Shown here: positions 1-64,000 of the stretch, one piece after another
Layout: each line of letters begins with the position of its first letter
Numbering within the stretch: position 1 is the first letter of the stretch
From: Eledone cirrhosa
Lineage: Eukaryota
Direction: 5' to 3'
Length of the DNA stretch: 64,000 bases
Assembly (NCBI GenBank): GCA_964016885.1
Contig: OZ024755.1
Location: 33,914,001 to 33,978,000, forward strand
Translations under genes and position numbers: made by a program
Notes under the pieces: generated by a model
Databases searched by the model: none
What the model was told of the DNA's origin: nothing
What the model saw: only the letters and a program-made list of their open reading frames with translations

Positions 1-741
1 GATATACGCAGACTAGAGAGGAACGAAGCTTGCATGCTCCGCTGGATGTGTAACAGTAATATACGTGAACGGCAAAGCATAAACGAACTAAGGAATAAAT
101 TAGAGATAAGAGGGATCAGATGTTGTTTACTCGAGAGAAGGCTACGTTGGTATGGACACGTGATGCGCATGAAAGTCGATAGCTGTATAACAAAGTGCAG
201 GGCAATAAAGATAGACGGTAGTCACGGAATAGGCAGACCTAGAAAAACCTGGGACGAGCTGATAAACTCCGACATCACACACTTACACCTCTCCAAGACA
301 ATGTCACTGGACCGAGACCTTTGGCGGTACTCAGTAACAGAGAAGACCCGCCTTACCTAAATATATAGTAAAACCTACTCCAGCCAGTAGGCATCTCTAA
401 CAAATACACCCCGTCCCACCACCCCCACCCGATCCACACCCCCCCGTTCTATGTAAAGTTATGTTGGTGCCGCGCCATCGAGGCCGAAACAAATGAGATC
501 GTGTAGGTGTCACGACAAAAAAACACACAGTCCACGCTGTAATGTGGCCGTGTAGGCAACACGGTAAAAACCTCCCAGACCCACACTGTAAATGTGGTTG
601 GTGTTAGGAAGGGCATCCAACTGTAGAAAACCTGCCAGACAGTCCTATGCGAGCAAGACAATCACTCTTGCCTCAAGTGGGACTACCCCCGTCCAAACCC
701 ATGCAAGCGTGGAACACGGACGTTAAACGCTGATGATGATG
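1..741 (+). mobile_element. RTE-clade LINE 3' fragment (ORF C-terminus, 3' UTR, (TGA)n tail)
   Basis: ORF 34-360 has MLRW...RRLRWYGHVMR...GRPRKTW, typical of the RTE RT C-terminus. The 3' UTR ends in gatgatgat. Homologous pieces lie at 4597-4980, 20600-21137, 49130-49660 and 53980-54610. Confidence 0.9.
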
Positions 742-3118
742 ATATATATATATATATTCTTTTATTCTCTTACTGGTCTCACTCACGCATTGGATTACAA
801 CCATATTGGGGCTCCACCTTCAGAGGTTTTAGTTGATCATATAAACCCATTATATAGTCTAGTCTGGTACATATTTATTTCATCTATCTCCATTTATCAG
901 ATAGCTAAGTTATAGGAGGTAAAGAGTCTGGCAATTAAAGGAAAAAAGAATTCTACATAAGGTTAGTTGGGAGGTACTTGAAAAGCCAGACCTTATACCA
1001 ACAGTACAAAGAGATTGGTCTCTGCTTCAGTGGAAACTTTAGGATATTACAGAGTTTGTTGTCTCCAAATAATAATTATTTGAATTCTATGAACAAAATT
1101 TTTAGAGGATGTCTACATCTTAAAGACTTTTATTTTTCTACTACTCAACTCCATAGCTTAATAAATATCTCTATATTACATAACACCATACATCTACTAT
1201 ATTGCATTCACACTAACACATATACACCTACATTGATATTTCTAATTTACACCTTTGTTACACTACATTTTCATAAAGAAGCATTTAACATGTTATATTT
1301 TTTTTTATCAAACTCATCCAATCACCTGTTAGTAGGATAAAAACATGCCGTGTCCCCCTCATATGATGGTTGTGGTGGTATTGTGACAAAAAACAACTAG
1401 TCCATGCTGTAAGATGGTAGTTCTGGTGCCATGACAAAACACCCGGTCCATGCTTGGAGATGGTTGCTTCTGACAGGACCTACTGGAGGACTCTGCCCTC
1501 ATGACCCTCTCAAGACGAAGAAGAAGAAGAAGAAGAAGAAGAAGAAAAGATTCTAGAAAGGTGAAAGGTAATGTTGATCTTGGTAGAATTTGAACTCAGA
1601 ACATGTGAGCTTGTAAAGAACTGGAACCAATTCCATGTGGTTTTATCAACTGCAGAGATTACTGGTGATATGAGTTAATAATAAAATACCAATATATATC
1701 AACATATGCTGTTTCCAACAACTGATACACCAACTGTAAACACTAACTACAATGTCACTTTACAGACCCAGCAAACCTCTAAAAACCCTAATGGGGAGTA
1801 CCATTAAAAAATGTGCATGAAAATGGGGAGAAATGAGGCAAAATGATGAAATTTTGCACATTGAAAGATATTTCTCACTCACTCCAAAGTGAGTGGTATA
1901 TCTCCCCATCGGACAGGGAGAATTGACAGGTCCGCTGAAGGCAAGCAGTTAAATAGATGATTACAATTTGCACATTATCCATACAATTTAATGATAGCAC
2001 AATAAAACTTAGTGCCTGATTTACCATCGCGCTTAGGTGTGCTTAAGCCAGGAGGCCCATCTTCCTGCCAAAAAAATGTTTTACAACAAATTTTTCAAAG
2101 GTTTGGGCCCTAATAACTTACTAGCACAGGGCCACATTTGTCCTAAATCTGGCACTCTATGTATATACACATACATAATGTTCATACGTCCACATTCATA
2201 CATACATCCAGACACCTTTATGTAGTTATATCAGTACTATGCTGACATAACTACATAAAGAGGTTGTTTTCTCATTGCTGTTGTTGTGAGGAGAGTGTAA
2301 AAGCAAAGCCTGTCTATTCTAAGACTACAAATATCTTTGGCATGAAAAATAATATTAACCATAACATTTAGTTAATATGCAAGATTTGCATGTTTGTAAG
2401 TAGTGGTGAAAGATAATGTATACTATACTCTATGCGAGTAAAGATAGTTTGGAAATTAATAACAAAAGTTTATTGAATATAAACATACAAGTGTTATCAT
2501 TGTTTTCTTTGCTACAGTTATTAAATAGACAAGGAATCTTTACTTATTTCTTCCTCATCACTTTCTTATCAGAACCAATCATCTCCTTCCCTTGCCATTG
2601 CTTTTGAAATGTCACACTTTTGAAATTATCTCATGATCATTTCTATCTGAAAACCACTCCAAGACCTTATCAAAAGTGAATTTGGTGGCAACACTGGTTG
2701 TTCTTTCTTTATGTCACTAATGGAAATGACAGGAGTTAGCAGCAGAGGCATGTCTAGGGTATGGTAAGCATGGCACATGCCATTGGTGCCACTTGAAAGG
2801 GGGGCACTAACTTGACTAGGAGCATTTTCCATTAAAATCAGATAAGCTATCATCAGAAAGTGAAAAAAAAGAAGCTTCTTCAGATGTATAATCTGTCTTT
2901 GATTATCATGGGTGAGAACACTGTGGTGGCTGGACCATTAAACCATTTATATAAATTATTAGACCTCCATAGGTAAACATACAGTGCCGGGAACTACATG
3001 ATTACAGAGGGATACCTCATAGTATGACTTGTCAGATATTTTAAGAGAAATTTAATATTTGTCAAAGATTAGTATTACACAGATCACTCCCTTTAAATAC
3101 TCATTTGCCAATAAAATA

Positions 3119-3305
3119 ATTATTTCTACTTTAGGCACAAGGCCAGCAATTACCCAGTGCATTACTGGTACTTTATTTCATCGACCCCGTAAGGATGAAA
3201 GGCAAAGTCAACCTCGGCGGGATTTGAACTCAGATCGTAAAGGGATGTAACTATGATGGAGAGCATGGCGTCCGACCCTCTACTGATACTGCCAATCCAC
3301 TGCCA
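3119..3305 (-). mobile_element. tRNA-derived SINE family A (near full length); a second 5'-truncated copy follows at 3310-3426
   Basis: Reverse complement of the ~190 bp repeat GTGGATTGGCAGTATC-GGTAGAG (A box)...GAGTTCAAATCCC (B box)...TTTGCCTTTCATCCTTACGGGGTCGATAAAATAAAGTACCAG...GTAGAAACAATTA, seen more than 12 times in the window. Confidence 0.9.
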
Positions 3306-3537
3306 ATAAATAATTGCTTCTACTTTAGGCACAAGGCCAGCAATTACCCAGTGCATTACTGGTACTTTATTTTATCGACCCCGTAAGGATGAAAGGCAAA
3401 GTCAACCTCGGCGGGATTTGAACTCAATAAAATAATAGATGTTAACATATATTATGTTAACATCTATTATTTTAGCTTCTTTCTCATATATGGGAATATT
3501 CTTTAACAAAGTTATCTGTGTTCTAACTTTTGATGTA

Positions 3538-3584
3538 TACTCTGATGAATCCGGCGTTGTGCTTGGATGAAACGATCGTTAGTA
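3538..3584 (+). ncRNA. minimal type I hammerhead ribozyme motif
   Basis: TACT-CTGATGA-ATCC(12 nt loop)GGAT-GAAA-C-GATC-G-TT-AGTA. Core boxes intact; stem I TACT/AGTA; stem II ATCC/GGAT; 1-bp stem III with palindromic GAUC loop; GUU cleavage triplet. Confidence 0.7.
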
Positions 3585-3644
3585 ATTAAATGTTATTAAA
3601 CACTCTTTGGTTGGTATTTATAAAGTATATATATATATATATAT

Positions 3645-3812
3645 TGTGGGAGCCCCTGCATGGACACACTGGAAGAGGAAGACCAAGGTTAACGTATGTT
3701 GATGCCCTAAGGACAGACATTGGTCTGTTGGAGATGCAGGACATGGCAGTGATAATGAGGGACAGACACCGCTGGAGAGAACTCGTCCATGGATCTCAGG
3801 AATTTTACTCAC
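3645..3812 (+). mobile_element. RTE-like LINE 3' remnant
   Basis: Translates LWEPLHGHTGRGRPRLTYVDAL...MRDRHRWR, an RTE C-terminal motif; flanked by (TA)n. Confidence 0.75.
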
Positions 3813-3835
3813 CCTATATATATATATATATATAT

Positions 3836-4023
3836 AACGAAGGAAATGTGGTAAGGAACCAGGTGGACCATAACGCACCAAAGTACTCAATACTTAGGGT
3901 AGTAGAGTGGGTAATAGGAACAAGTAGGACCCCGGCGGCTGAGTTCAAGCCGTTTCGACGGCTAATTCGTCCAGAATTAGCCGTCGAAACGGCTTGAGCT
4001 CAGCCGTCGGGGTCCTACTTGTT

Positions 4024-4030
<7 letters not shown>
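3836..4030. mobile_element. fold-back element in (TA)n carrying a 3' half hammerhead (Penelope-like pLTR remnant, family 2)
   Basis: Inverted arms ~3917-3968 and ~3975-4027. GAAA-CGGCT-TGAGCTC-AGCCG-TC-GGGGTCC gives the GAAA box, stem III, GUC and a stem I strand. Homologues at 5670-5745 and 55703-55893. Confidence 0.7.
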
Positions 4031-4075
<45 letters not shown>

Positions 4076-4081
<6 letters not shown>

Positions 4082-4280
4082 GAAAGTGAATGAAATATAT
4101 TCATACACACAAAAGTGTGCATTAAGATATATCACAGCTTTGTTTTAATTTTTTATTAATTTTAATAAGATACTCAATGAATTATGTAATCTTACATTCA
4201 GTGCAGATTGTCTCTAGTTTTGATATATCTTAATGCACACTTATCTGTGTATGAATATATTTCATTCACTTTCTTATAAT
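4076..4280. repeat. inverted repeat (~58 bp arms) adjoining (TA)n
   Basis: ttataagaaagtgaatgaaatatattcatacac...attaagatatatca at 4076-4134 is the near-exact reverse complement of 4221-4280. Confidence 0.85.
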
Positions 4281-4531
4281 GGTTTCTTATATAGGCACCA
4301 AGGCCAGCAATTTTTGGGGAGGGGAAAGTCGATTAAATCGACCCCAGTACGTGACTGGTACTTTATTTTATCGACCCCGTAAGGATGAAAGGCAAAGTTA
4401 ACCTTGGCGGGTATAATGATTAAGGCTCGATTTTATTCTCTGAATTATATCTTGAGCTCTTTTTAGAGACAAGACATATGTTTGATTTTGTATCATTCAT
4501 GACACCCTTTACTTTGAAAGTAATAATAATA

Positions 4532-4592
<61 letters not shown>

Positions 4593-4596
4593 CATA

Positions 4597-4980
4597 CAGA
4601 AGACCCGCCTTGCCTATGTACAAAGCGAAACCTACAGTCAGTAGGCACTTCTTAAACATACACCCCAACCCCATCCTCCCACTCCCACCAACACCACCCT
4701 TTCTCTGTAAAGTTATGTTGGTACCACAACATTCAGTTCACAATAAATGAGATCGTGTAGGGGTCACGACAAAAAAAACACACAGTCCCCACTGCAAATG
4801 TGGTTGGTGTTAGGAAGGGCATCCAGCCATAGAAAACCTGCCAGATACAGCCCTATACGAGCGACACACGGTCACCCGACCAATCTTGCCTCAAGTGGGA
4901 CAATTCCCGTCTAGACCCATGCTTGCGTGGAAAATGGACGGTAAACGATGATGATGATGATGATGATAATGATGATGATG
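4597..4980 (+). mobile_element. RTE LINE 3' UTR fragment with (GAT)n tail
   Basis: Colinear with 340-741. Confidence 0.85.
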
Positions 4981-5591
4981 GTGTATTGAAGTCATTAGAA
5001 CATTAGATATAAAGCTTTATGGTATTCATTCAGTATCTCTACCCTGAATTCAAATCCGACTGAGGTCAACTTTGCATGTGAGTGTGTGTGTTCCCGTTTA
5101 TGTGTATGTAGCTTCCTTTCACCAAATTGGTCGAAATGCTTGGATTAATTAAGACTATTCTTTCCCTTATTTGCGTCACATGATCCGAGCATTCCGAAAG
5201 AAAGTGTTAGTCCTTTGTGAGGAGAGTCGCTTTTGAATCCCATTTTTTTCTCACTCCTCATATTCAAACCTTGAGAATATATAGATAACAAGGTCTAAAT
5301 ACAACGAAACAACAACAAAACCAAATAATAACTAAAGAGAATCAGATGGAGATGAATAAATAACATTCTGAAAATCTTATCTGATTGAAGTTTTACCAGA
5401 GGTAATATAACTGTTCTTTTAAATAGACATTAGAGAAACTATTCTCATAAAAGTAATTATTTCTTCTGTAAATATTTCAAAATGTATTTTACATTCAAGA
5501 ATTATCTCCACCTAATAATATGGATTTCTGTGTCTCTCTCTGTTTGTCTTTCAATGTATGAATGTGTGAGTGTACACACGGACACATACAC

Positions 5592-5648
<57 letters not shown>

Positions 5649-5928
5649 AATACATATATATATATATATATAGGAATGAGTAGGACCCCGACGGCTGAGC
5701 TAATTCTGGACGGCTAATTCCTTACCACATTTCCTTCGTTATATATATATATATATATATATACACTATAAATTATGTCCATAGAATCATTTGATAAGAT
5801 ATATACACCATTTCCTCTCCCAATCAGCATAATCAACCACACAAAAAAACAACTAAACCAGGCTATAAGATTAAAAGGCACCTATGAAGAAATAATAGAT
5901 AAATAAACGACAGCCATCTATTCGTGAT

Positions 5929-5993
<65 letters not shown>

Positions 5994-6935
5994 TGAGGTG
6001 TGTCAGAAAAGTTCCAGGATTGATGTCACAAAAGATTTATTTCAAACGCAAACTTCACACTAAGAGTTTTCTCCATCAAAGTAATCCCCCTGGAGTCTAA
6101 TGCACTTTTCTATCCTTTTCTACCACGCTTGCATGCACTCCTGGAAGGATTCTTCCAGGATCCTCCGCAGTTCCATCATCACAGCCTTTTTGATGTCGTC
6201 CACGTCTTCAAAACGGGTCCTCTCCAGGTTGTACTTGAAGATCCATGACTCATCACTAGTGATGACTGTCCCTAGCAAGTCTGGTTCGGTTTCAAGACGT
6301 TCGAGGATGTCCTGGCACACTTGCATGTGTCAACCCCTCTGGTCATCGTTCAGCAGTTTTGGCACATTCTTCATGCAGACTTTTTGCATGTCCAAATCTT
6401 CAGTGAGAATCTTCCAGATGCTGTCCCGATTCATGCCCAGCTCATTTGCCATCAGTCGAACAGTCAGCCAACGGTCGCTATGCACCATCTGCCTGATGCA
6501 CCCAACATTAACCTCAGTCATGGTTGTTGAGGGCCTTCCGCTCCTGGGGTCATCTTCCACGTCCTAGCGTCCTTCTTTAAACCTCTTGCACCACTCAAAA
6601 AACACGTGAGCGTGACATCGTCTCATCTCCATACACTTGCTGCAGCAATCCCAGTGCTTCTGATGGAGTTTTCAAGTTTGTTCGTTGCTCTGTGCTCATT
6701 GCTTGACGACCTGAAACAGAGGGCATCATCATCATCAACATCATATTACGTCCGCTCTTCCCTGGTTGCATGTATATAAAATTATGAAGAAAAAAATTTG
6801 ATCGCTGCAGAGGGCTAAGATTACAGTTACATACTCCAGGGGGATTACTTTGAAGGAAAAAACTCTTAGTGTGAAGTTTGGGTTTGAAATAAATCTTTTG
6901 TGACATCAGTCCTGGAACTTTTCTGACACACCTCG
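5994..6935 (-). mobile_element. internally deleted mariner transposon
   Basis: ~100 bp terminal inverted repeats (GAGGTGTGTCAGAAAAGTTCCAGGA...) with TA flanks. Minus-strand peptides EDDPRSGRPST, VPKLL and ITSDESW(I)F are mariner transposase motifs; frameshifted. Confidence 0.92.
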
Positions 6936-6966
6936 TATGTATATATATATATCTATATATATATAT

Positions 6967-7019
<53 letters not shown>

Positions 7020-7134
7020 TATATATATACAAACATATACACCCACATATATATATATACACACATATACATATATATATACACATATACACATATATAC
7101 ATACACACATATAAATATATATATATATATATAC

Positions 7135-7167
<33 letters not shown>

Positions 7168-7252
7168 CACATATATACACATATAGACATATATATACAC
7201 ATATATACACACACATATATACACATATATACATATATATACACATATATAT

Positions 7253-7301
<49 letters not shown>

Positions 7302-8428
7302 ACAGAGAAGATATAAAATATATTACATGTATTTCAATATATAACTAGATTTTATTTTCAAGTGTCACATCCTCTTAGCTCTAAACCTGAGTTTTTCTTT
7401 AACATTTATTCAGGCCTCTGCTTATCCTTTTGCATAATATATATTTACATATGTAGAGAGAGAGAGAGAGAAGGACAGACAAACAAACAGATCTGTGTGT
7501 GTAGATGTGTGTTTGTGCATATGGGTGCACATATACACACATGTTAATAACAACCATGAAAGAAGAAAATAACAAACGAACAGATTTGAAGTCAGTGTAT
7601 ATAATGACAAAAGCATAATGAGAATATTTGAAATTCATTCAACCCATATTACAAACAATGATATGCTGAAACAGGAAGACATATGCATATTTACATTTAT
7701 ATAGAAGCACATACATTAAAAAAATATTTAAACATTTATACATTTATACATTTATACAAAAATAGCACTCTACATTAGATCTTTGAGTAGGCGAATTTCG
7801 GAAGAATGGTTTATTTTTCGAATTTAGTTATTTCTGCTTCATGATTCGGGTAGAATTTGGACAAAGAACTTCTGCTATTGTTCTATGCTATTCTTAGTTG
7901 AAATTATTTAATTCATTTGCTTGCTATGCTTGACATTATTATGGTTTGATTCAATGTTTGTCATAGTTATGAAATAAAAGAAATCATTATAATTTGTATT
8001 GACATTAGGCACAGGAGAGGCTGAAAAAAGCTAGAGTGATAAATAAAATGTTTTTTTTTTCTGTATATCATGCGTTTCTGAACAATAACATTGTTGGTTA
8101 TAGGTTTCCATCGGGCTGCTTTTCGGGATATTGAGAGTCACAAAGGAGTGTTAGCCAACACCAGCATAATAAATACGAAGGGGTGTTTTGTTTGATGAAA
8201 CAATTTATTAGCAATTTCTCACTGATGTATATGGCTTTCATCAATACACACAGACACAAAAGGCATACCCATGCAAATATATGTATATATATATATACAT
8301 ATGTAGGAGGTGAGTTTTATTGTAGTACAAGAAAGCAATGCAGATATCGGATAAGTAGCACTCTACAGTTTGTAGGACTGGAGTATAAATAATATATAAG
8401 ATCAAAAGATGGTTAAAAGAGTTCCATG

Positions 8429-8499
8429 TATTTTATTATGCGCATTTCACAAACAAATATCATCATGCGATGATATTTGCGTTTTCATCAGATAAAATA
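8429..8499 (-). ncRNA. type I hammerhead ribozyme motif
   Basis: Minus strand: TATTTTAT-CTGATGA-long stem II (CAAATATCATC/GATGATATTTG)-GAAA-T-GCGC-A-TA-ATAAAATA. 8-bp stem I and palindromic GCGC loop III. Confidence 0.8.
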
Positions 8500-8562
8500 G
8501 GGAGACATGATTTAAAACTGCACTATTCACAAGTGTTTTTTAACCTTCATATCATGTCTCCC

Positions 8563-8633
8563 TATTTTATCTGATGAAAACGCAGATGTCATCGCATGAT
8601 GATATTTGTTTTTGAAATGCGCATAATAAAATA
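8563..8633 (+). ncRNA. type I hammerhead ribozyme motif
   Basis: TATTTTAT-CTGATGA-stem II-GAAA-T-GCGC-A-TA-ATAAAATA. Confidence 0.8.
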
Positions 8634-8898
8634 CATGGAACTCTTTTAACCATCTTTTGATCTTATATATTATATATACATATATACATATAAATATATA
8701 TATACACATATATACATATATATATACACACACATATATATATATACACATATATTAAAGAGTTAAACAAGATTCAATAAGTACATCAAAGAATGAGTTT
8801 TACAGTAGATTGGAAGCACTCTACAAAAAATAATTTTCCAGAGTTATTAATATTAAAATATAAATATTAATAAAATAGATGCTCTTTTGATCAATTAA

Positions 8899-8951
8899 AT
8901 TTTATTATACATATTTCAGAGGTACAACAGTACGTCCTCACCAGACAAAAT
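8899..8951 (-). ncRNA. degenerate hammerhead (CUGGUGA core), family 1
   Basis: Minus strand: ATTTTGT-CTGGTGA-GGACGTAC-TGTT-GTACCTCT-GAAA-T-ATGT-A-TA-ATAAAAT, with one core substitution. Confidence 0.55.
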
Positions 8952-10687
8952 ATAATGATACATGACATACCCTGAGATGTTAAATGGTTAAGATTTAACC
9001 AAGGTAGTGATTAACCTAAGAGAAAACTCAACATTTATACCCTAATAATGAGAAAATGCGAAAACGTAATAAATTCAATAGAGAATGTGTGAGTAAGAAA
9101 AACGTTAGTTTTTAGAGATTTTAAAATGTAAGCTACTACAAATTATGGTTATCTAGGAAAACATCTCATGAATTATAACTGTCCATGAGGGCCGCTGAAA
9201 GAGGATTTAAAGAGAGGGAAAGATAAAGGGGAGTAATATATGCAGAAAGATTTTTTTTCCCCAAAAGCTAAACGGTTAAGTTTCAAAATATTTAAGAATC
9301 AAGATTTTAGGTTTTTTTTTAAAGTTGCTGGTTATTTATATTTATTAATTTTATAAATTCTATAAGTGTGTTAACATTTCTAAACTTCTGAATTTTATGA
9401 GGATAAAATTTAACCAGCGAAAGGAAAATTTACACTGTTGAATATTTTCCTTTAACGATGATTACCTATATATTCTCGCCTCCTGTTACTGCACTTCACC
9501 CTACATCACTCTATTCCCAATATTCTACACCTGTACAGTCACTAGCAACATTGTACTACTACAGAGCTCTTCCTAGTAGGGAACATTTTTTATGTACATC
9601 ACAATTTATGGCCTTCTGCAAAGCTGAAGTGAGTAAATTCATTCAGATAAGCTAAGCTAACAATGCAGTTTATCGACTCTAAAGAACGAAGTCTATAGAA
9701 AATGAACACAACCACAAGGATATGGTCTGAAAGTGGAAGAGCTGAACTCCCACTGTCATCGCCTCCATCTCTCTCACCCTCCCCATCTTTCTGTATGGTG
9801 AGCAAATGGGGTCCCACGTGCTGGCCTCCCCACAGCCCCAGCGGATAGAATGGAGAAGGCGTTTCCTCCCTTAGCCACACCTAATCAGTTGTAGAAGAGA
9901 GCTTATACCAAAACGAAATATCTGAGTTCAGCTCTGTTACTATACCTTATCAATATAAGTTTCACAACCATGCTTCCACCTAGGAGAGCTGCAGTGAAGT
10001 TCACACAAGAACTGCCATGAACTCATATGACTAGCTTTTACCAACAGATAATACAACTTTTGAAATTGTTGCATCAATAAAAAAAATAGATATTTGGCTT
10101 CATTCAGCTACTTTTGCACGAGTGACATGCTAAGCTGAATGAGTATACAAAGTAGTAACTCATTTCTGCATGTTTTCTTCCTAATCCTGTCCATACGTAA
10201 TATTTAAAGATAAACATACATGCATATAGGCGATCCATCATCCAATTTTCTAAAAAAGTATATCATACACAAAACGCCAGCATCAACAGTTTTCCAAGAG
10301 ATGGCAACATGAATGAATCTGTTACTTTTCTCTAAAAAATGTTTTCCAATTACCCCTGTCACTCCCTTAAATCTTTCTGCTTGCTCATTCTTTCTTCTGA
10401 TGAAGGACTAGCATCTGGAACGTTAAGACCCTCTTCCTGCTGTTTCAAGTGTTAAACTAATATATTCCTTCCATATACTGTAACGTTTGTTATGTTATTT
10501 CTGTTTACCATGAAAATGAGGTTGGTGTTAGGAAGAGCATACAGCTGTAGAAATCAAGCCAAAATGAGTTCTGTATGGGCAAGACATGGTTACTTGATCT
10601 GGCATCACCCACAACAACCCACAGGACAACCCGTCTAATCCATGCTAGCATGGAAGAATGGACATGATGATGATATATATATCATAT

Positions 10688-11023
10688 GGAGGCACATGGT
10701 TTAGTGGTTAGAGCATTGGCTTTGCAATCGAAAGGTTGTGAGTTCAATTCTCAGACCGGGTGATGTGTTGTTTCCTTGAGCAAGACACTTTATTTCACAT
10801 TGCTCCAGTTTACTCAGCTGTAGAAATGAGATGATAGGGACTGGGGTCCCTATCATTCCACTGCAAAGTTGTTGTAGAAGTGCCACGGCAAAAAAGCACC
10901 CAGCACTCACTGTAAATGAGGTTGGTGTTAGGAAGGGCATCCAGCTGTAGAAATCAAGCCAGAATCAGTTCCCGTCCCACCCTTGCAAGCAGGGAAAAAG
11001 CGGACGTAAAATGCTGCTGATGA

Positions 11024-11026
<3 letters not shown>
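10688..11026 (+). mobile_element. tRNA-derived SINE family B with CORE-like centre and RTE-derived tail
   Basis: Head TGGTTTAGTGGTTAGAGCA...GAGTTCAATTC, then TCCTTGAGCAAGACACTT, then tail CCCACCCTTGCAAGCAGGGAAAAAGCGGACGTAAAATG-(ATG)n. Confidence 0.9.
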
Positions 11027-11056
<30 letters not shown>

Positions 11057-11059
<3 letters not shown>

Positions 11060-11158
11060 GGTGTCCCCAAAAATGTATACACACTTCAACAGCATTCTTA
11101 TAAACATTGACTGTACAGGTAATCAAAGTATGTATACGTTTTTTTGGGGGACACCCTG
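11057..11158. mobile_element. Tc1-type MITE
   Basis: Terminal inverted repeats CAGGGTGTCCCCAAAAATGTATACAC / GTATACGTTTTTTTGGGGGACACCCTG, followed by TA. Confidence 0.8.
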
Positions 11159-11715
11159 TATGAGAGACTGGGAGAGATGACCAGAAATGGTTAATTGTTG
11201 AGGTTCTGTTGTTAAAATGTCTGAAGGTAGGGGTGTCTGGTACTGTATGCAGAATACAGTTGTTTATTCATAAGCTCTAATATATATAAAGTGGGTATTT
11301 CCGCATTTAATCCTGGTAAAGGTTTCAGCATTATATGCTTTTTCAACGGCAGAAGTGCCGAGTGCAGTTAAATTGCATATTTATACGAATAATAATAAAA
11401 TGGAGAAGAAAAATTATTAGTTTTTACAAACATATTTAGAGAGGAAAGTTGATCTTTCTGTCCGAGGCTATCCTTCGTTCTCTGCTAGTTGACCAACAGA
11501 GGTGGTAGTAGTTTAAATTTTGACTGCTGCATATATACATATAAATACACACATATATATATATATATATACATATATACTTTCTTGCAAGTCTACATAT
11601 ATATATAAAAAAAAAAAAAAAAGGAACGATCGACTTTCGTCAAATCGGACCGAGGGAACAATGTTTCCGTTGGTCTTTCCAATTCCTAATACTATCTATC
11701 GGTCGCTATTCCAGG

Positions 11716-11840
11716 TAGAAGGAGCAATGTGAAATAAAGTGTCTTGCTCAAAGACATAACGCATCGCCTGGTCCAGGAATCGAACTCACAAACTTACGAT
11801 TGCGAATCCAATTCTCTAACCACTCAGCCACACGCCTTCA
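11716..11840 (-). mobile_element. tRNA-derived SINE head (family B-related)
   Basis: Minus strand GGCGTGTGGCTGAGTGGTTAGAG...GAGTTCGATTCC...TCTTTGAGCAAGACACTTTATTTCACATTGCTCC. Confidence 0.8.
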
Positions 11841-12800
11841 CCATATATATATAAACCATATAAATATATAACCCATATATATATAAACCATATATATATA
11901 AACCATATATATATAACCCATATATATATATAAACCATATATATATAAAAACCATATATATATAAACCATATATATAAACCATATATATAACCCATATAT
12001 ATATAAACCATATATATATAAACCATACATATAACCCATATATATATAAAACATATATATATAAACCATATATATATAAAACATATATATATAAACCATA
12101 TATATATAAACCATATATATATAAACCATATATATATAAACCATATATATATAAACCATATATATATAAACCATATATATATAAACCATATATATATAAA
12201 CCATATATATATAAACCATATATATATAAAACATATATATATAAACCATATATATATAAAACATATATATATAAACCATATATATATAAACCATATATAG
12301 ATAACCCATATATATATATAAACCATATATATATAAACCATATATATAACACATATATATATAAACCATATATATATAAACCATATATATATATAAAACA
12401 TATATATATAAACAATATATATATAAAACATATATATATATAAAACATATATATATAAACCATATATATATAAACCATATATATATAACACATATATATA
12501 TAAACCATATATAAATAACCCATATATATATAAACCATATATATATAAACCATATATATATAAACCATATATATATAAACCATATATAAATAACCCATAT
12601 ATATATAAACCATATATATATAAACCATATATATATAAACCATATATATATAAACCATATATATATAAACCATATATAAATAACCCATATATATATAAAC
12701 CATATATATATATCTCAACCATATATATATATATAAACCATATATATATAAACCATATATATATAAACCATATATATATAAACCATATATATATAAACCA
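11840..12800. repeat. 15-bp minisatellite (AAACCATATATATAT)n
   Basis: Tandem units directly visible; source of the spurious GLYIY/MVYIY ORFs. Confidence 0.95.
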
Positions 12801-13835
12801 TCAAAAATCTTATAGAATGGTGTGTTCATTTTAATCTCTGCAATATTCCTTTCTGCCTTTATAACATTCTTCTTTTCTCTGTATGATATTTTCTTATGCC
12901 ATAATCAAAGTCTCATTTATAGTGGTTGGCATAGCTCATCATGGTTACGTTGATTTGTCAACCAGTTCAGAATGTTTATAATCATATTACTAAATGTTAT
13001 CATGCAGTTCTCTTTATCATGGACAGATTTTATCAATTTTCTCTAGGCGATTGATCTGGATGGATGAATAGGATGTCACACCAGGTGATTTGTCCAGAAA
13101 CTTATGACATATGGTGACATCAGCACAAACCGGTTTTAGGATAACTTCAACCATCAATGAAATCCAACTACAAATTTATAGATTTGCATTTATGTTCCTG
13201 TAACATTCATGAATATAACAATACATCCTGTCGGTAGGTGTTCATTGTACTGTTATTGATAAAACAATGAATATTTGAGAATTCGAAATTTGAAAGCCAC
13301 GACAATGCGGGTTGGATGGAAAATAATGAAGTCGTAAGAAACAGAGGTTGTTTTTTTACCTTAATTTATTCATAGGTCCTGATATTTCGAGATTAATATC
13401 TCTTCTTCTGAGAAAAATAAAGGAACTATTCCAGTGTCCAATGTGATTGTTTTCAGTTTTAAGTTAATTTGCTTCTCATAATAGCTTTGAGAGATTTATT
13501 TAGTCCTATACTCATGTTTATATCTTTGATGAATTTATCAAAATGTTTAGTAGCTACTCCAGTTGTGTAATGTCTCTTGTAAATAGTTTAAAGTCATCTA
13601 GAAGATGATATTTCGAGATTAACATCTCTTCTTCTGAGAAAAATAAAGGAACTATTCTAGTGTCCGATGTGGCTTACTGACATCTCAGGCTGGTTTGTCT
13701 ATCATTGATAAAAAATCCAGATTGACGTATGATGTCTGGCAGTGTGGGGTAGGGATATGATTGTAGGGGTACTTTCATAACTGGACCATCTCTGTTATCA
13801 ATCATCTATACCTTCAGATTTATGTAGCTATATTA

Positions 13836-14830
13836 ATCTGTACCTCCAGTAATCTCTACCTCCAGTCATCTGTACCTCCAGTCATCTGTACCTCCACTCA
13901 TCTGTACCTCCAGTAATCTCTACCTCCACTCATCTGTACCTCCAGTAATCTCTACCTCCAGTCATCTGTACCTCCAGTAATCTCTACCTCCAGTAATCTG
14001 TAGGTCCAGTCATCTGTACCTCCTCTCATCTGTACCTCCAGTAATCTCTACCTCCAGTAATCTCTACCTCCACTTATCTCTACCTCCACTCATCTGTACC
14101 TCCAATAATCTCTACTTCCAGTCATCTGTACCTCCTCTCATCTGTACCTCCAGTCATCTGTACCTCCACACATCTGTACCTCCAGTCATCTGTACCTCCA
14201 CTCATCTGTACCTCCAGTCATCTGTACCTCCAGTCATCTGTACCTCCAGTCATCTGTACCTCCAGTCATCTGTACCTCCAGTAATCTCTACCTCCAGTCA
14301 TCTGTACCTCCAGTAATCTCTACCTCCAGTCATCTGTACCTCCAGTAATCTCTACCTCCAGTCATCTGTACCTCCAGTCATCTGTACCTCCACTCATCTG
14401 TACCTCCACTCATCTGTACCTCCAGTCATCTGTACCTCCACTCATCTGTACCTCCAGTAATCTCTACTTCCAGTAATCTGTACCTCCACTCATCTGTACC
14501 TCCACTCATCTGTACATCCACTCATCTGTACCTCCACTCATCTGTACCTCCAGTAATCTCTACCTCCAGTCATCTGCACCTCCAGTCATCTGTACCTCCA
14601 GTAATCTCTACCTCCAGTCATCTGTACCTCCAGTAATCTCTACCTCCAGTCACCTGTACCTCTAGTAATCTCTATCTCCAGTAATCTCCACCTCCAGCCA
14701 TCTGCACCTCCAGTCACCTCCACCTCCAGTTATCTGTACCTCCAGTTATCTCCACCTCCAGCCACCTCCACCCGTCTGTACCTCCAGTGACCTACACCTC
14801 CACCCGTCTGGACCTTCAGTTATCTGCCCT
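13836..14830. repeat. 16-bp minisatellite (CATCTGTACCTCCAGT)n
   Basis: Tandem units with variants AATCTCTACC and CCACT. Confidence 0.95.
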
Positions 14831-15037
14831 TTCAGCAATGTAGTCATCAATATCTTCAGTCACGTGTAATGTCTTTCCTTTACTCATTAAAATCACAATT
14901 TGAATGATACATGATATATCCTTAATAAGCACGTACATGTCTCCTAGATTTCATATGATATAGCCGGCATTATGGCATGAATTGGATAATAGTATTTATG
15001 AAATACCAGACAAAATTTCATAACAAAATTTACTTAC

Positions 15038-15110
15038 AGCTAAGTTCATGACATTGGATTAGTTCCCATGACTTGGTGGCAAGTGGAATCTGATGATTTT
15101 GGAAATAATT
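15038..15110 (-). CDS. candidate internal exon of an unidentified host gene (NYFQNHQIPLATKSWELIQCHELS)
   Basis: Acceptor TTTTTTTTTCTCTTAAAG, donor GTAAGT, 73 nt, open in phase 0, which fits the 16841-16887 candidate upstream. The AAG acceptor is atypical. Confidence 0.4.
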
Positions 15111-15560
15111 CTTTAAGAGAAAAAAAAATCAACTGATTCTTCTCTTCAATTTGGCATACAACTTTTACTGTATAATCTTTACAGATGTGCACTACTACCA
15201 TTTTCTGTGGTCTCTGTGTGTTAAGTACTTACTACTACTTTAGAATATAGAACATATAGATGTCTACTTAGGTTATTTTAGACATTTTTATATATGTGAA
15301 CCCATAATACTATATGGTTAGTCAGCTTGCAGCTTATCAATTTTATATTAATAGCTTTTTCTCTATCTCTCTTTCTAGGTGTTGAGCTGTTTTGCAGAAA
15401 CCAAGTTGTTCCTTTCTTTCAGATGTTAAACAACTGACAAATAATCTTTTTTAACTTGGAAGGAGACTAGTTTATTTCAAGCTCTGTTCATGGATGTGCC
15501 TGAGTTTACCTCTGAAAGCTAATATGACTAAACTCAAATATATATATAGTTTTCTGCTGC

Positions 15561-16345
15561 TTAACCCTTTACATTATTCTATATTCAATATGGCAGGTGG
15601 ATTGGCAGTATCGGTAGAGGGTCGGACGTCATGCTTTCCAGCATAGTTACGTCCCTTTACGATCTGAGTTCAAATCCAGCCGAGGTTAACTTTGCCTTTC
15701 ATCCTTATGGGGTCGATAAAATAAAGTACCAGTAATGCACTGGGTAATTTCTGGCCTTGTGCTAATAGTAGAAACAATTATTCTATATTCAATATTATAT
15801 TTTCATGGTAAAGGGATTAGAGGGTCGGACATGCTTTCCAGCATAGTTACGTCCCTTTACAATCTGAATTCAAATCCCGCCGAGGTTAACTTTGCCTTTC
15901 ATCCTTACGGGGTTGATAAAATAAAGTACCAGTAATGTGCTGGGTAATTGCTGGCTTTGTGCCAAAAGTAGAAACAATTATTTATGTATGTATATATATA
16001 TTATCTCACATAACATTTACATTACTCTATATTTACTATTATATTTCCATAGTGAAGGGTTTACCTCATATAATTATCTCACATAAAATCTCACATAACA
16101 TTTACATTACTCTATATACACTATTATATGTTCATGGTAAAGGGTTTACCTTTATCTCACATAATATTGAATCTATGAGATTTTGATATTATCTATTTTG
16201 AGAACAATACCTTAACGTTGGTATGATCAGCCAATTATGGCTGGTTTTAACAGAAATAGGGGAAAGAATTCTGGCTGGTTACAGCCAGTTTGAACAGAAA
16301 GAGGTGAGAGAATTCAGGCCAGATACAGCCAGTTTAAAGGGTTAA
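15561..16345. mobile_element. TTAA-flanked piggyBac-like non-autonomous element containing two nested family A SINEs
   Basis: TTAA-CCCTTTA...TAAAGGG-TTAA ends; body homologous to the 22900-23923 copies; SINEs at ~15592-15781 and ~15816-15982. Confidence 0.75.
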
Positions 16346-16840
16346 CTGTTGTAAACCTAAGACATCCATGGTACCTATATACATTTTAGTTTGAAAAGGA
16401 GTTTAAATAGATTATATCAAAACAGTAATGTACTGAATGCAAGAAATAATGGGATTAATTTCCAACCATCAACATTGCAGGTCAGTAAAGCCTATTTAGC
16501 AATGGCAGCAAAAGGAATATAACAATTGAGCTACTACTTGAAAAGCAAACAAATTCTGCTACAGTCACAATCAGCAACCAAATATTTCTAAATATTAATA
16601 TTTGGAAGTGGTTTCTGAAAAGATAGCAATCATATTCTATTGAACCCTATTTTTATTTTAGAATAAGAACTAAAAGAGATGTTGATTAGATAAGAGAAAT
16701 TCGGGAAGGGGGAACAGAGAGAGAATTAGATTAAATTATGGTGGCAGCTAGAGTTAAGAAAAAGAGAGAGGTATTATGATGGGAGGAGAGAGGCAAAGAT
16801 AAATAAGACAAGAGATATTCAATAACAACAAAATTCTGAC

Positions 16841-16887
16841 CTGCAGGAATTGCTGATAAGAGGTACTAAAGTTGTAGTTCTTTTCAT
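16841..16887 (-). CDS. candidate internal exon ((D)EKNYNFSTSYQQFLQ)
   Basis: Acceptor CTTTTACCATTTCCAAATTCACAG, donor CAG|GTCAGA, 47 nt, phase 1 to 0, compatible with both neighbouring candidates. Confidence 0.45.
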
Positions 16888-17124
16888 CTGTGAATTTGGA
16901 AATGGTAAAAGATGAATGTGCATATATCTACATAGGCACACACACTCATATGTGTCAGGGAAAACTGATGTTAAATGATAATAATATACAGCCGGATGGC
17001 TGAAACAGGTAAAAGAGTAAAAGAGTATATATGTGGGTATGTGAGCATGCAAAACAGATAAAATGATGATGATAATGATGATGATGATGATGATAATAAT
17101 ATATATACAATACACACTCACACA

Positions 17125-17133
17125 CATATATAC

Positions 17134-17167
<34 letters not shown>

Positions 17168-17384
17168 ATTTATATATATTTATGTATATATATTTATATA
17201 TATATATTTATATATTTATATTTATATATATTTATGTATATATATATTTATGTATATATATATATTTATGTATATATATATATATATATATATATTTATG
17301 TATATATATATATATATATTTATGTATATATATATATATATTTATGTATATATATATATATATTTATGTATATATATAAATATT

Positions 17385-17437
<53 letters not shown>

Positions 17438-17504
17438 GTATATATATATTTATGTATATATATAAATATTTATGTATATATATATATATATATATATATT
17501 TATG

Positions 17505-17541
<37 letters not shown>

Positions 17542-17552
17542 ATATATATATT

Positions 17553-17587
<35 letters not shown>

Positions 17588-17877
17588 GTATATATATATA
17601 TAAATATTTATGTATATATATATATTATATATATGTATGCATATATATATATACAAATGGAAATTCAGTAGAATCGAAGCCCTGGCTGCGGTCAAGCTAA
17701 CGAATGCAATCCGGAATGTGCAGCTAAGCACTCAACAAGGTAGTTTCACCCTGGAGTAATAACATACGTTAACAGACAGATTGCCAAATTGAAGACTGCG
17801 ACTGGTGAGCCAGCTGCAAGGACCAAAGCAACGAGAAAACCAACTGAGGATAATTTGACAAACCTGTACATATTTAC

Positions 17878-17911
<34 letters not shown>

Positions 17912-17955
17912 TTAAATGTATGTATATATATATATAATATATATATATATATATT

Positions 17956-18015
<60 letters not shown>

Positions 18016-18054
18016 TTAAATGTATGTATATATATATATATATATACTTAAATG

Positions 18055-18147
<93 letters not shown>

Positions 18148-18148
18148 T

Positions 18149-18181
<33 letters not shown>

Positions 18182-18492
18182 TTATATATATATATATATA
18201 TATGTATATTTATGTATCTATATTTATATATACATATATATATATTTATGTATATATATATTTATATATATATACATACATATATAAATATATATATTTA
18301 TGTATATATATATTTATATATATATATATATATAAATATATATCTATATATACATATATATATCAATATATATATTTATGTATATATATATTTATATATA
18401 TATATATACATATATAAATATATTTATGTATATATATATATATTTATATATACATACATATATAAATATATATATTTATGTATATATATATA

Positions 18493-18537
<45 letters not shown>

Positions 18538-18591
18538 TTATATATACATTTGTATTTATATATATACATTTATATTTATATATATACATTC

Positions 18592-18645
<54 letters not shown>

Positions 18646-18680
18646 GCACACACATACACATACATATATATACACACACA
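17125..18680. repeat. large degenerate (TA)n field interrupted by a ~210 bp unique segment (17660-17875)
   Basis: Directly visible. Confidence 0.95.
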
Positions 18681-18954
18681 CAATCGATCAATAAACCCCT
18701 GTTGTTTTCGAAGACGAGTGTTTCAGCTATTTCATCATTGGAACAGCTAGTTCATGAAATTGACATGTACGTGGCAGATCATTCCACCAATACATATACT
18801 CATAATGTAATTCCCAGGGTAATTTACTATGATACAGTGTATGATGTGGTTGGCCTTTTAAATTACAGGTAGAGTTCACCTATTGATCTTCAGAACAATG
18901 AGTGTTCCAATTGCTTGATTCGTATAAAAGCCTGCTTATGAAATTAACATATAG

Positions 18955-20003
18955 GCCCACTTTATAAAGTAGTAGAGCTTATGTCATCATTAAATGTACC
19001 CAGCCTACTCTATATAGTAGTAGAGCTTATGTCATCATTAAATATACCCAGCCTACTCTATAAAGTAGTAGAGCTTATGTCATCATTAAATATACCCAGC
19101 CTACTCTATATAGTAGTAGAGCTTATGTCATCATTAAATATACCCAGCCTGCTCTATATAGTAGTAGAGCTTATGTCATCATTAAATATACCCAGCCTAC
19201 TCTATAAAGTAGTAGAGCTTATGTCATCATTAAATATACCCAGCCTGCTCTATATAGTAGTAGAGCTTATGTCATCATTAAATATACCCAGCCTACTCTA
19301 TATAGTAGTAGAGCTTATATCATCATTAAATATACCCAGCCCACTCTATATAGTAGTAGAGCTTATGTCATCATTAAATATACCCAGCCTACTCTATATA
19401 GTAGGAGAGCTTATGTCATCATTAAATATACCCAGCCTACTCTATAAAGTAGTAGAGCGTATGTCATCATTAAATGTACCCAGCCTACTCTATATAGTAG
19501 TAGAGCTTATGTCATCATTAAATATACCCAGCCCACTCTATAAAATAGTAGCGCTGGTGCCATGATAATATGCACCTAACCCACTCTATAAAGTAGTAGT
19601 GATGGTGCCATGATAATATGCACCAAGCCACTCTATAAAGTAGTAGTGATGGTGCCATGATAATATGCACCAAGCCCACTCTATAAAGTAGTAGTGCTGG
19701 TGCCATAATATGCACCAAGCCCACTCTATAAAATAGTAGCGCTGGTGCCATGATAATATGCACCAAGCCACTCTATAAAGTAGTAGTGATGGTGCCATGA
19801 TAATATGCACCAAGCCCACTCTATAAAGTAGTAGTGCTGGTGCCATAATATGCACCAAGCACACTCTATAAAGTAGTAGTGCTCGTGTTAGGATAATATG
19901 CACCTAACCCACTCTATAAAGTAGTAGTGATGGTGCCATGATAATATGCACCAAGCCCACTCTATAAAGTAGCAGTGCTGGTGCCATGATAATATGTACC
20001 CAG
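18955..20003. repeat. 48-bp minisatellite with two successive unit variants
   Basis: ATGTCATCATTAAATATACCCAGCCTACTCTATATAGTAGTAGAGCTT up to ~19545, then CCACTCTATAAAGTAGTAGTGATGGTGCCATGATAATATGCACCAAGC. Confidence 0.95.
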
Positions 20004-20185
20004 CGGTGGATTGGCAGTATCGGTAGAGGGTCGGACGCCATGCTTTCCAGCATAGTTACGTCCCTTTACGATCTGAGTTCAAATCCCGCCGAGGTTGACT
20101 TTGCCTTTCATCCTTACGGGGTCGATAAAATAAAGTACCAGTAATGAACTGGGTAATTGCTGGCCTTGTGCCTAAAGTAGACACA
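20004..20185 (+). mobile_element. SINE family A
   Basis: Full-length match to the family consensus. Confidence 0.9.
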
Positions 20186-20601
20186 AATATGTACCTGGCC
20201 CACTCTATAAAGTAGCAGTGCTGGTGTTATGATAATATGTACCCTAGTACATGCTGTAAAGCTGTTGGTATTAGGAAGGACATCCTGCCACAGAAACCCT
20301 ACCAAAATGAAATGTATGAATAAGAATTGGTCATCTGACTTGTGTAGTCTCAGAACATGACAACCTGTACAAACCATGCCATAAACAAATCATGTTATAA
20401 TAGCCATAACATTGGTTTCTGATTTAGGCACAAGGTCAACAGATTTGGGCGAGGGGAAAGTTGATTAAATCAACTCCAGTGCTCCAGGGTGGTATGTTGA
20501 ACAAGTGGTGTTGTTGAAAAACAATCAGGACTACAATGTGATACTTCTGTGGTTCCATATTTATGTAGGAGACAGAACTATGTATGGTTTCAGTTAGTTT
20601 G

Positions 20602-21137
20602 ATCATCATCATCATCATCGTTTAACATCCATATTCCACGCTTGCATGGGTTTGGGCGGGGGTTTTCCCACTTGAGGCAAGAGTGGTTGTCTTGCTCGCA
20701 TAGGACTGTCTGGCGGGTTTTCTACGGCTGGATGCCCTTCCAAACACCAACCACGTTTACAGTGTGGAACTGAGAGATTTTTACCGTGTTACCTACACAG
20801 CCACATTACAGCATGGACTGTGTGTTTTTTTGTCGTGACACCTACACGACCTCATTTGTTTCGGGCTGGATGTTGTGACACCAACATAACTTTACATTGA
20901 AGGGGTGGTGTGGATAGGGTGGGGGTAGTGGGACGGGGTGTATTTTGTTAGAGGTGCCTACTGACTGTAGTAGGTTTCACTTTGTACTTAGGTAAGGCGG
21001 GTCTTCTCTATTACTGTGTAGCGCCAAAGGTCTCGGTCCAGTGACATTGCCTTGGAGAGATGTAAGTGTGTGAGGTCGGAATTTATCAAGTCGTCCCAGG
21101 TTTTTCTGGGTCTGCCTACTCCGTGGCTACCGTCTAT
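20602..21137 (-). mobile_element. RTE LINE 3' fragment
   Basis: Reverse complement of ~205-741. Confidence 0.9.
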
Positions 21138-21147
21138 TTTTTGTTAT

Positions 21148-21385
21148 TGATAATAATAATAATAATGACATTATTGTGTACAGTGCTCAGGTGCACTACA
21201 ACTCATCAAAGGTACATGTATAGCACATTTTATAATGTACAAATGTCAGGAAAGTGAACCGTGTATGAGTCATGATATATATATATGTATGCGTGTGTAT
21301 GGAGGGGGGATATCAGGTGTAGTATTGGCGAATTTCAGTAAGCATGGAAGTTTTAAAGGATACAGTGTCCTAGCAGCTAACAAAA
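21148..21385 (-). mobile_element. CR1-like LINE 3' end with (ATT)n tail
   Basis: Homologous to 52835-53125, which encodes FFTLRVAEAWNKLP. Confidence 0.75.
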
Positions 21386-21562
21386 TTGTTTCTACTTTTG
21401 GCACAAGGCCAGCAATTATCCCAGTGCATTACTGGTATTTTATTTTATCGACCCCGTAAGGATGAAAGGTAAAGTTAACCTTGGCGGGATTTGAACTCAG
21501 ACTGTAAAGGGATGTAACTCTATGCTGGAAAGCATGATGTCCAACCCTCTACTGATGCTGCC
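21386..21562 (-). mobile_element. SINE family A
   Basis: Reverse-complement match to the consensus. Confidence 0.88.
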
Positions 21563-21744
21563 AAAATAATACATAGCAGTTTTCATTTAAAATATGGTAA
21601 GAAATGTTTATGTATTGTTGAGGAAATGTGAGTCTGATGAATGTATTAACATACTTGGACATTATGTTTGTACATCTTCAGTGAATATGATAGTGGTGTT
21701 TTAATTAACTCCTAATACTGGCCATAGTAATGTATACATTTTTG

Positions 21745-21885
21745 AGTATGATGGCTGATTGAATATGATGTTCCATGGCCATGGTGGTGCTGGTAAGAAG
21801 AGTGATGGAAGACTTGGTAGGGGATATTGTTAGTCTGTTTGTTTCAAGCCAGATTTCTAAGTGGTTTATGTAGGATGAAATAGTG
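21745..21885 (-). mobile_element. non-LTR reverse transcriptase remnant (I/Ingi/Jockey-like)
   Basis: SSYINHLEIWLETNRLTISPTKSSITLLT resembles the region after RT motif YADD (W..N.L.IS..KS). Confidence 0.55.
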
Positions 21886-21915
21886 AATATTTTGTAATAG
21901 AGAGGAAGGTGCAAC

Positions 21916-21946
<31 letters not shown>

Positions 21947-22899
21947 TATTAATCATTTTGCCTGAATTATACACACAAAAAAAATGTTAATGCCAGTGGT
22001 GAGGATCAAAAGAGGCTAGTTATTTTCATTAGTTTCAAAAATTTGTTAGTTTTTTTCTTTATCACCATTTTCTCAACCTGATTGCACTTGAAAAAAAAAA
22101 ATCTCTTTTTAACAATTTTATAGAGTGATATTATCCTTAATTTTAAAACTATAAAAAAGACTGGTTCCACTAGCAGGAATTTTTACATCATTTTATTCCA
22201 TGTCTAATTTTTTAATTGGTGCAAAATATGTTAGAATATTTTGCATAAATTTTGAATTTTAAATCTAAATTTTAAACTTCTGTTCAATCTAGAATTTAAT
22301 TTTATTGACTCCTGTTCCAAAAGTTCTTAATCAAAACTGCTGAGAATTTTGGTTAGCACAACCTTGTGATGAGGTGATATCATCAAAATTATTATACACA
22401 GGGAAAGGGCTGTTAGCAAATCATAACCAAAATACATATCAGTCTTGGTCAACCATTTTCAGAGTAGTGGCTCATTATGAGATGGATCACACAACTAAAA
22501 AGAGTCAAGCCAGATGTGTCATGTGCAGCCTGTGAGACACAGTTTGTCCATGACTGATCAAGGGCAGTGGAAGCATTTCTGAATTGGGGGTGCCAAATTT
22601 GGTCAATTTAGTTGTAGTGATTAGTTTAGCTGTTATCAAATACGAACCAAGATATAAAAAAAAAACTTTGATATGGAATAAATATAACATGTACATAAAT
22701 TGTAACGCATATACAAATAGATGTGTTGTTTGGTAGTTTGGGGAGAGAAAGATAATTGTTGGGAGGGAAGGGCATAGCCTCCTTCCCAGTTCCTCTGGCC
22801 CTGTGATGTATATTGTATCTTCATGTAATTTACTTATATTATTTTACGTACATTTTGTCATGGTGATGTAAATTACTTGTTTCCACACAACCAGCGAGT

Positions 22900-23923
22900 T
22901 TAACCCTTCAGCATTTAAACTAGCCATATCCGGCCAGAATTCTTTCACCTCTTTCTGTTCAAACCGGCTGTAACCAGCCACTCATGTTGATATTAAAGTA
23001 CTGTTTCTCAAAATAAATAATATCAAAATCTCATAAATTCAATATTATGTGAGGTAAAGCCTTTACTAGGAAAGTATAATAGTAAATATAGAGTAATGTA
23101 AATACTAAAGAGTTAAGCAAATAATTTATTCTTATATATTACAACGTGATTGTGGCTTTTTTTATAAATTAGTGAAGACATATTCTGTTTAAATAACTTA
23201 GTAAGATGAAAAGTGAGAGCCTGTGGCCTTTCTTGGCATTGAAAATGGCAGTGTAATACTAGTAAATATTTAAATTAATTTTAACATATTTAACCCTTTT
23301 GCATTTAAACCTGCCATATTCGACCAGAATTCTCTCACCTCTCTTTGTTCAAACTGGCTGGAACTGGCCGCTCATACATATGTTAAGGTATTATTCTCAA
23401 AATAAATAATATCAACATCTCATAGATTCGATATTATGTGAGATAAAGACATTACCACAAAAACAATAGCATATATAGAGTAATGTGAATGCTAAAGGGT
23501 TAAACTGGCCACATCTGGCCAGAATTCTCTCACCTCTTTCTGTTCAAACCGGCTGTAACTGGCTGCTCATACTTATATTAGGGTATTGTTCTCAAAATAG
23601 ATAATATGAAAATCTCATAGATTCGATATTATGTGAGAAAATTATGTGAAATAAAGACTTTACCTCGAAAATACAATAGTATATATATAATAATTGTTTC
23701 TACTTTTGGCACAAGGCCAGCAATTACACAGTGTATTACTGGTACTTTATTTTATCGACCTCGTAAGGATGAAAGGCAAAGTTAACCTCGGCGGGATTTG
23801 AACTCAGAATGGCAAGGGCCGTAACTCTACGCGTCAAAGCATGGCGTCCGACCCTCTACCGATACTGCCAATCCATCACCCTTGTAGTATATATATAGAA
23901 TAATGTGAATGCTAAAGGGTTAA
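22900..23923. mobile_element. cluster of three piggyBac-like TTAA MITE copies; the third contains a family A SINE (23690-23883, minus)
   Basis: TTAACCCTT...AAGRGTTAA units at 22900-23116, 23290-23503 and 23500-23923 with ~210 bp homologous bodies. Confidence 0.78.
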
Positions 23924-24179
23924 AAAGGAGCATCAAAAAGCTAACCAGAACAAAAGTATGTAGCAGAGGGTAAAACAAATATTAGACATGGTTTGATATT
24001 ATTTTGATGTTTTCAGTAAGTATTGGAGACATTTTTGAAATTGATTTGCTGATACTAGAATTTTTTTCCATAACTCTGGCATGTATGTGTATATGTGCGT
24101 GCGTGTGTGTATGTACATATGCATACATTTATGAGTATATAAATATAAATGTGCAAACACAGACACACTTATAAAAATA

Positions 24180-25138
24180 CACACTCACAGACATACATTC
24201 ACACAAACACACACATACATTCTCACAAACACATACATATATTCACACATACATTCACACAAACACACATTCTCACAAACACATACATACATTCACACAA
24301 ACATATACATACATTCACACAAACACATGCATACATTCACACAAACACACACATACATTCACACTAACACATACATACATTCACACAAACACACACACAT
24401 ACATTCACACAAACACACACATACATTCACAGAAACACACACATACATTCACACAAACACATACATACATTCACACAAACACACACATACATTCACACTA
24501 ACACATACATACATTCACACAAACACATACATACATTCACACTAACACACACATACATTCACACAAACACACACATACATTCACACTAACACATACATAC
24601 ATTCACACAAACACACACATACATTCACACTAACACATACATACATTCACACAAACACACACATACATTCACACTAACACACACATACATTCACACTAAC
24701 ACATACATACATTCACACAAACACACAAACACATACATTCACACAAACACACACACATACATTCACACAAACACACACACACACATTCACACAAACACAC
24801 ACATACATTCACACTAACACACACATACATTCACACTAACACATACATACACATTCACACAAACACACACATACATTCACACTAACACACACATACATTC
24901 ACACAAACACACACATACATTCACACTAACACATACATACATTCACACAAACACACAAACACATACATTCACACAAACACACACACATACATTCACACAA
25001 ACACACACACACACATTCACACAAACACACACATACATTCACACTAACACACACATACATTCACACAAACACACACACATACATTCACACAAACACATAC
25101 CTACATTCACACAAACACACACACACACACTCACACAC
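24180..25138. repeat. ~22-bp CA-rich minisatellite (CATACATTCACACAAACACACA)n
   Basis: Directly visible. Confidence 0.95.
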
Positions 25139-25419
25139 AGCGTAGTTTCTTTCACCATCCCCTTCCTTCCTTCCTTCCTTTTACACACTCATGCATTGAT
25201 GCAGGCAGCAGATGTAAAGAGAGAGGAATAGTATGAGGTAGTCAAACTACTCCTCTCTCTTTACATGTTGTTACAGAATCGCAGAAATATATATATGGAT
25301 TGAACCCCATTTACAAAACATTGATTTCACTGTAGATTGGAATCACCACGTGAATGTAAAATAATTTATATTTGTAGGTACAAAATATATGAGTATGTTC
25401 AGTAAATAAATTATACTTA

Positions 25420-25760
25420 GATGTTACACGAGGATGTTGAGAATGGCTCTCAACATTTCTTGGAAACAGAAGCTGACAAATAAGGAACTATACAGATCAC
25501 TACCACCAGTCTCAAAAAAAGTTGCCTGCAGACGAATGAAACTGGCTGGGCACTGCATCTGTCATCCAGAAGAGATAGCATCACAACTTGTGCTCTGGAA
25601 ACTGACAGTCGGGCAAAGAAGTGTGGGAAGACAGGCCGTCTCATTCATTGATACCCTGCTAAGAGATGTCAACATTGATAACATCGATGAACTGAGAAAT
25701 GTCATGCTTGACCAGGACGATTGGAGAAAGTCTGCTGAATCTTTGTGAGTGTAAACTTGG
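25420..25760 (+). mobile_element. RTE-like LINE 3' fragment
   Basis: MLRMALNISWKQKLTNKELY...RRMKLAGHC..HPEE...W. Confidence 0.85.
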
Positions 25761-25764
25761 CCGG

Positions 25765-26359
25765 AGATAGATAGATTTCTTTATTAGCCACAAGGGCGCA
25801 ACAAGAAAGGGGACAATACAAAGACATGCCGGGGATTTTACATACAGTCGTGTAAAAAATATAAAAACAAACAATTTCAACAATCGAAATCCCCAATAGG
25901 GGGGAGGCGCCACAAATGGGTTGTTTAATACCCGTCGATAGAACAACCCTCAACTCACGGAGCGTGTTGTGCAAGTGCTCCTTTCTTCCTTTTGCTCTCT
26001 TCCTCAACCTACAGGCTTATAAACAGAGAAGGCCCAATCACTCGGGCCATTTTCGCTTCATTCACCCACCTTTCAGTAAATTTACTGGGGTGCAGTGCCT
26101 CTCTCTCCACCCTGATTCTCCTTCTAAAGTGATACTTAAAGAATGGAATCAATTGTTGTCCGGAGAGAAAGGCATCTGTCCTCAGTCCTCTCAACCTCGT
26201 CCACCATATAACTTCTTTCACCATAGCCACCGTACAGAGGAAAACCGCCTCTCTTTCGTTTTTGAAAGAGTCTGGCGGTTTGATCCTTACTATGGACTCG
26301 GCAGTCAACTGTATTTGTCCCATACGCGACAGCAGTTGTTCTGCATAGTTCCACAACCG

Positions 26360-26395
<36 letters not shown>
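25765..26395 (-). mobile_element. L1/Tx1-like LINE 3' fragment embedded in (GATA)n
   Basis: Minus-strand ORF with LW...VKEVIWWTR...F.ERW resembles the Tx1 ORF2 C-terminus. The 3' UTR ends in AATAAAGAAATCTATCTATC, and (GATA)n lies on both sides. Confidence 0.7.
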
Positions 26396-26847
26396 ATGCA
26401 ATGGGCCTAATATTCAATATGGAATCATGGCAATCATTGATTGTGTAAAAAACATAGGAGGTATAGTGTTCCAGAAAATTCAGTAATAGTGATAAGGGGA
26501 AGACTGTCAGGTGAAGTGAATTAGATTCATTGGAGGTGGTATACAGAGAACAGAATCAGAGATTCTAAGTCTGTTGTTGTAGCAACAGAAGTCTTCTGAA
26601 TGATGGCTAATATATATATATAAGAGCATTGTTGAATGAATATTTACATATTTACAAGGGTGGTGCCCCAGCATGGCCTCAGCTGGATGGCTGGAACAGG
26701 TAAAATAGTATATTAGGTAAGTGTGTTTTATTTGAATATAAATGTATTGGATCGTCAAGTATGAAATTTGTAGAAACATTTTTTTTCTAGAAATTTCTAG
26801 AAATTTCTAGAAATTTCATATTTGACAACCCAACATATAGTGTGTGT

Positions 26848-27170
26848 AAGGCACGTGGCTTTGTGGTTAGGGCATTTCGCTCATGATCATAAGGTTGTGA
26901 GTTCGATTCCTGGCAGCGGTTGTGTCCTTGAGCAAGACACTTTTTCTCATGCTGCTCCAGTCCACTCAGCTGACAAACATGAGTTGTACCAGTAATTCGA
27001 AGGGCCAGCCATATCACATTCTGTGTCATGCTGAATCTCCCTGAGAACTACGTTAAAAGTACACGTGTTTGTGGAATGCTCAGCCACTTGCATGTTAATT
27101 TTACAAGCAGCAGGTTGTTCTGTTGATTGGATCAACAGGAATATTCGTCATCGTAACAAACAGAGAGTCA
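26848..27170 (+). mobile_element. tRNA-derived SINE (family B-related head, different body) with (CTA)n tail
   Basis: GGCACGTGGCTTTGTGGTTAGGGCA...GAGTTCGATTCC...TCCTTGAGCAAGACAC; body homologous (reverse complement) to ~18745-18870. Confidence 0.8.
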
Positions 27171-28310
27171 CTACTACTACTACTACTACTACTACAGTGA
27201 GTGTTTTTGCCATCTTCAATGTGTGAGCAGTGCCCAAGTGTAGGCTGTTGTTTTACATCTGAGGGCTTTCAGGCAGATTTTATATAGCAGAAAGGTGTTT
27301 CATCTTATAACATCAATTCAATGAAGAAGCAGGAAATGAGACATTTATTTATTTTGATAAGTGAAGTAATTAGAATAACTAGCAGAACAACGACCCTTTG
27401 GATGGTTTTCTGCTAGCATGTGTAGTGTGCATATTGATATCATACGCAAATATATATGCATTTAGATATGATACGTCAAATAAAATCGTAATTGAGACTA
27501 TACACAGAAATTGAAGAGAGACTGCATTACACTGTCTTCTGTAATCAGTAAAGTAACCCATGAAACATTTAAAAAAGGTGATATTATATATAAACTGCAT
27601 CACAGAAAAATTTTATGAAAATGAAAAAGGAGAAAATTAGCGACCGAAATATAAACGTTATATAACGATGTAAATATATGAACGTTTATATAAGGGATAT
27701 GATATAGTGTCTGTTATATCATAACTGGAAGTATTGACATTTGAAAATTTTAAAAGAAGTGAATCTGAAAATAAGCAATCATTATATATAAAAATATTTA
27801 TGTTTAATCAACAGCTACAAAATTTAGTAGATAAATTATGTAATAGTCATTCATTATTTATTCAAAGTAATCTAAATTATTTTACTAATGGGATAAAAAA
27901 TATATTCAGGACACAGTCCCGCACTCCTCCCTTTATTATATTATGATAGTTAGAAGGTACACTGAAATATATTGTTTTACAAAGAATACATAGAAGAATA
28001 CTGCTGGATAATTTGATAAGTATATATATGTATATTTAGTATATATATATGGATAATTTGATAAGTATATATATATGGATAATTTGATAAGTATATATAA
28101 GTATATTTTTTCAACCAGAATGTTCAGTGTTCAAACAAAGTCACTAGGGTTGCTGAAAAAAACACTTAACTCACAATAGTCAAATGACTGTAATCATAAA
28201 TAGGAATATCAAAGAAATATTTTTTTACTGGAAACAACCGGGGATAAGTAAATGATAAGCACATCATTAGTTTGGCATGTTGGATTCATGAGAAAAACAG
28301 TCTTACTTAC

Positions 28311-28378
28311 CTTGGATTTTCAAATTATCTTCATAATCAAAATTTCTCCACAAGATTGAAAGAAGCACAATGATGTTT
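28311..28378 (-). CDS. candidate internal exon (NIIVLLSILWRNFDYEDNLKIQ)
   Basis: Strong acceptor CTCTTTTCTTTGGCAG and consensus donor AAG|GTAAGT; 68 nt; only one frame is open (phase 2 to 1). Confidence 0.55.
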
Positions 28379-29276
28379 CTGCCAAAGAAAAGAGGAAAAA
28401 TATGTAATATAAGACTGCTATAGTAGGAGAGTTGAATTTATGAATTAAAAGTTCATTGATTTAACTTGCTCAGATATTATGCCTGTGTTCTGAAATTAAT
28501 TATTTCAGTAAACTCTTGGATTTAACAGATAAGCAAAGCATATTAAACCTAAAACAAAATAAATTAATGCCTTAAATGTTGCAGTAACCAATTAATTCTA
28601 AGTTTGGGTATCTAGAATAATGTGTTAGCAGCCGTGTATGTTGGAGATGCCTTTATATCTGGAGACGATTCAGGTTTGGCTTCAATAGTTTGACAGTAAA
28701 AGCTGCACTCCAAAGTTATCTAAAGGAATGTAAAATTATTATGATAGCAGAGAACCATTGAGAAGAAAAGAAGCAATAATTTAAAAAGAAATTTTTTTCT
28801 GGCACCATGTCTGTGACAAAGGATTACCTAAGCCTCATAAGATCCAAATACTTCACACACATTCAAAAGTCAATGCATAAATAATGTAGTCTTTGTATAT
28901 AAATGCTTTATTTATGCAAGATGTTAGGCAATAAATTCATTTTCGATCTCTAGCATTATCATATGTAAGCACTTTACCTTCAACATCCCTCAACTAAATC
29001 ACACATCAACCAAATTAATGTAAAAATGAGGAAAGAAAGAAAAATCCTTGAAATAATGTAAATCAATATCTATAGAAACGAAAAGAATTTTGATAAAAAT
29101 AAAGAAAATATATGAAAGCATTCAATACTTAAGATAAAGCTGGAAATTATTTTTTTATTTTATTTTCAATTTCCTTTCATTGTATAGAACACAATCTGTC
29201 ATTAATAAAAAAAATTCAATCTATAAAAATGCTTTGCTACCATGGAAAAAGGAAGATAGATGATATATATATATAT

Positions 29277-29652
29277 CATCATCATCATTTTACGTCCGCT
29301 TTTCCTTGCTTGCAAGGGTGGGACGGGAACTGATTCTGGCTTGATTTCTACAGCTGGATGCTCTTCCTAACACCAACCTCATTTACAGTGAGTGCTGAGT
29401 GCTTTTTTGCCATGGCACCAACACGTCTACTTTACAGTGTGGGCTGGGTGCTTTTTGCCATGGCACCAACGCGTCCACTTTACAGTGAGTGGTGGGTGCT
29501 TTTTTGCCGTGGCGCCTACACAACCACTTTGCAGTGGAATGATATGGACCCCAGTCCCTATCATCTCATTTCTACAGCTGAGTAAACTGGAGCAATGTTA
29601 AATAAAGTGTCTTGCTCAAGGAAACAACACATCACCCAGTCTGAGAATTGAA
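29277..29652 (-). mobile_element. SINE family B with extra internal ~48-bp subrepeats
   Basis: Reverse-complement match; the CACTTTACAGTG...GGGTGCTTTTTGCC module occurs three times. Confidence 0.88.
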
Positions 29653-29674
29653 CAAGACATATATATATTCATAT

Positions 29675-29709
<35 letters not shown>

Positions 29710-29713
<4 letters not shown>

Positions 29714-29886
29714 GATGAGATTCTACAGGACTAGAACTGTTTCATTCTTTAGAAATCATCAGGAATTTTCTGAAGAATGAAACAGTTCTAGTCCTGTAGA
29801 ATCTCATCTATATTAAAACTTTTATACTCTGCTATGTATTGAGTACCTTACTTACTGTGGTTACCTCCGATTCAACCCGGAATAAC

Positions 29887-29888
<2 letters not shown>
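29710..29888. mobile_element. fold-back element in (TA)n with a minus-strand hammerhead (29720-29766) and a tailed plus arm (family 3)
   Basis: Arms 29710-29749 and 29772-29812. Minus strand reads ATTC-CTGATGA-TTTC-TAAA-GAAT-GAAA-CAG-TTCTAGTC-CTG-TA-GAAT. The tail carries TTGAGTACC. Confidence 0.78.
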
Positions 29889-29927
<39 letters not shown>

Positions 29928-29956
29928 CACACATATATATATACACACCTACATAA

Positions 29957-29991
<35 letters not shown>

Positions 29992-30373
29992 AATACACAT
30001 ATCTAGATATATATATATACACATATGTATATATATATATATGACACATGACTGTGACCTCTGGCGTCACGCAGTACTACAGAAGACCCGACCCCCTACA
30101 GGAACAAGCCAAAGCTGAAGCATATAGACAATATGCCCCCCCCCCTCCCCCGCTGCAAAGTGGTCGTGGAGGTGCCATGGCAAAAAAGCACCCAGCACTC
30201 ACTGTAATTGAGGTTGGTGTTAGGAAGGGCATCCAGCTGTAGAAATCAAGCCAAAATCAGTTCCTGTATGAGCAAGACATGATCAGCTGACCGGACACTG
30301 CCTACAACAGGACAACCCATCTAACCCATGCTGGCATGGAAGAACGGACGTAAAACGATGATGATGATGATGA

Positions 30374-30405
<32 letters not shown>

Positions 30406-30508
30406 AGTATGTATACGTACATACATATGTGCATACAGATGTACAGTAGTATGTATATATACACATACATGCACACATATATATATGTACGTATTTCATT
30501 TCATTTTA

Positions 30509-30540
<32 letters not shown>

Positions 30541-30566
30541 CATATATATATATACATACATATATA

Positions 30567-30600
<34 letters not shown>

Positions 30601-30612
30601 CATACATATATA

Positions 30613-30650
<38 letters not shown>

Positions 30651-30876
30651 CATATAATATATACATACATATATATATATATATATAATATATACATACA
30701 TATATATATATATAATATATACATACATATATATATATATAAATATATACACACAAACACACACAATCCCTCCACATAAACGGGCACACACACGTTTGTA
30801 TATATATGCATGTATATATATCTATATATATATGTGCATATATATATATGTATGTATATATATATGTGTATATATA

Positions 30877-31444
30877 CAGGGGTTGGACAAAATAATGGAA
30901 ACACCTAGCATCATAGCATCATAATTTTGAAATATCTATAAAACCGTCAAACGCTTGTTTATTTTTATGTTTTTTTTATTTATTATTAGTGTTGTTTAAT
31001 ATGTTTTGTTAAAATTGTTGTTTTTTTTCAGATATCATCAGAAAAAGGTAATTAAAATTCATTAAAATGACAGATCTATCGGACTTTCAAAGAGGTAAAA
31101 TTGTTGGTGCCCGTATGGCAGGCGCTGGTGTAACGAAAACAGCCGAAATGTTTGGTGTATCAAGAGGTACTGTCTTGAAAGTAATGACAGCCTTTGAGAA
31201 AGAGGGAAAAACCTCCTCGTCGAAACAAAACTCCCGAAGAAAACCAAAACTTTCAGATAGGGACCGTCGGACTCTTACGGGAATTGTTAGAAAGGATCAC
31301 AAAAGTACAGCTCCCAAAATTACTGCAGAGTTTAATGACCACCTCGAGAACAATAAAGATAAACAAGCTTTTGATGGTTTTATAGATATTTCAAAATTAT
31401 GATGCTATGATGCTAGGTGTTTCCATTATTTTGTCCAACCCTTG
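30877..31444 (+). mobile_element. internally deleted Tc1-like transposon
   Basis: ~75 bp terminal inverted repeats CAGGGGTTGGACAAAATAATGGAAACACC with TA flanks. ORF 31067 DLSDFQRGKIVGAR...RKPKLSDRDRR is a Tc1 paired-like HTH. Confidence 0.92.
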
Positions 31445-31516
31445 TATATATATATATATATGCATATATACGCATATATATATATATATGCATGTATATA
31501 TATATATATATATATT

Positions 31517-31825
31517 CATATAATAAAGAGGAAATTAAAAGATGGTTAAAAGAGTTCCATATATTTTATTATGCACATTTCAAATACAAAATCATCCTGG
31601 GAAAAAAATTGTGTTCTCATCAGATAAAATAAGGTAACATGATATGAGGCATAATAGCACTTGTTTACAGGAAAGTGCTAATGCACATATTAAAATATAT
31701 GGAACTCTTTTAACCATCTTTTAATTTCTTCTTTATTATATATACTCCAGTTCTACCAACTATTGAGTGCTACTTATCTGATATATGCATAGTTTTATTG
31801 TTCTACAATATTACTCACCTTCTAC
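31517..31825. mobile_element. family 1 fold-back element with a minus-strand hammerhead (31562-31631)
   Basis: Arms ~31519-31577 and ~31682-31742. Minus strand reads TATTTTAT-CTGATGA...GAAA-T-GTGC-A-TA-ATAAAATA. The plus arm has a tail with TTGAGTGCTA, homologous to 8305-8395. Confidence 0.78.
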
Positions 31826-31954
31826 ATATATATATTCATATATATATATATATATATACATATATGCATATATATACATATATGCATATATATATATATA
31901 TATATATATACGCATATATATATATATATATGCATGTATATATATATATTCATT

Positions 31955-33230
31955 TCTATGAGTCGCTAATACTCACTACCTTCCAAATAACCAACAGTAA
32001 CTACATAATTATTGCTGGTGACCTAAATGGTCATGTTGGACAACATTGTGACGGCTATGATGGAATCCATGGAGGCTATGGGTTTGGTACTAGAAATTAG
32101 GAAGGCTTCAGAATCCTGGAATTCTGTGACCCTAATAACCTATCTGTAACACAAACTTCAAAAAATGAGACAATCACTTGATCACCTATAGATCAGGGGA
32201 ACACGCCAGTCAGATAGATTATATCCTTATCAGAAGACGTGGTAGAGTGTCTGTCGTAAACACTAAATCTCTCCCCCATGAAGAATGCACCTCCTAACAT
32301 AGCCTCATAGTTAGTGACCTCATAGTCAGGACTAGACGTACTCAACAACAGAGGAAGAGTATCTTGAGGAGAAGAATATGGAAGTTGAAGGACCCCACAA
32401 GCAGTAACAAATTTAAAAGCATATTACTTGATGCTTTTGACAGTAAGGAAGAGCAATTAGAGACGTACAATATAGAGGAACAGTGGGAATTCCTGAAAGC
32501 TAACCTGCTGAAGGCAACATATGAAATCTGTGGCTGGAGCAGACCTATAGACAGGAGGAGAGTAACTTGGTGGTGGAACAGTAAGGTGGAGGAGTCAATC
32601 AAGGCCAAAAAGCAGACTTGGAAAGTATGGTGGGATGGGGGAAGTAGAGAACACTATCAAGTGGCCAAGAGAAAAGCTAGGAAACAAGTGTACTTTGCAA
32701 GAAGGGAAGCAGAGGAAAGAAAGTTCAAGCATGTTCTACAACGCGAGGACCAAAAACTTGAGGTGTTCAGGATTAAAACCGTGATATTGTCGGGGAGAAG
32801 TGTGTCTATAATGATGATGGTGTACTTGCCATCACTGATGCTGATAAGAAGGTAGCTTGGAAGTGTCACTACAAGAGACTACTAAATGAGGAGAATAAAT
32901 GGGAAAAGATAGTCTGCCCCAAATCGATGCAATAGAGGGACCAGCAGTGCAAGTTAAATGTAGTATAATAAGTAAGGCAATCATAGATATGAAGACAGGC
33001 AAGGCAGTTGGGCCTTCAGCAATAGTTGCTGAAATGCTGAAAGCAACCGGAATGGTGGGACACACTATGGTCACCATATAGTAAACCAAGTAATACAGAA
33101 TGGGGTCATACCAAATGACTGGCATAGCAGCATCACCATTAACTGCTACAAGGCTAAAGGCGATGCCCTAGATAGGGGAAACTATAGAGGCATTAAATTA
33201 GTTGACCAAGTCATGAAGGTCACAGAATGA
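31955..33230 (+). mobile_element. RTE LINE internal fragment (APE endonuclease end to start of RT), pseudogenised
   Basis: Peptides [42 protein letters not shown] and NYRGIKL, with stops and frameshifts. Confidence 0.92.
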
Positions 33231-33253
33231 GTTATGTCATACATTAATTTATA

Positions 33254-33315
33254 TATTTTATCTGATGAGTACGTACTGAAAAAACCACAGTACCTCCGAA
33301 ATATATATAACAACA
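33254..33315 (+). ncRNA. hammerhead motif with decayed stem I (family 1)
   Basis: TATTTTAT-CTGATGA-G..GTACTG/CAGTAC..C-GAAA-T-ATAT-A-TA; downstream TTGAGTGCTT at 33401. Confidence 0.55.
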
Positions 33316-34042
33316 TTTTTTTTTATGACGTTGAATCGTTGAATGTCTATATTTATTAATATTTTGAATTAATATTAATAACTCCTGAAATTTTTTGCCG
33401 TTGAGTGCTTCTAATCTATTGTAAAACTATATTCATTAATTAATCAATGAACCTTGTTTAACTTTTGGTTATATATATATATATATTTCAAAATATGTTA
33501 TTGGTCACAACATAACCATTATGATTAGAGCAAACGACCTTTTATTTATTAATTAGAATTAGCGATATATATCTCTGCTCTTAGAATCAGCGCCAATTTA
33601 AGAATATCTCGCAGGTGTCTTATTCATAGAATTGAATTCAATTAGACTAGCAAATTGAAATACCAAATGACTTAATTGTCAGGGATGTCAATAATGTCAT
33701 TTTTCATTGGTGCGTAGTTATTCTCTAAAGTATGACCAAACTCCCTTACTTACTCATCATGCTACACTTTGGCTCTGACAATCCACATACAGCAGAAAAT
33801 TCTTCAGTTTAGCAATCATATTATCGTTATTAGTGCAACAAAGGCATTATTACTGCCAAATTGACAGCAGTCAAGTAAGTGTGGAATTATTTCCACATTT
33901 GAAGGCTATCATGTATTGGTCAGTCTCCTTCAATATTTAATTCTATCTATTCTAATGTTGCTACCTGTATCTCGGCTGATTCTAGGTGTCTCATATTTCC
34001 ATTTACATTCATTCACAATAAATAGACCTTTGTATATATATA

Positions 34043-34390
34043 TCATCATCATCATCATCATTTCATTTTACGTCCGCTTTTCCCTGCTTGCAAGGGTGGG
34101 ACGGGAACTGATTCTGGCTTGATTTCTACAGCTGGATGCCCTTTCTAACACCAACCTCATTTACAGTGAGTGCTGGGTGCTTTTTTGCCGTGGCACCTCC
34201 ACAACCACTTTGCAGTGGAATGATAGAGACCCCAGTCCTTATCATCTCATTTCTACAGCTGAGTAAACTGGAGCAATGGGAAATAAAGTCTCTTGCTCAA
34301 GGAAACAACACATCACCCGGTCTGAGAATTGAACTCACAACCTTTCGATTGCAAGGCCAATGCTCTAACCACTAAGCCATATGCCTCCAT
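34043..34390 (-). mobile_element. SINE family B
   Basis: Full-length reverse-complement match. Confidence 0.9.
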
Positions 34391-34441
34391 ATATATATAT
34401 ATATATATATACATGTATACATATATATATATATACATGTA

Positions 34442-34782
34442 CGAGGGCAATCCCAAAAGTAAGGTCTCCTTCCGATATTGCAACTTTTCTGTTAAAATCC
34501 TGTGGATGGTGCTTCGGGAAACTTCAGGAACAAAAATGCAGAGAGCATACTTTTGGGATTGCCCTTGTATATAATAACTGTGCGAAATTCGCATTTGGCG
34601 GTAGCGTTCAACGGGAGCTCCATTCTCAATGGCTGACAAGCCAAGATTGAGCATCCCAGCGAAGCACGCGCATGCTTATTTGGGAGTGAAAGAAGCACCA
34701 ATCACAACAGTGTTGCCAACAGCCGTACAAACAGTTTCTCTTCATCCCCATCGCTTTGGCGACCTTACTTTTGGATTACCCT

Positions 34783-34784
<2 letters not shown>
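34442..34784. mobile_element. mariner-derived MITE
   Basis: Terminal inverted repeats CGAGGGCAATCCCAAAAGTAAGGTC / GACCTTACTTTTGGATTACCCTTG, plus an internal third TIR copy at ~34546-34567. Minus-strand peptide VSRSTIHRILTEKLQYRK is mariner HTH-like. Confidence 0.8.
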
Positions 34785-34826
<42 letters not shown>

Positions 34827-35607
34827 TATATATTTGATATATATTTATCCTTATCGAGCCCTCTTTGAATGTTAGTCTTCACAAAAAGATTTTCTTTTCA
34901 TGATACACAAATATTTGCCTTTCAGGGTCGATAAAATAAAGTACCAGTAATGCACTGGGTAATTGCTGGCCTTGTGCCAAAAGTAGAAACAATTATATAT
35001 AAATACAATTTACACAAACACACATATGCACACACAAAAACACTCATAATCATAACACGCAATGTGTGTAGCCAATTCCTTATACATATAGACACACAGA
35101 TGTAGCGAATATTGGACGCTGCCCGCTTCCTATCTCAGTCAACGTTATCACCCCTTTCTTTCTTAGTTTGTCATTAACCCTTCCTTTGTCAGTCATCTAT
35201 TGTGATGGACAAAAACACAAGAGTATTATATATTAGTAGATATTTAGGTAAAATCTAATGTAGATATCATTCCTGTTTTGTTTTGTATTTTAACTAAAAG
35301 CCTTTGCTGTGAAAAGTATGAAATATCAACTCTTTCAACTACACACACGTACAAAGAAAAACACAAGAGATTATCCTTATTCCTGCTTTTCAGAGATTTC
35401 CATCTCCGCATCAAAGGAAGACTACCCTTAGGATTCTCTGTATGGAGGGATATTATTAGGACAAAGCTCCATATATCATACAAGATATAGAAAATAGCTA
35501 AAATGGCCATTCTAATTTGCATGAAGTGCTTATGTGCTGCAACATAATCAATCCAAGGAATAGTGAAAAGTGTTTACACTTCACATTAATTTGATTCTTC
35601 TGTATAT

Positions 35608-35797
35608 AATTGTTTCTACTTTTGGCACAAAGCCAGCAATTACCCGGTGAATTACTGGTACTTTATTTTATCGACCCCATAAGGATGAAAGGCAAAGTTA
35701 ACCTCGGCGGGATTTGAACTCAGAATGGCAAGGGCCGTAACTCTATGCGCCAAATCATGGCATCCGACCCTCTACCGATACTGCCAATCCACCGCCA
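35608..35797 (-). mobile_element. SINE family A
   Basis: Full-length reverse-complement match. Confidence 0.9.
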
Positions 35798-35871
35798 TAT
35801 ATAATACATATATTTTAGCACAATGAGGGAAATGTGAAGCTTTTGTTGAGCTAAATAGTATAATAATATAT

Positions 35872-36425
35872 ATCATCATCATTTTACATCCATTGTTCTA
35901 TGCTTGCATGGGTTCTTCTCAATAAGGCATCTCTTCACTTGTCCCATTCCTTTGTCATCAACATTGTGAGCTTTAGCAATCTGAGATCAGCTCTCATAAC
36001 TTCCATTTAGGTCTATATTGGACTTCCTCTACTGTGGCTTCCTTCTGGGATTATTTGGCACTTCTTCATCCACTGATCATCATCTATGCACATCACATGT
36101 CAATACCAATGCAGTCTCATCCTCTGCACATCACTTCTGATTCCTCTTATACCCAGTTTCTCCCTCAGTTCATCCATGCTTTGTCATTCTCGCACATTAA
36201 CATTGCATATCCATTGAAGCATGCTTGCCTCATTTCACTCCAGCCCCCACATGTCCTCTGCATTCACTGTCCTTGTCTCACTACCATGCAGCATGGCATT
36301 TAACACACAGGTGTGATATAGTTGGCCTTTCATTTTGTAGGGAGAAACATTTTGTTGTTAGCAAGGAGAGCAGTTTTCAAAACTTCTTCCATCCTATCCT
36401 TATTCTAACTACTATGCTCCTCAAG
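35872..36425 (-). mobile_element. RTE LINE 3' fragment
   Basis: Reverse-complement homologue of 47600-48165. Confidence 0.8.
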
Positions 36426-37309
36426 GACCTTCTTTCCCTGCTAATTATATCACCTGGGACTGGCAAAGGTTTACATAATTCATACTTTTACTATGAATTA
36501 TCTCTGAACACCTACTGCAAACAGAGTCTTTAGCGAAACTAATTCTAAGCATTTTCTCACATATGTTTGTATTTAATAGTTTTGATACTTTCTCAATCTT
36601 AGTAATTAATGTTTCATTTATAAATATAGCCTGCAGCGGAAGGTGATATACTATAAATTGATGATACACAAACCATTGAATAATTACCATATGGGGAATT
36701 TTGAACAAGCAAACACTACATCTTCATTCCATTACAAAGATTGATTAAAATTTATTCTAAGATAGATTAATATTTTACTAACTATACATTGTAAACTAGC
36801 TACCTGTTAAAATGAACAGAAATAGAGTAGGTTAATTTCTAGTAATACTATCATAAATTATAAAATGTCATTAATCAGAAACTAACATTGAATTCTATGG
36901 GTTTGATTGTATAGTTTCAAAGACAATAACAGCATTCTCCAAATTGAGAGATCACAGCTCTGATACTATGGGCATGTGGTTAGAATGTCTCAGGAAGGAA
37001 TTGCTGGACAGATTTTACAGGCAAAACCAACCGGCAAGAGACAAGGGGTTAGACCCCAAGCGAGATGGTTGGATAACATACACGAACTTAGTAAATATAG
37101 AGTAATGTAAATGCTAAAGAGTTAAATATAAGGAAATGGCTGAACACTTTCACAAGGGCTTTCAATATCATTTCTTAGAGGGTTCTAAACCCCACAATCA
37201 GGCTCACATTTCTTTAGTCAAAAATACGGCAAAGACTTTTATTTCTAATTTCAAACTCGCTCACTGTTTCAAAAGCATACTTACTTATCGTATATATATA
37301 TATATAGAA

Positions 37310-37495
37310 ATAATTGTTTCTACTATTGGCACAAGGCCAGCAACTACCCAGCGCATTACTGGTACTTTATTTTATCGACCCCGTAAGAATGAAAAGCAAA
37401 GTTAACCTCGGCGGGATTTGAACTCAGAATGGCAATGGCCGTAACTCTATGCGTCAAAGCATGGCATCCGACACTCTACCGATACTGCTAATCCA
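37310..37495 (-). mobile_element. SINE family A
   Basis: Reverse-complement match. Confidence 0.9.
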
Positions 37496-37527
37496 GTAAT
37501 AATAATGCTCGATAAATATATATATTT

Positions 37528-37866
37528 ATCATCATCATCATTTTACGTCCGCTTTTCCCTGCTTGCAAAGGTGGGACGGGAACTGATTCTGGCTTGATTT
37601 CTACAGCTGGATGCCCTTCCTAACACCAACCTCATTTACAGTGAGTGCTGGGTGCTTTTTTTGCCGTGGCACCTCCACGACTACTTTGCAGTGGAATGAT
37701 AGGGACCCCAGTCCCTATCATCTCATTTCTACAGCTGAGTAAACTGGAGCAATGTGAAATAAAGTGCCTTGCTCAAGGAAACAACACATCACCCGGTCTG
37801 AAAATTGAACTCACAACCTTTCGATTGCAAGGCCAATGCTCTAACCACTAAGCCATGTGCCTCCAT
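37528..37866 (-). mobile_element. SINE family B
   Basis: Full-length reverse-complement match. Confidence 0.9.
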
Positions 37867-37939
37867 AAAAGATTGTGCCAACCTCCGGATGCCGAAACCC
37901 GTATATATATATGTATATATTTATATATTTATATTTATA

Positions 37940-37986
<47 letters not shown>

Positions 37987-38114
37987 AAAGTTCTATTTAA
38001 AATTGTTGGGATACAACAAGTAAATATTTTTATAACTGATATAAAGCACTCGACAAGTTTTTGGAGTAGATATACGATATTAATAAATGGAAACTATATT
38101 TATAAAACCATATT

Positions 38115-38179
38115 TATTTCATTATACATATTTCAGGGATACCACATTAAATTATGGTATGCCTTCATCAGACAAAATA
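38115..38179 (-). ncRNA. type I hammerhead ribozyme motif
   Basis: Minus strand: TATTTTGT-CTGATGA-AGGCATACCATA/TGTGGTATCCCT-GAAA-T-ATGT-A-TA-ATGAAATA. Confidence 0.8.
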
Positions 38180-38286
38180 CAATATATAACAGTTTTACAA
38201 ATAGCTTTGACGTACCCTTTTAAAATACAACCATTACTTTTTTTAAAAGGGTACGTCAAAGCTATTTGTAAAACTGTTATATATTG

Positions 38287-38351
38287 TATTTTGTCTGATG
38301 AAGGCATACCATAATTTAATGTGGTATCCCTGAAATATGTATAATGAAATA
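38287..38351 (+). ncRNA. type I hammerhead ribozyme motif
   Basis: Same motif as 38115-38179, on the plus strand. Confidence 0.8.
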
Positions 38352-38391
38352 AATAAGGTTTTATAAATATAGTTTCCATTTATTAATATCG

Positions 38392-38485
<94 letters not shown>

Positions 38486-38500
38486 ATATATATTTATATT

Positions 38501-38531
<31 letters not shown>

Positions 38532-38610
38532 ATTTAGTAATAATAATAAATCTATATATATGTATATATATATATATATATATTTATATCTATGTATATA
38601 TATATATATT

Positions 38611-38661
<51 letters not shown>

Positions 38662-38744
38662 GTGTGTGAGTGTGTGTGTTTATTCTATAAATTTCTAATG
38701 CACTCATTCTTCAACTCAATTTTCGAGACAACATCTTGCTTTTA

Positions 38745-39565
38745 TATGGGTGCGGACAATATTTGTTCGCAATTTTCAACTGCTAATTTTATGCAAATTT
38801 TTTTTACTTCCGTTGTCACTCTTGTCTTCATAAAAACAGTGACCATATTTCCATTATTTATTTTCAGAGTAATTGATTATGAATAATTTTGAACCTCCAA
38901 ATTTGTGGAAGAGACATGAAGGACAAATAAGACCAGAAGATCAACTCCCAGAACAACAGGTGGCTCGCTGTCTCATCCAAAGACGTGCACAGTCATGCAG
39001 ACGAAGTTTCCAGCGACAACATTGGTCTTAGGTGTTGTCAGCAGCCAAGGTGACGTCATGCCTCTTCACTTCTTCCCTGAGGGCCTCAAGCTGCACACCG
39101 ATGGCTACATCCGTGTTCTGAGCGAGGTAGTAAAGCCCTGGATCGACCAGGTAGCTGCAGGTAGGCCGTACGTGTGTCAGCAAGACTCAGCGCCCTGCCA
39201 TACCAGCCGAAAGACCCATCTGGCCTCCCAGCTCGCCTGACTGCAACCTCCTCAACTTCTTTGTGTGGGGCACAGTGGAACGAGACGCCAACAGATCTAG
39301 CTGCAATACGAAAGACGATCTGAAGGCCAGGATCACAAGTGCCTTTAGGGGCCTAAGTGGGAGGACAGTGACGAAGGCCTGTAGCCGGTTCTGAGGCCGC
39401 CTTGAGGCCATCATCAAAGCCAATGGCGGGTTTATCGAGTGAGATCGAAAGAACAAGTCATGAAGACAAACTGACCCAAGTTTGATAAATAAATCTTAAA
39501 AAATAAAACTACTGTGTTATTTTTTCTAGACAGTAATCTTGCAAACAAATATCACCCGCACCCTG
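38745..39565 (+). mobile_element. Tc1/mariner (maT/DD37D-like) defective transposon
   Basis: Terminal inverted repeats GGGTGCGG..AATATTTGTT / AACAAATATCACCCGCACCCTG. Peptide QTKFPAT.LVLGVVSS.GDVMP.HFF...QQDSAPCHTS. Confidence 0.9.
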
Positions 39566-39589
39566 TATATATATATATATATGTGTGTA

Positions 39590-39642
<53 letters not shown>

Positions 39643-39863
39643 GTATATATATATATATGTGTGTGTGTGTGTATATATGTATATATATATATATGTGTAT
39701 ATATGTATATATATATATATATATATATAAATATATATATACGTGTATATATGTATATATAAATATATATATATGTGTATATATGTATATATATATACTT
39801 ATATATACATATATATATGTGTATATATGTATATATATATATAAATATATATGTGTATATATG

Positions 39864-39915
<52 letters not shown>

Positions 39916-40252
39916 CATGACTTGGATTATCTTTGATTTTCTGTATGTATCATTTGTGATCCTGTCTCTATTTTTCTACTCCTGAAGAAGGAATAAGGCC
40001 TGACACATTGAAATTTCTTTCCTCTTTTCCATATAAAGCATAAAACTATATCATCATCATCATCATCATTTTACGTCCGCTTTTCCCTGCTTGCAAGGAA
40101 TATATATATATATATATTGAACAAAAAGGTGACGTGGTTGCCTAAACACTGTACGGCGTACATCAGGCTGTTCGTTTGTTTACAAACGAACAAAGCGAAC
40201 ATTATAATAAATGTTTGGTAAACTGATACGTGCATATATATATGGGTGCCTG

Positions 40253-40289
<37 letters not shown>

Positions 40290-40341
40290 GCTACTGTACG
40301 TCTGTATATATATATGTATGTACGTATACATACATACTTAC

Positions 40342-40382
<41 letters not shown>

Positions 40383-40397
40383 TATTGATGTTCTGAA

Positions 40398-40600
40398 ATA
40401 AATGTATGTATAGTATATTTGGCAATATACCATATGTTTAATTATAAACATTTAGAAGACCATCCGCTGTCAGCTACTCTCCCTTCTTTCGCCGAAAAGA
40501 AGTGACATAGTCACTGCTTTAAAACTCATAGCGATTGGTCTTCTAAATGTTTTTAATTAAACATACAGTATATTGCCAAATATACTGTACATACATTTAT
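40398..40600. repeat. inverted repeat (~65 bp arms) between (TA)n tracts
   Basis: aaatgtatgtatagtatatttggcaatatac...tttagaagacca versus tggtcttctaaa...gtatattgccaaatatactgtacatacattt. Confidence 0.85.
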
Positions 40601-40616
40601 ATATATATATATATAT

Positions 40617-40970
40617 GGAGGCACATGGCTTTGTGGTTAGAGCATTGGCCTTGCAATTGAAAGGTTGTGAGTTCAATTCTCAGACCGGGTGATGTGTTGT
40701 TTCCTTGAGCAAGACACTTTATTTCACATTGCTCCAGTTTACTCAGCTGTAGAAATGAGATGATAGAGACTGGGGCCCCTATTATTCCACTGCAAAGTGG
40801 TCGTGGAGGTGCCACGGCAAAAAAAAAGCACCCAGCACTCACTGTAAATGAGGTTGGTGTTAGGAAGGGCATCCAGCTGTAGAAATCAAGCCAGAATCAG
40901 TTCCCGCCCCACCCTTGCAAGCAGGGAAAAAGCGGACGTAAAATGATGATGATGATGATGATGATGATGA
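40617..40970 (+). mobile_element. SINE family B
   Basis: Full length with (GAT)n tail. Confidence 0.9.
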
Positions 40971-41261
40971 TACATATATACATGCAAAGCAATTGTGTAC
41001 ATACATACATATGCAAGCACACATAGATATATGTATATGCATTCTCAGTGGCATATCTGTAATAGTAAAATGTTATTAAATTGGTGCCTTACAATATCAA
41101 TAAGAAAAAAACAATGAAAACCACAACAACAACTACAATACTTTTTTTAATATTGAATAAAATTTTTCTAAATTATTCTCGGTATTTTTATATTCTCCAT
41201 TTTGAAAATAATTGAATGGGGGATTACAGAGAAAAAGTTGATAATACATTAAAAAACACAC

Positions 41262-42020
41262 TAATAATAATGATGATGATTATGGTGGTGGTCTTGGTGG
41301 TGGTGTTGGTGGTGGTGGTGGTGGTGGTGGTGGTGGTGGTGTTGGTGGTGGTGGTGGTAGTGGTAGTGGTAGTGGTGGTGGTGATGGTGGTGATGATGGT
41401 GATGGTGGTGGTGGTGTTGGTGGTGGTAGTGGTGGTGTTGGTGGTGGTGATGATGGTGATGGTGGTGGTGATGGTGGTGGTGTTGGTGGTGGTAGTGGTG
41501 GTGTTGGTGGTGGTGGTGATGGTGGTGGTGATGGTGGTGATGATGATTATGGTGGTGTTGGTGATGATGGTGATGGTGGTGGTGGTGTTGGTGGTGGTGG
41601 TGTTGGTGGTGGTGGTGTTGGTGGTGGTGGTAGTGGTGGTGTTGGTGGTGGTGATGATGGTGGTGGTGGTGATGATGGTGATGGTGGTGTTGATGGTGGT
41701 GGTAGTAATGTTGGTGGTGGTGGTAATGTTTATGATGATGATGGCGGTTGTGGTAGTGCTGGTGACAATGATTATGATGATGATGATGATGATTATGAGA
41801 ATGATGATGATGATGGTGATGGTGGTGATGGTGACAATGATTATGATGATGGTGGTGATGATTATGAGAATGATGACGGTGGTGGTGGTGGTGGTGGTGA
41901 TGATGATGATGGTGGTGGTGATGATGATGGTGAGAATGATGATAATGTTGATGATGAAAATAATAGCAATAATAATAATAATAATAACAATAACAATAAC
42001 GAGATACAACAACAACAAAG
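41262..42020. repeat. compound (GGT/GAT/AAT)n trinucleotide repeat
   Basis: Directly visible; source of the poly-V and poly-T ORFs. Confidence 0.95.
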
Positions 42021-42909
42021 ATGAAAAGAATGTTTAGTGGATATTGAGAAGCAGAAGAGTTGATAATAATGGTCAGAACTACATGGAAATAAAGGAACAG
42101 ATAAGAATGGGCAAATGGATAATGTAAACAAAAAAGTTTTGGAAAGTAATTAAGTCATGTATAAAAACAAAGCCAAACCAAAACACCCCTCAAAAAAAAG
42201 AAAGCCAAAAAAAAAAATAAAAAGCACAGACATTACATGGGGGAGGGGGAAATAATCAACAATAACAAAATTCTTTTGAAAGGTTATCAAGAAATATGAT
42301 GGAAGGTTGTGAGAAAATAATGGCTCAAAAATATCCTTGAGATATGAAGAAAGCAAAGAAAAAATATGTAAGTGGTTTATGAATAATTTTCAAAGGAAGC
42401 TGAAGAACAAAAGTACAACAACAGTAAGACAATAAAAAAAAGAAGAAAAAGAAAATATATTCTGGTCTTATTGTGAGTAAAGGTATGAGTTTGATATGTT
42501 TTTTTTTTTTTTTTTTTTGTTATATCTTGGTACTTTTTGTTGTTTTGTGATCTGTTTAATGAAAAATGTTGGTTGGGAAATATTTACTTCACAGAAATAT
42601 TAAAAACAAAGAAAGCAGGGTTACAAGAATGAAATTAATCATAATCTTTTAGGTCAGGTATTAAACTAAACCTTCTTGAAAAAAAGAGCTTTCTTGATAA
42701 ACCATGTTGTATATCTTATAAATAATTAACTTACCACAGGAGGAAATGTAAAGAGTTGTGGTTGATATATGTATAGGATGTTGGCTTGCTGTCGTAGTGT
42801 TTATCTAAATAGATTTGCTGTGGAAAATCACAAATATTCTAGTTTCTTAAATCATGCATCAGTGATCAAATGATATACGACTAAGACCTTCACTATGTCC
42901 AGTATTGGT

Positions 42910-43292
42910 AGTGGATTGGCGTGGCAGAGTCAGTAGAGCGTGGGACAGCATAGAGCTTGACAGCATAGAGTTGCGGCCCTTTGCGCTCTGAGTTCGTGTG
43001 TGTTACACGCTGTCGATCCGTCGTCCGTCTTCGAAATTATATTATTTTACGAGCAGTTAGTTCAGTCGGTCTGTCACTTCTGACTCGTACTGTTGTGTGT
43101 CAGCAGCGGCATTCATCTTTGTGTTGTGAAGTGCCGGGTAGTAGTTCAGTCGGTCCAACCCCTAGGTGAGATTTGCCTTTCATCCTTACGGGGGTCAATA
43201 AAACAAAGTACCAGTAATGCACTGGGTTCAATTTAATTGACTTTCCCCTCCTTCCAAATTGCTGGCCTTGTTCCTATAGCAGAAATCATTAT
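42910..43292 (+). mobile_element. family A-related SINE interrupted by a ~170 bp CpG-rich insert
   Basis: The head runs to GAGTTCG (42996) and the SINE resumes at ...TTTGCCTTTCATCCTTACGGGG (~43172). Confidence 0.75.
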
Positions 43293-43508
43293 AATTGGAT
43301 TATATTCATTCATTTATCGTGGTATAGTAGTTATACTTAGCCTACTAATCCCTGACAAAGTTTCTTGCCTGCACTAAATATTTTGTGTATAGTAATCATC
43401 AGATGGATTCGAGAATTAAGAGCATCTTGCAGGAGAACCAGATGTAGTCAATAGAACAATTTCTGAACGTTTGAGCCTAACTGGAATGTCTAAACAACTT
43501 GAGAAATA

Positions 43509-43725
43509 CAGGGTGGGCCAAAAGTCAATTCCTATTATTGAAAAAAATTTATGATTTTTTTTTTTATTATTAAAATATTATATATTCTTTTTCTTTCAGA
43601 TTAAAGTTGAATAAAAACAAGATTTAATAATGGAAAAATACACTCCCCAAGAAAAATTAGTTTTGAGTTAATTTGTAATGGTTTATTAATAAAAGTAGCT
43701 AGGAAGTGACTTTTGGCTCATCCTG
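43509..43725. mobile_element. Tc1-type MITE
   Basis: TA-CAGGGTGGGCCAAAAGTCA ... TGACTTTTGGCTCATCCTG-TA. Confidence 0.8.
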
Positions 43726-43845
43726 TATGTGGGTGCCACACAAATGAATCAAGACCCAAAATAAACAGCTGTGAAGTTTGCTATTCCTTTTTGTGAAACA
43801 AAATGCCCTACTTCTTGCTTGCTTTGTAACACATGATGAAAAGTG

Positions 43846-44580
43846 GCATGTGGTTAGAATATCTCAGGAAAGAATCACTGGAGAGTCACTCCAGGTAGAG
43901 CCGCTACTTCTCCGAATTGAGAGGTCACAGCTCCGATACTATGAGCATGTGGTTAGAATGTCTCAGGAAAGAATTGCTGGAGAGTCACTCCAGGTAGAGC
44001 TGTTACTTCTCCCAACTGAGAGATCACAGCTCCGATACTATGAGCATGTGGTTAGAATGTCTCAGGAAAGAATCGCTGGAGAGTCGCTCCAGGTAGAGCT
44101 GTTACTTCTCCAAATTGAGAGGTTACAGCTCCGATACTATGAGCATGTGGTTAGAATGTCTCAGGAAAGAATTGCTGGAGAGTCACTCCAGGTAGAGCTG
44201 TTACTTCTCCCAACTGAGAGATCACAGCTCCGATACTATGAGCATGTGGTTAGAATGTCACAGGAAAGAATCGCTGGAGAGTCACTCCAGGTAGAGCCGC
44301 TACTTCTCCGAATTGAGAGGTTACAGCTCCGATACTATGAGCATGTGGTTAGAATGTCTCAGGAAAGAATCGCTAGACAGATTTTATGGGCAAACCCAAG
44401 AGAGGAGACCCAGTGTAAGATGGTTGGATAACATCTATGAGCTTGGTAGGTCACCTTTGTGGATCTAGCCCGATCAGTTGGAGATGGTTCCTTCTGACAG
44501 GACCCACTGGGGGGAGTGTTTGAGAAATCTGCCCCTATGACCCTCTCATGAATAAGTGGGTGAAAAGAAGAAGAAAGACA
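43846..44580 (+). mobile_element. RTE LINE 3' end in which a 99-bp coding segment is tandemly amplified ~5.5 times
   Basis: ORF 43778-44431 repeats ESLQVEPLLLRIERSQLRYYEHVVRMSQERIA. A single-copy homologue lies at ~36935-37090. (GAA)n tail. Confidence 0.9.
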
Positions 44581-44734
44581 ATCTTCATTTTATTTATTTC
44601 ACTAGCTGGGGTTCATGTTCAAAAACAGTAAAAACAACCATTATGAATGCAGTATAATGACTGTATTTAAATAAAGAAATTATTATCATCAGCGTTTCCA
44701 ATGTTAGTCTTTAATCAGAAAAGAAAGAATTATT

Positions 44735-44963
44735 GTATTCGGTAGAGCATCAGACACGATGCGCAGCATAAAGTTATGGCTCTTTACACACTGAGCTCAA
44801 ATCTTGCCGAGGTTAACTTATGGGTTTGATAAAATAAAGCACCAGTAATGCACTGGGGTAATTGCTGACCTTGTGCCAAAAGTAGAAACAATTATGTGAG
44901 GTAAAGCCTTTACCATAAAAATATAATAGTAAATATAGAGTAATATAAATGCTAAAGGGTTAA
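44735..44963 (+). mobile_element. degenerate family A SINE followed by a piggyBac-like MITE end
   Basis: SINE to 44893, then GTGAGGTAAAGCCTTTAC...GCTAAAGGGTTAA. Confidence 0.75.
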
Positions 44964-45975
44964 AGAAATGGTAAAGCAGTTAGTTACATTTGGACATTCT
45001 TGTTACTTGCCCACACAAAGCAAATTATTTGCTACATTTTTACAATAAAATATTTCTGTCGTGATTTTGAATTTCAATGCAATCTTTCTGAGACAATCAC
45101 TATTTTTCCTCCTAGTTTTCTTTTACCAATGTTAACTTCTGTGATTTTCGGTTTACATTTACTTTTAATTCTTGGGGTTATTTGGGATTTTTTTTTTCTT
45201 TTCCATTCTTCCTCTTTTCATATAGCAAACTGTTTACAGTTTTTATGAATGAGTGATATTCTGAGAACATTATAAATCAATAATTTTTCTCACTTTATTT
45301 CTTAATCACTTTTTTCCCTCCTACCGTTTCTCACTCTCTTACTACTCCTTATTCTTTTCCTTCTCTGATCATTTTATTTCTTGCATTTGTGCTCCATGAT
45401 ATAAATTACAAATGAAGTGGATTCTGAGTGTGTTTAAAGTGAGATATTTCGTCCATTTTGTTTTCTATTATCTTTCTCAATCTCATGTTTTCTATATTTC
45501 TTACTTATTGTTTTTTTTTATTTCCACATCTCATACTCTTTAATATTTTAATTTTTCCAGGATTATTAAAAATTCTAACTCAGGTAACTTTGGCTTCCTT
45601 GCCAAATAAATGTTTTATCAGTCTTTTTTTTTAAAACAATTTACCAGAAAATACGTATATTAGGTATGTTTACATGCTAAAAATATATAAATATATATAC
45701 ACAGGTAAGCACTATACTGTATATATATATATATGCCCCCACCCCCTCCCACTAAAGTAGTCATGGAGGTGTCACAACAAAAATCACCCAGCCCACACTG
45801 TAAAGTGGTCGTGTTGTCGCCACTGAACCCCCCCACTAGCACTCACTGTAAATGAGGTCAGTTCCCGGATGAGCAAGACAGGGTCACCCGAGCTAGAACT
45901 GCCTACACCAGGACAACCTGTCTAACCCATCCTAGCATGGAAGAATGGACATAAAACAGTGATGATGATGATATA

Positions 45976-46645
45976 CAGGGTGCGGATGATATTTGTTCGC
46001 AATTTTCAACTGCTAATTTTACGCAAATTATTTTTACTTCCGTTGTCACTCTTGTCTTCATAAAAACAGTGACTATATTTCCATTATTTATTTTCAGAAT
46101 AATTGATTATGAATAATTTTGAACCTCCAAATTTGTGGAAGAGACACGGAGTTCTTCTTAGAATCCACGCCGGGAGGACAAATAAGAGCAGAAGATCAAC
46201 TCCCAGAACAACAGGTGGCTTGCTGTCTCATCCAAAGACGTGCACAAAGTTATGCAGACAAAGTTTCCAGCGACAACATTGGTCTTAGGTGTCGTCAGCA
46301 GTCAAGGTGACGTCATGCCACCTCACTTCTTCCCTGAGGGCCTCAAGCTGAACACCGATGGCTACATCCGTGTTCTGAGCGAGGTAGTAAAGCCCTGGAT
46401 CGACCAGGTAGCTGCAGGTAGGCCGTACGTGTGTCAGCAAGACTCAGCGCCCTGCCATACCAGCCGAAAGACCCAAGCCTGGCTGTCAGAGAACTTCGTT
46501 GACCACATTTCACCTGACATCTGGCCTCCCAGCTCGCTTGACTGCAACCCCCTCGACTTCTTTGTGTGTGGTGCAATGGAACGAGACACCAACAGATCTA
46601 GCTGCAATACGAAAGACGATCTGAAGGCCAGGGTCACAAGTGCCT
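45976..46645 (+). mobile_element. second copy of the maT/DD37D-like transposon, 3' truncated
   Basis: TA-CAGGGTGCGG terminal repeat; ORF 46240 has QQDSAPCHTS...WPPSSLDCNPLDFFV. Confidence 0.9.
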
Positions 46646-46809
46646 AATTCTATTTAAATTGTTGGGGTACAACAAGCAAATAATTTTATAACTGATATAA
46701 AGCACTCAACAAATAATTGGAGTAAAAATACTATCCGGAAGCTTCCAACAGTAATGGTCGCATTCTTTAAGGGTATGTCAATATTTATTTATAAAACTGC
46801 TCTATATTA

Positions 46810-46874
46810 TATTTTATCTGAAGAAAGCACACCATAATCTAACTTGGTGTCCTTGAAATATGTATAATGAAATA
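46810..46874 (+). ncRNA. type I hammerhead ribozyme motif (family 1), within a remnant fold-back at 46646-46915
   Basis: TATTTTAT-CTGAAGA-AAGCACACCA/TGGTGTCCTT-GAAA-T-ATGT-A-TA-ATGAAATA. 46648-46730 matches the inverted tail at 37990-38072. Confidence 0.78.
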
Positions 46875-47344
46875 AATATGGTTTTATAAATATAGTTTCC
46901 ATTTGTTAATATCGTATATATATATAAGGAAAAAAGTTGAAATCGAAACTGCAACGAGACTTTTTAAGAATATTTATTTGGTTCCTTTACTGGTTTCGCA
47001 GTTCTTGTGCTTTTCAAAAGTAGAATTGAGATGGAGGGTTTGTGGTTTTTCTCGCATCTGGTTGGTGTTTGAATGTTACTTCTGTTTTGAATAGGAAAAA
47101 GTGCCTCGAAATGCAAAGTTTTTAGAAAAGTAATTTGGTTGGTTGATGATTGTCATGTGAATAAGTATAATAAATTTTGTGCCAGTTCGCGTTACAAAGT
47201 TCTTATTATATTAGCCTTAAAAAAAAAAAGGACGGGTGGAGGGGGGATCAGATTGTTTTTTCATATATGAGTGAAATTTGGTTGGAAAAAAAATATATAT
47301 GTATTTATATTTATATATATATGTATGTGTATATATATATCTTT

Positions 47345-48165
47345 GGAAATGGCCATGTTTGATATGCAGAAAAGGAACTGGCGTGGGTTCTATGGAATGT
47401 GCACAGTGCAGATCTTGGGTGCACGGGAGATGTGGCGAGCTGGCAGGTAGGGAGAAATACGTAGGCAGTAGATGTACAGGGAAATTAGACAGTAGAAGTT
47501 GCATTGTTAGACACATTTTTCAAATGCAGGTGCGTGCTATAGAAGTGGTTGTTAGCTTCCGGTACCTAGGTGATCAGATTAGCATGGAAGGGGGGGGGGG
47601 TATTCTGAGGCCATAGTATCTAGAATAAGGATGGATTGGAAGAAGTTTAGGGAGCTGCTTCCTCTGTTGACAAAGAAGGGTTTCTCCCTGTGTATGAAAG
47701 GACGGTTATATGATGCCTGTGTGAGATGCGCGATGCTGCATGTGAGACATGGACAGCAGCTGTAGAGGATATGCGACGGCTGGTGAGAAGTGGAGCAAAC
47801 ATGCTCCATTGGATGTGCAATGTCAATGTGTGTGAACGACCAAGCATGGATGAGTTGAGAGACAAACTGTATCTGAGAGGGATAGATTGTAGCGTGCGAG
47901 AGAGGGGACTGCGATGGTATGGACATGTGATGTGCACGGAGGATGACAGATGAGTGGAGAGGTGCCGGGAGATGCCGGTTGAAGGAAGATGTGGTAGAGG
48001 TAGACCACGAAAAACATGGGCAGAAGTGGTGAGAGCAGACCTCAGATCACTGAAGCTCACAGTGGAGATGATGAAGGACAATGACAAGTGGAGAGATGCT
48101 GTGCTGAATAGGACCCATCCCACCCTTGCAAGCAGGGAAAAGCGGACGTAAAAGGATGATCATGA
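47345..48165 (+). mobile_element. RTE LINE 3' fragment with a PHD-like Cys motif inside the RT region
   Basis: KWPCLICRKGTGVGSMECAQCRSWVHGRC, FRYLGD, LRWYGHV and GRGRPRKTW. The 3' end is identical to the family B SINE tail. Confidence 0.9.
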
Positions 48166-48255
48166 TGAAATCAAATGAAAAAACAGAGTTAAAAACTTGT
48201 GTTAATCCCATGTAATTTAATGAGCTCAAGGATTAAGCTCTTCATAATATAATAT

Positions 48256-48395
48256 ATAGAGAAAACACAAAAGGGTTTGTTTTCATTACGAGGGGTAAAG
48301 AACCACTAGAGTGAGAAGCATAAAGTAGAAAATAAAGAATAGTGGTTGTCTACTCCTTGTAATTGAAAACAAAGCCTTTTGTGTTTTCTTCTCTA
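48256..48395. repeat. decayed inverted repeat (~50 bp arms)
   Basis: agaaaacacaaaagggtttgttttca..ttacgagg versus ccttgtaa..tgaaaacaaagccttttgtgttttct. Confidence 0.75.
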
Positions 48396-48404
48396 TTTAA
48401 TGTA

Positions 48405-49110
48405 TCATCATCATCATCACCGTTTTACGTCCGTTCTTCCACGCTAGAATGGGTTAGATGGGTTGTCCTGTTATGGGCAGTGTCCGGTCAGCTGACCATG
48501 TCTTGCTCATACTGGAACTGATTCTTCTTGCTTTCTACAGCTGGATGCCCTTCCTAACACCAACCTCATTTACAGTGAGTGCTGGGTTCTTCTTTTTCCG
48601 TGGCGCCTACACGTCCACTTTACAGTGTGGGCTGGGTGTTTTTTTGCCGTGAAGCCTCCACGACCACTTTGCAGTGGAATGATAGGGACCCCAGTCCTGT
48701 CATCTCATTTCTACAGCTGAGTAAACTGGAGCAATGTGAAATAAAATGTCTTGCTCAAGGAAACAACAAATCACCCGGTCCGAGAATTGAACTCACAACC
48801 TTTCGATTGCAAGCCCAAGCCATGGGCCTTCACACATATATATATATATATAAATAAAAGTTAATTGAAAAGGTTTGAAGCAATGAGTCATCATCATCAC
48901 CGTTTCACATCCATTCTTCCATGCTAGCATGGGTTAGACGGGTTGTACTGTTGTGGGCAGTGCCAGGTCGGGTGATCTTGTCTTGCTCATATGGGAACTG
49001 ATTTGGCTGGATTTCTACAGCTGGATGCCCTCCCTAACACCAACCTCATTTAGAGTGAGTGTTGGGTGCATTTTTTCTGTGACACCTACACGACCACTTT
49101 GCAGTGGGAG
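48405..49110 (-). mobile_element. two family B SINE copies (48405-48830 and 48888-49108)
   Basis: Reverse-complement matches with the alternative tail (CCATGCTAGCATGGAAGAA.GGA). Confidence 0.85.
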
Positions 49111-49129
49111 GAGAGTGGAGACAAACTGT

Positions 49130-49660
49130 CTATATGCTTCAGCTTGGGAAGTAGGGTCTTCTGTATTACTGCGTGATGCCAGAGGTCATGGTCCTGTGTC
49201 ATCGGCTTTGAGATGTGCAATTGAGCAAGGTCAGCTTTTATCAACTCATCCCAAGTGCTCTAGGATCTCCCCACTCCATGGCTTCCATCAACTTTTAGTG
49301 CTCTACATCTTTTTATGCAGTTGTCATTCTTCATACGCATCTCATGTCCATACCAGTGCAACCTCCTCTCCTGCACATAGCATTTGATTTCTCTTATGCT
49401 CAGTCTCGCTCTCAAGTCGTTTATGCTTTGCCGTTCACATATATTACTATTACACATCCATCAGAGTAAGCAGGCTTCGTTGCTTTCTAATCAACGCAAG
49501 TCTTCTACACACAACACACAGGTCTCCCTACCATGTAACATTGCTGTTCGCATGCACACATAATACAGTGTGCCTTTCATTTTGAGAGAAAAGCCTTTTG
49601 TAGCCAACAGTGGCTCCCTGAACTCCTTCCACCCCGTTCTTACCCTGGTTACTGTACTTT
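49130..49660 (-). mobile_element. RTE LINE fragment
   Basis: RVRTGWKEFRE, MLHGRET and RRLHWYGH. Confidence 0.88.
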
Positions 49661-49944
49661 CAATTGTATATGAATATTCACATAATTGTAGTATTCTCAG
49701 CACAAAGGGTAGACATAAACAGCTGGATACCATTTTAATAGTAAATATTTGGGTTAAGATATCGAAAGGAGAGTGAGATAGAAAGGAAGAGAGTCTAAGA
49801 GAAATGAGTGGGTTATAGGGGGAGAGGAGTAGAGCAGGAACAAAACTATTATATATATATATATATATGTATGTATACTCTTTTACTGGTTCCAATCATC
49901 CAGCTGAGGGCCATGCTGGGGCACCGCCCTTGTTGCTACACATT

Positions 49945-50240
49945 CTATCTCCAGGCTGTGTTGGCTGGCCTTTGGTGTAAGAGGGAGTCTGTTGATGCTG
50001 CCCTTAGGTTACCTTTGAACAGTGCTGTGGGCTCATCTGGGATCCTGGATAGCAGGGTGTCAAGATGTTTCTTGAAAACACACACGTCCACCCCAGACAG
50101 ATCTCTCTTCTTGGCAGCTTGTTGAAGAGTTGAGGGCTTTTGAACCCCAGGATATTGTAATATCTGCTCCTTATTCTAGATGTGAAAGACGGGATCTTTG
50201 GCACCACACTGTGACGTGTTGTTCGGGGGTTGGTCTAGCT
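49945..50240 (-). mobile_element. CR1/L2-group LINE 3' remnant
   Basis: Minus-strand peptide VPKIPS...PQLFNKLP resembles the (G)P.LFN.LP C-terminal motif. Confidence 0.65.
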
Positions 50241-51229
50241 CTCAATATATATTATAAAGAGATGGCGTCATACTCTACTATCCCATGTATCGCGTACTCT
50301 GTTGAGTAATGGTCCAATACATCATAAATGTTTTCATATGTATCCCTATAATGAACCACATTTTTTCTTATAAGCTAGTGTGTAAATATCACTGATGATG
50401 GATAACGAACCCAAAATTGCTGTCTGGTATTCTCAGCCACTGAGATAACTGTGACATGATCAGGGGGATGTTTAAAAATTCACAGCAAGACTCTCGTATA
50501 TCTACTAAACATAAACACATTCTATATGCTTTTATATACACCTCTATACTTACATTCATATAATATAGTTTGAACTTAGTTTTCTTATTAAACTTATTAG
50601 ACTAATAGTTTAGAGAAGTGAATCAAAGCTGGCAACAAACAATTATATACTGAACATAATAACACATGATTTGCTGATGCTTGCATTAGATACATCAAGA
50701 TGCTAAAAGTTAAAACGCTGACAAGTATAGACATAGTTTGTTGAGTCAATACTACTAGTATTGACAACAAGAATATTGTGTTATAAATTCTGCAGAGATA
50801 TATAAACAGTTTGTCAGATGAAAAACAAACCAAAGAGGCGATAAGCAATGAAATAGTCGCCTGCTTACATGTCAGTAAAATCTACAGATATAGGTAGGGT
50901 TAGAACCAAGTAGAATATTATTTTAGCAGCCAAAAATGTTTGCTTTGTGGCTGGCCAATATGTTTACTAATCTGTGTGTATGTTGTACTTTTGTATGTAT
51001 AGATATATATATATACATATATACATATATAAAATATGTATGTGTATATATATATATATATATGTGTGTGTATGTATGTATATATACATATATATATGTG
51101 TGTATGTATATATATATGTGTGTATGTATATATATGTGTGTATGTATATAGATATGTGTGTGTTATATATGTATATATATATATAGATATATATGTGTGT
51201 GTGTGTATGTATATATATATGTGTGTATG

Positions 51230-51263
<34 letters not shown>

Positions 51264-51267
51264 TATA

Positions 51268-51338
<71 letters not shown>

Positions 51339-51384
51339 CGTGTGTGTATGTATATATATATATATACATATAAATGTGTGTGTG

Positions 51385-51447
<63 letters not shown>

Positions 51448-51512
51448 ATATATAGTGAAAGAGTGAAGAATAACATGGTCGGCTGTACAAAAAGGGTTTT
51501 ATTTACAGTATT

Positions 51513-51575
<63 letters not shown>

Positions 51576-51679
51576 CTAATCGATAAAGAATCAAGAAACT
51601 GAAGAAGAGTTAGGCGTGTGAGAAAGAGACATAAGTACATTTTAAGATGCTTGTATTCTATCATTGTGAATCTTTGTAC

Positions 51680-52207
51680 ACCCCCCCCCCCCCCACACAC
51701 ACACATACATATCCAATATTCCCCCTCCATACACATGCATGCATGTGTATGTCTGTGTGTGTGTCTGTGTATAACATGACTCATACACTCTTCACTTTCC
51801 TGACATTTGTACATTATTCTATGTACTATACATGCACCTTTGATGAGCTGTAGTGCACCTGAGCAGTCATCATCATCATTTCATTTTACGTCCGCTGTTC
51901 CCTGCTTGCAAGGGTGGGACGGGAACTGATTCTGGCTTGATTTCTACAGCTGGATGCCCTTCCTAACACCAACCTCATTTACAGTGAGTGCTGGGTGCTT
52001 TTTTGCCGTGGCACCTCCACGACCACTTTGCAGTGGAATGATAGGGATCCCTGTCCCTATCATCTCATTTCTACAGCTGAGTAAACTGGAGCAATGTGAA
52101 ATAAAGTGTCTTGCTCAAGGAAACAACACATCACCCGGTCTGAGAATTGAACTCACAACCTTTCGATTGCAAGGCCAATGCTCTAACCACTAAGCCATGT
52201 GCCTCCA
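51680..52207. mobile_element. CR1-like 3' end (plus, ~51700-51866) followed by a family B SINE (minus, 51868-52207)
   Basis: Matches to 21148-21385 and to the SINE B consensus. Confidence 0.85.
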
Positions 52208-52535
52208 CAAAAATTTTTATTATTATTTTTTTAATCTTAAAATGCACATGTGCGTCGTTATGTGTTTGTTCACATACATATGTATGGTCCCATAACTCCT
52301 GATAGATTCATAGGGGTGCAGAATTGACATACAGCGTTTCTTGGCCATTTTTTAAGCCTGCCAGACCCCATCCCTCTCCAGACCAGGAGAAAGATAGAAA
52401 GTGAGAGAGAGGAAATGAGAAAGAGATATAGAAGAAGAATCGACCCCAGTACTAGACTGGTACTTTTTTTAACGACCTCAAAAGGATGAAAGGCAAATTT
52501 GAACTCAGAGAGCAGAGAGGCAGAACGAATACCAA

Positions 52536-52663
52536 AAATAATAATAATAATGAAATTATTGTGTACAGTGCTCAGGTGCATTACAGCTCATCAAAGGTGC
52601 ATGTATAGTACATAGAATAATGTACAAATGTCAGGAAAATGGACAGTGTATGAGTCATGATAC

Positions 52664-52698
<35 letters not shown>

Positions 52699-52804
52699 AA
52701 TTATTGTGTACAGTGCTCAGGTGCACTACAGCTCATCAAAGGTGCATGTATAGTACATAGAATAATGTACAAATGTCAGGAAAATGGACAGTGTATGAGT
52801 CATG

Positions 52805-52858
<54 letters not shown>

Positions 52859-53125
52859 AATATTGTGTACAGTGCCCAGGTGCACCACAACTATTCAAAA
52901 AGTGCATGTACAGTACATAGGGCAATGCACAAACATCAGTAAAATGAACAGTGCACGAGTGATGATACACACATGTGTGCATGTGTATGGAAGGGGTACA
53001 CCAGGTGTAGTTTTGGCGTATTTCGGGAAGCATGAGTGCCTTAAAGGATGCAGTGTCTCGCCAGCTAACAACTGACGCAGGCAGTTTGTTCCATGCTTCA
53101 GCAACTCTGAGCGTGAAAAAATGTC
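52536..53125 (-). mobile_element. CR1-like LINE 3' end with three tandem copies of the terminal ~110 bp, each with an (ATT)n tail
   Basis: Minus strand encodes FFTLRVAEAWNKLPASVVS...ASFK. Terminal module at ~52550, ~52696 and ~52856. Confidence 0.85.
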
Positions 53126-53683
53126 TATGAAAGTCATTCTATCTGAGATTCTAAAGACTCTGCCAACTTGCTGCCAAGTATATATATCTAAATAAAGTTT
53201 CTATACTTATACTTCAATGACTCTAGGACTTTTCTGTCAATTGGACTGAATGACAAAGTTTACAGAGCTTGAGCTTGATGTGGAAACAATTTGCAGCCAT
53301 TGTATATTCACTTGGATTTACAATTTGAGTAATATTATTATTTGCATGTAGACAAGATCATGTGAAGTATACTGGGTTTTAATTTGTTGTTGTTGATAAA
53401 TTGGCGTCTCAGACAGGACTGGCATGAATTATGGTCTTATTTAGTGTTTAAACATTATTATAGTTGTTTCTTTTAACACACACACTCACACACATGTACA
53501 AACACACATTCACATACACACACACAGACAAACACATGCACACACACACACACATACATATATATATATAATATATATATATACACACACAAGAATAATT
53601 TTGATCAATACATAAATATATATATAATATTCTTGTGTGTATATATATATATATACACACACACAAGAATAATTTTGATCAAT

Positions 53684-53727
<44 letters not shown>

Positions 53728-53780
53728 TTGTGTGTATATATAAATATATACACACACACAAGAATAATTTTGATCTATAC

Positions 53781-53840
53781 ATAAAATATTGATCATATTG
53801 TCTGGCAATCTCTTGATGGCAGAGCAGTTGCAAAAAGTAT
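53781..53840 (-). CDS. candidate exon (YFLQLLCHQEIARQYDQYF)
   Basis: Acceptor TCTATCTTCTGACAG, weak donor GTATAG, 60 nt, phase 2 to 2, compatible with the 28311-28378 candidate. Confidence 0.3.
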
Positions 53841-53979
53841 CTGTCAGAAGATAGACATTATTCAACATTACCTAGACAAAGTGTATCCAAGACCATGCTT
53901 AGATATTTAGATACAAAGGCACAAGAAAAACAGAAAGGCAACTTACATTAAGATGGTGAATACTGATTCTTATATGGCA

Positions 53980-54608
53980 AACGGCGAAGCATAAACGAAT
54001 TGAGAGAGAGACTAAGCATAAGAGGTATCAAATGTTGTGTTCTAGAGAGGAGATTGCGTTGGTATGGCCATGTGATGTGTATGAAGGACAACAGCTGTAT
54101 AAAAAAGTGCAGAACAATGAAAATTGATGGAATCTGCGGAGTGGGTAGACTTAGAAAAACCTGGGACGAGGTGATAAAAACTGACCTTGCTCACCTACAC
54201 CTCTCTAAGACAATGTCACTGGATTGAGATCTTTGGTGCCATGCAGTTGTACAGAAGACCCACCTTCCCTTGCATACAAACCTACAGTCAGTAGGCACCT
54301 CTTAACCCAATATAAACCCCACCCCACACACACTACTCCATCCTCCCATTTCTGTCCACTGTGTCAGTGACACAACAACAAGCACCCAGTCCACACTGTA
54401 ACGTGGTTGTATAGGAGATATGGTAAAAAGGCTTCCAGTCCACACTGTAAAGGTGGTTGGTGTTAGGAAGGGTATCCAACCGTAGAAAACCTGCCAGAGA
54501 CACTTCCGTATGAGCGAGACATGGTCTCTTGACCAATCCCGCATCAAATGGAACAAAATCGTCATGGAAGATGGACATTAAAGGATGACAACGATGATGA
54601 TGATGATG
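53980..54608 (+). mobile_element. RTE LINE 3' fragment
   Basis: RRLRWYGHVM...GRLRKTW plus 3' UTR and (GAT)n. Confidence 0.9.
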
Positions 54609-55674
54609 GCAATTATAACCGTCTGATACAGATCATACCCGTCCATGTTTTCAACTCTCTGCTTGTGCCATCCAGAGAGGGGTTCTGGCTTTACTGCAGT
54701 TCATCGACAGCTGAGTGTGTGATCAAACCAACAGTGGAACCTTTGCGGTAGAAGTTGTTGGAGTCAAGCAGTGTAAATTTGGGAGTTTATCACAAAATTC
54801 AGTACACGAATATAGAGAATTTAGCAAAAGTTTTCACCTTGCATAAATCAATAAATTTTCTAAACTAATTATTATAGTGCAAATATAGATTTTGATTAGG
54901 ATCTACACTTGTTACATAGGGTTCCATTCTGTGTGGGGTCAACAGTGGATTTAAAAAGGTATAGCAGAAGAAATCACAATCTTGTTATACAGTTTTAACA
55001 TAAAAAGAATGCTGGGTAGCTATCAGAGCTCAGATATTATAAATCTTAACATTTACATTTGTAAGCTCTCAAAGGCATAAGAATAATAATTAAAAAAAAC
55101 CAATGTCCTTATGATCTCCTAGGGATCCTAGGAGACATTTAACATTGATTGCATGCTTCTCAAATTGGTAATGGTGGGGAACAAATTTGGGAGCTACATT
55201 TTGTTTTTTATTCTTTCTTCCCAGCTCACAACCTTGTTAATTTTCTCCTTATTTCTAATCCTTATAGTGATCTTTAAATTAAAACATGAAATGTCTTTTG
55301 CAGGCAATTATTTAAGTTAAAAAAAAAAATATGAAACAACAGAAAGAAAAGTGTATTTATAATTTTTTAAAAGAAACAATCAATATGTCTTAATTATATG
55401 ATTTGATAAAAATCTATAATGCCAAGAGAATATTTATTGACTAAAAATATTAGAAGTCTCAGAAAAAGTCAGTTCTTTGACCTCTCAAACTACTACTATA
55501 TCTCAAGAGATATTTCTTCACTACTTCCAAAATACTTGTCTTCTAATCCTGAGATTCATCTTATGGGGATAGCAAAGGTATTGATTGTGATTTATTGGTT
55601 AATAGAGATCAGAAAAGAAAGGATATGGTACAGGCATCAAATTTCTCTGTGTAGGTCTATCTACATGTTGCTGG

Positions 55675-55702
<28 letters not shown>

Positions 55703-55706
<4 letters not shown>

Positions 55707-55893
55707 GAAAAGGTTCAGGACCCCAATGGCAGAGTTCAAGCCGTTTCTGGACTGTCCAGAAATAGCCGTCGAAACGGCTTGAGCTCTGCCGTCGGGGTCC
55801 TGAACCTTTTCCTAGTACCCGCTCTACTACCCAAAGTATCAAGTACTCTGGTGTGTTATGGTCCACCTGGTTCCTTACCACACTTCCTTCGTT
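55703..55893. mobile_element. family 2 fold-back element in (TA)n
   Basis: Inverted arms taggaaaaggttcaggacccc / ggggtcctgaaccttttccta; GAAA-CGGC...GCCG-TC half hammerhead; tail homologous to 3836-3916. Confidence 0.75.
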
Positions 55894-55963
55894 ATATATA
55901 TATATATATATATCATATATATCATATCTATATACATACATATATATATATATATGTATGTAT

Positions 55964-56042
<79 letters not shown>

Positions 56043-56272
56043 ATCATATATATATATATATATATGTATGTATATCATATATATAATAAATGTCATCATC
56101 ATCATCATCATTTCATTTTACGTCCGCTTTTTCCCTGCTTGCAAGAATCTGAGTTTTTCAAATATTAATAATAATATTCGATTTGTTTGCAATTATGCAA
56201 ACAAGCCTCATTTTTAAAGCCATGTCAGTAGAATGAGCCCCTCATTCTTGCTCTTGTGTTGGCATGTAAACA

Positions 56273-56322
56273 GAACTGCAGACACTAATGTTTCTGGGCA
56301 TCACCCTTCATCAGTACAGTTC
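56273..56322 (-). ncRNA. type I hammerhead ribozyme motif with GUC cleavage site
   Basis: Minus strand: GAACTGTA-CTGATGA-A-GGG-TGATG-CCC-A-GAAA-CA-TTAG-TG-TC-TGCAGTTC. 8-bp stem I and canonical GUC triplet. Confidence 0.8.
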
Positions 56323-56397
56323 ACTGTTCACCTGCCAACTGTCAGAGCTAGTGAAAATATATTTTCTAAAATATACATTGACTGAATATACAGTGAC

Positions 56398-56522
56398 TTG
56401 TTTTATAAATATTGACATATCCAGGAATGAGACCTTAACGGTTCAAGTTTTACCTGGACTATCCAGGTAAAACTTTAACCATTAAGGTCTCATTCCTGGA
56501 TATGTCAATATTTATAAAACAA
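56398..56522. repeat. near-perfect 60-bp-arm palindrome (family 1 fold-back centre)
   Basis: ttgttttataaatattgacatatccaggaatgagacc...tacctgga / tccaggta...ggtctcattcctggatatgtcaatatttataaaacaa. Confidence 0.9.
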
Positions 56523-56528
56523 ACTTTG

Positions 56529-56589
56529 TATTTTATCTGATGAGAGCGTATCAAAGTTTTGGTACTCTTGAAATATATATAATAGAATA
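56529..56589 (+). ncRNA. type I hammerhead ribozyme motif (family 1)
   Basis: TATTTTAT-CTGATGA-GAGCGTATCAAA/TTTGGTACTC-GAAA-T-ATAT-A-TA-ATAGAATA. Confidence 0.75.
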
Positions 56590-56680
56590 AATATGGTTTT
56601 ATAAATATAGTTTCCATTTATTAATATCATTGATATATATTTATATATATATATGATGATGATGATGATGATGATATATA

Positions 56681-56845
56681 TAGTTATGTAATAAACAACA
56701 TAAGATAATTAATTCATTTACCAGTGGTTCCTTGAAGACAGCTATTTACATCTGTCTTTCTGACAACTGAAGGCAGATATAAATATGTCTTGAAGAAACC
56801 ACTGGTAAATGAATTAATTATCTTATGTTGTTTATTACATAACTA
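56681..56845. repeat. fold-back with ~75 bp arms next to (TA)n, with a tail to ~56905
   Basis: tagttatgtaataaacaacataagataattaattcatttaccagtggtt / aaccactggtaaatgaattaattatcttatgttgtttattacataacta. Confidence 0.88.
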
Positions 56846-56909
56846 AAAAGCTCTGTAGCCTACATAGAGCACTCTCTTTTCCTTTACTTTCCTACGGAAA
56901 TACTTCATC

Positions 56910-57100
56910 GGGTCCCTATCATTCCACTGTAAAGTGGTCGTGGAGGTGCCCCAGAAAAAAAACACCCAGCACTCACTGTAAATGAGGTTGGTGTTATGAA
57001 GGGCATCCAGCTGTAGAAATCAAGCCAGAATCAGTTCCCGTCCCACCCTTGCAAGCAGGGAAAAAGCGGACGTAAAATGAAATGATGATGATGATGATGA
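56910..57100 (+). mobile_element. SINE family B 3' half
   Basis: Matches 10845-11026. Confidence 0.88.
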
Positions 57101-57110
57101 TATATATATA

Positions 57111-57292
57111 TCTACTATATAAATTGGAAGTGGTCGGACGTTGTATATGTAGGTGTAGTCGGATAAACGTCGAAACGGCTTGGTGGAATGCAGCGAAAAT
57201 TTACACAGTTATGCAGAATTGAAAGCATAACAAGGACGATTGATTACTCCTTCATTGCATTTATTGGTAGGTGACGCGCGTTTCGCCCCCTG
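57111..57292 (+). mobile_element. probable non-autonomous Helitron 5' end
   Basis: A|TCTACTATATAAA...TGTATATGT...AAACGGCTTGGTGGAATGCAGCGAAAATTTACACAG resembles animal Helitron 5' termini (TC start, AAACGGCT...AAATTT module); judged from pattern recall only. Confidence 0.55.
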
Positions 57293-57349
57293 GATATATA
57301 TATTACACTCTGCCTAGATCTACATCTCGACACTGAAGTGACCCTAAAC

Positions 57350-59636
57350 AGTTAGTGTGTAGCTTGTGTGTATGTTTTCTTGTATATACACCTAGTACTG
57401 TTAGTGTGTAGCTTGTGTGTATGTTTTCTTGTGTATACACCTAGTACTGTTAGTATGTAGCTTGTGTGGATATTTTCTTGTGTATACACCTAGTACTGTT
57501 AGTATGTAGCTTGTCTGTATGTTTTCTTGTGTATACACCTAGTACTGTTAGTATGTAGCTTGTGTGTATGTTTTCTTGTGTATACACCTAGTACTGTTAG
57601 TATGTAGCTTGTGTGTATGTTTTCTTGTGTATACACCTAGTACTGTTAGTGTGTAGCTTGTGTGTATGTTTTCTTGTGTATACACCTAGTACTGTTAGTG
57701 TGTAGCTTGTGTGTATGTTTTCTTGTGTATACACCTAGTACTGTTAGTATGTAGCTTGTGTGTATGTTTTCTTGTGTATACACCTAGTACTGTTAGTATG
57801 TAGCTTGTGTGTATGTTTTCTTGTGTATACACCTAGTACTGTTAGTATGTAGCTTGTGTGTATGTTTTCTTGTGTATACACCTAGTACTGTTAGTGTGTA
57901 GCTTGTGTGTATGTTTTCTTGTGTATACACCTAGTACTGTTAGTGTGTAGCTTGTGTGTATGTTTTCTTGTGTATACACCTAGTACTGTTAGTATGTAGC
58001 TTGTGTGTATGTTTTCTTGTGTATACACCTAGTACTGTTAGTGTGTAGCTTGTGTGGATATTTTCTTGTGTATACACCTAGTACTGTTAGTGTGTAGCTT
58101 GTGTGTATGTTTTCTTGTGTATACACCTAGTACTGTTAGTATGTAGCTTGTGTGTATGTTTTCTTGTGTATACACCTAGTACTGTTAGTGTGTAGCTTGT
58201 GTGGATATTTTCTTGTGTATACACCTAGTACTGTTAGTGTGTAGCTTGTGTGTATGTTTTCTTGTGTATACACCTAGTACTGTTAGTATGTAGCTTGTGT
58301 GTATGTTTTCTTGTGTATACACCTAGTACTGTTAGTGTGTAGCTTGTGTGGATATTTTCTTGTGTATACACCTAGTACTGTTAGTGTGTAGCTTGTGTGT
58401 ATGTTTTCTTGTGTATACACCTAGTACTGTTAGTATGTAGCTTGTGTGTATGTTTTCTTGTGTATACACCTAGTACTGTTAGTGTGTAGCTTGTGTGGAT
58501 ATTTTCTTGTGTATACACCTAGTACTGTTAGTGTGTAGCTTGTGTGTATGTTTTCTTGTGTATACACCTAGTACTGTTAGTATGTAGCTTGTGTGTATGT
58601 TTTCTTGTGTATACACCTAGTACTGTTAGTATGTAGCTTGTGTGGATATTTTCTTGTGTATACACCTAGTACTGTTAGTATGTAGCTTGTGTGGATATTT
58701 TCTTGTGTATACACCTAGTACTGTTAGTGTATAGCTTGTGTGTATGTTTTCTTGTGTATACACCTAGTACTGTTAGTGTGTAGCTTGTCTGTATGTTTTC
58801 TTGTGTATACACCTAGTACTGTTAGTGTGTAGCTTGTCTGTATGTTTTCTTGTGTATACACCTAGTACTGTTAGTGTGTAGCTTGTCTGTATGTTTTCTT
58901 GTGTATACACCTACTACTGTTAGTGTGTAGCTTGTGTGTATGTTTTCTTGTGTATACACCTAGTACTGTTAGTATGTAGCTTGTGTGGATATTTTCTTGT
59001 GTATACACCTAGTACTGTTAGTATGTAGCTTGTGTGGATATTTTCTTGTGTATACACCTAGTACTGTTAGTGTGTAGCTTGTGTGGATATTTTCTTGTGT
59101 ATACACCTAGTACTGTTAGTATGTAGCTTGTGTGTATGTTTTCTTGTGTATACACCTAGTACTGTTAGTATGTAGCTTGTGTGTATGTTTTCTTGTGTAT
59201 ACACCTAGTACTGTTAGTATGTAGCTTGTGTGTATGTTTTCTTGTGTATACACCTAGTACTGTTAGTGTGTAGCTTGTGTGGATATTTTCTTGTGTATAC
59301 ACCTAGTACTGTTAGTATGTAGCTTGTGTGGATATTTTCTTGTGTATACACCTAGTACTGTTAGTATGTAGCTTGTGTGGATATTTTCTTGTGTATACAC
59401 CTAGTACTGTTAGTGTGTAGCTTGTGTGTATGTTTTCTTGTGTATACACCTAGTACTGTTAGTGTGTAGCTTGTCTGTATGTTTTCTTGTGTATACACCA
59501 AGTACTGTTAGTGTGTAGCTTGTCTGTATGTTTTCTTGTGTATACACCTAGTACTGTTAGTGTGTAGCTTGTGTGTATGTTTTCTTGTGTATACACCTAG
59601 TACTGTTAGTGTGTAGCTTGTGTGGATATTTTCTTG
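57350..59636. repeat. 49-bp tandem satellite (~46 copies)
   Basis: GTACTGTTAGTRTGTAGCTTGTGTGTATGTTTTCTTGTGTATACACCTA, highly homogeneous. Confidence 0.97.
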
Positions 59637-59784
59637 TTTAGCTCCAGGTCAGTCTTGATTAAAGGCAAAAGACATATAATCAAAGGCATTCCAGCTGCGA
59701 CCATTTTATCTTTTCATCTTTTTTCAAGCATAGCATATCTAGGACTACACTGTCTAATGTGATACTCCGTCCTTAAAATTTGTA

Positions 59785-61545
59785 TGTTGTTTCTCGCTAA
59801 TGTGCATCTGTTCTGCATGTGTGTATTGACATTCTTTCTCGCAAATGTGCACCTATTCAGTTCTCCAAGTGTGTGCCACTGTAGTTCTGCACATGTGCAT
59901 CAGATGTTGCTTCTTGCAAATGTGCATCTATTCAGCTCTCGAAGAGTGTGTGGCACTGCAGTTCTGCATGTGTGCATTTGATGTTCTTTCTCATAAATGT
60001 GCATCTATTCAGCTCTCGAAGAGTGTGTGCCACTAGTTCTGCACGTGTGCATCAGATGATGCTTCTCCCAAATGTACATCTATTCAGCTCTTGAAGAGTG
60101 CGTGCCACTGCAGTTGTACATGTGTGCAATTGATGTTGCTTCTCGCAAATGTGCATCTATTCAGCTCTTGAAGAGTGTGTGCCGCTGCAGTTCTGCATGT
60201 GTGCATTTGATGTTCTTTCTCACAAATGTGCATCTATTCAGCTCTCGAAGAGTGTGTGCCACTGTAGTTGTGCATGTGTGCATCAGATGTTGCTTCTCAC
60301 AAATGTGCATCTATTCAGCTCTCCATGTGTGTACTTGTGTAAGTCTGCATGTGTGCATCAGATGTTGCTTCTCGCAAATGTGTATCTATTCAGCTCTCGA
60401 AGAGTGTGTGCCACTGTAGTTGTGCATGTGTGCATCAGATGTTGCTTCTCACAAATGTGCATCTATTCAGCTCTCCAACTGCATGCTTCTGTAGTTCTGC
60501 ATCAGATGTTGCTTCTCACAAATGTGCATCTAGTCAGCTCTCCAACTGCATGCTTCTGTAGTTCTGCATGTGTGTGCATCAGATGTTGCTTCTCACAAAT
60601 GTGCATCTACACAGCTCTCCAACTGCATGCTTCTGTAGTTCTGCATGTGTGTGCATCAGATGTTGCTTCTCGCAAATGTGCATCTACTCAGCGCTCCAAC
60701 TGCATGCTTCTGTAGTTCTGCATGTGTGTGCATCAGATGTTGCTTCTCGCAAACGAGTGTCTATTCTGTTCTTCAACTGCATGCTTCTGTAGTTCTGCAT
60801 GTGTGTGCATCAGATGTTGCTTCTCACAAATGTACATCTACTCAGCTCTCCAACTGCATGCTTCTGTAGTTCTGCATGTGTGTGCATCAGATGTTGCTTC
60901 TCACAAATGCGCATCTACTCAGCTCTCCAACTGCATGCTTCTGTAGTTCTGCATGTGTGTGCATCAGATGTTGCTTCTCACAAATGCGCATCTACTCAGC
61001 TCTCCAACTGCATGCTTCTGTAGTTCTGCATGTGTGTGCATCAGATGTTGCTTCTCGCAAACGAGTGTCTATTCTGTTCTTCAACTGCATGCTTCTGTAG
61101 TTCTGCATGTGTGTGCATCAGATGTTGCTTCTCACAAATGTGCATCTACTCAGCTCTCCAACTGCATGCTTCTGTAGTTCTGCATGTGTGTGCATCAGAT
61201 GTTGCTTCTCACAAATGCGCATCTACTCAGCTCTCCAACTGCATGCTTCTGTAGTTCTGCATGTGTGTGCATCAGATGTTGCTTCTCACAAATGCGCATC
61301 TACTCAGCTCTCCAACTGCATGCTTCTGTAGTTCTGCATGTGTGTGCATCAGATGTTGCTTCTCGCAAACGAGTGTCTATTCTGTTCTTCAACTGCATGC
61401 TTCTGTAGTTCTGCATGTGTGTGCATCAGATGTTGCTTCTCACAAATGCGCATCTACTCAGCTCTCCAACTGCATGCTTCTGTAGTTCTGCATGTGTGTG
61501 CATCAGATGTTGCTTCTCGCAAACGAGTGTCTATTCTGTTCTTCA
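59785..61545. repeat. 77-bp tandem satellite (diverged ~79-bp units on the 5' side)
   Basis: ORF starts recur every 77 bp; unit CATCAGATGTTGCTTCTCACAAATGTGCATCTACTCAGCTCTCCAACTGCATGCTTCTGTAGTTCTGCATGTGTGTG. Confidence 0.97.
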
Positions 61546-61634
61546 CGTGTTTGCCTGCGTAGTTCCACATATGTGTATTGTTGTTGTTTAATTTTGAGTC
61601 AGCACTGATCAAGCTTAACTCCATTACAAAACAA

Positions 61635-62018
61635 GGGCGGTGTATTGGCAGTATCGGTAGAGGGTCGGACACCATGCTTTGACGCATAGAGTTACGGCCC
61701 TTGCCATTCTGAGTTCAAATCCCGCCGAGGTTAACTTTGCCTTTCATCCTTACGGGGTCAATAAAATAAAGTACCAGTAATACACTGCAAAATTGCTGGC
61801 CTTGTGCCAAAAAGTAGAAACAATTATATTAGTGGATTGGCAGTATCGGTAGAGGGTCGGACGCCATGCTTTGACGCATAGAGTTACGGCCCTTTATGGT
61901 CTGCGTTCAAATCCCGCCGAGGTTAACTTTGCCTTTGATCCTTTCGGGGTCGATAAAATAAAGTACCAGTAATACACTGGGGTAATTGCTGGCCTTGTGC
62001 CAAAAGTAGAAACAATTA
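61635..62018 (+). mobile_element. tandem dimer of family A SINEs with a shared target-site duplication
   Basis: Copies at 61635-61827 and 61832-62018; AAAACAAGG on both flanks. Confidence 0.88.
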
Positions 62019-62281
62019 TAAAACAAGGAGTGGAAATATTGAAGGAGGAGTCATTGTGAAGATGTTCAGTAAACCTTGTTAATTGGTAAGTTTGCTCTTC
62101 AGGAGGAATAGTGACAGTCTATGTTGTCATACGGTAGTAAAGTGATGTAACGGTCAGTGGAGAGAAAGAAAGAAAGTGAATAGGTTAAAAGGTAGGGACA
62201 AGAAATAAGTAAGAAGGTGGTTGCAGTAGATGAGATGGAGAGTATGTGGTGGGGGCTGTAACAAAAGGGAAACTGAGACAT

Positions 62282-63570
62282 GTACACACACATATATACA
62301 CATACGGACGCATACTCACACACACACACACACACATATACCCATATGCACACATTCACACACATACACATAAACATATACACATACGGACGCATACTCA
62401 CATACACACACACATATACCCATATGCACACATGCACATAAACATATACACATACGGACGCATACTCACACACACACACACACACACATATATACCCATA
62501 TGCACACATGCACATAAACATATACACATACGGACGCATAGTCACATACATACACACATACGGACGCATACTCACACACATACACGCACACATATACCCA
62601 TATGCACACATTCACACACATACACATAAACATATACACATACGGACGCATACTCATACACACACAGACGCATACTCACATACACACACACATACGGATG
62701 CATACTCACATACATACACACACACATACACCCATATGGAGGCATACTCACATACATACACACACATATACACATACGGACGCATACTCACATACACACG
62801 CACACATAGATACACACATACATACACACACGGATGCATACTCACATACATACACACACACAAACATACGGACACATTCTCGCACACACACACATACATA
62901 TACGGACGCATACTCACATACACACACACAAATATACACATACGGATGCATACTCACATACACACACACACATACACACATATGGACGCATACTCACATA
63001 CACACAAACATATACACATACGGACACGTAATCACACACACACACACATACAGACACATAGTCACATACATACACACACACATATACATCCATGCACACA
63101 CACACACACACACACCCAGACAGACACATGCATACACATACACACATATGTACACACACACGCATCCACACATAAACACACACATACACATGCACATACG
63201 TGCACACACTCACATATACACACGAACAAACACATTCACTCATGCACACACACTCATGCACATGTACACACACTCATGCACACACACACACACACACTCA
63301 TGCATACACACACACACACTCATGCATACATACACACACACGCACTCATGCATACATACACACACACACATTCATGCACACGTACACACACTCATGCACA
63401 CGTACACACAAATACACACTCTTATGCACACATACATACACATGTGAAAGGTGGCATAAATCATGCACACACACACGCACGCATACAGACACACTCATGC
63501 ATATGTACACACACACATGCACATGTACACATATACACACACACACATGCACACGTACATACACATGTGA
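62282..63570. repeat. degenerate (CA)n field with a recurring CATACGGACGCATACTCA motif
   Basis: Directly visible. Confidence 0.92.
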
Positions 63571-63785
63571 GAGGCGGCATAAGACGTGCTGGTGCTACAA
63601 TTAAATGCATGAAATACACTCTAGAAAATGGATGCTATCCTCTTAAAACTCTAACATTTGTAGGACATGAAGCTCAGCTCATTTAGTTGGGACGGAGCTT
63701 TAATTAAGCCTTCAGCATTTACATTACTCTATATTTACTATTGTATTTTCACCTCACATAATATTTACATTACCCTTGGGTAATG

Positions 63786-63991
63786 TAAATATTTACATTA
63801 CCAAGGGCGGTGGATTGGCAGTATCGGTAGAGGGTCGGACGCCATGCTTTGCAGCATAGTTACGTCCCTTTACGGACTGAGTTCAAATCCCGCCGAGGTT
63901 AACTTTGCCTTTCATCCTTACAGGGTCGATAAAATAAAGTACCAGTAATGCACTGGGTAATTGCTGGCCTTGTGCCTAAAGTAGAAACAAT
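63786..63991 (+). mobile_element. SINE family A (body from ~63803) inserted in a piggyBac-like MITE end (63703-63800)
   Basis: Full SINE with AATATTTAC on both sides; upstream CCTTCAGCATTTACATTACTCTATATTTACTATT matches the MITE end. Confidence 0.85.
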
Positions 63992-64000
63992 AATATTTAC

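What the first reader, a model, noticed from the sequence alone, without database searches (positions are those of the whole stretch)
37985..38395. Young ~150-bp-arm palindrome placing an intact hammerhead on each strand
Seen: the arms are near-identical reverse complements around a ~17 nt spacer, and each has a complete hammerhead pointing outward; (TA)n flanks both sides. A transcript from either strand would contain one ribozyme and its perfect antisense, so a long dsRNA hairpin competes with ribozyme folding. Inference: this could self-silence the ribozyme inside a host pre-mRNA, and it would be a strong substrate for ADAR or Dicer (coleoid cephalopods edit RNA extensively).
Basis: partly seen in the sequence, partly recalled or inferred. 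Interest (0 to 1): 0.75.

Follow-up and report, generated by a model that had tools for sequence, protein, structure and literature searches.

The report
Head-to-head Penelope retrotransposon stub palindrome
This palindrome is two short end pieces of a young Penelope-like jumping gene joined head to head inside a TA repeat, one of more than a thousand such pairs in this genome and a known way this class inserts; its hammerheads are of a minimal type predicted to cut only in pairs, so it is likely an insertion by-product rather than a ribozyme switch.

Summary
The palindrome is real: two 151-nt arms with one mismatch, each with an outward hammerhead core, in (TA)n. It is not a special device. 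Both arms are the pseudo-LTR of a young Hydra-clade Penelope-like retroelement. Longer copies carry a 745-aa ORF whose model matches telomerase RT and a GIY-YIG nuclease. The 15-nt 'spacer' is element sequence, and the left arm alone has a 92-nt tail. The genome holds 1,127 outward pairs within 400 nt against 11 inward. In 51 of 53 simple pairs exactly one arm has the tail, and either arm can be the longer. This points to two reverse transcriptions primed from both ends of one (TA)n break (inferred). The hammerhead has a 2-bp, self-complementary helix III, a type reported inactive as a monomer, so 'self-silencing' likely has little to silence. The long hairpin is predicted; transcription, editing and dicing are untested. 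Inverted copies, one-sided tails and opposite-strand hammerhead pairs are in print, and this scan noted the same structure at several other loci of this genome.

The parts
37902..37982 (.). left (TA)n flank, part of the target microsatellite
   Evidence: TRF array 37902-37983
37983..38074 (-). 92-nt 'tail' of the pseudo-LTR, on this arm only; it begins with TATAT, and in the full element it is also followed by TATAT
   Evidence: matches the tail of full unit L040 at 90 of 92 positions by eye; context in L040
38075..38241 (-). left arm: 5'-truncated pseudo-LTR copy reaching 167 nt upstream of the tail boundary
   Evidence: 167 nt at 100% to L040; its 151-nt core is identical in 39 of 190 distinct arms
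38115..38179 (-). minimal type I hammerhead of the left arm; predicted cut after 38123
   Evidence: motif scan; helix model
38226..38240 (-). hairpin loop ('spacer'): element sequence of the left arm; 1-nt overlap with the right arm at 38241
   Evidence: junction gap -1; sequence
38241..38391 (+). right arm: 5'-truncated, tail-less pseudo-LTR copy of 151 nt with one private substitution at 38356
38287..38351 (+). minimal type I hammerhead of the right arm: helix I 38287-38294/38344-38351, core 38295-38301, helix II 38302-38331, GAAA 38332-38335, self-complementary helix III 38335-38342, predicted cut after 38343
   Evidence: paired changes in related window copies seen by eye; helix III 6-mer self-complementary in 44 of 48 distinct motif variants kept of 72 found
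38392..38661 (.). right (TA)n flank, part of the target microsatellite
   Evidence: TRF

Best explanation
The palindrome is two 5'-truncated pseudo-LTR copies of a young Hydra-clade Penelope-like retroelement joined head to head in a (TA)n repeat, likely written in one insertion event by two reverse transcriptions primed from the two ends of one break. Shown: the family identity, the 3.94-kb unit with an RT + GIY-YIG ORF, the (TA)n target, the one-sided tail and the abundance of such pairs. Inferred: the element's nuclease cuts both strands of (TA)n. Each 3' end pairs with one of two AUAU-type sites 92 nt apart in the element RNA (the two ends of the tail) and primes cDNA. Both cDNAs stop early and are joined at their 3' ends over little or no homology. 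The hammerheads are passengers from the pseudo-LTR. A transcript of either strand holds one dimer-type ribozyme that likely cuts poorly even without the antisense arm, and it would fold into a ~150-bp duplex that ADAR could edit if the locus is transcribed.
For: Identity: the arm matches copies genome-wide at 99% (793 candidates, 40 scored). L040 shows inverted pLTR, pLTR + tail, ORF, long 3' region, pLTR + tail. L052 has an open 745-aa ORF. Its model (pLDDT 90.7) hits telomerase RTs first (E 5.5e-10; Z 14.0, rmsd 5.4, 340 aligned). Residues 621-723 match the I-TevI GIY-YIG domain (Z 9.5, rmsd 2.2, 88 aligned). Hydra motifs are present. Abundance: 6,273 copies of a 16-nt core motif, 1,127 outward and 11 inward pairs within 40-400 nt. 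Mechanism: 51 of 53 simple outward pairs have the tail on exactly one arm (p 3e-13 against 0.5). Of 30 such pairs with a resolved junction, the tailed arm is longer in 12, the tail-less arm in 16, and 2 are tied (counted from the table). In those 16 neither arm contains the other, so copy-back cannot make them. Arms of one insertion share 52 variants against 6.0 (max 13) in 2,000 shuffled pairings of 54 pairs, so both come from one source. 134 of 136 tail-less arm records abut TA directly (overlapping loci not merged). Both outer ends are followed by TATAT in the element itself. PMC11167929 shows a PLE protein that cuts both strands and starts RT at two sites bounding the tail.
Against: At this locus the tailed arm is the longer one, so copy-back is not excluded here, and two pairs are near-perfect hairpins (L102, L117). 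Shared variants also fit copy-back or later arm-to-arm conversion. The sample is not random: it was picked by near-identity to this arm, by an exact 41-nt core on two contigs, or by the ORF, and it includes this locus. Target-site duplication cannot be read in (TA)n. Pfam did not call RT or GIY-YIG on this ORF. PMC11167929 reports RT start sites not homologous to the cut DNA in a Poseidon element, unlike the homology inferred here. Clade membership rests on motifs, not on a tree.
Confidence: 0.85

Rival explanations
1. Same element, but the second arm is made by fold-back self-priming: a cDNA (or an antisense RNA, as proposed in PMC3846280) snaps back at its end and copies itself until it anneals to the other (TA)n end.
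For: At this locus the tailed arm is longer and ends in a T run that could pair with an A run 12 nt earlier. Two pairs are near-perfect hairpins. Arms share variants. Self-priming is proposed in PMC3846280 (passage).
Against: In 16 of 30 resolved pairs the shorter arm carries a tail that the longer arm lacks, which copy-back cannot give. Here the junction has 7 T where simple snap-back predicts 4.
Confidence: 0.25
2. One reading: a selected device in which the antisense arm silences an otherwise active ribozyme inside a host pre-mRNA and feeds ADAR or Dicer.
For: The duplex is predicted to abolish all three helices. Octopus has an exceptional load of near-perfect dsRNA and hyper-editing, and a lizard Penelope element is massively edited (PMC5625713, passages).
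Against: One of at least 1,127 such pairs; young and near-identical to its family, so there is no sign of locus-specific selection. The single arm is not predicted to reach the active fold, and a minimal PLE hammerhead was inactive as a monomer (PMC4209133).
Confidence: 0.05
3. A fold-back assembly or library artefact.
For: Perfect palindromes in TA repeats are prone to such artefacts (general knowledge).
Against: The structure is asymmetric (tail on one arm, one mismatch, unrelated flanks beyond the TA runs). The one-tail rule holds in 51 of 53 pairs with different junctions. The architecture is described in other animals.
Confidence: 0.03

Closest known systems
Hydra clade of Penelope-like elements (Craig et al. 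2021, PMC8557442), including Hydra-1_Obim
   Same: C-terminal GIY-YIG; RW(K/R), DKT and CxCX5C motifs; no CCHH; CxxC and CxH around the conserved E and N; (TA)n target; hammerhead near the 3' end. An inverted 5'-truncated copy is noted for Penelope-13_HM. The N-terminal part of Hydra-1_Obim is clearly homologous by eye.
   Different: A different family: a 3.94-kb unit with a 3' region of about 1.5 kb (published lengths 1.4-3.0 kb), a 92-nt tail (30-40 bp in print), and a 2-bp self-complementary helix III where the four published Hydra hammerheads seen have 4-bp helices.
Minimal hammerheads of metazoan PLEs (Cervera and de la Pena 2014, PMC4209133)
   Same: Type I, long helix II, small palindromic helix III, located in pLTRs. 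The paper already reports dual motifs about 100-700 bp apart on opposite strands in Schistosoma.
   Different: A10.1-U11.1 (42 of 48 variants) instead of the conserved G-C; the pairs here are counted genome-wide and tied to a one-sided tail.
Inverted pLTR insertions with a one-sided tail (Arkhipova et al. 2013, PMC3846280) and two RT start sites of Poseidon PAc (Frangieh et al. 2024, PMC11167929)
   Same: Head-to-head 5'-truncated copies, a tail at one end, short overlap at the junction; two start sites bounding the tail.
   Different: Both start sites here carry TATAT homology to the (TA)n target. The either-arm-longer pattern argues for twin priming rather than the self-priming proposed in 2013.
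Non-LTR retrozymes (bioRxiv 10.64898/2026.07.22.740005; part 1 of 5 read)
   Same: Type I hammerhead in PLE-derived, non-coding sequence.
   Different: Retrozymes are direct tandem units; this is an inverted pair of truncated ends of an autonomous family.

Membership tests
Penelope-like element (EN+) | single ORF with telomerase-like RT | tested here: met
   745-aa ORF in sister copy L052; top fold hits are telomerase RTs; Y352, D355 invariant in 90 homologues. The window copy itself has no ORF.
Penelope-like element (EN+) | C-terminal GIY-YIG endonuclease | tested here: met
   I-TevI catalytic domain Z 9.5, rmsd 2.2, 88 aligned, residues 621-723; Y625, Y638, G640, R649, H653 invariant; Atlas lead. 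Pfam gave no hit on this ORF.
Penelope-like element (EN+) | pseudo-LTRs in partial tandem, with an inverted 5'-truncated copy | tested here: met
   L040; 61 distinct outward pairs, 8 of them with a tandem
Penelope-like element (EN+) | [quoted passage not shown] | tested here: met
   51 of 53 simple pairs; the tail is 92 nt, longer than the published 30-40 bp
Penelope-like element (EN+) | hammerhead motif in the pLTR | tested here: met
Hydra clade | RWK, DKT, CxCX5C linker, no CCHH, CxxC and CxH around E and N | tested here: met
   W38 in 83 of 90 (S in the L052 copy, W in sister copies); D118-K119-T120; C604, C606, C612 invariant; C627 in only 6 of 90; C702/C705 and C729/H731 conserved
Hydra clade | insertion in (TA)n | tested here: met
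   134 of 136 tail-less arm records abut TA (overlapping loci not merged)
Hydra clade | phylogenetic grouping with reference Hydra RTs | not tested
   reference sequences were only seen in a paper supplement and were not brought into a tree
Minimal type I hammerhead | conserved core, helices I and II, small palindromic helix III | tested here: met
   paired changes in related window copies seen by eye
Minimal type I hammerhead | self-cleavage | not testable with these tools
   only an indirect, weak excess of genomic 5' ends at the predicted cut
Non-LTR retrozyme | direct tandem units, each with a hammerhead | tested here: not met
   the two copies are inverted and truncated; TRF finds only TA arrays here
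microRNA precursor (Rfam MIR6140) | score above the family threshold | tested here: not met
   70.3 bits against a gathering score of 140; the match rests on the hairpin shape

The most novel reading that the evidence does not exclude
Hydra-clade PLEs insert by twin priming: both ends of a (TA)n break pair with two AUAU sites that bound the tail, and the two cDNAs are joined head to head. This explains the class's unexplained inverted ends and one-sided tail. Because every such event leaves a near-perfect hairpin (more than 1,100 for this family group alone, about six short palindromes in this 64-kb window), these insertions are a main source of the long dsRNA behind heavy A-to-I editing in this animal group.
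Probability: 0.35. Interest if true: 0.6.

Novelty: new member of a known kind. Interest (0 to 1): 0.22.

Why it matters
The locus itself is ordinary. The family is useful as a test set. It is young, has copies with open ORFs and more than a thousand short inverted pairs, and these show a strict one-tail rule with either arm longer. That bears on how Penelope-like elements form inverted ends, which PMC8557442 names as an open task. The same palindromes are candidate ADAR substrates in a lineage with an unusually high dsRNA load, which RNA data could test directly.

Tried and rejected
Rfam scan: no hammerhead model among the 150 of 159 matches shown; the MIR6140 hit is below threshold and was rejected. 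Pfam on ORF fragments and on three long ORFs: no family at threshold; 3 of 26 homologues had weak RVT_1 or GIY-YIG hits. PDB sequence searches found nothing meaningful. A genome search with the tail returned no candidates, probably because common words are skipped. Sequencing runs: no RNA holder listed, which says nothing about expression. Laying DNA contigs and reads at 90% was swamped by family copies. At 99% none of the 28 of 79 contig pieces shown bridged the junction, which is inconclusive; the empty site could not be tested. ADAR footprint in retrotransposed ORF copies: none (72 A>G against 62 T>C singletons in 30 loci, p 0.29); this does not test editing of palindrome RNA. Genomic 5' ends at the predicted ribozyme cut: 82 pattern hits, 17 of 30 inspected truly truncated (about 46), against controls of 20 with 5 of 15 (about 7) and 43 with 8 of 15 (about 23). 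That is a weak excess, confounded by TA microhomology and related families, and it was not used as support. Host gene: the ORF list of the window plus 10 kb each side showed no exon that I could recognise by eye (no profile scan), so an intronic position is open. No earlier notes near the locus or by sequence.

Full report
Observation. The inverted repeat is centred at 38233. The arms 38075-38225 and 38241-38391 pair at 150 of 151 positions, with one mismatch at 38110/38356, and each holds an outward CUGAUGA...GAAA core. (TA)n flanks both sides. The loop is 15 nt and is element sequence: the left arm reaches 167 nt upstream of the tail boundary, the right arm 151, and they overlap by 1 nt. The left arm alone carries a further 92 nt, 37983-38074. 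The hammerhead is minimal (see below).

What it belongs to. The arm matches many genome copies at 99% (793 candidates, 40 scored). The exact 41-nt core occurs 740 times and a 16-nt part 6,273 times, with reversed controls at 0. Locus L040 shows the whole unit: an inverted truncated copy, a pseudo-LTR with tail, an ORF, a long 3' region and a second pseudo-LTR with tail, 3.94 kb apart. Of 30 ORF loci, two have an open, Met-started frame of about 740 codons (L052, L073). The L052 protein (745 aa) has no Pfam hit but 235 relatives at E <= 1e-20 among 7,991 scored candidates. I aligned 89 of the 120 listed with it. Its model (pLDDT 90.7) matches telomerase RTs first, and residues 621-723 match the GIY-YIG domain of I-TevI (Z 9.5, rmsd 2.2, 88 aligned). 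The alignment shows RW(K/R), DKT, CxCX5C, no CCHH, and CxxC and CxH around E and N. These are the features given for the Hydra clade (PMC8557442, section 11). The clade name was first suggested to me by earlier scan notes and a passage returned in the same turn. No tree was built.

How common the arrangement is. The genome has 1,127 outward pairs of the 16-nt motif within 40-400 nt and 11 inward pairs; a copy may be counted in more than one match. I examined 61 distinct outward pairs from fetched loci. The sample was chosen by likeness to this arm, by the exact core on two contigs, or by the ORF, and it includes this locus. Of 53 simple pairs, 51 have the tail on exactly one arm, one on neither and one on both. 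The 8 pairs that run into a tandem copy were set aside. In the 30 one-tail pairs whose junction resolved within 30 nt, the tailed arm is longer in 12, the tail-less arm in 16, and 2 are tied. Junctions overlap in 16, are blunt in 4 and have extra bases in 10 (counted from the table). The two arms of one insertion differ at 1.9 of 140 positions against 3.6 between insertions, and share 52 variants against 6.0 in shuffled pairings (54 pairs). Tail-less arms abut TA directly in 134 of 136 records; tailed arms abut TA in 80 of 108, run into a tandem in 19 and were unclassified in 9 (overlapping loci not merged). In the element itself both outer ends are followed by TATAT. 5' ends pile up 170-189 nt upstream of the tail boundary (41 of 189 arms, against 13 in the next 50 nt). 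Earlier notes read such a pile-up as the RNA start; the sample bias makes my check only partial.

Mechanism. Shown: identity, target, one-tail rule, either arm longer, common source of both arms. Inferred: the nuclease cuts both strands of (TA)n; each 3' end pairs with one of the two AUAU sites and primes cDNA; both cDNAs stop early and are joined. Copy-back cannot give the 16 pairs in which the shorter arm has a tail that the longer arm lacks. It remains possible for this locus, where the tailed arm is longer, although the junction has 7 T where snap-back predicts 4. A Poseidon PLE protein cuts both strands and starts RT at two sites that bound the tail, but at sites reported as not homologous to the cut DNA (PMC11167929, parts 1-2 of 4 read). 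Self-priming was proposed earlier for head-to-head PLE repeats (PMC3846280, passages). One search for Penelope, inverted, twin priming and pLTR listed no paper holding both of the last two terms. The library lacks most subscription journals, so this is not proof of absence. I put the identity at about 0.95 and twin priming as the family's main route at about 0.65.

The ribozyme. Helix II is long and stable (p 0.97 in a single arm). Helix III is 2 bp inside a self-complementary 8-mer, and helix I has two G-U pairs next to the core. In single arms helices I and III have p <= 0.017; in the full palindrome all three are 0.000, with MFE about -246 to -248 kcal/mol. These models ignore tertiary contacts and proteins. 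The helix III 6-mer is self-complementary in 44 of 48 motif variants kept of 72, as expected of a dimer-type ribozyme. PMC4209133 (parts 1-2 of 4 read) reports that such motifs sit in PLE pLTRs, that a single one showed no cleavage and dimers little, and that dual motifs about 100-700 bp apart on opposite strands occur in Schistosoma. The Poseidon ribozyme needed the protein. So a transcript of either strand holds one weak ribozyme, and the antisense arm likely has little to switch off. A test for genomic 5' ends at the predicted cut gave a weak, confounded excess (about 46 against 7 and 23).

dsRNA, ADAR, Dicer. If transcribed, the locus would be a good duplex. Octopus has an exceptional share of near-perfect dsRNA-forming loci, and a lizard Penelope element is heavily edited (PMC5625713, passages). 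Transcription across the locus, editing and small RNAs were not tested. ORF copies show no A>G excess, which concerns only retrotransposed RNA.

Artefact. The asymmetry, the unrelated flanks and the one-tail rule across different junctions argue against a fold-back artefact. No independent read across this junction was obtained.

Verdict. A real, ordinary insertion of a previously unnamed-looking Hydra-clade family; I did not check Repbase or Dfam, so it may already be catalogued. The architecture is in print (PMC8557442: passages, section 11 and supplement searches) and was noted at other loci of this genome by this scan. Supplements of the bioRxiv retrozyme paper (part 1 of 5 read) were not seen and could list related families. 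Interest 0.22.

Noticed in passing
window 8383-8679: A second, older head-to-head palindrome (89% identity) with a hammerhead core on each arm (8491 -, 8571 +) from another family; its helix III is a perfect palindrome.
   Followed up: partly
window 56398-56600 and 56681-56845: Two more short palindromes. The first leads into a related hammerhead at 56537. The second holds a hammerhead-like motif whose 4-bp helix III resembles that listed for Hydra-1_Obim.
   Followed up: partly
window 29709-29813 and 3914-4028: Two further ~110-nt palindromes in (TA)n. The first turns inside a hammerhead-like core; no core was seen in the second. With the finding, that makes six short palindromes in 64 kb.
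   Followed up: partly
window 46740-46915 and 31540-31700: Solo, tail-less arms of related families; the one at 46818 has CUGAAGA at the core.
   Followed up: no
L052:1519-3756 (-): The 745-aa protein has an Asn-rich disordered insert at about 480-515 between RT and nuclease and escapes Pfam RT and GIY-YIG models, so annotation pipelines would miss this family.
   Followed up: partly
L175 and L176: Both arms of one inverted pair begin at the predicted ribozyme cut and are preceded by the same piece of the element's ORF start, as expected of a circularised or rearranged template.
   Followed up: no
window 57351-59637, 59836-61523, 18955-20004, 13836-14761, 11840-12801: Long minisatellite arrays with 49-, 77-, 48-, 16- and 15-bp units.
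   Followed up: no
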